Below, in pieces: positions 1 to 64,000 of a stretch of 64,000 nucleotides of DNA. The DNA is from Camelus ferus (lineage: Eukaryota). The stretch covers positions 26,848,001 to 26,912,000 of the forward strand of contig NC_045696.1 of assembly GCF_009834535.1 (NCBI RefSeq), written 5' to 3'. Position 1 is the first letter of the stretch; each line of letters starts with the position of its first letter. The notes beneath the pieces are model-generated. The model was not told the DNA's origin. It saw only the letters and a program-made list of their open reading frames with translations, and searched no databases. Position numbers and translations under genes: made by a program.

Positions 1-141
1 TACCTGACTTTTGTTTGAGGAAGCCACTGAAAAGAAAAGGAAGAGACCCATTTTACTCCTTTCAGTCCTCCATATAGAAATGTATCATTCAAATAGCTTA
101 GGAAGCACCTACTGTCCTAAAACAAATAAAAAACTACAAAT

Positions 142-312
142 CAGTGTTTTTCAAAGGTTTATGAGGAAAAGAATCACTGCTTCTTAAAAACACAGGCTGC
201 CTTGCCCTATCCCCAAAGAATCTGCTTCAGTGGGTCTGTGAAAGACTCACTGGAATTTGCATTTTTAACAAGCACCCCATTGATTTTAATACAGTTCTTT
301 AAGAAAATGCTG
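142..312. mobile_element. MER5-type hAT-Charlie MITE relic (MER5A/B)
   Basis: CAGTG..TCAAA start and TTTAAGAAAATGCTG end. Internal 'gaatctgcttcagtgggtctg...gaatttgcatttttaacaagcacccc' matches the recalled MER5 consensus. Confidence 0.7.
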
Positions 313-1189
313 TAGATTCAGAAGTGATTCAGATTGAATGACTCATGTAAATGTAGAGCTGAGAGAAAATTCTTCATTATAGTTAACATGCTGAGTCAAA
401 GAAAATGGGTCTGTTCTGCATCTTTGGTGTACATTCTTCTCTGGAGAGAGGTGAAAGTAGAACAGCAATTTGGAAAACATACTACAAAGACTCGGCTTGT
501 ATTCATCCTCAGGGGATATGAAGATCTGGCCTTTAAAAATAAGATCTATGCCAAAGCTTTTATATAGAACAACTGTTGCTTTAAAATTTTTATTTCTAAG
601 CACTATGGAAAACTTCAACTTACTGGCAACAGAAAAGGTTTCTTGGTTCCTCGTGCCTATGAAGAGCTAATTCTAGTCAGATGTGCAGCATCCTATTCAT
701 AGAGAATAATTCTCTTATCTTGGATCAATAAAAACTGGGCTCATGACAATCTTCTTCATAATTGTGACACTCAGTTCTTCTCATTTCTGCCTGATGGTCT
801 ATGGACTTCTGCCTGTAGCAGTGATACTTTATTGGGTGCTTCATTCTTAATTATCTAACTCTAATAGATGGCATTGTAATAGATGTTGTCTCATCCATTC
901 AGAACTGTCCTCCAGCTTGAAAAGAAACAGTAAAGAAGAGATTTCTTAATTACATTCCACATTCTCACTCATTAATTGAACTTTCTTTCAAATAACCATA
1001 AATCAACTAATGTGGTATATATTGCAGATAAATTAACAAATGCCCATATAACAGAATGTGTCTATCAAGAGGAATTTACCCATTTGTGATCAGTTCTGTT
1101 TATCACCAGTATTTGAGGATTAGAGCCTATTAATATTAAAAAAGGAAAGCAGATTTATTATTTTCTTTTATTCTTTATAAATGTGTTAA

Positions 1190-4100
1190 CAATGTGTTAA
1201 GAAGCAAGAATCTACAGAAAAGAGAGAATCACAATTGGAAATGCAATAACTACAATGAATAGCAAAAGAACAAAGAAAAATGTAAAAGAGGACATCAAAA
1301 TCATAAAGTAAGGGAGAGGGGAGAAAGAAAATGTATTTTTTTTTCTGCTTGGAATGTGTCTGAGGTTATATGATTACCAGTCTAAAGAAGTAGATAAAGT
1401 AATGGTAGTAACATACTTGAGAAACAGGGTAACCACAAATCAAAAACATACAATAGAATCACAGAAACCTAAAAGAAAAGAAACTAAGCATAATACAAAA
1501 GAAAATCATCTAGCCAAAAAAGGAACAACAAGAAAAAAAAAAGGAACAAAGAAGAAACACAAAATTAACTGGAATACAGAGTTTAAAATGGCAATAAGCA
1601 CATACCTATCTACAATTACAGTAAATGTCACTGGACTAAATGTTCCAATCACAAGACACAGAGTAGCAGATTGGATAGTAAAATAAGAGCCTACAACATG
1701 CTGCCTACAAAAGACTAACTTTAGGGTGAAGGACACACATAGATTGAAAGTGAGAGAATAGAAAAAGATATTTCATGCATATGGAAATGACAAGAAAGTG
1801 GGGGTAGCAATACTCATATCAGACAAAATAGACTTTAAAACAAAGGCCATAAAGAAAGATAAAGAATGAGACTATAGAATGATAAAAAGGATATTATGCT
1901 TGTTAATATATATGCACCCAACATAGGAGCACCTAACTACATAAAAGAAATGCTAACAGACATGAAGGGAGATATTAATGGGACTACAATAATAGGAGAC
2001 TTTAACTTCCCACTAATATCATTGGACAGGTCTTTCAGACAGAAAATCAATAAGGCAATGGAGATACAAAATGACACAACAGAATGTTAGACTTAATTAA
2101 TATTTTCAGGAAATTACATCCAAAATAACCTCAGAATATACATTCTTTTCAAGAGCACATGGAACATTCTCTGGGATAGACCACAAAATTAGACACAATA
2201 CAAGCCTCAACAAATTTAAAAGGATAGAAATTATTTCAAGCATCTTTTTTAACTATAATGGCATGAAACGAGAAATCAACCACAGAAAGAGAAATCAGAA
2301 ACAAATTATTGCATGGAGACTAAACAACATGCAACTAAAAACCCAATGTGTCAATGATGAGACCAAAGAGGAAATTAAAAAATACCTTGAGACAAATGAC
2401 AATGAATACACAGCCACACAAAATCTATGGGATGCAGCAAAAGCAGTCCTAAGAGGGAAGTTCATAGCAAGACAGGCATTCCTCAAAAACCAAGAAAAAT
2501 AAACAACCTAACCTACTACTTAAAAGAATTAGAAGAAAAGGACAAACAATACCTCAAGTCAATGGAAGGAAAGAAATAATAAAGATCAGGGAGGAAATAA
2601 AATAGAGATTAAAAAATTATAGAAAATATCAATAAAACCAAGAGCTGGTTTTTTGAAAAAACAAACCAAATTGACAAACCTCTGGCCAGGCTCACCAAGA
2701 AGAAAAGAGACAGAACCTAAATAAACAAAAATAAGATATCAAAGAGGATAAATAACAACCAATACTGCAGAAATACAAAAGATCATAAGCTAAAAATACT
2801 GTGAACAGTTCATATATCATTAAACTGGAAAACCTAGAAGAAATGGACAGATTTCTAGAAACATACAGTCCACCAAATCTGAATGAAGAAGAAATAGATC
2901 ATTCGAACAGACCAATCATTAGAAGTAAACTAGAATCAGTAATAATAAAAAAAAAGAAAACAAAACAAAACAAGCAAACAAACAAAAAAGCCTCTCTGAA
3001 AACAAAAGTCTGGAACCAGATGGATTCACTGGGGAATTCTACCAAATATACAAAGAAGAACTTACACCAATCCTTCTCAAACTCTTCCAAAAGATTGCAA
3101 ATGAGGGAACACTTCCATACTTATTCTATGAAGCCACCATTACCCTGATACTAAAACCAGATAAAGACATTACAAAAAAGGAAACTTACAGGCCAATATC
3201 TCTGATGAATATAGATGCAGAATTTCTCAAGAAAATATCAGCAAACAGAATTCAACAACACATAAAAAAGATTATACACTATGATCAAATTGGATTTATC
3301 CCAGGTACACAACATATAGCAAATCAATCAACATGATATACCATATCAACAAAAGAAAGGACGAAAATCACATGATCATCTCAATAGATTCAAAAAAGCA
3401 TTTGATAAAATTCAACATCCATTCATGATAAAAACTCTTACCAAAATAGGGGACATATCTCAACATAACCAAAGCTATTTATGACAAACCCAAAGCCAAC
3501 GTAACAGTCCACAATGAAAAGTTGAAATCCTTCCCACTAAAATATGGAACAAGACAAAGATGCCCACTCTCACCACTTCCATTCAATATAGTATTGGAAG
3601 TCCTAGTCATAGCAATCAGGCACAAAAAAGAAATAAAAAGGATACAAATTGGAAGAGAAGAGGTAAAATTATCACTATATACAGATGACATGGTATTATA
3701 AATAGAAAATCTAACGGCTCCACAGAAAAACTACTAGAGCTTACAAATGAACTGAGCAAGGTAGCAGAATACAAGAGTAACATACAGTAATCAAGTTGCA
3801 TTTCTTTACACTAACAATGGCATATCAGAAAAGGAAAGTAAAGAAACAATCTCTTTTAAAATTGTATCAAAAAAATAAAATACTTAGGAATTAACCTGAC
3901 CAAGGAGGTGAAAGACTTATAAGCAGAGAACTATAAAACACTGATTAAGGAAATTAAAGATAATTTAAAGAAATAAAAAGATATCCCATGTTCCTGGATT
4001 GGAAGAATTAATATTATTAAAATGGCCATATTACCCAATGCAATCTATAGATTTAATGCGATTCCTACCAAAGTACCCAGGATATTTTTCACAGAACTAG

Positions 4101-5738
4101 AACAAATAATCCTAAAATTTATATGGAATCACACACACACACAAAACAAAAAACAAAAAAACCCAGAATTGCCAAAGCAATATTGAAGAAAAAGAACGAA
4201 GCTGGAATCATAACCCTCACAGATTTCAGACAGTACTACACAGCTACATTAATCAAAACACCATGGTATTGGCACAAAAACAGACATATGAATCAATGGA
4301 ACAGAATAGAAAGCCCAGAAATAAACCCACACACCTACAGTCAATTAATCTTTGACAAAGGAGGCAAGAATATACAATGGAGAAGAGACAGTCTCTTCAG
4401 CAAGTGGTTTTGGGAAAGCTCAACAGTCACATGTAAATCAATGTAGTTAGCACACTCCCTCACACCATACACAAAAATAAACTCAAAATGGTTTAAAGAC
4501 TTAAACATAAGACAGGTAACAGTAAACCTCCTAAAAGAGAACCTAGGAAAACATTCTCTGACATACATTGCAGCAATATTCTCCTAGGGCAGTCTGCCAA
4601 GGCAACAGAAATACAAGCAAAAATAAGCAAATGGAACCTAATTAAACTTACAAGCTTTTGCACAGCAAAGAAAACTATAAACAAAACAAAAAGACAACTT
4701 ACAAAATGGGAGAAAATATTTGCAAATGATGTGACTGGCAAGGGCTTAATTTCCAGAATAGCTCACACAACTCAGAAACAGAAAAATTAACAATCCAATC
4801 CAAAAATGGGCAAAAGACCTAAAAAACAATTCTCCAATGAAGACATACAGATGGCCAAATGGCACCTGAAAAAATGCTCAATATTACTAATTATCAGAGA
4901 AATGCAAATCAAAACTTCAGTGAGATATCACCTCATACCAATCAGAATGGTCATCATTCAAAAATCCACAAAAGATAAATACTGGAGAAGATGTGGAGAA
5001 AAGGGAACACTCCTACACTGCTGGTGGGAATGTAGTTTGATGCAGCCACTGTGGAAAACAGTATGGAGATTCCTTAAAAAAGTAAAAATAGAGTTATCAT
5101 ATGATCCAGCAATCCCACTCCAGGACATATATCTGGAGGGAACTCTAATTCAAAAGGATACATGTACCCCAATATTCATAGCAGCACTATTTACAATAGT
5201 CAAGACATGGAAGCAACCTAAATGTCCATTAACAGATGGCTGGATAAAGAAGCTGTGGTGAATATATACAATGACATATTACTCAGCCATGAAGAAGAAT
5301 GAAATAATGCCATTTGCAGCAACATGAATATACCTAGAGATGATCATACTAAATGAAGTAAGCCAGAAAGAGGAAGAAAAATACCATATGATATCACTTA
5401 TATGTGAAATCTTAAAAAAATGAACTTATTTACAAGTCAGAAACATACTCACAGACATAGAAAACAAATTTATGATTACCAGAGGGGAAAGGGGTAGGGA
5501 GAGATAAATTGGGAGTTTGGGATTTGCCAATACTAACTACTGTATATAAAATAGATAAACAACAAGGTCCTACTGTTTAGCACAGGGAACTATATTCAGT
5601 ATCTTATAATAACCTATAATGAAAAAGAATATGAATAGAAATGCACACATATGTATAACTTAATCACTATATTATACACCAGAAAGTAACACAACATTGT
5701 AAATTGATCATATTACAATCAAACATTTTTAAAAAGAA
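1190..5738 (+). mobile_element. 5'-truncated LINE-1: inter-ORF region, complete but disrupted ORF2 (ATG at 1588, end ~5415) and 3' UTR
   Basis: ORF2 start MAISTYLSTITVNVTGLN (EN domain), then NIYAPN, GDFN, WDAAKAVLRGKFIA, WYWHKNR and C-terminal [14 protein letters not shown]. Many stops and frameshifts. 3' UTR ends 'aacacaacattgtaaattgatcatattacaat'. Confidence 0.95.
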
Positions 5739-6149
5739 ACTTAAGCTTGTTTAATATTTACCTTTTATTTCAAGAGTAACTTTTGGAACTCAATATAAAG
5801 GGAATCTGTTTTGAGACTAAGAACATTTTGGGGCACCAGCGTCTACTGATCAAGATTTAAAGTTGTAGACTATTAGCTGGCAAAACAATTGGTTTTATAA
5901 AAAACAATTTTCCTTTCTCTCAGACTTAATAAAACTCCCATAGGTTAGCACTAGGCAGGATAAAGTCAGTGGGCGGAATAAACTTGATACCAATCATGTT
6001 CTCCATGCAGGTGTGGATGCCCTATTTTTCCCGGACTAGCCCAGGAGAGAGGGGAGGGCTGGAGGTAGAGAGGTCAGTGAACTATCTCCTGCTGCCTTGG
6101 GGAGACAGAAAAACCAGCAGAGACGCACCTCATTTGAACAAATCAACAA

Positions 6150-6435
6150 GTAGGGATAATTTTTGTGACTATTACAGAAATTTGGTTATAAAGAGTTAAT
6201 ATTGTCATCATATAAGAAATATCCTTATGTTTTTAGACAAACATACTGAAATATTTGGTGATGAAAATAGCATGTTAGTGATGGTTTTAAACATTTTAGC
6301 TAGAAAGTATTAGAACAGAAAGTGATAAAATGTGAATCATTGTTAATCTAGTTGTAAGGAGGGTCATTATTCTCTATTATCTCCCTTTACTTAGAAAATC
6401 ACATTAAATGCATGAAAAACAAAACAAACAAAAAA
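6150..6435 (+). mobile_element. Old L1M (L1ME-like) 3' UTR relic
   Basis: 'gaaatatccttatgtttttagacaaacatactgaaatatttggtgatgaaa...tgttaatctagttg...cattattctctatt' resembles ancient L1 3' ends. Confidence 0.5.
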
Positions 6436-9329
6436 TAAGCATTCAATATTTAAATCACAGTCATTCCTTCTGTATAAAATATTTTATTCCATATAAACAT
6501 TCCCATATGTACTTTGTCACTATTTTGCTTTAAGTAAAATGGTTTGGTGCCCTGATAAATTTCTATAGTGAGATTTTATGTTTCCAGGAAATGCTACTTT
6601 TGTTTACCCCTTAATCCTTAGTCATATTAAGTTTTCATTTTCTGTAGAGTATTAGAAGATGAAATTTTACCCCAAAGCCCCAAATATTACTCCCTAATTC
6701 TTCACACATTTTTATTTTCTTCCATCTCAAGCTCACTGAATAAATATCTAGTCCATTTAACTAATGTATCTAATCTCCTAACTCTAATATCAATGAACAC
6801 AAGAAAATATATCAATTTTATTTAAAATATGCAACTTATTTATATAGAAGTCAATATGAAACAAATAGTCCTATATTTGTGATAAAAATATACTTGCTAG
6901 AATAGAAATTGTATAGGCTGTTGAATTAAAAAGAAAGCTATTTATACAGTGATACATTTTTTAGAGCCAACATTCATATTCAAATTCCTAACTACATAGC
7001 ATTGTATAGTACGAATTCCAGACATTAAAAAATTGTGATTGTTTTCGAAAGTTGAAAAGTTCAAATTAAAAAATGACTATGTGAAGTTAATTACAAAAAC
7101 ACCTGCATATACGTGCACAAGTTTACATTAATAATGTAATTACTGACCATGAGCATTAAACAAAAATAGTAGACATTACCTTCTCAATATAATTTAAAGT
7201 AAAAGCCATATTTTCTTCCCTCATCCAGACCTCACTCCATCATATATACTTCTGGTGAGAGAATACCAGAAACTCATTAGAGTTAAAGAGCTCCAGAATA
7301 ACTCAGAGTTGCATTCATCAGATGTTTCTAGATTGGAGATATCTTCCAAGATTCAAAGAGTAAGACGAGCTGATCAGCAGGGCATACTGTTTATACTTGG
7401 GTCAGGACCAATGATAGTATGTTAGGCTGAGGATGAGCAAACTGTAAAGTCTCATTAATATCCCTTGAAGAAGGGATAAACTTGCTTGTAATCCATTGAT
7501 CATTTAAATATTTTATGGTTCAATCCAAAGAACAACTTAAAAAAGTCAATTTAACAAAATACCCTAGAGTTTCAAAGGTTTTTATTTTTCATAATCTTTC
7601 CCAAAAATATACTAAAAAAAATTGTGAAACTATTATTTTCTTCAGAGAGAACAAAAACACCTGTCACTATGGATAGAATAGTTTCTAATTCTCTGCTTCT
7701 CTTAAAAATTTTCTGAAACATAAGTCAATTATATCACACATTTTCAATGGGAAAATAAGTCTCCCTGAAGCAAAGTCAGCAAGTGTTTTTTAAAAAAATG
7801 TTGTTTATGCTAATTCTAATGCATGCTTTGAAATTATTATCATCAATGATTTTAAAAGCAAATAGACTGAAATTTTCCACTCACCCATTTGTAACCATGC
7901 AAATACATTCTACTGAAACGCTCTTATAGTTTTATCCATCTATTCTTTATATCCCTGTAAATAATTAAGGCTGCTATTGGGAGATGAAATGAAATGAGCA
8001 AATCTTTATTCCAAATGCAGGTTACCGAACAGTTCTATGTGTTAGGTCCATCGCATGTTGCTATAATTGATTATATAATGGTACTGCTCACAGCTAACAC
8101 TCTGCCACCACCTCCATGCTTCAAGAGGTTTATACCTCAGTTACAAACATTTGCTCTGTATTGAACTACATGTTGAAGATGTCAGCCTTTGAGAAACTGC
8201 TTTTATGAAATTGAAAAAAGAACAATCACACTGCAGTATATTCTGACAACATTGCATCTTCCCTAAATAACCAATATATTTGAATAAAACATTTTTTTAA
8301 ATGGGAATTTAAAAAAAAATTTAAAGCAGGATTTGGTAATGGCAGTACTGCATCAGAAAAAAAAATCTAAACACAGAAATTACTTTTTTTAATGTTCTCA
8401 GGATTTAGTTCTTTATATCATTGTGGTATAGAATATAAGAGTAAAGCCACAGTATGCCTGAAGCCACTTGGGCATTTCAGATACCTCGTATCTAATTTGC
8501 TAGAAGAGCTTTTCTTACTAATTGCATATTAGCTCTCAATGTGTACAAATATTCATTCAATAAACATTAAAGGTGTAGTATATCTTAGACATTGGTAATA
8601 AAAATTGAGTAAAAGACAATTCTTACTCATGGAGGAGATGGATAAGTGAACTAATATTTATAAGATAAACCTGAGTATCTGGTACATATAAGTGCCTCAG
8701 TAAGAGCTAGTTAAACACATACACACATGTGTACACACATATATTCCCAAGGGAATAGTTGTTAAAGTCTGATTCAAATATCTAAACATTGAGTAATTTT
8801 AAAGTTCTGTAAATTTTTTTAAAGTTAGATATTTCAAAATTATCTATATTTATAGGCAATTAGTCTCAGTAGTTTTATATACAGTTTCTTAAGTTAATCC
8901 ATAAATCAGAGGTGTCCAGAGGAACTATGTAGATAACAGAAATATGTGATCCAAGGCAATACAAAGTCTGGGGCTGAGGCTGAGCTTGGGAGGTTCTGGT
9001 GGAGAGTCTTCTGAGTAAAACTGGAAATTACCTGTCCCACTCAAAGACATTTTTAATCTGAAAAATTTTAAAACACTATACCTGTCCACATGGTAGATTT
9101 GGCACAGCTGCCCACACAAAGGTCTAAATATTTATCAGACACTGTCCAGTATGTTTTTAGATGTTTTACATCAAATATACTACCCTAAATTTTAGTTTGC
9201 ATCCTTGTTTTTTTTGTCACTAGTTGCTATCTGCAATTTATTTATTGGGAAATATGTTCATTTTCAAGTCTAAGCCCAAAATTAATTTTTAATGTAAGTA
9301 ATTGCTGAGAGAGTTAAAAAGTGAGAGGT

Positions 9330-10485
9330 TTTACAACAAAGAAGCCAAGAATATACAATAGGGAAAAAAAAGTATCATCAATAAATGTTGGAAAAACTGG
9401 AGAGCCACATGCAAAAGAATGAAACTAGACCACTATCTTAACACTATACATAAAAATTAACTCAAAGTGGATTAAAGCTTTTAAAGTAAGACCTGAAACC
9501 ATAAACTAGAAGAAAACATATGTGGTAAGCTCTTGCCATCAGTCTTGACAATAATTTTTTGGATTTGACAACAAAAGCAAAGATAAACAAGTGAAAACTA
9601 CATCAACATACAAAGCTTCTACACAGCAAAGGAAACCATGTAAAAAGTGAAAAGGCGACTTACTAAATGGGAGAAAATATTTGCAAATCATATGTCTGAT
9701 AAAAGGTTAATATCCAAAATATATAAATACAACATACAACTTAATTGCAAAAAAACAAACAATCTGATTTTAAAATGGAAGAAGTGTTTGAATAGATATT
9801 TTTCCAAAGAGGACATACATACAGATGGCCAATAGGCACATTAGAAGTTGCTCAACATCACTAATCATCAGGAAAATGCATATCAAAATCACAGTGCTGT
9901 ATCACCTCACACCTGTTGGAATGGCTATGATCAAAAAGACAAACTATAAGTGTTGGCAAAGATGTGGAGAAAAGGGAACCCTCATGCACTATTGGGAACG
10001 TGTGGTGCAGCCACTATGGAAAACATTGTGGAGATTCCTCAAAAAATTAAAAATAGAACTACCATATAATCTAGAAATCCCACTTTTGGATTTTGGGTAT
10101 TTATCCAAATAAAATGAAAACACAAACTCAAAAAGATACATGTGCCCCCATGATCACTGCAGCATTATTTACAATAGCTAAGATAGGGAAACAACCTAAG
10201 TGTCCATCATGGAATGAATGGATAAAAAAGATGTGATATTTAGAGACACATACATATATAATTCAACCATAAAAAAGTATGAAATCTTGCCATTTACAAC
10301 AATACAGGTGGACTTGAAGGGCATTGTGCTAAATGAAATAATCAGATAGAGAAAGACAAATACCATATAATCTCACTTGTATGTGAAATCCAGAAAAAAA
10401 AAAAACCCCTGAATTTATAGATAAGGAGAACAGATGGGTGGTTTCCAGAGGATAGGGGTAGTCAGAGGGTGAAATGGGTAAATGG
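9330..10485 (+). mobile_element. LINE-1 fragment: 3' part of ORF2 and start of the 3' UTR, 3' end missing
   Basis: KWEKIFAN and [15 protein letters not shown] motifs in ORFs 9647-9835 and 9825-10112. The 3' UTR breaks off at ~10485. Confidence 0.9.
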
Positions 10486-10648
10486 ATCTCCTATGAAGGG
10501 GAAATTTACATTTATAAAGGAAATTTCCATTTGTAAAAATCTCCATTTTTAGCCCTCTTGAGTACCAAGAAGAGAGAGACGACTAAATCATAAGAAACTC
10601 TGAAAAGAGAAGGCACAGACTTAAATCTGCATAACAAACCTTATTCTT

Positions 10649-11551
10649 TTTCTTTTCTAACAGATTTTTTTAAATTTTTTTTTATTGAGTTATAGTCATT
10701 TTACAATGTTGTGTCAAATTCCAGTGTAGAGCACGATTTTTCAGTTATACATGAACATACATACATTCATTGTCACATTCTCTTTCGCAGTGAGCCACCA
10801 CAAGATCTTGTATATACTTCCCTGTGCTACACAGTACAATGTTGTTTATTCTACATTTTGAAATCCCAGTCCCTTCCCACCCTCCATTCCCCTGGCAACC
10901 ACAAGTTTGTAGTTTATGTCTAAGAGTCTGTTTCTTTTTTTTATTTATGGTTTTTGTTGTTGTTGTTGTTGTTGTTTTTAGATTCTGCACATGAGTGATC
11001 TCATATGGTATTTTTCTTTCTCTCTCTGGCTTACTTCACTTAGAATGACACTCTCCAGGAACATCCATACTGCTGCAAATGGTGTTATGTTGTTGGTTTT
11101 TATGGCTGAATAGTATTTCATTGTATAAATACACCACATCTTCTTTATCCAGTCATCTGTTGACAGACATCTAGGCCACTTCCATGTCTTGGCTACCGTA
11201 AATACTGCTGCCATGAACACTGGGGTGCAGATATCATTTTGAAGTAGTGTTCCCTCCAGATATATGCCCAGGAGCAGGATCCCTGGGTCATATGATAAGT
11301 CTATTCCTAGTCTCCTGAGGAATCTCCATGCTGTTCTCCACATTGGCTGCACCAAACTGCATTCCCACCAGCAGTGTAGGAGGGCTCCCGCATCTCCACA
11401 GCCCCTCCAGCATCTGTCATCCATGGACCTTTGAATGATGGCCATCTGACTTGTGTGAGGTGATACTCCACCGTACCCCTGACCTGCATTTCTCTGACAA
11501 CTACTGATATTGAGCATTTTCTCACGTGCCCATTGATCACCTGTATTTCTT
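10649..11551 (-). mobile_element. Young L1 insertion, 3' arm (ORF2 C-terminus, 3' UTR, T-rich tail); A>G hypermutated at ~11165-11545
   Basis: ORF 10978-11517 ([18 protein letters not shown]) and T-tract at 10645-10683. Left TSD aacaaaccttattctt at 10633-10648. Confidence 0.95.
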
Positions 11552-12549
11552 TAAACTAACGATGAATCAACAGAAAAAGAAAGTAAAGAAACAATCCCCT
11601 TTAAAATAGCACCCAAAGTAATAAAATACCTAGGAATAAATCTAACCAAGGAGGTGAAAGAATTATACACAGAAAACTATAAACCATTGATGAAGGAAAT
11701 TAAAGAAGACTTTAAAAAATGGAAAGATATCCCATGCTCTTGGATTGGAAGAATGAATATTGTTAAAATGGTCACACTGCCCATGGCAATCTACAGATGT
11801 AATGCAATCCCTATCAAATTACCCAGGACATATTTCACAGAACTAGAACAAGTGGAACCACAAAAGACCTAGAATTGACAAAGCATTACTGAAGAAAAAG
11901 AAAGAGGCTGGAGGAATAACTCTCCCAGACTTCAGATGATACTACAGAGCTACAGTCATCAAGACAGCATGGTATTGGTACAAAAACAGACATATGGATC
12001 AATGGAACAGAACAGAGAGCCCAGAAATGAACCCACAAACTTTTGGTCAACTAATCTTCGACAAAGGAGCCAAGAATATACAATGGAATAAAGACAGTCT
12101 CTTCAGCGAATGGTGTTGGAAGAGCTGGAGAGCAGCATGTGGGTGAGTGAGGCTGGAACACTCCTGTACATCATGCACAGAAATAAACTCAAAATAGGTC
12201 AAAGACTTAGGCACAGGACAGGATACAGTAAACCTCCGAGAGGAGGATATGGGCAAAACATTATCTGACATACATCTCAAAAATGCTCTCCTGGGGCAGT
12301 CTACTCAGGCAATGGAAATAAGGGCAAGAATTAACAGATGGGACCTGGTTGAACTTATGGGCTTCTGCACAGCAAAGGAAACCATGGATAGAGCAAAATG
12401 ACAGGCCTACAGAATGGGAGAAAATTTTTGCAAATGAAACTGACAAAGGCTTGATCTCCAAAATATTTAAGCAGCTCATACGACTTAATAAGAAAAAAAC
12501 AGGCAGCCCGGTCCGGGAATGGGCAGGGGACCTGGACAGGCAATTCTCC
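11552..12549 (+). mobile_element. Same L1 insertion, inverted 5' arm (twin priming); A>G hypermutated at ~12108-12540
   Basis: ORF2 [12 protein letters not shown] motif. The arm ends '...caattctcc', essentially where the minus arm begins in L1 coordinates. Right TSD aacaaaccttactctt at 12550-12565. Confidence 0.95.
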
Positions 12550-12802
12550 AACAAACCTTACTCTTGTTTATCATACTTTTGTTGGTCACCTCCCTATAAC
12601 TGGCCTCCCCTGTACCCTTTTCTCTTTTGTCTTTAGGTGAAGATGGTATTTATGCTGAATACCCCTTAGTATCTCTCTTATTTAAATGAGATATACATGT
12701 TAATTAACTTCCATTTGTTTTTCTCTTATTAATGTGCTTAAGCTAAGGGGTTGCAGCTGAGAATGTAGAAGTATAGATGAAAAAGATATTTTTCCTCTAC
12801 AA

Positions 12803-12970
12803 CTCTATAAACATGGATGTACAAATATGTCTTTGAGATCCTGCTTTTATTTCTCTGGGGTAGATACCCAGAAAAGGAATCGCTGAATGATATAATAATC
12901 CAATTTTGAACTTTTTGAGGGACAACCATACTGTTTTCCATAGCAACTGCATCATTTTACATTCCCATTC
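12803..12970 (-). mobile_element. Old L1 ORF2 3' fragment
   Basis: 'ctataaacatggatgtacaaatatgtctttgagatcctgct...catactgttttccatagcaactgcatcattttacattccca' is antisense L1. Confidence 0.8.
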
Positions 12971-13094
12971 ATTTAATTTTAAAACAATAATGGAAGTGTG
13001 TTATCTCTAACATTATAATTGAGAAGCTGAGGCTCAGAGAAGTTAAGAATCATCTTAGCTTCCCAATTTGATAAAAGACAATTTTGGGATATGA

Positions 13095-13860
13095 AATTGG
13101 CTAGTTAAGAATGAGGACTCTGGAGTCCAGGCATAGCTGAGTTCAAATCCCACGTCAGCTTGCAAGGGCCGAGAGCCGTTGGACATGTTATAGAGGTTCC
13201 TGAAGTTTCACCGATAAAGGAGAATGATTACCTCAAAAGGCGACTGTGAGTGGATTAAATGAGATGGCCTGTGTAAGGTATTCATGCACAGAGAAGAAAA
13301 AATATCTTTTTTTTACCTTTTTAAGTTCTTGACTGGGGCCCTTATAACAGGAGACAGATTAGCAAAAATAAAAAAGCATACAAATCTAATATATTAATAT
13401 AATTTAATCTAATCTATGAGGATGTAATATTTAATATACTTTTGTGACATAGGAAGCTTCATAAGGAAATGAAGGCCTAGACAAATGGTTAAACTAGAGT
13501 GTTTTAATGCTAGATCCACTGAAGAGCAGAAAGATGTGGAAAGATATGCAGGACAGAAGGTATGAGGCAAGTATAATAAATAAACTGGGGGAAACTTAGC
13601 AAGGGTTGCTCCTCCCCATTCCTCTCTGTGTCCCACAGTCTGCAGAGATAAGAAAGCTCCTTTCATTTGGGTGTATGGAGGGCACCCCTCACATGAACGT
13701 CTTATGACCTGCTTGAAGGCAAGGTTACAGAGTTCTTTCCCTTTCCATTTTTCAAATTTATTTAACTTGAAATAGTCAGTATGTCAAGGGGTCATATTTT
13801 GGGGTAGCATGTCCTAAACTTCATCATATGGCTTTTCGCATAATAAGCATTCAATAATTA
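13095..13860 (+). mobile_element. MIR SINE, split by the LTR at 13285-13826
   Basis: 'gttaagaatgaggactctggagtccagg..ctgagttcaaatccca' and 'gtgagtggattaaatgagat..gtgtaagg'; resumes as 'cataataagcattcaataatta'. Confidence 0.65.
13285..13826 (-). mobile_element. ERV1-class (MER34-like) solo LTR
   Basis: Reverse complement begins 'tgatgaagtttaggacatgctaccccaaaatatgaccccttgacata', homologous to the LTR starts at 15109 and 16122. Confidence 0.8.
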
Positions 13861-15108
13861 AATCCTGAGCATTAAGCCCTGTGACTAGTGTAAGTAAGTA
13901 CCCATGTTTATTCCTGTAGATTCTTTCTGTAGTTGGCTCGTTTAAATTACTCTGGATTGATGCTAGTTATATGCTCCAAAATGACATCATTCCCTAGTTG
14001 TTCTGTATCCCTGTGGGGCTTCTCTCAAGCTGGTCTGGCTTTAAATGTTCCGTAATAGTGACCAAGGAAATCTCATTCTTTTTAACATTTTTGAAATGTT
14101 AAAAGTTGTCCCCTATGTATTAACTATTGGTTAGTTGGTTATTGGTTTCTCTCCTTGTTGTACTAACAATGGCAGTCTTTTTGTAATGGGATAGGTGCTG
14201 TTTCAATAGGCTTTCCATGAATGGTCACTCGAGATTTTATGTGGTACTCTGGAGCAGTGCCAGTGACCTTGAGGCTCACACTTTAGACGGTTAAAGCAAT
14301 GAAGCAGGAGAAACAAAATGTTTACCCACCCCTCCGTCTCAGATGTAACATCTTTCCAGCCTGACCTGAATCAGAAGCAGAACTGGAAATTACTGAGGCA
14401 GAGTGGAGAAGCACTTGGGAGCTTTATACATTGTTTGTACTGCTTTCCACCAAGCTTGTGGCCATGATTTAGCAGCACTGTTTATACCTTAAGGGAGGAA
14501 ACACAATGAATATACTCAGTTGGAGGTTCTCAACAGATGGAACCATGTGCTTATCTGCAGACCTTATTCTAATCCATTCACATATTTTGAATCTAGTCAA
14601 TTTTAAAAGTGGTTCAGTCATGCAGGGCACTTGCTGTAAGTAAGTAAAAATATTACCACACTGGTTTTTAAGTTTTCTCATAAATGTGTACAGAAGAACA
14701 TAGACTTATCACTGTATTTGTGCGCTATGAGAACAAACTATGAATTATGAGAGTAGGAAGCACCCTCCAGAAAAGGATGTACGGAAGTGAGATTTGAGCA
14801 GTTTCATCAGGACAAGCAGCCATTGCTAAGACAAGCCACCCAGACCAAATTCAACCAAGAAACTTCTAAACAGGAGTGAAAGTCAGAGTGGAATGCAATC
14901 TTTCCTGCTACTGCCACTCAAGGAGGATCAGGAAATTGCAAGGGTAAACAAACTGACTTTTAGTAGGAGACAAGATCCCTCAAGAGAGAAGGCAGGAAAC
15001 GACAGCACTGCACAAATACAATTTTAAAATTATTTCTTGAGGAAAGACACACACAAAAATAAGTAACCAATGTTTTGTAGAATGTGTCTTGGATTCTGTT
15101 TAAATTAT

Positions 15109-15648
15109 TAATGGAATTCACGATACAGAATCCCCAAATATGGTACCTTGGCATATTAAATATCTCAAGCTGAGGGAATTTGAGAAAACGATGGAAGCAG
15201 GAATGTCACTCTGATCTCCCCTCTCCTTGCCCTTCTTCCCTGAAACAGGTCATAAAACTCCCATGTGACAGGTACCCTCCCAGTACCAAGAAAAAGGGAG
15301 ACATGCTTGTAACCAGAGACGAGGAATTTGGGGCTAAGAAATCTATACAAAGCTTGTTAAACTAACCCTATCAGCCTTGTTACTTCTTTGCTGTTTACTA
15401 CCCGTAGTTCAAACCCCTCAGTCTTGTCTGTTCTTCACAAATTTATTATTTCTTTGTTTAAAAGTAGAAAGCTTTCTGCTCTGGTCACTTTTTCAGGGCT
15501 TTTATTCTCTTGTTAAGGCTTCCATGTACATGTAAAAGTCCAATAAAATTTGTATGTCTTTCTCCTGTTAATCTAACTTTGACAGTTTAATTTTCAGGCC
15601 CAGCCAGGAACCCTAAGAAGGTTGAGAAAACCTTTTCTCCTCCCATAT
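15109..15648 (+). mobile_element. ERV1-class (MER34-like) solo LTR
   Basis: 'ccccaaatatggtaccttggcatatt...gaatttgagaaa', AATAAA at ~15542, end 'cagccaggaaccctaagaaggttgagaaaaccttttctcctccc'. Confidence 0.8.
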
Positions 15649-15850
15649 ATAAGTGGCCAATGAGAACATGAAAAACTGTTCAACATCGTTAGTCATTAGG
15701 GAAATGCAAATTAAGACTACAACAAGTACCACTATTATATAAGAGAATGGTTAAGATTAAAAAAAAATTGTCAATGCCAAAATTTTAGTGAGGAGGTGGA
15801 ACACCAGCACTCTCACACATTGTTGGTGAAAACGTAAAATGATACAATTT
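15649..15850 (+). mobile_element. Old L1 ORF2 3' fragment
   Basis: 'gtggccaatgagaacatgaaaaactgttcaacatcgttagtcattagggaaatgcaaattaag'. Confidence 0.75.
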
Positions 15851-16121
15851 TTGTTTTGTATTTTGTGTGTGGCATTTTTAAAAAAATGAGGAAAGCTAAT
15901 AAACATAGTGTCCAGAATAAACATGTGGAGAAATAATATAGGTCAACATAAAGAAATCTTGTAAATTATATATTATTAATTTTATTTTAAAAATCTACTG
16001 AAGTGTTACAGTTTGTAACTCCTCCTTCCAGTTGAGAATGAGAAATTTTACTCAAAACAGACTTACATGCAATATGAGCCTAACTCTTCTGACAATGTAA
16101 ATTCTATCTCATGAAGTATTA

Positions 16122-16613
16122 TGATGGGGTTCAGGGCACATTACCCCAAAATATGGCACCTTGGCATATCGAATATTTAAACTAAAGGAATCTAAGAAAG
16201 CAGCAGAAGCTGTTTCTCCCCTTCTCTCCTGTAACAGGTCATACAACCCTCATATAAGAGGTACCTTCCCTATACCCAGAGGAAAGGAGCAGCCTTATTG
16301 CTGAAGACAAATGGATGCTGAGAAGAATGGGAACAACAGGTCCTACCAAGTTTCCCTCAGTTTACTACACCTACTTCAGACTCCTTTACCTATTATAGTT
16401 CTGCACAGTTGTATACTGGTCATCAAACCTAGCATAAATACACTAAGGTCTTCTTTGGGTCTTCATTTCCTTATGAAGTCTCCCATGTTGTGTACTATTT
16501 ATTACATGAAAAAAAGTTCAGGCTTTTATCCTGTTAATCTGATTTTTTCATTTTAATTTTCAGACCCAACCAGAGATCCTAAGATGATGACGAAAATTTT
16601 TTCCTTCCCTACA
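16122..16613 (+). mobile_element. ERV1-class (MER34-like) solo LTR with TG...CA ends
   Basis: Starts 'tgatggggttcagggcacattaccccaaaatatggcaccttggcata' and ends 'ttccttccctaca'. Confidence 0.85.
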
Positions 16614-19216
16614 GTTTCTTGAATCCATCTGTCTCCCTGGAATGATTCATATTTCTAGATATTTTCCTTTTTACTGAACCCAGTGAAGAACATTGATACT
16701 GTTCTCATTCACTCTAGGGAGAACAGTCTGGATGCTCTAATGAGTGGTTAGTGCTGAGCAAATATCAAAAAGACATAATATGACCCATTCTCTTTATGAA
16801 TTTATAATCTAGTTGAAGAGGCAACTGTCTGGAATTCGCATCATTAGATTAACTTTTTTAGGCTTACAGAAGGAACCTGTTAAAATGAAAATATACTTTG
16901 AGATATGTGAACACATGGAATTATTAGGAAGCCCTAAGTGGTGTGTTTCACATCTACAGAAGCTTAGCTACTTTCTAGATTCTTCTTGGATATAGGGAAG
17001 GATACACTGAAAGACAATTTGAGAAAAGCACCTATGCTTTCACTGTTGAATGGAAAGGAAACCATGAACTAATCTTTTCAGATCCATAACAGGAGGAAAA
17101 AGAAAAGTGAGGCAAGCAGAGAACCAACATTTATCCATCACCAACTACATACAGAGGATTTTACATGCATTATCTAATTTCAATATCAACAACATTTATA
17201 AAGAAAAGTTATTACCCCCAATTTACAGAAAAGAAATTGCATCTTCTTAAGATGACTTAGCAAGGAAGAGAATCCATGATATTGATTTCTTGTCCCTATT
17301 GTTCCCACTACCTAATAAATTTCACCAATGTCTATACCTTTCATCTGTATCCAGAAAATTCAAATCCTAGTGTTGAGAAGTAGCTAACCACAGAAAATAC
17401 TCAGTATGACTTCTGAAAAAACTGTAAATTTAATGACACCTTTTTATTTAATGAAAGCAAAAAAAAAAAAAAAAAAAGGAAGACAAAGACAGAAACAGAT
17501 ATATAATATGGAAAAAATACAGTTGGTCTTTGGTCGGATCAGATTATATGCTTTTCCTTTACTTACGATCTTTGTCTCTAGATCAGTTAAATATATATTA
17601 AAATTTATATTTTAATAATTTGGAAGTAATTTTTTAAAGAATTACAGGATCATTATTTATCACAACTATACCTGTACCATACGTTGGTGAACAAAGCCTA
17701 CATTTTGGTAGGTAAACCTGTGTTACCATCTAGTGGTAAATTATTAGAATTACAGACACAAACTCCCTGAGTCATGGAGAGAAGCTAATCTGTGAACCTA
17801 GAAAATACAACAATCCTAAATAACAATAAGCAATGTCACAAGCTACAACTTCTCCTTAGATCTTGTGGTTTAAATGCATTCAGACAGGTTCTCAGATGTG
17901 CAGATACAAGGCTGGATTACAATGAAGCTTTCTAAAAGTATTCATGTGTTTAATGCCTTATCAAGGTATTGAGTAATGCTGACTTCAAAGCTGGGTAGGA
18001 CATGGTTCATTATTTTTAGTCAAATTGTAGTCATAATTTAGTTTATAAATACCCTTCCTAAATTAGCACTGGAAAACCACTAAGCCTGAGAAACTCTGAT
18101 GCCCAGGAAACAATGGAGGCAGGAAAAATAGAATAATAGACTATGATTTAGCTATAAGATTTTCTCATGGGAAGAGGAGAGCACTGTGAATATACCAGGA
18201 TAGGCTCAGTTTTTCTCCCGACATTTCCCCATAGTTTGATACTAACTCTCCATTCTAGCAACCATTTTCAGTCTACCCATGGGAACACTAATAAAAGGCA
18301 AAAATACAGGCAGGTAGGTTGTGGCACATAAACACATGAATGCAGTCTCCTTTGGATCAGGAGGGACAGGTAAACTATCCATCCATCTTACACACCTTCT
18401 CAGAATAATATCATGTTCCAATCCCTCTACTGGTAATAAAAGCTAAAGCAAGTAAGTAAAGATTTAATGGGGAAGAATTAATACAGAATGACAGTCCAAA
18501 ATCAATGACACAACACAGATCCACACAAAATCTTGCTGAGAGAGAAATGAAGAATAAGTAACTAACGAGGGGAGTCGGCAGAATCTTCATGGATGAGGGA
18601 TCAGTTGAACCTGTCATTGAACTATGAGTAGGGGCTTAACAAGTGTTTAAGAAGAAAAGAGGTCTAGAAACGCCAAAAACTCTTCTCCTTGAACAACAGT
18701 ACTATGCTTTAGGTCTTCTAAAGAAGGCAATCTCATGTGTGTTGTTGCAGCAAAAGATCCTGGGCAGCCAGAGAGTAATATCTGATGGGCACTGGGTGGA
18801 ATCGTGGCGATCAGTGACAGAGAAGATAGTTAAGAAACCCATCTAAAAACACAGCTATTGACTCATCATACGTTATGTTTCTGTATTTTTATAATTTTAT
18901 TCAGCACAGACACAGTAAAAAAAAATCAACCACTAGAAGTTAAGCTTCATAAAAGAATTTTATGTATTTTGTCACTGCGGAGTTCCCAGTGGTTGGAAAA
19001 GTAGCTGGCAAATAGTAGCAGCTAAATAAACATGTAAATATTTGTCCATTGAGGCTTACAGCCATTTATTTGGTAAGCACTTATTTAATACTTATTATGT
19101 GCTGGCACTGTGACAATATATGTCAGGCAAGTTGTATTTTTGCCCAAAAGGATTAAGTTACAGACAAGTTATAACTCTTACTAGTGAGAAACAAACTTTC
19201 TGAAATAACTGGTAAC

Positions 19217-19541
19217 AGCAATATTCAATATGGTAGCCACTAACCACATGTGGCTATTGAGCAGTTGAAATGGGTCTAGTCTAACTTGAGAAGTGCTGTA
19301 AGTCTAAAATATACTCCTGCTTTCAAAGGCTTGGAACAAAAAAAAAATTATGCAAAAATACCTCATAGAAATTTTTTATATTGACTGCATCCTGAAATGT
19401 GCAAAAATAAATATATTTTGTTAAATAAAACATATCATTAAAATGAATTCACCTTTCTTTTTACAGTCTGTTGAGGTGGTTACTGAGAAATGTAAAATTA
19501 CGTATGTAGCTCATTTTATGTTTCTGCTGAACAGTGTTCTG
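19217..19541 (-). mobile_element. MER33 (hAT-Charlie) non-autonomous DNA transposon
   Basis: 'caatatggtagccactaaccacatgtggctattgagca.ttgaaatg...aatgtaaaattacgtatgtagctca..ttatgtttc'; ~325 bp, matching the recalled MER33 length. Confidence 0.85.
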
Positions 19542-20449
19542 CTAGAAAACCAAGATTAGAATTAGATTATTATCTAATTTTCAGTGTATGAGTAGAAAAA
19601 CCTCTTTATATTCATCTTGCAGATTATATTAATTTTGAGCACTGAGGCTAAGGGTGAGTTGAATGAATAAATTGAGTGACTTAAGTGCATTATGCAATTA
19701 AGAGAGGCAGTGTCCAGTTCTAAACAGTAACCTAATTCAGTGCTTGATGATTTGTGGGCAGATACAGAGAATCAACCTTGATCCTCCACAAAGCTTAGGA
19801 CTCCCTGTTGAATAGAGGAAAGGTAAGACACTTTCAATAGTTTCTTCGGCAGGTGTTCAGATTTCACCTACTGCTCCAGCTTATACATGGGATCAATTTC
19901 TTTCTGAGGAGTTCTACTTCCTCGATGCAATGAAATAGTACAATCACAGAAAATGGCAAAAATCAGGAATTTCATCTCAGCTTCTAGTCAAAGAGTTTTG
20001 AGACCTCCCTGTAAGAGTTGTATGATCATGACCCAGTGTGTGCTTTCTGTTTGGAAATGCTTTCCCCTCAGCCAACACTGCTGCTAGAAATTTTAAGAAT
20101 ACCATTGGAGAGGTGTGTTCTCATGCAGTATTGTGAAAATTCAACTTGGAAATTCTGAGCATTGTGGGATCAGCAAACAAATAGATTAGGCAGCAATCGG
20201 GATGCTAGAGCATAGATAACAGCAGGGGTGTCTGGACAGTATTATTTTGGGCTAGGAAAGTTATGAGAGAGTTTTATGTTGAAAGAACAAATTGTAGTTT
20301 AAGGAGCATGTAGGTACTAGGCATTAGCAGGAGAAGAGGAATCAAAAATCCAACAAGTTGCAACATACAATGAGAAAAAAAAAAAAAGGTAGATAACTTG
20401 GCTTTTAAAACTCTTTTCTGCTTTTAAAACTGAGTTCACAAATGGTCAA

Positions 20450-21310
20450 GAAGCAATCTGAATTTCAGGCCATGAAATATTCCCAGCTCTCTCTACTTCC
20501 TAGCACATAATAGAATTTTACTTCCTGGGATCTTATGGTTCCATGGGGACATGCCATTAATTATACTCAACGATTTGTTTGTAAAAGTGATAGAAGTCCC
20601 TCCTGAGCTAGAGTGTTCTATTATCAGTGCAAGTCTGTCAATGCTCTGTGAGATCTAAGACCAACCATAAACTGAGTCACATTGTAATCCTTTGGGTTAC
20701 AAGTAAAGTGCCTTAACCTCTAGGCTTTGCTCCCACTCCCAAGGCCCCAACCAGTGGAGCATAATTTCCTGGTAGATATGGAGGCTCTTTTTCTGGCAGC
20801 TGCCTACACTGTCACTGTGGACTGCATTCAACAGGAGGGCTCTCATCTAAGTGATGTTCAGAGATTTGGGCTCTTTCGAATGACAGAAGAATAAGGGAAC
20901 AGCATTCACCTCTGCAACAGGAGCAAGAGTCATCAAGCTATGGAAGTTCAGAATTTATTCACCTGTGATGTGGACTTCCATTTCTGAGACTGGTTCCCCT
21001 AGGATTAGTGTCGTTTATTCCCTTGCTATGATTGGCTACACGCAATGTAGCTAATGTGATCTATTGAACCTAGATATAATTCATGTACATACTGGTTTTT
21101 CAACCTCACCCATTTGGTGGAAAATTTTTACAGATAATCAAATAAGACACTACTCATATGTTGATGCTGTGGCCAGTTCTGGAACTTAATGCACAATTTA
21201 GACCTTTGGCACATTAAAAATACTTCCAGAGCACTCTATTTCATCTGATATGATGACTACCAAGGCTCACGATGGTGGCTGCTGCATCAGCTTTGGTCTC
21301 TGAATGACTG
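20450..21310 (+). mobile_element. MLT1I/J-like MaLR LTR in two pieces (~20450-20650 and ~21225-21310), separated by unexplained sequence
   Basis: 'aaatattccc..cttcctagcacataatagaattttacttcct' and later 'gatggtggctgctgcatcagctttggtctctgaatgac'. Confidence 0.55.
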
Positions 21311-24300
21311 TAGCTAAAGATTACTGTAATTAATAGTCAGAAAGGGGTAGATAAAATAAAAGAACATCAAACCTAGAATTACTGGTCTGAATTATAAACC
21401 TGGTTATGTTATTTGCTAACTATGTCAACACAGGAAAGCAAACCATTGACTTCAACTTTCCATTCCCTTATCTTTAAAATAAGGTTAATAATGCTGAGCC
21501 AACTAAAGGTTATGAAGAACAAATGAGACAAAATAAAAGAAAGCTATTCTACAGATGAATGGTAATTCATGCTATGAGAAGCAGGGGATATTACATTTTC
21601 TATGGAAACTTTGAAGACTTCTCTTTCAATGTAAAACCGTGTATGACTAGTAACACTTGAACAGTGCTAAAGCCAAGGCAGAGCTAGGGGTCGTCCTTAG
21701 CTTTCCAGTGTAGATGGCACTGCCATCAACTGAAATAAAAATCATGGAAAGAGGAGAAGTTTTGTGCCCTGCTGTTGGTTTCCGAGAGTAGAGTGATTTG
21801 CATGGCTAATTTAGAATAATGTAGGGATCTTTTTCTTAAATTCCTCTACACAGACTTTAGGAATGAAATTTCCCATTTGCATAATTAGGAGTTGAGCACA
21901 ATTTCCTTTCCTTCCTCAATATGTAAATGCCCATATTAACTTTATGCACATCTGAATGTAATAAAATACCCTCTCTTATCCTTATCAATTATTTGCACAC
22001 AATTCCTTAGAATTACTCACCACTACCCCCCACCCCCACTCCCATCAATAGATATAAGCATTTAATTCTCAGGACCCAATATATTGTGACTCATATTTCT
22101 TTACCTCTTCCAAGGCTATAGAGCAAGCATATAGAATTCTGCTCTGGCATCTGCTTTACTCTTAGGGATTTTTTTTTTTTGATACTTCTTTATTTCTATT
22201 GTTATATTTATTCTTGACTTTAGGAGGCAATCACCTCTTGAGCTGGTAATCAGTTTGTGTCTGTTGTTGCTAGGTTTGTCAGATGTATGGCCATCCTTTT
22301 TCTTCTGCTTCACCTGTCACAACATAATGGCTATCAATCTTGCCCATCTTGAAGTTTGAGCAATACGTATGAATAATTTGACTCTGAAACTTTGTGAAGT
22401 AACATTTTAATTAGCATTTAGATAGGATTTGTATTTTGTCAACAAAAAGAAAAATGTTCAATCTATTTTCCAGGGGTTTCTTCATTCATTTATCCAGCAA
22501 TTATAGTTTACTTACTAAATATTCACACTATAAACATATCAGTGTGAATTTACAGTCTCATTGAAAAAAAAAAGAATATATCTATTAACCATTTTTTCTA
22601 AAATATTTCAATTGCCTTTTGCTTTTACCTACAGATAAAATAAATTTGTCAACTGCCTAATATATTCGGGCTACGTAGAGAGTCAATATAAAAACAAGTA
22701 AAATTTCAGTGAAGTACTTTCTAATAGCAACTTCTAAATTAAAAATCCCTGATAATTTCCTTAAATATTTACTTGCTTTTGCTTAGGTAGTAATCAAATT
22801 TAAAAATGTTTGTCTATCTAAATTGTAGTTAAGTAAAAATCTACTCACGTAGTTTCTTATGTTCAGAAAGCCAGTAGATATACAAATTAATAACTGAAGA
22901 AATTCAAGAAAAATTCCAAGGGGGGAAAAAAAACAGTTGGATTTATTAATTATATTTCTAGTCCAAACTTACTTCAGTTCTCAACTTAATTGTCATATGG
23001 AAACCTATCCTTTATTGTCTTTACATACACCACACACACCCCTGCCACACACAATTTAATTTAATCCAATAGGAAACTGTTATTCACCAAAACCTTTGTT
23101 TGGTTTCCATACTTTTAAAAACCTCCTCAGATCTATTCCCCTGCTGTCCTATTTTCTTTCAGCTCTATCCTGAAGAAAGCCTCTCTCTGTGATTTGAAAC
23201 ATTTCCCAGTGTCTGTTGCAGTGACTAATTTTTCATCTTATTAATACCAATAATATAATGCATTTGAGCACTCTGCAGCATTTTGATAAGATTCCATGGG
23301 GGTCTAGCCTTTTCCAGCTATATAAAAATGTTCAAAAAATAAAGCATCAGGGCAAAAATTTATGCCCTGCTGACCATTTGTACCAAAAGAGATTAGAACA
23401 CACTGTGGAAGTCTGTTCTATAGAGTGTTTTCTGAAGATGGGAGCTACACAGAGGGCTTCATTAACTTCCAAAAACTTCAAAATGAAAAAATGGGAGGAA
23501 CGTATCTTGGAAAGACTGGACAACAAGACATCACACTAAACAGTATACCCATTATGATGAGTAAAGGGGATGTTTGATTTAGAGAGTATTGATTTCAATC
23601 CCCATTTCAATGAAATGAGAAAAAAAGGGGTAGTTTTAAGAGAAAGACATGAAGCATTATACTTTTATCAGACATTGGTCACTTTGAGCTTACTTACTAA
23701 TGACTTACATCCTCAGTCTCAATACCAAAAAGAGAAAAATCACTGGTTTCACAGACTAGCACACACAGGATAGGATTTACTTAATTCATCCTAAAATTTC
23801 AGAAAAAATTTCAGTAACAGTTGAAGCATGCCACCTGTTTTAGATATGATCTCTTTGGGGAATTGCAGTGAGTTTTGGAAATATATACAGTTCAGGGCCC
23901 TGTGAAATGCTGATGTATCAATATATATTACGAGCAGCTTGACAATGTTGAGTACTAATGTCTAATTTGCTTTTGAGAGGTCATGCTATAAGCTACTTGA
24001 AGAGCAATTATTTTTAATGTGTCAGAAGATGTGAGCACAACAGTTAATTTTTATTAACACTTTATCATAGAGAAGTAATATCTCAGCTGCAGAGAAGAAA
24101 AATATTCTGGCCCTACCCCATTTACTGTAACAGAGGTATTATGAAACCTCCGTCTCCAGGAACCTCCTGAAAGTCATTTCTCACAACCACAGTTTGCTAT
24201 GTCTTATACTAACTGGGGTAAATAAAAGATATTATGATCCAAATAGCAAAATAAATAAATATATAAGTACCAAAAAAAAAAAAAAAAACCCTCAAAAACT

Positions 24301-25879
24301 CTTAGGACCAATTAAATGACTTAATCAGTCAAAATTGATTGTTTTACTATTATTAGCCCAATTTACTAAATTTAGGGTTTCAATTCTCTGATTCATTTTT
24401 CAGTTGGATACAGAGCTTTTGAATGTCCTGGGAAAGCTTCGATCACTATCCCAACTATCCATACATCAGCGAGGCCTCTGTAATTGTGTCTTCTGTACCA
24501 CTCCTGGCACTATATACAACTGAGATTTTACTGCACACAGAAGATTGTGCCACAGAGTCGTTCAGCTTGTCTCAAATATTCTTTTCACTCATTAGTGGAA
24601 GTTAAATTAACGTCATCATACCATTAGTATAATTGATAATTTGACCTAAAAGCTATATACAAAATTTTCCTAATCAATAGAAATTATTTCTTTAAAATGT
24701 TTAACTAAACTTTGAATAGATTTGCTTCATTACAGTGCAAGAAAGAAAAATGTGACTAAAATGAATTATTTTAAGTTATCTATTTTCTTTTAACACATTA
24801 GGCAAATTCTGATGATGGAGAAATTCAGACTTATAATTTAGTTACAGGAAATACTAATGACAATAACCTTGAAATAGTTAAAAATATTTTACAGTTACAG
24901 TTTTCAGCTACTCCCTTATAAAATTGAAATGCAAATACAGTCATAACATTCTCCCTTATGACAGAAGCCTATAAGAAATGGCTTAAGTCTGGAAAAATAA
25001 TATCTACAATTTTGATAAGTGTGCCTTTTAGTTCTTGGTGCAAAATTGGGGTCCATATTCAACTCACTCCACTTGCTATAGTTTGCCAGTGGATTGAATG
25101 AAAGAAAAGAAAATGTGAAAATTAACGTAAAGAATGGCATTAATTTCAATGAAATATCAACGTGCTAATGTCCAGTTTTTCTAAGCTCATCTTTTTAATT
25201 AAGCTGTTGACATAGTCAGATTGTCATTTGGATAGCAACAGGTAGGTCAAACAGAGGGCCATGGGAATTATTATCAGTTATTAGACCACATTGGGAAAAT
25301 AACTTTTTGGAAAAACCATAAACAAAGGAAAATAAATAAAATAATTCAACATCTTCTACTAAGCTTTAGGGCTATAAATCTATTCAGAATTACTTAAAAT
25401 AACTGTGAGCAAAGACTTGAATGCATTATGACAGTTAGAATGTGCTTTGAAAATGTAGAATCAGACAATCTTGACAGCTGCTTCACATGAACTATTGAGA
25501 CACTTAAGTTGCAAATATTCCCAAAAGAAGAGGAATTAATATTCTGTGGAGTTGCATGCAAGATGGAAGTCTTCTGAATTATCTGCAGGGTTCAAGGAGG
25601 GTTTAGCCTTTCTGGTCTCTGACTATGTCTACAAAAGCAAAGTGAAGTGGAGAAGTAAAGCAATTATCCTGATTAACCAAGCAAAAAATATTTCTCTGCA
25701 TGTCAGAGAAAGACAATTGTTAAGGCATGAATAATACAGATTGACCACACTATCTATGTTGATTGAATTCACCAAACATTGCTATGTTACCTTATCTTGT
25801 TTATATAGACAACCAAAGAAATAGTAAAATTGTGAAATACATCTAACCTCAAACTCTAACCATGCCTTTATTTCCCTTC

Positions 25880-27420
25880 AGAATATGACGCTGAATAGGC
25901 GTTTTATTCCAGGAAACCAAGCACATACTGGAATACAATAACAATGAAGGAAGACTCCAATATCTTGAAATGAGAATGCTATGACCCTAATGACCACACA
26001 GTCATAAGCACCCTGGTCCAGAAAGAAACAAAAAGGAAAGCTGGATCATATATAATCCAGTGATGCATACATATCTTATTGCAAACTCAGAGACTTCACA
26101 CTTGTGTAGGGGAGCCTGACCAAAAAAGTATGCAGAAAAATAGTAGACAAATCAATTCAAGTTTTAATAGGTGACATTAAAATTAAAGGAATGGTTAATG
26201 TAGAGAGTGATCTACTTTAAGGTAGTCACTGAAGTCTTCCTTGAGAAGATGTATTATGTATTTATTTCTACATTAGTGATTTAAAGCAACACACACTTAT
26301 TATTTCACAGTTTCTCTGTCTAGAGTCTTGTATAGGCTTAACTTGATTCTCTGCCTTGAGGTTTCTCAGAAGACTATAATCAAGGTGTCTGTCAGGGCTA
26401 ATGTCTCATCTGGAGGCTTGACTGTGGAAAGGATCCTCTCCCAACCTCAATTATGTGATTGTTCACAAGATTCAATTCTGTTTGGGTTATTGGACTCAGG
26501 ACTTTAGTAGATAGCTTTTGTCAGGATCTGCCTTGAGTCCTTACCACCTGATTTGCCAACATGGCAAATGGAAGTGAAATCTCCTCTAGGTTGAGCTATT
26601 CTATTGGTCAAAAGAAAGTAACTAAAAGGGAAGGGATAACACAAGGCCATGAATACCAGGGGACACGGTTCATTTGGGGCCATAGTAGTCATTAGCTACC
26701 ACCTCAGCTCAACCATGAGAAAAATAAGGGTAGGAGTGACCCAGTCAAAAGGAAATGCTCAAGGTCCAAAGTGGAAAAGCCTTCAAGTGTTCAAGAAACT
26801 GAAAGAAGACAGAATAACTAGAAAATTATGACTGGTGGGGAGAGTGTTAACTGCAGTTAGGTCAGGAAGTCCTTATAGGCTCTAAGTAGTTTAATTTTAT
26901 TCTAAATGTAAGGAGATCTATTCAAGGTTCTTTGGCAGGGGAGTCACATAATTTCCTTTACTCTCTCAGCAGACAACTGAGCCTGTTATGCGGAGAATGG
27001 AAAGGATGTCACAGTAGTGGTGGTGATCAGCTGATAATAGAGGCAAGATAATTGAGAATGTTCTGGGTTAAGGTGATGACAATGGCAAAAGAAAACAGAC
27101 AACACACTCAAGGTATATTTAAGAATTGCTGCCAACATGGCTTAAATGTGGAGAGTGAGAAAAAGGGAGAATTTAATTATTGCTAAGTTTCTGGCTTTAG
27201 CACAGGGCTGGGAGGCATGATTGTACCATTAACTGAGATGAAAATTCTGTAAAGTGGGAATAAGAAATCAATTTGAATTAGGAGCAAATCATAAGTTTAA
27301 TTTTGGATATATTAAAGTTGAGATGTCTGTGATACTTTACGTGGAAATGTCAAATAGGCAGTCGGAAACAAAAATCTGGAGCTCAGAAACATTCAGGTGA
27401 ATATTTAATTATATGAAACC
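25880..27420 (-). mobile_element. L2 LINE relic, interrupted by an MLT1 LTR
   Basis: 'ttttattctaaatgtaaggagatc', 'taccattaactgagatg', 'ttttggatatattaaagttgagatgtctgtg..gtggaaatgtcaaataggcagtcgga' are typical L2 antisense blocks. Confidence 0.7.
26249..26703 (-). mobile_element. MLT1F/G-like MaLR LTR
   Basis: 'ttaaagcaacacacacttattatttcacagtttct', 'tctcatctggaggcttgactg', 'acaaggccatgaataccagggg..tcatttggggccat'. Confidence 0.8.
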
Positions 27421-29749
27421 GGTGAAGTTTAGACATAACCAAACACTGTAGGAGATGTGCAGAAATAAATAAAATTATATTTAGGTTTGAGCCCCAGATC
27501 TTCCATCAAATAGTTGCATGCTTTTAGGCCAGCCATGTTATAACTTTAAGCCTTTGTTTGTCAGTTGTCAATACATGTATGCTTTTATATTTGTGAAATG
27601 TAAGGTACACAATGTCTCCAGAGAATTATTATGCAATTAACAGTGTGACTTTGGTCAAACCTCATAAACTCTCTGAGCCTCAATTCTCTCTGGTGAAACA
27701 TGAACAGTTAGCACCCTATGAGATCTGAGGTCCCTTCCAGTTTCAAAATTCTGAGTCTATGGTTGAACTACAGTGTATATTCAGAATTACATTGAATTAT
27801 GTCCTATTTTAAAAGAATATCTTAAAATGAATAAGCATCAAAAAGCTTTTTAATGTTAAAAATGAATATTTAATTTAGCTTCTAATTAGTGCACTGAATC
27901 TAGTATGCATCTATCTTCAAATATTTTAATATAATTGTTATTATATGGAAAGAAATAAGGACTGAAGTAAATATAAGCCATGGAAGTTTTATTACATATT
28001 TTAGCATAATAGATACTCAGCATTAGATAGTAACTATCTACTTTCACGATTCCCTTACTATCTTCACACCCACAATAATACACAATCAGAATATATTTAA
28101 TAAGTTCCCCCAAAGAAGGTAAGTGAAAAGAAATCATCTGTTTTTCATTTTACATTGGGCCAAAAGAATCCAACCCTTCTATTTAAAAACAAAAATTATT
28201 GTATTGGCCTTAATTATCCAAATTGGCTATTTTTTTTCTTTAGCACTTACCTTTGTTGCTTTCTTTATCAAGCCCAGTCTTGATTAGCCCTATTATGATT
28301 ATAGAGTTAATGTGCCTTTTACCAAAATTAACCTTATTGTAAAATAGACAATCATCTTAACAATATTTGCATATCTGTTCAGTATGAGAAGTCATGAGTT
28401 AAAATGCTCATGACTTTTCAAAAAGCAACAAATTCATTATCTAAGCATTATAATTCACTGTTGTAACATATAAACATTAGCAACTGCTTAAGCTATTAAG
28501 CAAATACTCTGATTTGAATTTAATTTCTCTGTTTCCTTCATCACAATGGTTCATTTTCCACAATGGTTCTTATGTATGTAGATTTTTTTCTTTGGCAATT
28601 AAAATGTAGCTATTTTTAGGGAAGTGATTATAAAATTTCCACCATGGAATTCTGTACTTTTTCTCCCTCAACGACCCCTTATACCATTTGTTTGTTCGTG
28701 GCTTTAGTATGACAAACAGGATAGAATCAAAGAATCGCCGTGTTTTCTCATTTCATTTCCCCTTTCCCCATGGCAATTTGTTACAGTTGTTGGCTAAAGT
28801 GCTAAAAATTAATAAATAGATAAAATGAAAATGGTTTGCCCCCAGGTTCTATCACTCCCATAAAAACACTAGCTGTAAACTCTTAAAAAAAGAGTTAGGT
28901 GACATTAGTAGCCCACCTATGTTAGCCTGCTTCTTTCAATACTTCGGACTATTCTATAAAGCTTTTACAGACAGCGCATGTTTGGTTTTCATTATTCTTA
29001 GCCAAATAAACCGTGACAAAACAGTAAACACATTTATCTCACATTTTGATCTAATTTTAATTAGAATGATAAAAATATAAAGATGGTATCAAAAGTGTGA
29101 GGCAAAGAAACAATTTCCAATTATACATTTAGTATGATTTGAGACTGATGAAATGTTTATCCTTGGCTATGTCTCTATCTTGGAAGGCAGAATATGAGCA
29201 CAGACTGTCCAATGACACCTGATGGAGAGGTAAGTCCAACCTTTCTTGTACTTCAGTTTTGTGAAAAATGGTGAAACCTTCCCTCTTCATGAGAATGCTT
29301 GTTTTGAGACTCATATAAGCATGTGGGCATATGAATTAGAGGAGAAAATTCATGAGAAAATTATTTGAATGCCAGTATTTAATACTTTAGTGAGCTTCTA
29401 GCTCAAGAGTTCTTATAATTTAGTTCAAATTTCCAACTCTCATTTGCCTCATTGCTGTAGTTTTAAATCATGTGATTCATTTTTCCCCTCACAGATAGAG
29501 CTATTAATCAGAAAACTGAGTCCTTGCCTTTGAATTTTTTCATTAGTGCTTTTCCTGAAAGTTGGAGCTGCTCACAACATCTTCCCTACACTGATCCTTC
29601 AAATACTTTGTTATCAGTTTCTCAATGTCTTCAGCCTCTGGAGCTTCAACTGCATTTACTTCTTGCCCCCAAGCACCACAGCCACAATTTGACTCCGATA
29701 TCTTTTTAAATTTTTCCTCCTCCAAAATCTTCAACCTAACATTTTCCTA

Positions 29750-31800
29750 CAATCTCTTGTACTTTCAGTACTATGTTACTTCACTCTTAAAAACTTACTT
29801 AAAAAGTGATTATTTTCACAAGGTTATAGTGCATATTTTAAAAGGTCAAATCGTTTACAAGGCTTTTTGGGTTGACTCATTTCCTGTTCCCCATCTCTAT
29901 TAGCAAATTTTTAAAAATATATCTTCTTTTCTATAAATAATTTGATATTAACACCTTTTGATTTTTATCTACTAGATATTATCTATTGATTATTTCTATA
30001 TGAACGCTTAGGACTTAGCCTTTTCACCATATCCACTTTAGGCAAAAAAAAATTTTCCCAATATAGTTCTGATTTAAATTTTATTAGATCATTATTCAGT
30101 GTTTGAAACAGTTTATCTTTGTCGATATTTATAGCAGACTCATGTAAAATATTATACGTTTCTTTCTTTGCCCAACTTTTTGTTTTACCGGAAATTAATT
30201 GTATTGTTTTCAGCATTTGCAGTTTTCAATTCAATGCAAATGTTCACCGAGTTGAAAACATTTCCTTTTAATATTTTCAAATATATTAATTCTTCTATTA
30301 TCTCTAATCCTCTTTCAGAAATCTCTTCCGCAGCTTTTTACCCTTCCCCAAACTGAATTGATAATTTCTAAGGCTACACAGCTGTTGTGTCGGAATTCCC
30401 TTCACCGTCATTCTGGGGGTACCCGACACTTCTCCGGTGTGGGATATTCTTTTTCCTGGATCTCATGTTACCCTTTCCATTCACTCCCTGATAACAAAGG
30501 TGGTTATCTTTCTGAAATGGGGTTCAATTCAATCAGTTTTTTGAGCTTGTAAGTCTGAAAAGGTTTTTTTCTACCTTTAAACTTATTTGATAGTTTAACT
30601 GTGCAGTTAATTTTGAGATGGAAAATTTTCCTCAGAGTTTTGGTGCAATATCCCATCATCTTTTAGCTTCTAGTGTTGAGTACTGTTGGGTAGTTTGATA
30701 CGACTCTTGTTTCTTTTTCCTTTGTATAAAAACATTTCTTTTTTTCCTGTTTGGAAATCTGTAGATAAATATCTGTCCACAGTATTCAGAAATTTCATTG
30801 TGGAACTGGGAATGCATCAATTTTCATAAATTTTACTGGGCGACTAGTTGGCTATTCAATTGAGAAATATAGAATTGTGGGAATATCTTAAATCATTTAT
30901 TTGATAATTCCTTCCTCTCCTTTCCTTTGTCGTGTCTTTCTAGAACTCATATTGCTCAGCTATTAGGCCTCCTAGTCCAATCCTTTAATTTTTTTTTGTT
31001 TTCTTTTTTAGTTTCTCAGAGTTTTTTTTTTCAGTCTGCAGGTACTTTCTGGAAGATTTTCTCAACTTTAAATTCCATCCCTCCCGGGAAGTTATTCATT
31101 TTTTGGCCCTCATATTTTTAATTGCCAAAAGCTATTTTTATTTGTTTACTGTTCTTTTTTGAATACAATATTTCTTGTCTCTATAAATTTATAAATGAGT
31201 TTTCTTTCTGCAAGTTTCTTATTGCATGGTTTCTTTTTCTTTTCTTTTTTTTCATAGTTTCTTTTTCTTAAAGTTGCTTTTTCTGCCTGAAGACTTGGTG
31301 ACAGGCTGCATATCAGACTCTTTCCTTTGCTGTCTGATGTTCATAAGCTTTCAGTTAAATCCATTATTTTCCATCTCTCTTTCCTCAGCTGGGCTGGAGG
31401 CCTTTGCTTTACCTACTCCAGAGAGTGAACAAGAGCTCTGGTGTTCTATGGGCTTGGACAGAAGCAGCTGTACAAAAGTGGAAGAAGGAATTTAGTGCTC
31501 TGATAACTTTCCTGGTGTCCTAATACCACTGGAATTGGACAAACACTTGTGCATTGAAGGAATTTCTGATATGAAATAATTACTTCAAGGCTTTCTTAAC
31601 TGCTGATTAGGGTCTGCTTTCTTAAGACTGCTATATCATTCACCAGTCCCTCACCCATCTGCTTTCCAGTTTCCTTTTTTTTTTTTTTTTTTTTTGCTGT
31701 TTTCTTTGCTTGCATTGTCTTTGTGCTGTAGATTTAGGTCTTAAAAATATTTATTGACCATTATTTTAGCGGAGTTTTGGGAATGATAAAACTAAATGAG
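29750..31800 (-). mobile_element. Ancient L1M relic (ORF1/inter-ORF region), heavily decayed
   Basis: T-rich antisense L1 blocks such as 'gtctgaaaaggtttt..ttgatagtttaactg', 'atcttttagcttctagtgttg', 'cagtattcagaaatttca'. Confidence 0.6.
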
Positions 31801-31899
31801 AATGTATATATTTTACCCAAGATGCAAACTTACTCATCAATTTGATGGTGGAATTTACCTTCTTGACCTACTACTTACTTTCCCAACCACTGGTGTTCT

Positions 31900-33480
31900 A
31901 GCTACTATGCCCAGATCTCCAGCCATTACTCACTATTTCAGTTAGATCATTTTAGAGATTTAAATCTTCTGCATCATTAATTTACTTTCATCTACATACT
32001 GTCAATTCTGGAAAATAGAATGCTTCATCCCTCCCTGAACTCCCCACCCAATCCATTTTCCTCTTGTCACAAAGTATTACTAGAAAAAATCGTGAAACCA
32101 CATAATCAAATTTTATTCCAAATCTGTAATTACAATTGAGTTTTACTTTTTTGCAACCCTCATTTTGCCTATATAATTGAAGTCCTAAAGAAGCAGCTAA
32201 ATTCTTTCTTGTCTTCTAATACTGTTGAAACTACTCTGATCATCTCCTCATCATTCTGCAAATAAGTGGAGACAATGGAAAACTTCCCACATTTCTTCTC
32301 TCCACTTCAATCCTTCTTCTTCAACCATCATTTCTCCTACCTTGTCATCTACAAAGTACAACAGCCTTTTCCCCCCTTACTCTAATGCCACTATTTGTGC
32401 CAAAGGCTCCATTTTATCCCACTTTCTCCTGTTCTATGTTCCAATTACTGTATCTTCTCATCCTGGTGTCTGCAGTAAGTCCCAGAATGTTTGGATCCAT
32501 TCTGTACTAATAACAAAACAACAATAAAACCTTTATTTACATGCATGTCCCTTCAGTTTGCTGCCGTATCTCTCCTCTCTTCTCTGTCACCATATTTCTG
32601 GTAATAGTATTCCATAGCACCCATTAAATCTTATTCCTATAAAATCCATTTTCTACCCAGTACTTTACTAAAACTTGCTTTTGAAGGTAAGCAAGAAGTC
32701 CTTGCAGAGACATTTTATCCTTTTACACCTTCCTTAATATCCCTACAGGACTTGAAATTATTCATTACAACCTCCTTCTTAAAACTCTTTCCTCCTTTGG
32801 CTTCCATACCACCACATGCTGTTTTGCTTCTTTCCACTATTTCCGTACTCTTGTTGCTTGTTACCTTTACTCCTCTTTCCTAATCATTGTCAGCAAGTTT
32901 CAGTGTTCATTCTTCAACTCATTTTGGATTACCTCCTCCATAGCATTTTCTTCTCTTGATTTTGAGTTTTCCCATGGCTTTGGCAGTCACTTCAAGTAAA
33001 TGAGTTCAGAAGTTAATACCAGTCTGCACCACTGCACCTGTAAATTTCCAACAGATGCTGGGAAAGATTTCTGGTATCCATACACCAATATATTCAAAGC
33101 TGAATTTGTCGAATTTCCCTATACTTTATCATCTGGACTTCCTCCTAGGACCTCCTTATTCTGTTAACAGCATCATTATTCTTCTAGTTAGCAAAACAAA
33201 AAAATCTCAGTGCCATCTTTCATTTCTGTCTTTCATTGCAACTATTCTTTATATAAAACTGGTGAATATTGATTATACTTTTTAAAGATATCTATCAAAT
33301 TTCCTCTTTCCTTCTTATTCCCCTTGTCATTACCTATTTCGGATCCTTCTTATCACTCACCCAGACTATCACACTCACCTATATTACCTTTAAGCTTTCT
33401 ATCTTTATGAACCATTTTTTACTCATTTATCAGAGTAATAACTTCAAATCATAGCTGAATCATGTCACTTCCATCCATGG
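31900..33480 (+). mobile_element. L2 LINE relic
   Basis: 'ctccttcttaaaactctttcctcctttggcttccatac', 'cccatggctttggcagtcac', 'tgaatcatgtcacttcc'. Confidence 0.7.
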
Positions 33481-34309
33481 ATGTCAAGATAGAAATAATT
33501 TAATAAGGACTTAGAATATAAGTGCAAAGTGTGCAAAGCTGAATAATGCATAGTACTTATTTATTCTTTTGCTTTTTTAGGGGTGGTTGGATTTTTTTTT
33601 TTTTTTTTTTTTTTTGCTTCAAGAAGCTTTTTGTTGTTTGCTACTATCTTCTCAAATATATTATTTTCACTGATAAGATTTTGTTCACATTTTAATAGGT
33701 TTTAAGTTTCAGGTTTTAATTTTTTCAAACTTCAGAGCTATTTCAGTGTCTATTCCCTTACCTATGGTAGACTCTGGGAGTACCTCTGTAAATAAAAAAA
33801 AAATATTTATTAAATGGATTTTTTAGCCAAAGAGGCCTGTACCCTATAATCCTACTGTTCAATATCAAAAACACTGACCAATGCTTTTAATTTGTCTTTT
33901 TTTCTTTTACATGACCAAATAGTTAGCAACTTCAAACTACATCACTCTGTATCTCCTTGTGCAGAAGGGTAGCCATATACTTATTCACCACCCTCATGCT
34001 GGAAGCAAACTCTTTAAGGAATATTACTCCCTTAATTCCATTCCCCAAGCATCAAAGGATCAAAGAGAAATATATTAGGCAATCTGTAGAAAACTAATGT
34101 TTTCATATCTCCAAACTGACTACTGATATTTAGCAAACTGGGATGACAAATACAAATATTAATAAGAATTTGTTGGAGTAGCAGTTAAGTAGGAGTCAGC
34201 TAGTCGTATATCTTTCTTCTTCATTTTCTCCTTAACTGCTTTAGTAGAAATTGCACATTAATAACTAAATAGTAAAAAAAAAAAAAAAAAAAAGGGAAAA
34301 TTTTTAAAA

Positions 34310-34720
34310 CAAATATGACTGACAAAGGAGTAATAGCCTACATTTACACACACATAAATATACATGCACACACTGGGAGACAAAGAGAAAAAGACATCTA
34401 AAGTTTAATAAGAAAACAAGGCTAACTACTCATTAAATGAGAAAAAGACATGAATGGGCAAGTTTCATACATACATAAATCAAAATGGTAAATTTTGGTA
34501 AATTTGTTTAGGTAAATATGTTTACTCTCCAGATAAATTAAAAATGTAAAAGTAAAATCATGTGTTATAAGTGTACACATATGAATCAACAAAGTTTTAA
34601 AAGAATGTTAATGCAGTAATAGAAAAGGTGTGGAGAAGGAGTCACCTGTAAACTACTGCGAATGTGAAAACTGGCACCTGTTTTCTAACAGGCTATTTAA
34701 TGATACATATTACCAAATAA
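34310..34720 (+). mobile_element. Old L1 ORF2 3' fragment
   Basis: 'aaatatgactgacaaaggagtaatagcct', 'aaagacatgaatgggcaagtttca', 'aaggtgtggagaagg'. Confidence 0.55.
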
Positions 34721-34999
34721 TAAGAAGCAAAAATGTTAATTTATAATTTATAATGAGTATAACCTATGAAAAAATTTATAGATCTTTTGGATTAAGTGTG
34801 TGCTATTCAAATAGGGAAGCTAAAATCTGTTTTACCAATTATATGGGAATTTTTTTTTCTAGAAATAGTCAATACCACCCTATTTCATCTATAAAATTCT
34901 AATAGTTTTTACTTCTTATAACTGAAAATTAAAATTACATGCTAGCTCATAATAATTGTTATCAATATATATATTTGCCTTTCATTAAATAGAAAAATA

Positions 35000-36135
35000 T
35001 TGCTTGTGATGTTTAATGAAATTAATAGAGATATTTCTGAACTTTTATCTATGACTATTTCTTAACTATTCCTCAAAACTTAACAATAGAATTGAAAATA
35101 TGCATATACATATATTTATGAAAGAAATATCATATAATTATATTTTGCCTCCTAAATGACTGACAGTTTTAGCTTCATATAGCATTGGATTATTTAAAAA
35201 TATCAGTAAAAAGAAACAGCCATTAGACTTATGATTGTTTTATAACTTATAAATGTGCATAGCTTTATTAAATTAGATTATATTGATTGCTTTTAGTATT
35301 CTTTTTTACAGGCTGTTTTCAGTATTTAATTTGGTTTTTGATATTTTTGTAATATTCCTTACAACACATTTACCGTATCTATTTGAATTTTTAATTACAT
35401 CATGTGCTTGTTTTTGTTTTTTCCTGACAGAAAATAAGTCTGATGTGACTAGTTAGTTTGACACTGAAAACTGGCTCTGACAAGTAGGTTAATATTGTAG
35501 ATATTTTCCCTAAAATGAATGGGGTAAATCTGAAGTTCCAACATTTTGTCTATGGCCATACCACCCTGATCATGTCTGATGTCATCTGAAGTTCCAACAT
35601 TTTGACAAATATTTTTAAGGAACATGATAAGATAAAAGTATTTTATTTGAAAAAATAATATATTATAAAGTTATATTGAAATTAATTACTATTTTGATTT
35701 TCTCAGCACTTTCTGGCTATGTAGATTTGAACATTGTTTCTCTAAGTAAAAATATAACAATGTAATTATTAGTTATTTTATATGTTTGAATAAAATATTT
35801 TTGATATTTCTTCCACAAAATGAGAAAGAGAATGACTCAGATGCAATGTGCTCAATTATTATTTGTTTTCAATAAAGTTGCAGGAAGACCCAGTAAAATT
35901 GCAGCTATTAGGTTATCAAAAATATTTTTATAAAAACACTTTTTATTTTGAACATAATAAAAGGAGTTCAAAAAATAAATAAATAAAAGGAAATTGAAGG
36001 ATTCCCATTGATAACAAAATTCCTTCATCTTTTTGTTTATTTAATTAAGATAGTTCAGTGCTTACATTTGTAGACAGCAACAAAATAAAAACAAAACAGA
36101 AAGGAAGAACAATTGATGCTGAATCTATCTCATTT
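35000..36135 (+). mobile_element. hAT-Charlie transposase-coding relic
   Basis: Conceptual translation near 35460-35640 gives ENWL..(frameshift)IVDIFPKMNGVNLKFQ..(frameshift)IFKEHDKIKVF, resembling the hAT 'WL..LAYLADIF..LN.LNL.LQG..IF...DKI..F' block. Confidence 0.6.
35548..35589 (+). pseudogene. 3'-truncated (tailless) 5S rRNA retropseudogene, 5S nt 1-42
   Basis: gtctatggccataccaccctgatcatgtctgatgtcatctga versus mammalian 5S GTCTACGGCCATACCACCCTGAACGCGCCCGATCTCGTCTGA: 34/42 identical, 5 of 8 changes at CpG. Flanked by a 21-bp direct repeat. Confidence 0.9.
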
Positions 36136-36164
36136 TAGAATTATTTACAAGTAGTAAATGTAAA

Positions 36165-36630
36165 TCCTGAACATTCTTCTTTCAGCTTCCTCAAATGTCA
36201 ACCTCGTATATAACCCCAAATGTAATAGTAATTAAGAAACTAACATCAATTCAATGCTAATTAACTGATCTTATTCAAGTAGCTTCAACCATCTGACTCA
36301 TGTCCTTTTTCTGGTCCAGGATCCAATCCCTGATCACACACTGCATTCAGTTATTATTCCTAACCACCTTTAATTTGAGAGGGTTCCTCAGTCTTTCTTT
36401 GTCTTTCATAATCTTGAGACTGTTGATGGGCAGTGGACGGTTATTTTGTAAAGTATTTCTCAATTTGAATTTGTATGATGTTTCTTCACAATTAAATTCA
36501 GGTTATACACTTTGGGCAGAATACAACAGAAATTCTGTGAAGAATACAACAGAAATGATGCTGTGTCCTTGTCAGGGCATCACATTAGGAGGCACGTGAT
36601 GTCGATATGTCTAATTACTGATGATTTATT
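36165..36630 (-). mobile_element. L1MC-type 3' UTR relic
   Basis: 'tttctggtccaggatccaatccctgatcacacactgcattcagtt', 'aaattcaggttatacactttgggcagaatacaacagaa', 'catcacattaggaggcacgtgatgtc'. Confidence 0.8.
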
Positions 36631-37111
36631 TTAAAATGTCAATATGCAAATACTATATTCTTTGCAAGTATTTATACTAATAAAAAGTGGAAGTCAACTG
36701 AAACATACAAGAGGATATTCAGTTTTTCAAAATTATTTTTAAAGTGTTTTAAGAATATTTATGTAGACAAGTTTATTGAGATTTTGAATTATAACGAGAA
36801 ACATGAACTATATGCAGGAATATATACGGTCAAGAGAGATTTCTTTTTTAAACAGGGAACACATTAGAACATATTTGTTTACTAGTGGGAATAATCCAAT
36901 AAAAGGCAGAAAATGTGATATTATTTTAAATTATGACTCATAAGAAACAAAATTTTCTGTTGTTATGATGTACCCACAAAGTGGAACACTATACAGCTTT
37001 TATAAATGATCATTATAATTGCTAATATAGAATGTTGTTTACTATTTTCTGTTCAGTAAAAATATCAAAATTTAAAATAACATGCATAATGTGAGTATAC
37101 TTATGAAGTAG

Positions 37112-37135
37112 GTGTGTGTGTGTGTGTGTGTGTGT
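37112..37135. repeat. (GT)n microsatellite
   Basis: About 12 GT units seen directly. Confidence 0.95.
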
Positions 37136-39439
37136 CTATTTGCTTAGAGAAACTTCTAGAAGAATGTTATTCTAAATGTTACCAAGTCTAAAATTGAATC
37201 TCTCTGCTTGGTGGACACACATTGTTACTATGGAATAGTGTATTCTAATTTTAAGAATACAAAGCCTTAATGTTGGTTAAAATTAACTGAATGTTTAGAT
37301 TATACTGGGAGATCGGTCTATATGGATTCAATATTCCCACTAAAAATACATATGTTTTCAAATATCAAGCTTTCTCTTTGCTCTAAAGATTCAGATAAAG
37401 ACTAAATATTCAGATACGTTGGGGACTTTTTACTTTTAAATGCACATTTATATAGAAATAGTAATTAGTAGATTAATTTTTTTCATCAAGTATTTGTTGT
37501 ATATTCATCAGGCACCAGGTACTCTTTAGGTGCTAAGAATACAAAGATGAACATCACAGTTAGCAGTAAAGAAGGTGTAGACTTACATACTATGATGCAA
37601 TGGGAAAAGACACTTAAACAGACTTACAATATCTATAATTTATAGAACATTCCATGTGGGTTTCACACATATCATCTCACTTCTGATGATGACCCTGGCC
37701 AGTAATTAGGAAAATAATGCTTATTCTTAGCAATCAAAAAACTGGATTTCAGAGAGTTTAAGTGTTTTTCTTAATTTCACAGGCTAGTAAGTATTAAGGC
37801 TACAATTTTAACCTAGATCTTCAAACTAAGTCTCTCTTTCACACACACACGCGCACGCGCGCTCTTAATTAAAATTTTATCTGTATTCCTCGAAACTGGC
37901 TACTCTTCATTTTACTGAATGACAAAATATTTGGAAGATTAGTTACACACTATTTAATCAGATTAGTATTGGTAGATCTTTGTATCTTCAGCATGAAAAG
38001 TTTTAAATGTCACTGTGAAATAATCTAAGGTTTTTAATAGTTAGAAATAAATTCAAGAAGTTGATTTTCTTTTTCTTTCATTTTTACCATTACAGCTTGT
38101 GATCACATTGTGTCATGACTGTACTGTCATTATAACACCTATAACATTTTCTTGAATGTATTTGTTTTTAATGTCAGCTCTGTGACGGTAGAGATTACTT
38201 CATATTCATCTTTTACTTTTCCCTATTCTCTAGATTACACTAAGGCATGTATTATGTGCTCAGAAGTGGTTTATTTGTTAAATAATTGAATGGATTCTCA
38301 GACCTTAACATTATTATGTACAAGAAACTAAAGGCATAGTGAATTCCATTATACCTAGTTAATCTTCAAATTACATAATTTATAAAGAGAAACCTAAAAC
38401 TTCTGTTTCTTCAAAGATTTTGCTTGATTTATTACTGAAAGTTTTATTTTATATTCCATTGTACTTAATAATTTTATCTTCATTTTATTTTTTTCACCTG
38501 TGTTTCTTGGGTAAAAACTATTACAAATATTTTATATATTGGAAAATAACATTAAATATACAATTTAGTAATATAGATATTAGTGTATATCATAGTCAAA
38601 TCATGACTCTGAAATAGACCAGCTACAAGTGAAATTGAATTTGGCCTACAAAATTCCCTTGAATACCATATTTACAAGGGGAAGGCAGTGTAGCTTGAGC
38701 ACACTTCTGTGGATTCACATGATATACTCTTTATCTAATTGGCAATTGAAAATGCAGTTACAAATATAGGTCCTTCGAGACTGTAGTTTTGGAACCCTAT
38801 TGCAAAATATAACCCTTAATTATCTTCATTCCTAATATGGCAATCCAGTGTATCCCAAGATATATTTCTTTCCCTGTAAGTAAAGCCTAAAAAAAAGTAA
38901 TTTTATTGACCTCAAAGTAGTGTGTGTCCATGACTCCAGAAAATAATTATTTTTTTCAAAGGTGTGTTCAGGGAACACTGAAGAGATTAAATTTAAAACT
39001 CCTTTTAAATGGTTCATGGAACAGCATTAATAGCTAGTCCAAAGGGACTTATGCTAATCTACTTTCTGTGGCTAAAACTAAGGATTTAATGAAAGTGATT
39101 TCTATAATGGATGGATAAAATAGAGTTTATTTTTGCAATTTTTTTCGTAACAAGGTAACATCAGCTCTCTTATGTTGTATTTTCATTATAGAAGTTAAGA
39201 AACAAATATATTTACTTATAGAATCATAAGGAATTCAATTTTTGCCTTAAAAAAATATTGCAGGTGGAAGTGGGCTAGTTAGTGGTGACCCTTCTCTAGT
39301 GTAATCAGAATTACAGGGCATTCTTCTCGAGCCTCAGTGAAACACTTCTCCTTGCATTTAGGTTCAAAAATAAAGTAAAATTTTAAATAACTGGAATGAA
39401 GGTACCTGTTCATTTCTGCTTCAATTCAGTTAGCTCTAC

Positions 39440-39840
39440 TGAATCCCTTTCTTATTCTTCTGAATTCTGCTCCAGCTCAAGTGACACTGTTTTTCTTCCT
39501 GCATCATGCTGTGCTCTGCTCTACTCTAGAATTTCAGCACAAGCTGTTCCCTCTGCCTGGAATTTCTTCACCAGTTCTTTGAAGAGTTGATTCCCTTCTC
39601 TCTCTTCAGGTCTTTTTGATTAAATGTTAGCTCCTCATTAATTTGGACCACTCTACTTTTACTAGTTATCATCACACTGTCATTAGCACTATCATCAAAT
39701 CTTTTTCTCCGTGATAACTCTTCACACTTGCAGTGACTGATTTATTTTTGTGTTATTGTCAGTTATTCTCCATACCTCCTTTCTAACCAGCCAGGGACCA
39801 GTACCATATTTGATACATAGTTGGTGACTGGTAAATATTT
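39440..39840 (+). mobile_element. L2 3' end relic
   Basis: 'gcacaagctgttccctctgcctggaat', 'tctcttcaggtct..gattaaatgtta', 'acatagttggtgactggtaaatattt'. Confidence 0.7.
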
Positions 39841-41117
39841 ATACATTTAAGGACTTGAATTGCTGAAGACCTTTTTGTAGTTCTGAAGGAAGAATCAAGT
39901 CATTAAAAAAAAAAAAAAAAGATGTAACCCCATATGCTACATGCTGGCCATGCCCAAGATGTGTGGGGCTCAGCTCATATTCCCACACTATATACACATT
40001 ATATTTAATGTAATGAAAACTGACCCCCATGATAATAAACTTGAGATATACAAGATATTCAGACCAAAAAAAAAAAAAAAAGATTAATTATAATCAGTAT
40101 ACAATCGCCTCGAACACATCACAAGTAACATTGATCTTCCCTATTGTGAAGTTCTTGATACATAGTAGATGCTCAGTAAATATTTCCTGAGTGTATGTAT
40201 TCAACAAATAAATTCTAGAATTTTAAGCTGGGAAACAAGCAAATATGTTTCAGAAAATTTTCTAACCACAAGGATTGAAACAAAAATTTTTTCTGATGAA
40301 CATAATCAGTTGGAACAATGCATTTCACAACTGAAGTCTCTAAATATATTGTAAATAGAAGTAGTCTTGTGATTTTCAGTGATGTCTTAATTATGCTGGT
40401 TGTAAATAAAGTACATTTAAAGCAGAAAATGTCATGCAGTGTCACCAGAAGAAAGTTTCCTCTGTGGTTCAGTGAAAGGAGGTATATTGAGTCCAACTGA
40501 ATTCAGTTTAAAACCCAGTTCTAGAAATATTGGTTGGGTCCCTGGGCAACTACTTAGAGCTTCTAAGCTGGAATTTGTTCATTTTCAAAAGGGATAAAAC
40601 CACAGCTGGTTTATCTGATTATCTGGATATGGCCTCAAAATCTCAATAGCTCCTGGATGGCTCCCTAGAATCTTAAGGCCAGTGACGTTGGGAATATTGT
40701 CAAGATCTGCATACTAAAGGAATATGGCAGTTTAATGAGACAATCAATGGATAGCAATTTCATGACAAATAGTTGCTAATTTTAAAGCTACTGTTTTATT
40801 AAAATGGTACTGAAATAATACCATAGCAAGCACTCATTCTTGTTAAAAATTTAAATCTCCAAGTGAACCAATACATAACTTCATATTGTGATCAATTTCT
40901 AAAGTTTAATACCACACTTATGCCATCCTCGGAAACAAAAGATATATGCCACTTCTGTGCATAATAATAATGATTCACATGATGGAATTTTGCAGATTGT
41001 GATAGAAGGTTTTCATCTTCAAAAATATCTTTGTCACTGACTGCCATGACAGTAATACCTTAATATTACCATGAGAAACCATTGGAGTTGTGTTCTTAAA
41101 TGCAAATTAAGGAGTGG

Positions 41118-41193
41118 TAAGGCTGAACCATATGAAACTACCATTCTATGTCAAAAGCAAACACATACAGATAATTTAATATGGTTAAACTTT
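41118..41193. mobile_element. MADE2 mariner MITE
   Basis: Imperfect terminal inverted repeats 'aggctgaaccatatgaaa' ... 'tttaatatggttaaact'; ~76 bp. Confidence 0.75.
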
Positions 41194-43660
41194 TATATTT
41201 AGTCCATAATCAAGCATTAACATTTTACAAGAAAGTATCAGATTATCTCCCAGTAGGAAATGAAAGAACGGTATGCCAGGATAGGGGAATGAAGAGATGG
41301 AAAAAGGAGTTTTAAAAGTTCCAGACTCAAGTAATGGTATTATCTTATAATGCCATCAAAATGCAATCACTAAACAAACAGAAAAAAAAAAATGGAATAA
41401 CTTGGTTTTGGATGAGTTACAAAAAGGAGCAAAAGCAAGTTAAGACATTCTAAAGAAAAAGTAAATCAAGAAAACAAACTGATAGGTTCTTCAAATGTTT
41501 GTGGTGATCAGACCTTAGCCAGACATGACATTCCTGGTATTATTCACCATAGTCTGATGAATTTGTCTCTGAAGAATGTCAGAAAAAAAGTGCTAAAGAG
41601 CATGTTGTTATTTCTCTAGCACTAGGATGTATACATAAAGCTGGTACTACACACACACACACACAAACTCACAAACCTGATTCAGAGAGAAATAGTAATT
41701 TTTGCCTACTGAAGCTTACTAAAACAGCAAGCTACAGTTAATATCAATGAAAAGAAAAATAAATTTAAGTACATTGAAGGTTGGATTTTTTTTTCTTCCA
41801 TTTAATTCCCCAGGGCTTCCGCATTCTGGTTATTGAAAAAAAAAAAAACCAGAGTTTCCTTAATAAGCATTATTTTTAAAATGGGTAAAAGTACTACCGG
41901 ACTCAAATTAACTGTAACAACAAAATTAGAGTAAACTAAGTTCTGAATAGTCTTCCTCAGTTCAGTAATAAAAGCTTTGCTTTTATTTCAATTCAATACA
42001 TGATGTCTTTAAACAAAAATTTTTTTTAATACTTGCAACATTTGATTTTTGCTGCCAGGATTACCAGTATGACTCCTTTTCTTTCTATCCAGCCATGCAT
42101 CCTTCTGTCCTTCTGTTAATGCCAAATATGATGGCTAGAGGGTATACACATCTGCCCTGGGCAAATACAATCAGTGTTTCTTCCACAAACACAGACTCCC
42201 ATGACAACCAAACAGAAAGGGGGAAAAAATGAGAAGCTAAGGATATTAAATGTCTCTTAGACCCACCGCCTGATTCTCATTTGACCCACTATCTGGGTCT
42301 TATTAAGCCTGCCCTGATCTCTTTTATTTCCATAGCCTTTTACAAGCCAGACAAATGGCATCCTAAGGATTCATACTCTTCATGTGACTCAACAGCAGTC
42401 CAGCAAGGAACGAGAGCATTTGTGAAGCCATTTTATTTCCATCTTTTTGAGGTTGCTGGGTTCTTCTGCAGAGGCTATCAACCCTGGCTGTGTGAGGACA
42501 CCTGTCCACCAGAACGAGCCTAAGATTACTAGTTCATTTCACATGGGTCCCCATACTGATATCAAATAGCAGTAGCTTTTGTTTATTACCAGCTTAGATC
42601 AGATTCAAACTGGAGGCTCAAAGCTAAAAGGCTTAACCTCCAGCCCCTTCACCTTGGGTCACTCCCAATCTGTCTCTGGGGCACTTTTAATTAATGGCAG
42701 AGAGAAAAGGATTATAAATTCCAGAATTCCCATATCCCAGCCCTCTGGATGTCCAGCTCACTGACAGCTAAGAAAGCTTTCCATTAACACACATTTGTTC
42801 ATGTGATTATATCTGCACAAACCAAATTAGTGCAGACACAAGGAGGCAATTACCTTGAAAATTCAGGCTAAAATAGAAATACTTCAACTGAGGTTTGGGA
42901 ATTTACCTTTTTGAGATTGGAGAAACCTGCCAGATGACACTCTTGCATTGAATTTAAATTTGCATGTGCTGGTGACAAAGGGCAAAGAAATTCATAAAGT
43001 ACAGGTGATTATCCAGAGCATTAAAACCCAGCCATCCCATACTGAGAGAAAAAAAAATAGAAGAAAGTCATAAGCAACTAGATTTATCTAATTCATCAAT
43101 TAGCCAAAATCTAATGCTGCCTTACGGTATAAATATGTCTAGGACTATTACAGAGTGGGAAAACAAAATTGCTAGGTAGCAATTTTGCAAGTGTTCTATA
43201 TATTTGTTTTCTAGTGGAAAAGTCCAAGGTTAAAGAAAGTTCTAGGACAACTGAATATCCTTTCTGAATCATGTACTTCTTTTGCCCATGTCTATGACAC
43301 CTATAGCTTTGTTTTAAACTGGTGAGATGTGTTAAGAATAAGATAGTTGTTGTATCGAACACAGTGAAAATAAGATATAGTTGTATAGATACAAGAATAA
43401 GACAGTTGTATAGAACATAGTGCAAATCTTTTTCTGAAGCTACTTCTGAAAACAGGTACCCGAACTAAGAGTACTAATACAAACACCAAGCACACAGCTA
43501 AGCCTGCCTCATGCTAGGCTCTTTCACATGATATTAAATTTCATCTTCACAGCTATCATAGGAGGGCAGTATTATTATATTGTATAGATAAAGAAACTGA
43601 GGCGTATTTATAAGAATATTAATTCTTTGGTATACATACATATTTTAAAGCCTAACTATC

Positions 43661-44104
43661 TGTTACAGGTTGAATTGTGTCTCTCCCCAAAAAGATATTC
43701 TAAAGTACAAACCCCCAATACATATGAATGTAACCTTGTTCAAAAATACGGTCTTAGCAGGTTTAAAAAAGTTAGGAATGGGCTGGGCCTTAATCCGATT
43801 TAACTGATGTTCTTATAAGAAGAGGAATGTTTAGACACAGACATAGAGATCTGAGGAAAAGGCCATGTGAAGATGGAGGCAGAGACTGGAGTGATGCAGG
43901 TGCAACTCAAGGAATGCCAAGGATTGCTGGCGGTCACCGGAAGCTAGAAGCAAGGCATGGAACAGATTCTCAGACCACTCAGAATGAACCAAACCTGCCA
44001 ACGTGCTGATTTTGGACTTCCAGGCTGTACGCTCTGAAATTTCTGTTGTTTTAAGCCAGCTAGGCCATAGTCCTTTGTTGTGGCAGCCCTGGGAAACCAA
44101 TACA
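43661..44104 (+). mobile_element. MLT1C-like MaLR solo LTR, full length
   Basis: TG start 'tgttacaggttgaattgtgtc', 'ggccatgtgaagatggaggcagagactggagtgatgc', CA end 'gcagccctgggaaaccaataca'. Confidence 0.9.
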
Positions 44105-44489
44105 TCACCCAGCAGAGGAGAGAGAGTAACAGTGGAGAGGTTCATATAATAAGCAAATTCAGACAATGCTGGTATAAGTCTCTTTTATGCTTCTTTATAA
44201 AAACACCTAGAGCATTTCCAGCAGGAAAAGATGTGTATCTGGACTAGAAATGGGTCCTTACACAGTTATATTTTGAGTTACACATTAAAAATTATGACCA
44301 CATATCTCCCTTCCTCAAAAAAAAAAAAAAATCTCAATAACGGAAATCCTGTTGAATTCCCAACTTCTAAACCCAGCAGTGCCTTGCATGGCATAAGCTC
44401 TCAAAAGATGTCTAATAATTAGACATATGACTCTCCTCCTTTTCCAGACTTACCTTGTCTGCTTCCATGTAGAGGCACGCAAAAACACT

Positions 44490-44912
44490 GCAGCTAAACG
44501 GAACTCTTGGCTATTTAGCAAAACATGCCTTCCTCTTTCCCACTGCCTTTCCTTTACTCATGCTGGGGCCATCATGTTAAAGGACTGCCCTTCTTCCCTC
44601 TTCACTAACTTCAACATGTTTAAATCCTACTACACATTAAAACTATCTGATGAGACATCTCCTGTGTCAATCCTTTACTGATTACGGTGACTTTGGGTTT
44701 GTTATTCCTCTTCTCTCTGGCAACTTGTGGCTTTTTCAGTTTTGTAATTTGCCATAGAGTCCTGTGAGTGTTTATCTTATCTCCACTACTATTTTAGAAA
44801 TCTCTTAGATCAGGAGATAGTCCTACTCATCTTTTAGGCTCTGCCCCAACCTCCAGCACCTTGTATAATGCCTTACACAGAGTTGGTCCTCTGTAAGTAT
44901 TTGCTGAATTGA
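44490..44912 (+). mobile_element. L2 3' end relic
   Basis: 'tttatcttatctccactac', 'caggagatagtcctactcatctt', 'gccttacacagagttggtcctctgtaagtatttgctgaattga'. Confidence 0.65.
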
Positions 44913-45714
44913 TTTTAAGTTAGAATTAAGCGGCATAGGATCTCTTGGGTTGAAAAATCACATTGCAGACGGCATGCTTATATTGCTCAAGATGGCTGCG
45001 CCAGTGGAGCAAGGCATATGCTGCAAATTCTTCATCTAAATGGTAGGAGCTACTGAAGGAAAGGTTTTCATAAAAGGTTATCTACAATCAAAAGAAATAA
45101 GAGAAACAGGCAAAAGCTACAGAATTTTTTCCCTATCCATACAGTGGCAATTCATTTGTCTGGTTGGTATATCTGCTAGATTCCAGTGTTAGATTCAAAA
45201 TAAAGCTAATTTGCATTGGCATAGCGACTTAACTCACTAGTGTATTATTACTATGTAAGCAGGTGTACATGCGACTACAAATAAATGCTTGCTGATGGAA
45301 TCCCAGCAGGGCTTCTGATGAGTTTTCATTTTGTTGAACCTTGCCCAGGAAATTACTGTGTAAAAACTTTGCTATTAGTTTTTTGCCTGAAATATCGTTT
45401 AGCTACACCTGGCCAAATTCATGGCAATTATACTAACTATACAAAGAGGACATTCCAAAATTCTCATCGGCCTTTTATATTCATTTTCTCAAATTTATTA
45501 CTGACATAATAGAAATATACAAACACAAACATTCTCAAATCCCAAAAGGCACACATTAAGACAAACTTAGCATTTAAAAGTCAAAATAACTTATAAAAAT
45601 AGGACAACTTAAGTCAATCTTTCCCTGGAATAGAATTCACACTGTAAGTTATCAGCTCTAAGCTTCAAGCTACTGTTTACTAATGATATGCACAACATAA
45701 AACTTATGTGTCTT

Positions 45715-45780
45715 TTTTTTATTAACTCACCTATAGGCTTTATTTAGATCTCACCATTTTTTTTTCTACTAGCATCTGAT
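45715..45780 (-). other. 66-bp TSD-flanked polyadenylated retro-insertion
   Basis: 14-bp perfect TSD aacttatgtgtctt at 45701-45714 and 45781-45794. T-tract at the left end and AATAAA on the minus strand. Confidence 0.7.
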
Positions 45781-46283
45781 AACTTATGTGTCTTAATTGC
45801 AGCCCTAAATATGCTTAAATGGAAATAATAAAAAAAAAAACTGTTTTACTGCATCATGTGATACACTAAAAAGCTGACCATCAAATTTGGGGCTCTTAGT
45901 GCCACAGTATATAACCACATATATCAAATTTTTGTCATAGCAAGTTATGTGACATGATCAAACCCACCATGTAGTGACACCTGTGTTATAATGAATTTTA
46001 TTATACATATTACAATGCATCAGTAGGTTTTGGGATTTAAAATATTTTAGTCAACAAAGATTTACTGTATGTCTCCTTTGTATGAATTTCTCTGGGAAAG
46101 GTTCAGTTACGAAGACTATAAGGTAGTCTCTGATTTCAAATTTCTCACTCTGTTTTGAAATGGGAAATGAAACAATATTCACATGAAAGAAGGCAGTGTA
46201 TGCCAAATGGCAAAATGCTTGGTCCAGACAATGGTGGAGTGAGATAGTCAGGAGAGGAAGAGGTCGGGGAGGTGCCCGTGAGA

Positions 46284-46415
46284 TAGGGTGACCATGTGTC
46301 CTGATTTGAATGGAAGAATTGTAATTTATCCTTATACACCTGGTGTAATAATTAATATGACCCACTCTACTCTTAAAAGTGCTTTGATTTAAATGATAAT
46401 TATGTGTTCATTCTA
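46284..46415 (-). mobile_element. MER94-like hAT-Blackjack MITE
   Basis: TIR 'tagggtgaccat', internal 'gtgtaataattaatatgaccc..tactcttaaaagtg..gatttaaatgataattat'; ~130 bp. Confidence 0.75.
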
Positions 46416-46772
46416 CCACAGGAACAAACAGACAAGTGTGGCTTTGAAAGTAAAGTAGAATTCAAATAAGCAGAAGAGTGTTTTTGGAAATCTAAGACAA
46501 GTAAATGGTATATGCAAAGGAATAAAAAAGAACCACAGAGATCAACAGATTGGATGAAGTACCAATTTGTCCAAGGAGGCCTTGTCTGTGTTTGAACTGC
46601 AAGGAACTCTGCACCAGAGATCTAACCTCCTCAATGATTTGTCCTGAGAACACAAAAGGGTTTCTTCCAGGGTGTGTTTTAAGGACCATTACTCTATCCT
46701 GAAAATGTAGCAGGAAGAGGAATCATCTGGGGACACACCACAATCTCACACAGTATCACCTGTCTCCTGCCA

Positions 46773-47019
46773 AGGGGAGCCAGGTTTAACAACAAAATGA
46801 AACAAAACAAAAATAGAATGTTCAGTTAAATTTGAATTTCCTATAATCAGTCAATAATTTTTTTAGTATAAGATATTTCAAAATATTGCATGGCACATAA
46901 ATCACAGTCCTTTTTCAGTATGACCCGATTATGGCATGAGATATATTTAAAAAGTTGGTTTTTGTGTGAAATTCAAATTTGACTGGGCATCCTATATTTT
47001 AACTGCAACTATAGCCCTG
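46773..47019. mobile_element. MER53 palindromic hAT MITE
   Basis: Inverted arms 'cagttaaatttgaatttc' and 'gaaattcaaatttgactg' around the core 'aaatattgcatgg'. Confidence 0.85.
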
Positions 47020-47424
47020 CCTTATTTCAACCATCAAGGGTTACCCTTGACTGTTTCTGGGGTTGATGAAACTCTCCAGTCCTTGACTCAGAAGATCAGC
47101 TTCTTTCACTTTCAAAGGTAATTTCTATTTTGAGCTTAGGAAGTTTGTATGATAATTTTACAATTATTAGTGATGCTTTTCTCAGATATAGCCTGGTCTA
47201 AGTTTATGTATCATATACCATGAATTAAAACTCAAATCTCAATTTCTAATTTAGATTAGTCCTCTAAGGTGATTAACAGTAAAGGTGCTTAATGATTATC
47301 TAACACGAGTTCAATTGATGCTCTTTTTCTCATGATTGGCAACTCTAAAATTTAAGGCAGTATGTTGAAACTGATGGAATCCTGTAATATTTACTGAACT
47401 GCTGCATTTTCTCAGTTTCTTCCA

Positions 47425-47570
47425 CAATGACCCTGAGAAGTATTCACCACATTAGCTACATGAGAAATGGGAAAATAGGCTCAGTGCAGTTTAGGGATAT
47501 ACTTCAAAATCCCCATAGCCAGCTAATGGTAATGGTATTAACTTTTCAACCCAAACCCCTGATGGCAAAT
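47425..47570 (-). mobile_element. MIR relic
   Basis: 'cacaatgaccctgagaagta..tgagaaatgggaaaataggctcagtgcagtttaggga..catagccagctaatggt'. Confidence 0.6.
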
Positions 47571-50514
47571 TTAGCCAATTTATTTACACTGCAGTATAGG
47601 CAGCTCCAACAGAGCAGTGGATATTCCTTGTCATTATTGTTAAGATACTCTCAAAATTTCCTGAACTATAAATGAAAATGTGTTGTTGCTTTCTGATTAA
47701 ATATGTGACTATTTTTCTCAGGTCTTTTCTCTTTTGATTAATATAATAAGAAGAAAAGTAGCAGTGATAATATGTAACACTTGTGTCAAGCACTGTTCCT
47801 GGTTCTATTTTACTCAATGTTATTAAACTGTCATTGAATGATTTTATTCAGTAATCAAGACTTCCTTAAACCATTTGAACCCTGAAAAATGACATTATCA
47901 GTTTACAATCTTCTGACACATGGACATAACCTTTTGACAGTTACCATAAGACATACTTTCACATCTTAATGTTATCAGTTTGGCAGATGTACAGTTCTAC
48001 ATCAAGGAATAGACTTTGAAGCCTGAAAAAACAATTCTCAGCAATGAAAAAAAAAGGTACATTCTCCATGATGAAAAATAAATACTAAGAAATATTCAAA
48101 TGTTGAAGCACCAAGCCTTCTGCGGGTGGTTATAGATACTTAGAAGAAGCTCTTAATGTTACAGTTAATGGAAAGGAATCCTAGAAACTCAGCGAGCAAA
48201 GAGCAAATAGCAGCTGATGACAAAAATTGCTAAAAACTTACAGTCTTGTTTTCAAAGAACAAGCTCTCATTCAACATCAGTTGCCCCCCAGCCCTGAAAG
48301 TCTCTTGCAACTTCACAGACACCTTTCTTGGCTTTCTTCCCTGTGGCTGCCTGCTTCCCCACGGAGAGCAGGAGGTATTTTCTCACCATTCTGAGCTATT
48401 CTTTGGTTTTCCCACTTCCTTTGTGACTATCACCAAGCCCAAAAGACCCATTCCAACTTTCCATTTGGTTCAAGCCTTTAATCTGAATGGCTGATCTTAA
48501 TCAAAAACAACGGATTGTATAGGAAGTGTGATAGACAAAAAATTATTTCACTTGTTAAGCGTGGCTTGCCTCACGTATATAACAATATAATTAAACAAGA
48601 GGTTAACCTCTTTATTTTTAGACCAACAGCACAATAATGCCTTAACTACACAATTACCACAGTACTTAAGCCAATTATATGCATATGCAATAACAGGAAA
48701 ATCACGTTCTCCCATGATCACTAGAGAATAAAAACAAGAAAGAAAAATTCTTTTGGGAGATTTTCTATTACTGGTAGTGAAATCTGAGGATAACCTAAAA
48801 GTGACATAAAAATTAATGGCATTCATTGACATATTTGTGAACCACTTAACAGAATGGCCCAAATAAATGAGAAGAGCATGGAGTGAATGAGGTGAAAGTC
48901 AGACATAAGGACCATTTCACTGAATTATTTTTGTGTAGAATTTCTAATTTGAGAATTTATAAAGTCAACCAGCACTTCATAGGACAGAAATTGAGATCCA
49001 GAAATAGAGAGTTTTTAAGCTGCAGAACATTTGTATTTAACACAGCAAAATTCTATTGGGTATGGTAAAGACTCAAACAAAACATAGATTTGTATAGAGG
49101 CAGGGGATCACTAGAATGGAAAATATGTCTATGATCTGACATTTGCAAGCGATGCCATTCAATTCCTCCATGCACCAGAGGCCCTGATTGCCTCTCTGCA
49201 CGAAATAGTTGTGCTACTAGGATCTCTTCTAGTCTTTTCCCATGTACTTGCTGGTCTTATTCCCAAACTCCCCCTCTCTGAAAGTGGTCAAAGAGATGCT
49301 GGGTGACTGTGTATCTGGGATATTATCAAGAGGATTTCTGCACCGGTTGTGAGTGGAATTAGACATCTTTTAAGTTCTTTTCAAATTTCAAGGGCCTATA
49401 ACTTTATTGTGACCTTCCTCTAAATAACAGACACTTTGTTAAAGTACATTAAGACTGCGGATACACAATGCAGATGAGTAAACGAGTTGTTTCATCGTCA
49501 TAGAAATAATAGCGTTACAGAATCTTTGGTTTTATAAACTGAAATGATCTTGAGTTTGATCTTCCATGAGATGGGAATTTAGTATTCCCTGAAGAGGAGA
49601 TTTACCTGCACTTTGCATCCCATTACTGTCAGGAAGCTCTGTGAGTGGGCAGATTCCAATTTGAGAGACATCAACTTCTCTGCGAAGTTTTTTTAGACGC
49701 TTAGCTTTGATTTGTCAAGTCCACTCTGAAATATGTAAGTTATGAAATTCCCTGTTGGTACGATGGCAGGTGTGATTCTTTGACTGCATACTCAAGTGTT
49801 TACTACGTAACATATGTATCTTACTTTTCACATGACGGTAAAGGCTGACATAAAATCCGAGTTCCCTCTCATGAGTGGGCAACGTTTCCTTGGCCTCACA
49901 AAGCATAAAATCATAACAGCAACCACCCACTACCCTTGAGGTGACTCATCTGTCTGCACTGGTGTGATGACAATGTCCTTTGTCCTAGCTAACTTTTTCT
50001 GGTGATTCTACTGCTTACAATGCTTCTGGTGTGAACAATTTTTATGTTGCTGGTAATGTCTGTTCCTAGGATTCTGCCTCCTAATGCACCATGCACGTAA
50101 TGACACTCATGCATCCATCTTAAGACTTGCCATCTCATCTAGAGACTGTCACCAATTGGGACATGAATCTCTCTATTAGTGAAACCAATCTGACCACTAG
50201 TTTCTTTATTATTATTATGTTATCACTAGAGGCAAAAGATATTCAGCCTTTACAATGACCTTGTATGGGAGGCCATAGTAATTCCTGATAGAATCAAGCC
50301 TACACTTTGTGATACAAGTCCTAAGGTTCTGTTTGAATTACAGGAAGGGCCTTAACAATATATATCATAGTATTGAAGTATCTCATACATAATAGATACT
50401 TGTGTGCATTAAAATACATGCACTAAATTTTAATTTTCTGAAAACTCTTCATGAAATGAAAGAAAAAAATACCATTCTTCACTGAAAATGGTAGCATTTT
50501 GTGGATATAATTTC

Positions 50515-50763
50515 AGATTAGTTACCAGAGGGGAAAAGGGTGGAGGGAGGGACATGACAGGTGAAAGTCATTAATAGGTACAAACTACTAGGTATAAATA
50601 AAAAGTCATAAGGATGTAGGTGTACAGCACAGGAAATATAGTCCATATTTTATAACAACTTTATATGAAGTATAAGCTATAAAAATATTAAATCACTACG
50701 TTTTACACCTGAAACTAATGTAATATTATAAGTAAACTATACTTCAGTTAAAAAAGAAAAAAA
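50515..50763 (+). mobile_element. L1 3' UTR end with A-rich tail
   Basis: 'gttaccagaggggaa..gtacaaactactaggtataaa..gtacagcacaggaaatata..acacctgaaactaat..aactatacttcagttaaaaaagaaaaaaa'. Confidence 0.85.
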
Positions 50764-50979
50764 GCCAAATCAAAATTCTCTTCATTCTTCTCTTTCCTAG
50801 TGTTCATGGCCTCCTAACGTCATCTTTTCTTTAAACTTAAGTACTTTTTTTTTAATTCTTGTCTTTTTCCATTTACTCAATTAGAAAAACAAGAGGTAAT
50901 TCAGATTCTTAAAGTGAACATTGTTTCATTTTCCTTTGTTCAAAACCACTTACACTGACACCCTTCAGAGTCTATTCCA

Positions 50980-52180
50980 GTAAGACGCCCCTGTGCTTGT
51001 GTCTTTGTCTTTGATGAGGAAATTTCCCGAGGTTTGCTCTGTGCTATGAAACAAAGCCTAGGCAGCCGTGTCGACGCCCCAGCGATGCCAAACAGCCACG
51101 CTGTTGTTCCCCGTCTTCTCGCTGGGCTCTTGTTTGTTTCTTTGTTTGTTGTTTGTATTGAAATGGTCAGAAGGGACCTACCAAGAGTCCACCTGCGATG
51201 CCTGAGCCCTCAACTTCGTTCTCAATGTGAGTATAAAAAAGCCAAGGTGTGCACACTGCACAGTAAACAGCCCACACAAGTCACGTCAGTTTCTACTGTG
51301 CAACCCTGAACAATTTAAAATATTCCTGTCGGGTTGCATTTTACACAACACTACCACAATACAGGGAATACATTTAGACATTTCTGAAGGGAGGAAAATG
51401 GATATGATGGTGAGGAATTAGAAACAGGAGCACTGGCTGCCTGGAAGAACTACCCTTTGAGAGACCAGAAATCTAAAAAAGAATTTTTAAATTAAAAAAA
51501 AATAAATTAATAACTCAGTCAGTCAGATCTTTGTAAAGAAAATGAGGCTATTTTGTCAAAATAATAATCATGTTTTCTAAGGGCCGTCCTGCTAAAAATA
51601 CAGCTTCTCCAGAGAAGCAGCTACATGCTCTCTTTAAATAGCTCCATTTGGCTTGCATCGCTGCTTGTCCTTATCTTAACTGAATAAGAACTGTCTAATA
51701 TCCCTCTAAATGAAAGTAATTTGGGGACTCAGTCACACTGCACATCTGACAATCCCTTCCAGATGTGATTATGTAGAACTATCTCTCCCATTTACAATGG
51801 GCAAAGGGGGGGTTGGAGATGTTACATAGAAAATCACTTTTTCGGGCCCTTCTGAGATTGAAATAGGAGGGTGGTGCACATGACATTGAATACAGGTGAG
51901 TCACATGCTGGGCTTTGAAAAGAGAAGCATTCTCCCGGGCTATGAACAGGAGCCCTGCGTTCCCCTTTGAGGCTAACTGCAACCCTGTGATGAAAACCAC
52001 TGTATAAATGCAATAAGCCTTTGTTCACAGCACCGGCAGGTGTTGTTAAAGCCTCCTGTCCTCACTCTGACAATGTTCCAGAAACCTGACCTGCCGCAAC
52101 CCTGTTATTCCCACAATAGGAAGGCCCTGAGCAGAACAGTTAATTGTGCCAGACTGTGCAATTCCATTGTAATACTTAAT
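50980..52180. promoter_or_regulatory. Candidate enhancer or promoter (non-repetitive, CpG-retaining, motif-dense)
   Basis: About 12 CpGs in 50980-51290. TCF/LEF CTTTGAT 51009, NF-kB GGAAATTTCCC 51018, FOX GTAAACA 51263, CRE-like TCACGTCA 51281, MEF2-like CTAAAAATAC 51592, AP-1 TGAGTCA 51897. Confidence 0.4.
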
Positions 52181-53214
52181 AGGGAGGGACAACAGATTCT
52201 TATAGTTTGATTTTATACTGATAATCAGAGTAGATAAATAGATGTGTATGGGTATGTGTATGTGTATATATAATAATACCTCCACATATACACACACACA
52301 CATATGCAATCCCCATAATAATGCTGGGCTTGGAATGCCATGTCTAAATGCAGGGACTCTAAGATGTCACACAATTGCAGTACAATTTGATGAGAAGTTT
52401 CTGAGTTAGCTCTGACAGCAAGGTACCTAACTTATCCAAGATCTAAGACTATTCAATTTTAATCTTCGTCAATATTCAGAGCTATTTTTGTACAACTGCA
52501 TTGACTATATAAACAATTGTCTATCCAGCTTTTTTGCTCTCATTATTACCATCTTGAAACAGAATATCAAGCTGCTCATCAAGATGGTAGAAAATACTGC
52601 TGCAAAAAATTAGGTCATATTAGATAGGTGCAGTCTAGGGAAAATGGAAAATTAAGATAATTATTTGGGGAAAACGTAGGACAAGTAAAGACTTTCGAAC
52701 AAACATGCAAATAAAAAGTACAAAACTAGCAATTTAATTGATTACTTTGTCTTCTAGAAAATAGCTTTAGCTGTCCCCTAGCCTAGGATGTTTTCTGAGC
52801 TTCACGGTTTTAAATCTCTGTAGCAAGCAAAGTTTTGCAAAGTTTGGATCTCACTGACCACCTAGCTTATGGTTTTAGAACCAGAAATATGCGTGTGTTC
52901 AAATCATTATTCCATCATTTAGTACATATGTGACATCAGATAAGTTACTTATCTGTTTTATTTTGAGAATAAAGTGAGATGATACATATTTGTGCTTATC
53001 CCAGTGCCTACAGTAAATAACAAATTGTGACCATAATATTTTTTTCAGGGAATTCTGCTCTGCTTTGGTTGCAGGGTGTTAAAAACTCCTAAGATCTATC
53101 AATGCATTTTTACTATTTTCATTCAGCGCTTTTACACAATGATTTTTCATTCTAAGGTGAATACATTTTGATTGTTTTCTTTAATCAATAAGGAGAGTAA
53201 CTTTAACTTATTAA

Positions 53215-53640
53215 TTTACTGGAACAGAGACAAATATAGCAATGACAAACAAGACGGAAGCCTCTCTCTTGCACAGAAGTCTAAGTTGGTGTCCAGAAAG
53301 TGAAGGTGGCTCTGCTCAATGAGGCTGCGCGGGAGTGCAGACTCCTTTGAACCCTCTGTGCTACAGTATCACCCTCATTCATACAATGGAAGGAATTGCC
53401 ATCTTCCTGTCTGCATTCTAGCCTCCAGGGAGGTGGAAAGAGGAAATATAGGCTGAGCTGGTTTTCTTTAAGTGTACCACCTGGAAATTTTTCACTCCAC
53501 TTCTGCTTACATCGTATTAGCTAGACTATATAAGCACACCTGGCCACAAAAGCAGCTGGGAAATGACGTCTACAGCCCACTACCATATGCCCTGGCAAAA
53601 CTCAGCAGGTCAAATTGCTAAAACAATTTGAAAGACAATT
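53215..53640 (-). mobile_element. MLT1K/J-like MaLR LTR relic
   Basis: 'ggtggctctgctcaatgagg', 'gtctgcattctagcctccagggaggtgg', 'cacttctgcttacatcgtattagctaga', 'gctgggaaatg'. Confidence 0.7.
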
Positions 53641-53663
53641 ATGAGTTTATTTCAGAAGGTGCA

Positions 53664-54097
53664 TGCATCACTTATCCATTGCTGCGTCAAAACCATCCCA
53701 CCACTTAGCGGCCTAAAACAATAACTATTTATTCAGCTTGTGATTTTCTAAGGATTGAAAATTGACACTGAGCACTGCTGGAGGTTTTAACTTGTCTTGG
53801 TAGGACTCACACCTGTGGCATAGATCAGCTGCAAGGTTCAGTGGGGGACTCCCCTCTTGTCTTCCAGCAGCTAGACTTGGCCTACTTGCCTAGTGACTGG
53901 GCAAGGCCTTTTAAGACCCAGCCTCATAACTTGAACAGGGTCAGTTCTGCTACATTCTACTGGCCAAAGACACAAAGTCACAAGAACAGCACTGATGTAA
54001 AAGGAAGGGAAACACATTCCATCTCTTGATGGGGAGTTACTAAAAGTCACAATATATGGAGGGGAAGAATTTGTTGCCATTTTTGTAAACTATCACA
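53664..54097 (-). mobile_element. MLT1H-like MaLR LTR
   Basis: 'cacttagcggcctaaaacaataac', 'gcaaggccttttaagacccagcctcataact', 'ttctgctacattctactggccaaag', 'gccatttttgtaaactatcaca'. Confidence 0.8.
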
Positions 54098-54138
54098 GAG
54101 GGTAATCAAATTGGAGTTACTATTCACAAATTTACTAC

Positions 54139-54365
54139 AGTACAAATATGACAGAGCATCCTCATTGCGAAATGTGTGATGTTAATTTGAGACAGATCAA
54201 GCTATTAAAGGGAGACAGATACAAATTTTAGGTCCCTGAGTCACACGTAGTTATGAACACATACACAAACTTGCATGATGTTTAAATCAGATTTAGACCT
54301 TCTTCAGTGTACACCCAAGTCATGTGATAGTGGGTAGCTGATCTCTGTTTTGATGGCTGCAACTC
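54139..54365 (+). repeat. Local direct duplication, copy 1 (227 bp)
   Basis: Ungapped match to 55740-55966; 198/227 identical by hand count. Confidence 0.95.
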
Positions 54366-55272
54366 CAGTGATCTCGAGGAGAGGAGAGTAAACATTACAT
54401 CATCTGAATACAAAATGTCAGGTAAACATTACAAAGGAGTGTTGAGAGAATTGGCCTTCTAGTTCAAGCTAGGACTCACAATTTAAGTGATTTTCATGAG
54501 TTTGTTCATGAACTTGAGTTTACTTTTCCTTGTCTAATTTTTAAAGGTTGGACTAAATTAATCTAATGATCCTTTTCCTGTTTTGACTGGTGTTTATGAG
54601 TCACTAAGAATGATGAAAAGAGACGTGTTCTTTCAAGTGACTGTAAGACTATGAATACAAGAACAAAAAGGGAAATGCAAATGATTACGATACTTAGTGT
54701 CAAATGTCAAGATATTTGGAAATATCTAGATACTTATTTAAATTCTGTATGTCAGAGAAAAAGTTGAAAAATATATCTGTTTGCAAGCCAACTACAGAGA
54801 CATTTTCTTCAGAAGAAGCCAGTGTTATTATGAAAAAAAATTATTGGTTTAAGTATGGCAAATAATCCCATAATAACTACACTTAAAATGAGACCATGTA
54901 TCTAGGAGAGCATGATATAAACTCTTAGATGAATCTTCGTCATAATAAAAACAAATAATTGAATTCTACATATGATCTTATGTGTTCATATTTGCAGGAT
55001 ATATAAACTTAGACAAACTTTATTTTTTCCCCTATACCATGTGGCCCTAGGAATCAAGCACGAATTTATGTTTCTTCTACAAAACAGCTCCTAGAATCAA
55101 AAGCAATTTCTTAATTTGAAAAGAAGTGTTATATAATCCACAAAAGTGACAGCAACTCTACAGTGATGCTATTGTCACTGGAATACAGTTTTTCAAAACC
55201 TTCACATCCACGTAACTCTCTACAGTTTAGGCAATGCCTCAAAATTTTAAAGAACTCTAGAGGTTGACCTGC

Positions 55273-55459
55273 CCCATGATTATCAAAATGTGGTCCTGGG
55301 ATCAGGACCTGCAGCATAAGCATCGCCAAGGGACTTGTTCGAACTGATAATCCTCCAGCCGTACCTCAGACACACTGAAGCAGAAACTCTTAGAGGATTC
55401 TAGTAGTTCACCAGGTTCTACAGGTGATGTTCGCGCACACTAAGATTTCAGAACCACTG
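55273..55459. mobile_element. MER5A hAT-Charlie MITE
   Basis: 'tcaaaatgtggtcc..gcagcataagcatcgcc..ggacttgtt..ctcagacacactgaagcagaaactct..caggtgatg..cacactaagatttcagaaccactg'. Confidence 0.85.
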
Positions 55460-55739
55460 TTCTAGTCACCATTACTTAGTCAGTCATCTGGGCAGTATAT
55501 TTGGATTCATCTGGATAGAGCAAACTCACTCTTCTCTCACTATTGCTCTTTTCTGCTTTAAATAGGTCGCCAAAAGTTACCTCCATTTTCTGCAGGAGTG
55601 ATGCCTCTGTGCACACTAAGTTTCTCTGGAAGAATTCAGTTGACTTTATCAGGAGAATGTGGGCAAATGCTTTGTATATAAAAGGAATTCAGTAAATACT
55701 GCTTGACTTCATTTATTGTAATTTCACACAGGACACAAG

Positions 55740-55966
55740 AGTACAAATATGAGACACCACCCTTATTGTGAAATATGTGATGTTAATTTGAGACAGATCA
55801 AGCAATTAAAGGGAGATAGATGTAAATATTAGGTCCCTGAGTCACACATAGCTATGAACACATACACAAACTCGCATGATGTTTAAATCAAATTTAGACC
55901 TTCTGCAGTATATACACAAGTCATGTGTTAGCAGGTTGCTGACCTCTGATTTGATGGCCATAACTC
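55740..55966 (+). repeat. Local direct duplication, copy 2 (227 bp)
   Basis: Ungapped match to 54139-54365, offset 1601 bp. Confidence 0.95.
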
Positions 55967-58849
55967 TCTTAAAAAATGAATTAAGAAGATAACTTAAATA
56001 ATTCAATAAAAAAAGGGGCCATACAAAGAGTTACATTGTTGTTAAACTGGGGAGAATTGCATGGTTTAACAATCTCTTTTTAAAAAGAAAAAAGTCACAG
56101 CTCATGGTATCATAGGTGATTTTTCCAAAGTTAGATTGATTTTTCGTGACAAAATCAGGGCAGGAATTTAGGTTTCTAACTTAAAGTTCAGTCTTCTCTT
56201 CTTTAAAATCCACTCCTCCAGATGAATTAGAGATCTAGGGAAGTATTTTATTGTTTAACACCATCTATGACAAAATAATAACATGAACATCAAGTAGAGA
56301 AATAAACCTTTATGTGCAGAGAACAATGACAGAGGACACAATCAGTTCATGTAACGTGGAAGAAATAAAAATTTAGATTCTCCACAAAAGACTTGCTTCT
56401 TCCTCATTTTTTTTTTCAAGAGGTATCAACTTTTTCATTTTAAATCCTAAATAAGACATGACACCCAGGAATGCAGAGGCTTTGACTGGAAGCTTTTTTT
56501 ATTTCTTAAAAATCCTTTAAGCGTAAAGAAATCAAATTCCTTACCTAGGAAAACTCTTTTCATAACATCAAAAAGAGATAAATCCACAAAAGAGGGAGAA
56601 AAAAGAAAACTGTCGAAGGAGATTGTCATAGCAACCAGATAAGAACAAATCTGGCATAGAAAGCAACCTGATTATTTCTCCTTTCTAATCAAAATTATAT
56701 ATCATCAAGTTCAGAAGCAAAACAATTGGAAAAACAGTAAGGGAATTTCAAAGTATATCATATGCACATTAACATTTATTAACTCTCTCAGCACCTAAAG
56801 TAGGTGCAAGTATTAGTCAATTTAGGAATCATTTATTTTTCATGGGTTTTTTCCCCTCATTTCTGTCCTCTACTCCATACATTTAAAAATCAGCGAACAT
56901 TGATTATTCTTTTCCAGAAATATTTTTCAAAATCATATATTGTCTGTTTCTATGAAAACTCCAGCACTTCATACTGCCTCAATATTTTTAATCCAATTTT
57001 TTACAGTATCCATTGTCCCTAGTTAGTGCCTCATGTACAACTGACACCGACATAGTTTTCAGAAATGTTCATGTCTACTCGGTTTCTTGACAACAGGATG
57101 TTTATAAGTCTGAGTTTGGCCTCCAGTGCTTAGTGAACTCTGTAATGAATGAGGCATGGAGCAGAAATCCACATGCTGTTCACCAAGGTCAGGGCACCTT
57201 TTTTCCCTTTCCACAATTCCACATGTCTGGAGGAGTGAGCTGACGAAACCCAAGTGCAGAGCAGGATGACCCCAACTAAAGAGGCTCAGAGAATTTCCAT
57301 GAGACCCGGACGTGTTAACCGTATTTCTTGGGTTGGTAGCTCATTGCTGCCCTCTTCAACTCTGGTAAATTGTGAAAGATGTAGGTTATCATAAAGGCCC
57401 TGGGTAGATGCTTACAAATTCTCTGAAATAGAATGCTCCTGCTGCAAAAAAAGAACACTGATTCCTCTAACAAAAAATTAAATGGGGCACCAATGCACAG
57501 AAATACTTGCAACTTTGCAAACTGAATTGCCACCAAGACATATCTTTGACCTCTGTCTTTATTCCCATATCCACAGCAGGTTGTTCAAACAGAGTGAGGA
57601 GAAAATTCCCAGCCTATCTCATGCCTAATTGAAAGCTGCTGCAACCAACAGGACATGGTTACCTGAAGGCATGAACAGGGAATGCCAGGGCCAGAACAAA
57701 AGAGACTATTCATTATCCTGTTCCTCAGTGCACATCCACCTGTGCCTTTGAATGAGCATGGAAAGGTTACCCTCTGCAAAACAAACTTGTGGCTGCACAG
57801 TGCCCATCAATCAGATGGCTAAATTAATGAATCACACCTTCTGGAGTCCTAACTGCAAGTTTGAGGGCCTCTGGTCCTTACTGGAAAGAATAAATAGAAA
57901 TGAATTTGTTGGCTGCCTAAAAAATGAAGACTACTTTGTAGGTATGCTGACAGAGAGTATGTTAGGTCAAATTTTATAGAAGCAGAATCTGAGATGGAGA
58001 TTCTTACCCAATTGATTTATTGAAGAAGACTTCAACATGCCTCTTTCTTTTCTGGGGGGAGCAGATCCTTTTATTATTCTTTTATTTTTTCCCAAGTATT
58101 CAATCTCATTTTCAACACAAATTATCATGTTATTTTTCGGATGCATTTTGTGTCCCTTAATGGATTTAATTCTGCTAATTAATATTTTGAAAAAAAGAAT
58201 TATAGAAAACAAATATTGTGAGAAATAACTTCTAAACTGAAACTTACACACTTGAAAGCTGATTTCTTCAAAAATGATTTTGCTCTATTAAAAAAAAATC
58301 CATCATCTCCGCAGACCCAGACATGGGCTTGATAGGATTTCTTTTTCATAGGAAATTACTGTTATGACTGATTCTTGTTAACCCTAGGGGGAAAAAATCC
58401 AATGGCAAGGCCTAAGCAGAGACTGAAACAGAATGTTTTGTTGTCTGAAATGACAGTTTTTTGGTAGTAGTTGAAAGATAAATTAAATGTGTTAGAATCA
58501 AGTGAGATACTCTCTTTCTCTCTTCCCATTACCAAGCTACCACACTCTAACTGAATTATCACTAGGTGCCTCTGCCTCTTAACTCTCACATCCTGATTAT
58601 TAAATATATGTTTCATTCTCTGTTGTTATTCAGACTCACAGTGAAAACTGTCTGCTGGTAAGAATGAATGTGGTATTTGCTGCCTCAACCATCCCATACA
58701 GCCAAGCACCATGTCATACACAGCTTCCTGTCATGTACTCCTTTCACAGGTGGCTTTTTCTTGAATGCTGTTACCACCATCACCCTGTCCTTCCTAGGAG
58801 GCTCTTGCCAGCCCTTGAAGCAGAGTGGAGACGCCATGAGAATATTTGT

Positions 58850-61370
58850 ATCTAGTAGTTTTTGCTGGTTATATTTACTTGCGTTCTTATGGGTGAACGC
58901 ATTATAATTTGACATCTGTATGCCCTGTAAAGTAATCTTCGCCACAAGTCTAGTTATTCATCACCATGTATTTGTTCCTTTCCACCCATTTAGCTCACCC
59001 CCCCCCAATCCCTTCTCATCTGGTAACCACTAATCATATCTGTATCTAGGAGTTTGCTTTTGTTTTATTTATTTATTTATTTATTTATTTATTTTAGATT
59101 GCATATACGAGTGAAACCATATGGATTTGTTTTTCTCTGTCTGAAATTTCACTTAGCATAAGAACTTCAGAGCCCATCATGTTGTCAGAAATAGTAGGAT
59201 TTCATTCACTTGTCTGGCTGAGTAGTATTCTATTGTGTATGTAAACCACATCTTATTTCCCCATTCATCCATCAATGGACACGTAGGTTGTTTCTGTCCT
59301 TAGCTGCTGCAAATGCTGCTGTAATGAACATAGGGGTGCATATTTCTTTTTGAATTAGTGATTTTGTATTCTTGGGATACATATCCAGAAATCGAATGGT
59401 TGGGTTATGTGGTAGTTCTATTCTTAATTTTCTGAGGAATCTCCACACTGTTTATCCTGGTGGCTGCACCAATTTAAAATCCCACCAATAGTGTACAAGG
59501 TTTCCCTTTTCTCCACATCTCCAACTTTTTTCATTTCCTGTCTTTCTGGAAATATTAATTCTATCAGGTGTGAGGTGATATTTCATTGTGGTTTTGATTT
59601 ATATCTCTCCAACATTTAGTGGTATCAAACAGGACAGCTTTTTATTTGCCAGTTGGCCAACTGTTAGAAAAATGTATATTTACAGCGATTGTCACATCTA
59701 TGAAAGAAATAAAAAGAAAAATGTGTATTCAGATTCTCTACCCATTTTTCAATCAAGTTGTTTTATTTTGTTTTTGTTTATTTTTAAGAGTTCTTTATAT
59801 ACTTTGGATATTATCACGTTATTGGATATATCATTTGCAAATATTTTCTCCAATTTAGTAGGCTGATTTTTTGTTCTGATGATAGTTTCTTTTGCTGTCC
59901 AAAAACTTTTTCGTCTGATGTACTCCTATTTGTTTATTTTTGTATTTTTGTATTTTTTTTTTTTTTTGCCTTTGGAGTCTGATCTATAAAAACATTGATA
60001 AGACTAATGTTAATGAGGTTACTACCTAGGTTTTCTTCTAGGAATTTTATGGTTTCAGGTCTTATATACAAATCTTTAATCCATTTTGAGTTAATTTTTG
60101 TGTGTTATATAAGATACTGGTCTAGTTCCATTTTTTGGCATGTTGCTATCTAGTTTTCCCAGCACCATTTATTGAGGGAGCAAGATACCTCCAGCTTTGT
60201 TTTTCTTTCTCAAAATTGTTTTGTTTATTTGGGATATTCTGTGATTCCATACAAACTTTAGTATTATTCACTCTAATTCTGTGAAATATGATATTAGACT
60301 TTTGATAGGGATTGTATTGCATCTGTAGATTTCTTTGGGTGATATGAACATTTTAACAATATTAATTCTTTTAATCTATGAATACAGAATAGCTTTCCAT
60401 TTATTTGTGTCTTCTTCAATTTTTTTTTTTTTTATCAGTGCCTTATAGTTTCCACTGTACAGGTCTTTCATCACCTTGGTTAGATTTACTCCTGTGTATT
60501 TCATTCTTTTTGATGCAATTGTGAATAGGATTATTTTCTTAATTTCTTTTTCTGATTATTTTGTTATTAATGTACATAGAAACACTAAAAATATACATAT
60601 ATTTATTTTTTTCATCCTGTGACTTTGCTGAATTCATTTATTAGCCCTAACAGTTTTTTAGTGAAGTCTTTAGAGTTTTCTGTATATAGCAACATGTTAT
60701 CTGCAAATAGTGACAATCTTACTTATTCCTTTCTGATTTGCATGCCTTTTATGTCTTTTTCTTGCTTAATTGCTGTGGTTATGACTTTCAATGCTATGTT
60801 TAATAAAAATGGCAAAAGTGGGCATCCTTATTCCTGATCTTAGAGGAAATGCTTTCAGTTTTTCACCATTGAATGTTAGCGGTGGGTTTGTCATATATGG
60901 CCTTTATTATGTTGAGGTATATTCCTTCTATACTCACTTTGTTAAAAGTTTTTGTCATAAATGGATATTAAATTATGTCAGATGCTTTTTTGCATTTATT
61001 GAGATGATCACATGATTTTTATTCTTCATTCTGTTAATGTAATGTATCACATCGATTGATTTGCTGATGTTAAACTATTCTTGAATTTCAGGAATAAATT
61101 CCACTTGATCATGCTGTATGACCCTTTTAATGAATTTTTGGATTCAGTTTGCTTATATTTTGTTGAGCATTTTTGTAGCTATGTTCATCGGAGATACTGG
61201 CCTGTAATTTTCTTTTTTGTGGTATCCTTGTCTGGTTTTGGTATCAGAATAATTCTGATTTCACAGAATGTGTTTGGAAGGTTTTCTTCTTCAATATTTT
61301 GGAAGAGTTTTATAGAACTTGCCTATGAAGCTGTTGGATCCTGGGTTTTGTTTGTTGGAAACATGTTTCT
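58850..61370 (-). mobile_element. 5'-truncated LINE-1 (3' UTR and 3' half of ORF2) with internal deletions (e.g. ~60178)
   Basis: Antisense L1 throughout, e.g. 'tggtaaccactaatc', 'tgaggaatctccacactg', 'tcatttgcaaatattttctcc', 'aagtgggcatcctt..cctgatcttagaggaaatgctttc'. Confidence 0.92.
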
Positions 61371-61374
61371 TTCA

Positions 61375-61660
61375 ATGGCAAATAGAACAAGTAACAAAAA
61401 TGATATCAACAAGGATATATACATCTGAATAATAAAATTAGTATTAATATGCAAGTCAAAAATAACACCAAAAGAATATGAGGGGTAAATGGAGTAAAAG
61501 TGTTCTAAAGTTATATACATTGTTCAGTATATTGTAAAATTATTAATTTATTTAATATAATTAACTTAAAACTATGTTTTAAATGTCTAAAATTATTAAT
61601 TTATATAAAAATCTCTAGGTAACCACTTAGAGAAGAGTAAAAGACTGTACAACTAACATG
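61375..61660 (+). mobile_element. Old L1M inter-ORF relic
   Basis: 'aataacaccaaaagaatatgaggggtaaatggagtaaaagtgttctaaag', 'aatctctaggtaaccact'. Confidence 0.45.
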
Positions 61661-61699
61661 TACCCTAAGAAAGATCCTAGGTTTAAGCAGAGTATGTCA

Positions 61700-62121
61700 G
61701 AAAGCTACAGACCTAGGAGAACTGATGGCTGAGTTTCAGTCTTAGACAAAGGCCTGAGAACAGGAGAGATATGATTTCATTCCAGTCTGAAGGCCAGCAA
61801 ATTGGAGATCCAGAAAGAATTCATGTTTCAATTTGAGTCTGAAAGCAGAAATAAAAGTCAGTATCTCAGTTCTAAGGCTGTCATGCAGGAGTAATTCTCT
61901 CTTACTGGAAGAAGAACGAGTCTTTTTGTTTTATTCAGGACTTCAATTGACTGGATGAGACCCATTCACATTATGGAAGGCAATCTGTTTTACTCAGACT
62001 ACAAGTTAACAGTGTAATCTTATCCAAAAACACCTTCACAGAAAAACTCAGAATAGTGCTTAACCAAATAGTGAGGTACCCTGTGGCCCAGTCAAATTGA
62101 CACATAAATTTCATCATGACA
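61700..62121 (-). mobile_element. MLT2B-like ERVL LTR
   Basis: 'aggcctgagaacaggagag', 'tattcaggacttcaattgactggatgagacccattcacatt', 'ccctgtggcccagtcaaattgacacataaa'. Confidence 0.85.
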
Positions 62122-62456
62122 GAGGTGTTAAGGTTCACAATGCTGCTAATAGTAGAGGCAGAATTTGAATCCAGCTGCTCTGTCTCAAGGGCTTTTGCTT
62201 ACAAACACTGGTAAATATTGACATATCTACTTCAGAGAGAAAGAAAAGCTATCTTGAAGGTGAAATGTAAATAACTCTGAAAGGTGTCTCTGATAAAAAT
62301 TACCATCACCAAGAGTTTTCCAGTTGACTTGAATATTCCGACTTTGTCATGACTACCAAATAGATTTCTTAAGAAGTGTTTTGTGAGTAGTTGGTTGATT
62401 TTATTTGGAAGTTGAGATGACAGAGTCAATATGGCTTTAAAAGGCTTTAAGATCTT

Positions 62457-62601
62457 GGGAGAGGTTATAGCTCAGTGGTAGAGTGTGTGCTTACCTTAGC
62501 ATGTACAAGGACCTGAGTTCAATCCCCAGTACCTCTGTTTAATTAATTAATTAATTAACTAATTAATTAAAAAACCTAATTACCTCTCTCCACCCCCAAA
62601 A
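62457..62601 (+). mobile_element. tRNA-derived SINE of camelid (Vic-like) type with TSD
   Basis: A box 'tagctcagtgg', B box 'gagttcaatccc', AT microsatellite, 'aaacctaattacctc' tail. TSD taagatctt (62448-62456) / taaggtctt (62603-62611). Confidence 0.85.
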
Positions 62602-62802
62602 CTAAGGTCTTAGTGACTAGGATGATGACAATATCAATCAAGGAATAACTCAAGTGTCTTGATAGGGAAATCTAATTTGGGGTTCTAGTGAGACACGCAT
62701 ATGGACATAGCAAATAGACAGCAGCCAATCTAGTGTTCAGTTGAAAGATTAGAACTAGATATATAAATCTGCGGTCACAGGATCTACTCTTTTTCATTAC
62801 TT

Positions 62803-63004
62803 AAAAAAAATCTAATAGCTTTATTGAGATATAATTCAAATACTATTTGAGGTAAAAAATTCAATGGCTTTCAGCATATTCAGAGTTGTGCAACTATATC
62901 CACAGTCAATTTTAGAACATTTTCACTACCTGAAAAAAGAAACCCTGTACCCAGTAAGAGCTACCATTTCTGCCCAACCCACAACCATACACTCCCACTA
63001 ATCT
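62803..63004 (-). mobile_element. L1MB-type 3' end
   Basis: 'aatagctttattgagatataattca..catattcagagttgtgcaacta..caattttagaacattttcactacc..aaagaaaccctgtaccca'. Confidence 0.85.
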
Positions 63005-63378
63005 CCATTTATAAGGGGAGGTCTCCCCTCTGTACCTGGAAGAGAAGGATGACCAAATCTCTAGAAATTCTTATCAATGGAGAAGGCAAAGACTTAAATT
63101 TGCATCACAATCACCCTGGTTTACTGTGCTTTTCCTGGAAACTTCTCATAACTGACTTTCCACCCTCCACATCCTCTCTTGTCTTTAGCTGAGGATGGTG
63201 TTTAAGGTGAAGGCTACAACCATTTTGGCAAGTTACTTAGTTTTCCTGGATCCCTCCCATGTATACATGTTATTAAACTGTTTAATTTTTCTTCTGTAAA
63301 TCTGTCTCATGTCAATGTAATTCGTAGACCAGCCAAGAGAACCTAGAAGGGTAGAGGAAAATTTTTGCCTTTCCAACA
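63005..63378 (+). mobile_element. ERV1-class (MER34/MER39-like) LTR, 5' part missing
   Basis: Homologous to the LTR at 10486-12801; ends 'agaacctagaagggtagaggaaaatttttgcctttccaaca'. Confidence 0.75.
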
Positions 63379-63780
63379 CTTTCCAAGAAGGTGGTCACAT
63401 TTAAACATAGGCCAGCCTCAAAGTAACCTGAAGCCAACCTACTGCAGCACACTTCCAAGAAAGGATTTTCATGACCTTTTCATCTAAACAGAAAATAGGA
63501 GGAATAGAGAGGACACAAAACACTCTCTCCACCTGACCTGCTCATTCTGTGAAGTCCTTGGGACTGAAACAGCCCTAAGATGAAGGAGAGAAGATTTGAT
63601 TTTAAATCAAGTCCAGAATTTTGAGTAAGATTTTAAACAGAAATTGTAACTTTAGATCTTAGGCTTTTTGCAAGTAAGTGAGAGTAGCGTCTAGGCCAGC
63701 CATTTCTTAAGAGTGAGAAGATAAGCCAAATGTTCCACCAGAATTTTCATCTCAGGCCAAATCAGGGTTAAAGGAAGTTT

Positions 63781-63933
63781 ATACTGCACAGCACAGGGAA
63801 ATATATTCAATATCTTGCAGTAGCTCATAGTGAAAAAGAATATGAAAATGAATATATGTATATTCATGTATGACTAAGAATTATGCTGTATACCAGAAAC
63901 TGACACAACATTGTAAACTGACTGTAACTCAAT

Positions 63934-63998
<65 letters not shown>

Positions 63999-64000
63999 AT
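63781..64000 (+). mobile_element. Short young L1 3' end with an (AAAT)n tail running off the window
   Basis: Matches the reverse complement of the L1 3' UTR at 10685-10835 ('agcacagggaa.tatat.caa.atcttg..gtagctca.agtgaaa'). (AAAT)n from ~63937. Confidence 0.9.

What the first reader, a model, noticed from the sequence alone, without database searches (positions are those of the whole stretch)
11165..12545. Germline-fixed copy of an apparently ADAR-hyperedited L1 RNA (A>G on the L1-sense strand in both inverted arms)
Seen, against the in-window L1 at 4380-5240. Plus arm (~12108-12540): atgtaaatcaatg>atgtgggtgagtg, ttaaacataag>ttaggcacagg, cctaattaaacttacaagc>cctggttgaacttatgggc, ccaatccaaaaatgggcaaaagacctaaa>ccggtccgggaatgggcaggggacctgga. 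Minus arm (~11165-11545, L1-sense): taattatcagagaaatgcaaatcaaaa>tagttgtcagagaaatgcaggtcaggg, cacaaaa>catggat, tttacaatag>tttacggtag. The changes read A>G on the top strand in one arm and T>C in the other, so they follow L1 polarity rather than the chromosome strand. They form one ~0.8 kb tract in RNA coordinates, with a spared patch at ~12410-12495. Equally A-rich parts of the same insertion (11552-12100, 10685-11150) are spared. Some new CpGs have since decayed (caa>cgg>tgg). Established: clustered A>I, read as G, is the ADAR signature on dsRNA, whereas APOBEC3 gives sense-strand G>A. Inference: the L1 RNA was partly duplexed with antisense or fold-back L1, hyperedited, then reverse-transcribed, writing RNA editing into the genome. 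The inversion point lies mid-tract, suggesting the duplex or inosines promoted twin priming. Alternatively the source element was already edited.
Basis: partly seen in the sequence, partly recalled or inferred. Interest (0 to 1): 0.88.

Follow-up and report, generated by a model that had tools for sequence, protein, structure and literature searches.

The report
ADAR-edited L1 copy fixed in genome
One copy of the L1 jumping gene in this mammal's genome carries 86 A-to-G changes packed into a single 0.8-kb stretch, the mark of an RNA-editing enzyme, which indicates that a heavily edited RNA was copied back into inherited DNA.

Summary
Window 10649-12549 is one 5'-inverted L1 insertion between 16-bp target-site duplications (15/16 identical). 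Its two arms abut in L1 coordinates, with 2-4 nt missing.

I compared it with the column majority of 28 other copies from the same genome. In an ~830-nt stretch of L1 coordinates (12108-12549 plus 11551-11164), 86 of 351 A are G on the L1-sense strand. The other transitions are rare: T>C 3/161, G>A 6/141, C>T 12/182. The upstream 548 nt has A>G at only 2/243. A second reference set, chosen on the unedited part, gives 86/349.

Read on the window + strand, the changes are A>G in one arm and T>C in the other. None of 43 control copies comes close: at most 26 A>G against 101-103.

The flanking bases match the published ADAR preference. Editing is 11% after a 5' G and 39% before a 3' G. Five of the 11 CpGs that editing created have since decayed to TpG. 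No sibling copy exists in the 2.09-Gb assembly.

Best reading (about 0.8): ADAR hyperedited an L1 RNA that was then reverse-transcribed by twin priming. The proposed link between editing and the inversion is untested. Read-level confirmation failed. Nine literature searches found no earlier report for L1.

The parts
10633..10648 (.). Left target-site duplication (16 nt)
   Evidence: Read directly. Identical to 12550-12565 at 15 of 16 positions.
10649..11551 (-). 3' arm of the L1 insertion. L1 sense is on the minus strand, and the A-rich tail end lies at about 10649-10690.
   Evidence: Aligns over 867-894 of 901 nt to 25 of 29 genomic L1 copies (4 shorter), colinear with the plus arm. Column map.
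11552..12549 (+). Inverted 5' arm of the same L1, with L1 sense on the plus strand. The next two bases, 'aa' at 12550-12551, could belong to either L1 or the duplication (2-nt microhomology).
   Evidence: The plus arm ends at alignment column 1090 and the minus arm starts at column 1095, so only 2-4 nt of L1 are missing between the arms.
12108..12539 (+). Hyperedited tract, part in the plus arm: 50 of 205 A read G
11164..11541 (-). Hyperedited tract, part in the minus arm: 36 of 144 A read G on the L1-sense strand (T>C on the window + strand)
12406..12501 (+). Spared patch inside the tract: 0 of 42 A changed
   Evidence: P about 1e-6.
11552..12107 (+). Unedited 5' segment of the inserted RNA: A>G at 2 of 243 (set A) or 3 of 244 (set B)
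10667..11163 (-). 3' segment with a low, ambiguous A>G level (13-14 of 203-210 A)
12550..12565 (.). Right target-site duplication (16 nt)

Best explanation
An L1 RNA became double-stranded over about 0.8 kb of its ORF2 3' third. The most likely partner is an antisense L1 transcript. An ADAR-type adenosine deaminase then converted about a quarter of the adenosines in that segment to inosine.

The same RNA molecule was used for target-primed reverse transcription with twin priming. One cDNA started at the poly(A) tail. A second started from the other target end, 2-4 nt upstream of where the first stopped. The reverse transcriptase read each inosine as G, so both arms carry G on the L1-sense strand. 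The insertion entered the germline and later lost about half of the new CpGs.

Shown here:
- the structure of the insertion;
- the purity, polarity, extent and base context of the A>G tract;
- that the alleles are unique to this copy.

Inferred:
- the enzyme;
- the duplex partner;
- that editing happened in the very RNA that was inserted.
For: 1. Purity. Of 90 changed A in the tract, 86 are A>G, 3 A>T and 1 A>C. A>G is 86/351, against T>C 3/161 and G>A 6/141. An independent reference set gives the same result, 86/349. Majority-free pairwise counts against 43 natural copies give copy-A/query-G 81-95 against copy-G/query-A 7-17.

2. Polarity follows L1, not the chromosome. The plus arm has A>G 50 and T>C 2 on the + strand. 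The minus arm has T>C 36 and A>G 1.

3. It is one tract in RNA coordinates. It runs across the inversion junction at equal density, 24% and 25%. The 5' edge is sharp, with no A>G between 11938 and 12108. The two arms are made by separate priming events, so a feature placed by RNA position points to the template and not to the polymerase run.

4. Base context. The edited fraction by 5' base is A 0.375, T 0.24, C 0.12, G 0.11. By 3' base it is G 0.39, A 0.26, T 0.20, C 0.16. Porath et al. 2014 (PMC4365171, passages read) report G depleted upstream and enriched downstream of hyper-editing sites.

5. Controls. In the tract columns, 28 copies have 2-11 A>G. Across 43 distinct copies the maximum is 11 in any 300 columns, against 39 here.

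6. Age. Five of 11 new CpGs have decayed to TpG, and the duplications match at 15/16.

7. Precedent. A>G hypermutation of up to about 50% of A has been attributed to ADARs in Rous-associated virus, avian leukosis virus, HTLV-2 and STLV-3 (review PMC12925331, passages read).
Against: - No duplex partner was identified. An ordinary copy of this L1 (3.4 kb) has no internal inverted repeat longer than 23 nt, so a second RNA has to be assumed.
- Orecchini et al. (PMC5224506, passages read) found no editing in more than 2.5 kb of ectopic L1 RNA and concluded that ADAR1 restricts L1 without editing.
- The preference for a 5' A or T also fits the WA motif recalled for DNA polymerase eta.
- The apparent depletion of a 5' C is partly confounded, because an edited CA that became CG can decay back to CA.
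- This is a single locus.
- The 0.49-0.58 word shares in 14 DNA-type runs do not show which words were held.
- The 96-nt spared patch has no explanation.
Confidence: 0.8

Rival explanations
1. The same editing chemistry, one generation earlier. A source L1 already carried the G alleles in its DNA, and this copy merely inherited them.
For: The sequence of one copy cannot exclude this. Source elements are often lost or never fixed.
Against: No sibling or source was found. The best other matches to three heavily edited stretches are 83%, 83% and 84-85% identical (40 of 838, 511 and 2039 candidates scored). A 42-nt edited word with up to 3 mismatches occurs once in 2.09 Gb, and that match is the window itself. 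A source with about 86 changes in ORF2 would probably be crippled for mobilising itself (inference).
Confidence: 0.1
2. An error-prone DNA polymerase made the sense strand over this stretch during second-strand synthesis or repair. DNA polymerase eta is the candidate: it puts G opposite template T at WA sites (property recalled).
For: It would also follow L1 polarity in both arms. The edited fraction is highest after a 5' A or T.
Against: The purity is wrong for such a polymerase. A>G is 86, against A>T 3 and A>C 1, and the other bases are near background. A 24% change at one base is far above what I recall for such enzymes. The 3' G enrichment belongs to the ADAR pattern. The tract is continuous in RNA coordinates, but in the DNA it lies in two pieces on opposite strands, separated by 556 unedited bases.
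Confidence: 0.04
3. The L1 reverse transcriptase misincorporated C opposite A, for example under a skewed nucleotide pool.
For: It gives sense-strand A>G in both arms.
Against: A pool effect should act along each whole cDNA. Here the first cDNA is clean or nearly clean at its start and dense at its end, and the second is dense at its start and clean at its end. The pattern therefore follows template position. The 96-nt spared patch and the neighbour preference are not expected either.
Confidence: 0.03
4. A DNA-level process acted after insertion: GC-biased gene conversion, transcription-linked strand asymmetry, or ADAR acting on the DNA strand of RNA:DNA hybrids.
For: ADARs can edit deoxyadenosine in hybrids in vitro (Zheng et al. 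2017, as cited in PMC12925331).
Against: Conversion would raise T>C as much as A>G, but the counts are 3/161 against 86/351. A chromosomal strand bias cannot flip exactly at the inversion junction. Editing of the cDNA strand in the L1 hybrid would give sense T>C, which is not seen.
Confidence: 0.02
5. An assembly or sequencing artefact.
Against: The changes stop at sharp borders inside one repeat copy and follow L1 polarity. Five show later CpG decay. Fourteen DNA-type runs, under three organism codes and from eight studies, hold 0.49-0.58 of the 241 sampled words of a stretch that is 89% insertion. That last point is weak support, because the words held were not located.
Confidence: 0.01

Closest known systems
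ADAR-type A>G hypermutation recorded in DNA copies of retroviruses (Rous-associated virus, avian leukosis virus, HTLV-2, STLV-3)
   Same: An RNA template was edited in a double-stranded segment, up to about half of the A were replaced by G, and the change was fixed by reverse transcription (review PMC12925331, passages read).
   Different: [quoted passage not shown] The copy is in the germline and old. The tract spans a twin-priming inversion. About 25% of A are changed.
APOBEC3-edited endogenous retroviruses and retrotransposons in vertebrate genomes (Knisbacher and Levanon, PMC4866542; Zaranek et al., PMC2873906)
   Same: A host deaminase leaves a one-type, strand-specific mismatch cluster in a retroelement copy that still integrated (passages read).
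   Different: Those clusters are G>A, from C>U on the cDNA. Here G>A is 6/141 and the change is A>G on the RNA-sense strand. The substrate is therefore RNA before copying, not cDNA after it.
Hyper-edited repeat RNAs in transcriptomes (Porath et al. 2014, PMC4365171)
   Same: Dense A>G clusters with G depleted 5' and enriched 3'.
   Different: Those are differences between RNA and DNA that are not inherited. Here the G are in the genome itself.
Twin-primed (5'-inverted) L1 insertions (Ostertag and Kazazian 2001; recalled, not read here)
   Same: Two arms in opposite orientation that abut in L1 coordinates, a poly(A) end, flanking duplications and microhomology at the internal priming site.
   Different: Nothing structural. 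The extra feature is the edited tract across the junction.

Membership tests
ADAR hyperediting footprint | One mismatch type (A>G) dominates | tested here: met
   86 of the 90 changes at A are A>G, and 86 of all 122 changes in the tract are A>G. Set B gives the same.
ADAR hyperediting footprint | All changes lie on one RNA strand | tested here: met
   Sense A>G 86 against sense T>C 3. The polarity flips with the arms on the chromosome.
ADAR hyperediting footprint | Changes are clustered in a bounded tract | tested here: met
   Tract 86/351 against the 5' part 2/243, p = 3e-18. There are 39 in the densest 300 columns, against at most 11 in 43 controls.
ADAR hyperediting footprint | 5' G depleted and 3' G enriched | tested here: met
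   5' G: 6 of 55 edited (odds ratio 0.32, p = 0.01). 3' G: 22 of 57 edited (odds ratio 2.2, p = 0.012). The motif is from PMC4365171.
ADAR hyperediting footprint | A long double-stranded RNA substrate | tested here: inconclusive
   No partner can be recovered from a fossil. L1 itself has no internal complement longer than 23 nt, so an antisense RNA has to be assumed.
ADAR hyperediting footprint | Dependence on ADAR | not testable with these tools
   Needs a cell assay.
Twin-primed L1 insertion | Two inverted arms that are adjacent in L1 coordinates | tested here: met
   The arms end and start 4 alignment columns apart. They are colinear in 28 of the 29 copies (the L028 segment came out empty).
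Twin-primed L1 insertion | Target-site duplications flank the whole insertion, and the A-rich tail lies next to one of them | tested here: met
   16 nt, 15/16 identical, at 10633-10648 and 12550-12565. The tail is at 10649-10690.
Twin-primed L1 insertion | Endonuclease target resembling TTTT/AA (consensus recalled) | tested here: inconclusive
   The inferred nick lies in tctt/gt: T-rich on one side, no AA on the other.
APOBEC3 DNA editing | Sense-strand G>A clusters | tested here: not met
   G>A is 6 of 141 in the tract.
GC-biased gene conversion | A>G and T>C raised alike, together with A>C and T>G | tested here: not met
   T>C 3/161, A>C 1, T>G 2, against A>G 86/351.

The most novel reading that the evidence does not exclude
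This copy would be a germline fossil of an L1 sense-antisense duplex. It would show that the L1 reverse transcriptase can copy and integrate a template carrying at least 86 inosines. ADAR would then be a recurrent, heritable mutator of L1 alongside APOBEC3.

The boldest version adds a causal link. The inversion junction sits at 53% of the tract because the inosine-rich duplex, or its cleavage, set the point where the first cDNA stopped and the second primed. Editing would then steer L1 towards dead, inverted copies.
Probability: 0.12. Interest if true: 0.85.

Novelty: new member of a known kind. Interest (0 to 1): 0.62.

Why it matters
- It is sequence-level evidence that A-to-I RNA editing can be written into inherited DNA through L1. 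A 2016 review called such roles 'logical to assume' but, speaking of Alu, not yet determined (PMC4982230). A cell-culture study found no editing in L1 RNA (PMC5224506).
- It implies that long L1 duplex RNA existed in cells that contribute to the germline, and that the edited RNA still completed retrotransposition.
- The tract preserves the length (about 0.8 kb) and an internal gap of an ancient duplex.
- There is a practical consequence for dating. The edited arm is only 86-88% identical to its nearest relatives, while the unedited part differs from their majority by about 2%. Divergence-based dating or subfamily assignment would badly mis-age such copies.
- It also defines a simple screen for finding more such copies: sense-strand A>G clusters compared with the other 11 substitution types.

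Tried and rejected
- More copies for a frequency estimate. The control set therefore stays at 43 distinct copies, and no rate of hyperedited L1 can be given.
- Siblings. Three stretch searches and one 42-nt word search found none. Only 40 candidates per stretch search were scored.
- Internal fold-back of L1 as the duplex: rejected, because the longest self-complement is 23 nt.
- A duplex with the in-window old L1 at 3797-5735 or 9336-10406: rejected by reasoning. Editing of a transcript of this locus cannot change its DNA, and neither transcript direction would give sense-strand A>G in both arms.
- Earlier notes of this scan: three look-ups returned nothing relevant.
- Literature. Nine searches and passages of 9 papers gave no report of a germline L1 copy with an ADAR footprint. 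Carmi et al. 2011 and Hajjar and Linial 1995 are not held, and most subscription journals are not searched. A prior report may therefore exist.

Full report
**Structure**

The window is part of contig C1 of a 2.09-Gb, 2043-contig mammalian assembly. Bases 10649-12549 are one L1 insertion.

- The left arm (10649-11551) is L1 antisense on the + strand. Its A-rich tail end lies at about 10649-10690.
- The right arm (11552-12549) is L1 sense on the + strand.
- In 29 other copies fetched from the same genome, the two arms match adjacent, colinear L1 segments. In L002, for example, they match 1511-2526 and then 2531-3398.
- In the multiple alignment the plus arm ends at column 1090 and the minus arm starts at column 1095. 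At most 2-4 nt of L1 are missing at the junction.
- The whole insertion is flanked by a 16-nt duplication, at 10633-10648 and 12550-12565, identical at 15 of 16 positions.
- The two bases 'aa' at 12550-12551 fit both L1 and the target.

This is the anatomy of a twin-primed, 5'-inverted L1 insertion. The name and model are recalled from Ostertag and Kazazian 2001, which I did not read here.

**The tract**

I aligned 28 of the 29 copies. L028 was dropped because its segment came out empty. I added the two arms and used the column majority (at least 60%) as the reference state.

Over 1845 scored sites there are 101 A>G and 69 other changes. In bins of 100 sites along L1:

- The first five bins (11552-12056) have 0-1 A>G each.
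- The next nine bins (12057 through the junction to 11137) have 6-15 each.
- Every other substitution type stays at 0-4 per bin.

For the tract (12100-12549 plus 11551-11160, 835 sites), one search gives:

| Change | Count |
|---|---|
| A>G | 86 of 351 |
| T>C | 3 of 161 |
| G>A | 6 of 141 |
| C>T | 12 of 182 |
| C>G | 5 |
| other transversions | 10 |

The 5' part has A>G at 2/243 plus 11 other changes. The 3' part has A>G at 13/203 plus 22 other changes.

The first reference copies had been chosen by similarity to the edited sequence. I therefore fetched a second set using only the unedited 11552-12107 as the query. L048 was dropped as partial, leaving 28 of 29. The result is the same: 86/349 in the tract, 3/244 upstream and 14/210 downstream.

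Pairwise counts against 43 distinct natural copies need no majority at all. In the tract, copy-A/query-G is 81-95 (median 89) and copy-G/query-A is 7-17 (median 11). In the 5' part the medians are 5 and 3.

**Controls**

- In the tract columns the 28 copies of the first set carry 2-11 A>G each.
- Over the whole 1.9 kb, 43 distinct copies carry 8-26 A>G, and at most 11 in any 300 columns. This copy carries 101-103, and 39 in the densest 300 columns.
- At 50 of the 86 sites none of the 28 copies has G. At 27 sites one copy has G, and at 9 sites two to seven copies do. The G alleles are therefore not a subfamily state.

**Polarity and continuity**

Read on the window + strand, the plus-arm part of the tract has A>G 50 and T>C 2. 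The minus-arm part has T>C 36 and A>G 1. The bias therefore follows L1 and not the chromosome.

The density is the same on both sides of the junction, 50/205 and 36/144. The 5' border is sharp, with no A>G between 11938 and 12108.

In twin priming the two arms come from two separate cDNA runs on one RNA. Here the first run is clean or nearly clean at its start and dense at its end, while the second is dense at its start and clean at its end. A feature that is continuous in RNA coordinates but split between two polymerase runs is best placed on the RNA template itself. This is inference.

**Base context**

Using ancestral neighbours inside the tract:

| Neighbour | A | T | C | G |
|---|---|---|---|---|
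| 5' base, edited of total | 57/152 | 12/50 | 11/90 | 6/55 |
| 3' base, edited of total | 39/152 | 14/71 | 11/67 | 22/57 |

The 5' distribution differs from uniform at chi-square p = 7e-6, and G against non-G gives p = 0.01. For the 3' base, G against non-G gives p = 0.012.

Porath et al. [quoted passage not shown]

Two caveats apply:

- An edited CA becomes CG and can decay back to CA, so the low value after C is partly an artefact.
- A preference for a 5' A or T is also what I recall for DNA polymerase eta.

**Age**

Five C>T changes in the tract are at CA>CG>TG (12358, 11423, 11258, 11178, 11165). They come from the 11 edited A that had a 5' C. The changes are therefore old germline DNA and not a recent artefact.

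The unedited 5' part differs from the majority at 13 of 543 sites.

Fourteen DNA-type runs, under three organism codes and from eight studies, hold 0.49-0.58 of 241 sampled 31-mers of 10560-12700. I therefore cannot say which words they hold. This is weak support for presence in several animals and says nothing at the level of alleles.

**Uniqueness**

Searches of the own genome with three heavily edited stretches gave best non-self identities of 83%, 83% and 84-85%. That is the level of unedited copies. Forty candidates were scored in each search, out of 838, 511 and 2039.

A 42-nt edited word, allowing 3 mismatches, occurs once in the genome. That match is the window itself, and the reversed control pattern matches nowhere.

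**Mechanism and rivals**

The best reading is ADAR-type A-to-I hyperediting of a duplexed segment of L1 RNA, followed by reverse transcription that reads I as G. I put this at about 0.8.

The partner strand is unknown. L1 has no internal complement longer than 23 nt, so an antisense L1 RNA is the simplest assumption. The 96-nt patch with 0 of 42 A changed (P about 1e-6) suggests a gap or bulge in that duplex, but it remains unexplained.

The rivals, and why each ranks lower:

- **Inheritance from an already edited source.** No sibling was found, and it would be the same chemistry anyway.
- **An error-prone DNA polymerase.** A>G 86 against A>T 3 and A>C 1 is too pure, and the 3' G preference does not fit.
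- **Reverse-transcriptase misincorporation.** The pattern follows template position and not the polymerase run.
- **GC-biased conversion.** T>C is 3/161.
- **Chromosomal strand asymmetry.** The polarity flips at the junction.
- **ADAR acting on the cDNA of the hybrid.** That would give sense T>C.
- **Artefact.** CpG decay, sharp borders and L1 polarity all argue against it.

**Against the best reading**

Orecchini et al. saw no editing in more than 2.5 kb of ectopic L1 RNA and concluded that the restriction is editing-independent (PMC5224506). That was a cell-culture assay without a supplied antisense partner, so it does not exclude rare events.

**The inversion link**

The junction lies 442 nt into an approximately 832-nt tract. 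The tract makes up about 44% of the inserted RNA, so one junction inside it is not evidence that editing promoted the inversion. The idea stays open.

**Comparison with what is known**

- ADAR-type A>G hypermutation fixed by reverse transcription is described for avian retroviruses and for HTLV-2 and STLV-3 (PMC12925331).
- Deaminase fossils in genomic retroelements are described for APOBEC3, as G>A (PMC4866542; PMC2873906).
- A 2016 review states that roles of ADAR editing in Alu evolution and in suppressing retrotransposition by mutation had not been determined (PMC4982230).
- A 2021 review of ADAR in virus evolution contains none of the words retrotransposon, retroelement, endogenous retrovirus or provirus (PMC8586724).

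Nine full-text searches found no report of a germline L1 copy with this footprint. The library lacks most subscription journals, and two key papers are not held.

I therefore file this as a new member of a known kind: the known ADAR-then-reverse-transcription route, seen here in a germline L1.

**Verdict**

The main interpretation is supported at about 0.8. The editing-inversion link is untested. Interest is 0.62.

Noticed in passing
window 12130, 12145, 11504, 11476, 11205: There are five C>G transversions inside the tract against one (11755) in the two flanks together. All five are at a C that follows an A (ACA or ACT becoming AGA, AGT or GGT). This could be chance, alleles of the source lineage, or a side effect of copying an inosine-rich template.
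   Followed up: partly
window 12406-12501: A 96-nt patch in the middle of the tract has 0 of 42 A changed (P about 1e-6). It may mark a gap or bulge in the ancient duplex. I found no explanation.
   Followed up: partly
window 10667-11159: The 3' fifth of the L1 has 13-14 A>G, against a control median of 4 and a maximum of 12-13. G>A is also high there (9 of 91-92). This is either a low-density continuation of the editing or just a variable 3' region.
   Followed up: partly
window 9336-10406 and 3797-5735: Two older, more diverged L1 pieces (66-76% identical to the insertion) lie upstream, both sense on the + strand. The nearer one ends about 230 nt before the insertion site.
   Followed up: no
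window 10560-12700: Three RNA-seq runs hold 0.25-0.30 of the sampled words of this stretch, and three more hold 0.12-0.17. The locus may be transcribed, for example as part of an intron.
   Followed up: no
L052 and L053 (G000:C19:24472600-24476168 and 24385226-24388794): Two L1 loci about 87 kb apart on one contig have nearly the same substitution counts (A>G 11 and 10, G>A 18 and 20 with 9 in one 300-column window each). This suggests a segmental duplication of a copy with a mild G>A cluster.
   Followed up: no
window 11552-12549 against 28-43 genomic copies: The edited arm is only 86-88% identical to its nearest relatives, while its unedited part differs from their majority by about 2%. Divergence-based ageing of this copy would be strongly inflated.
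   Followed up: yes
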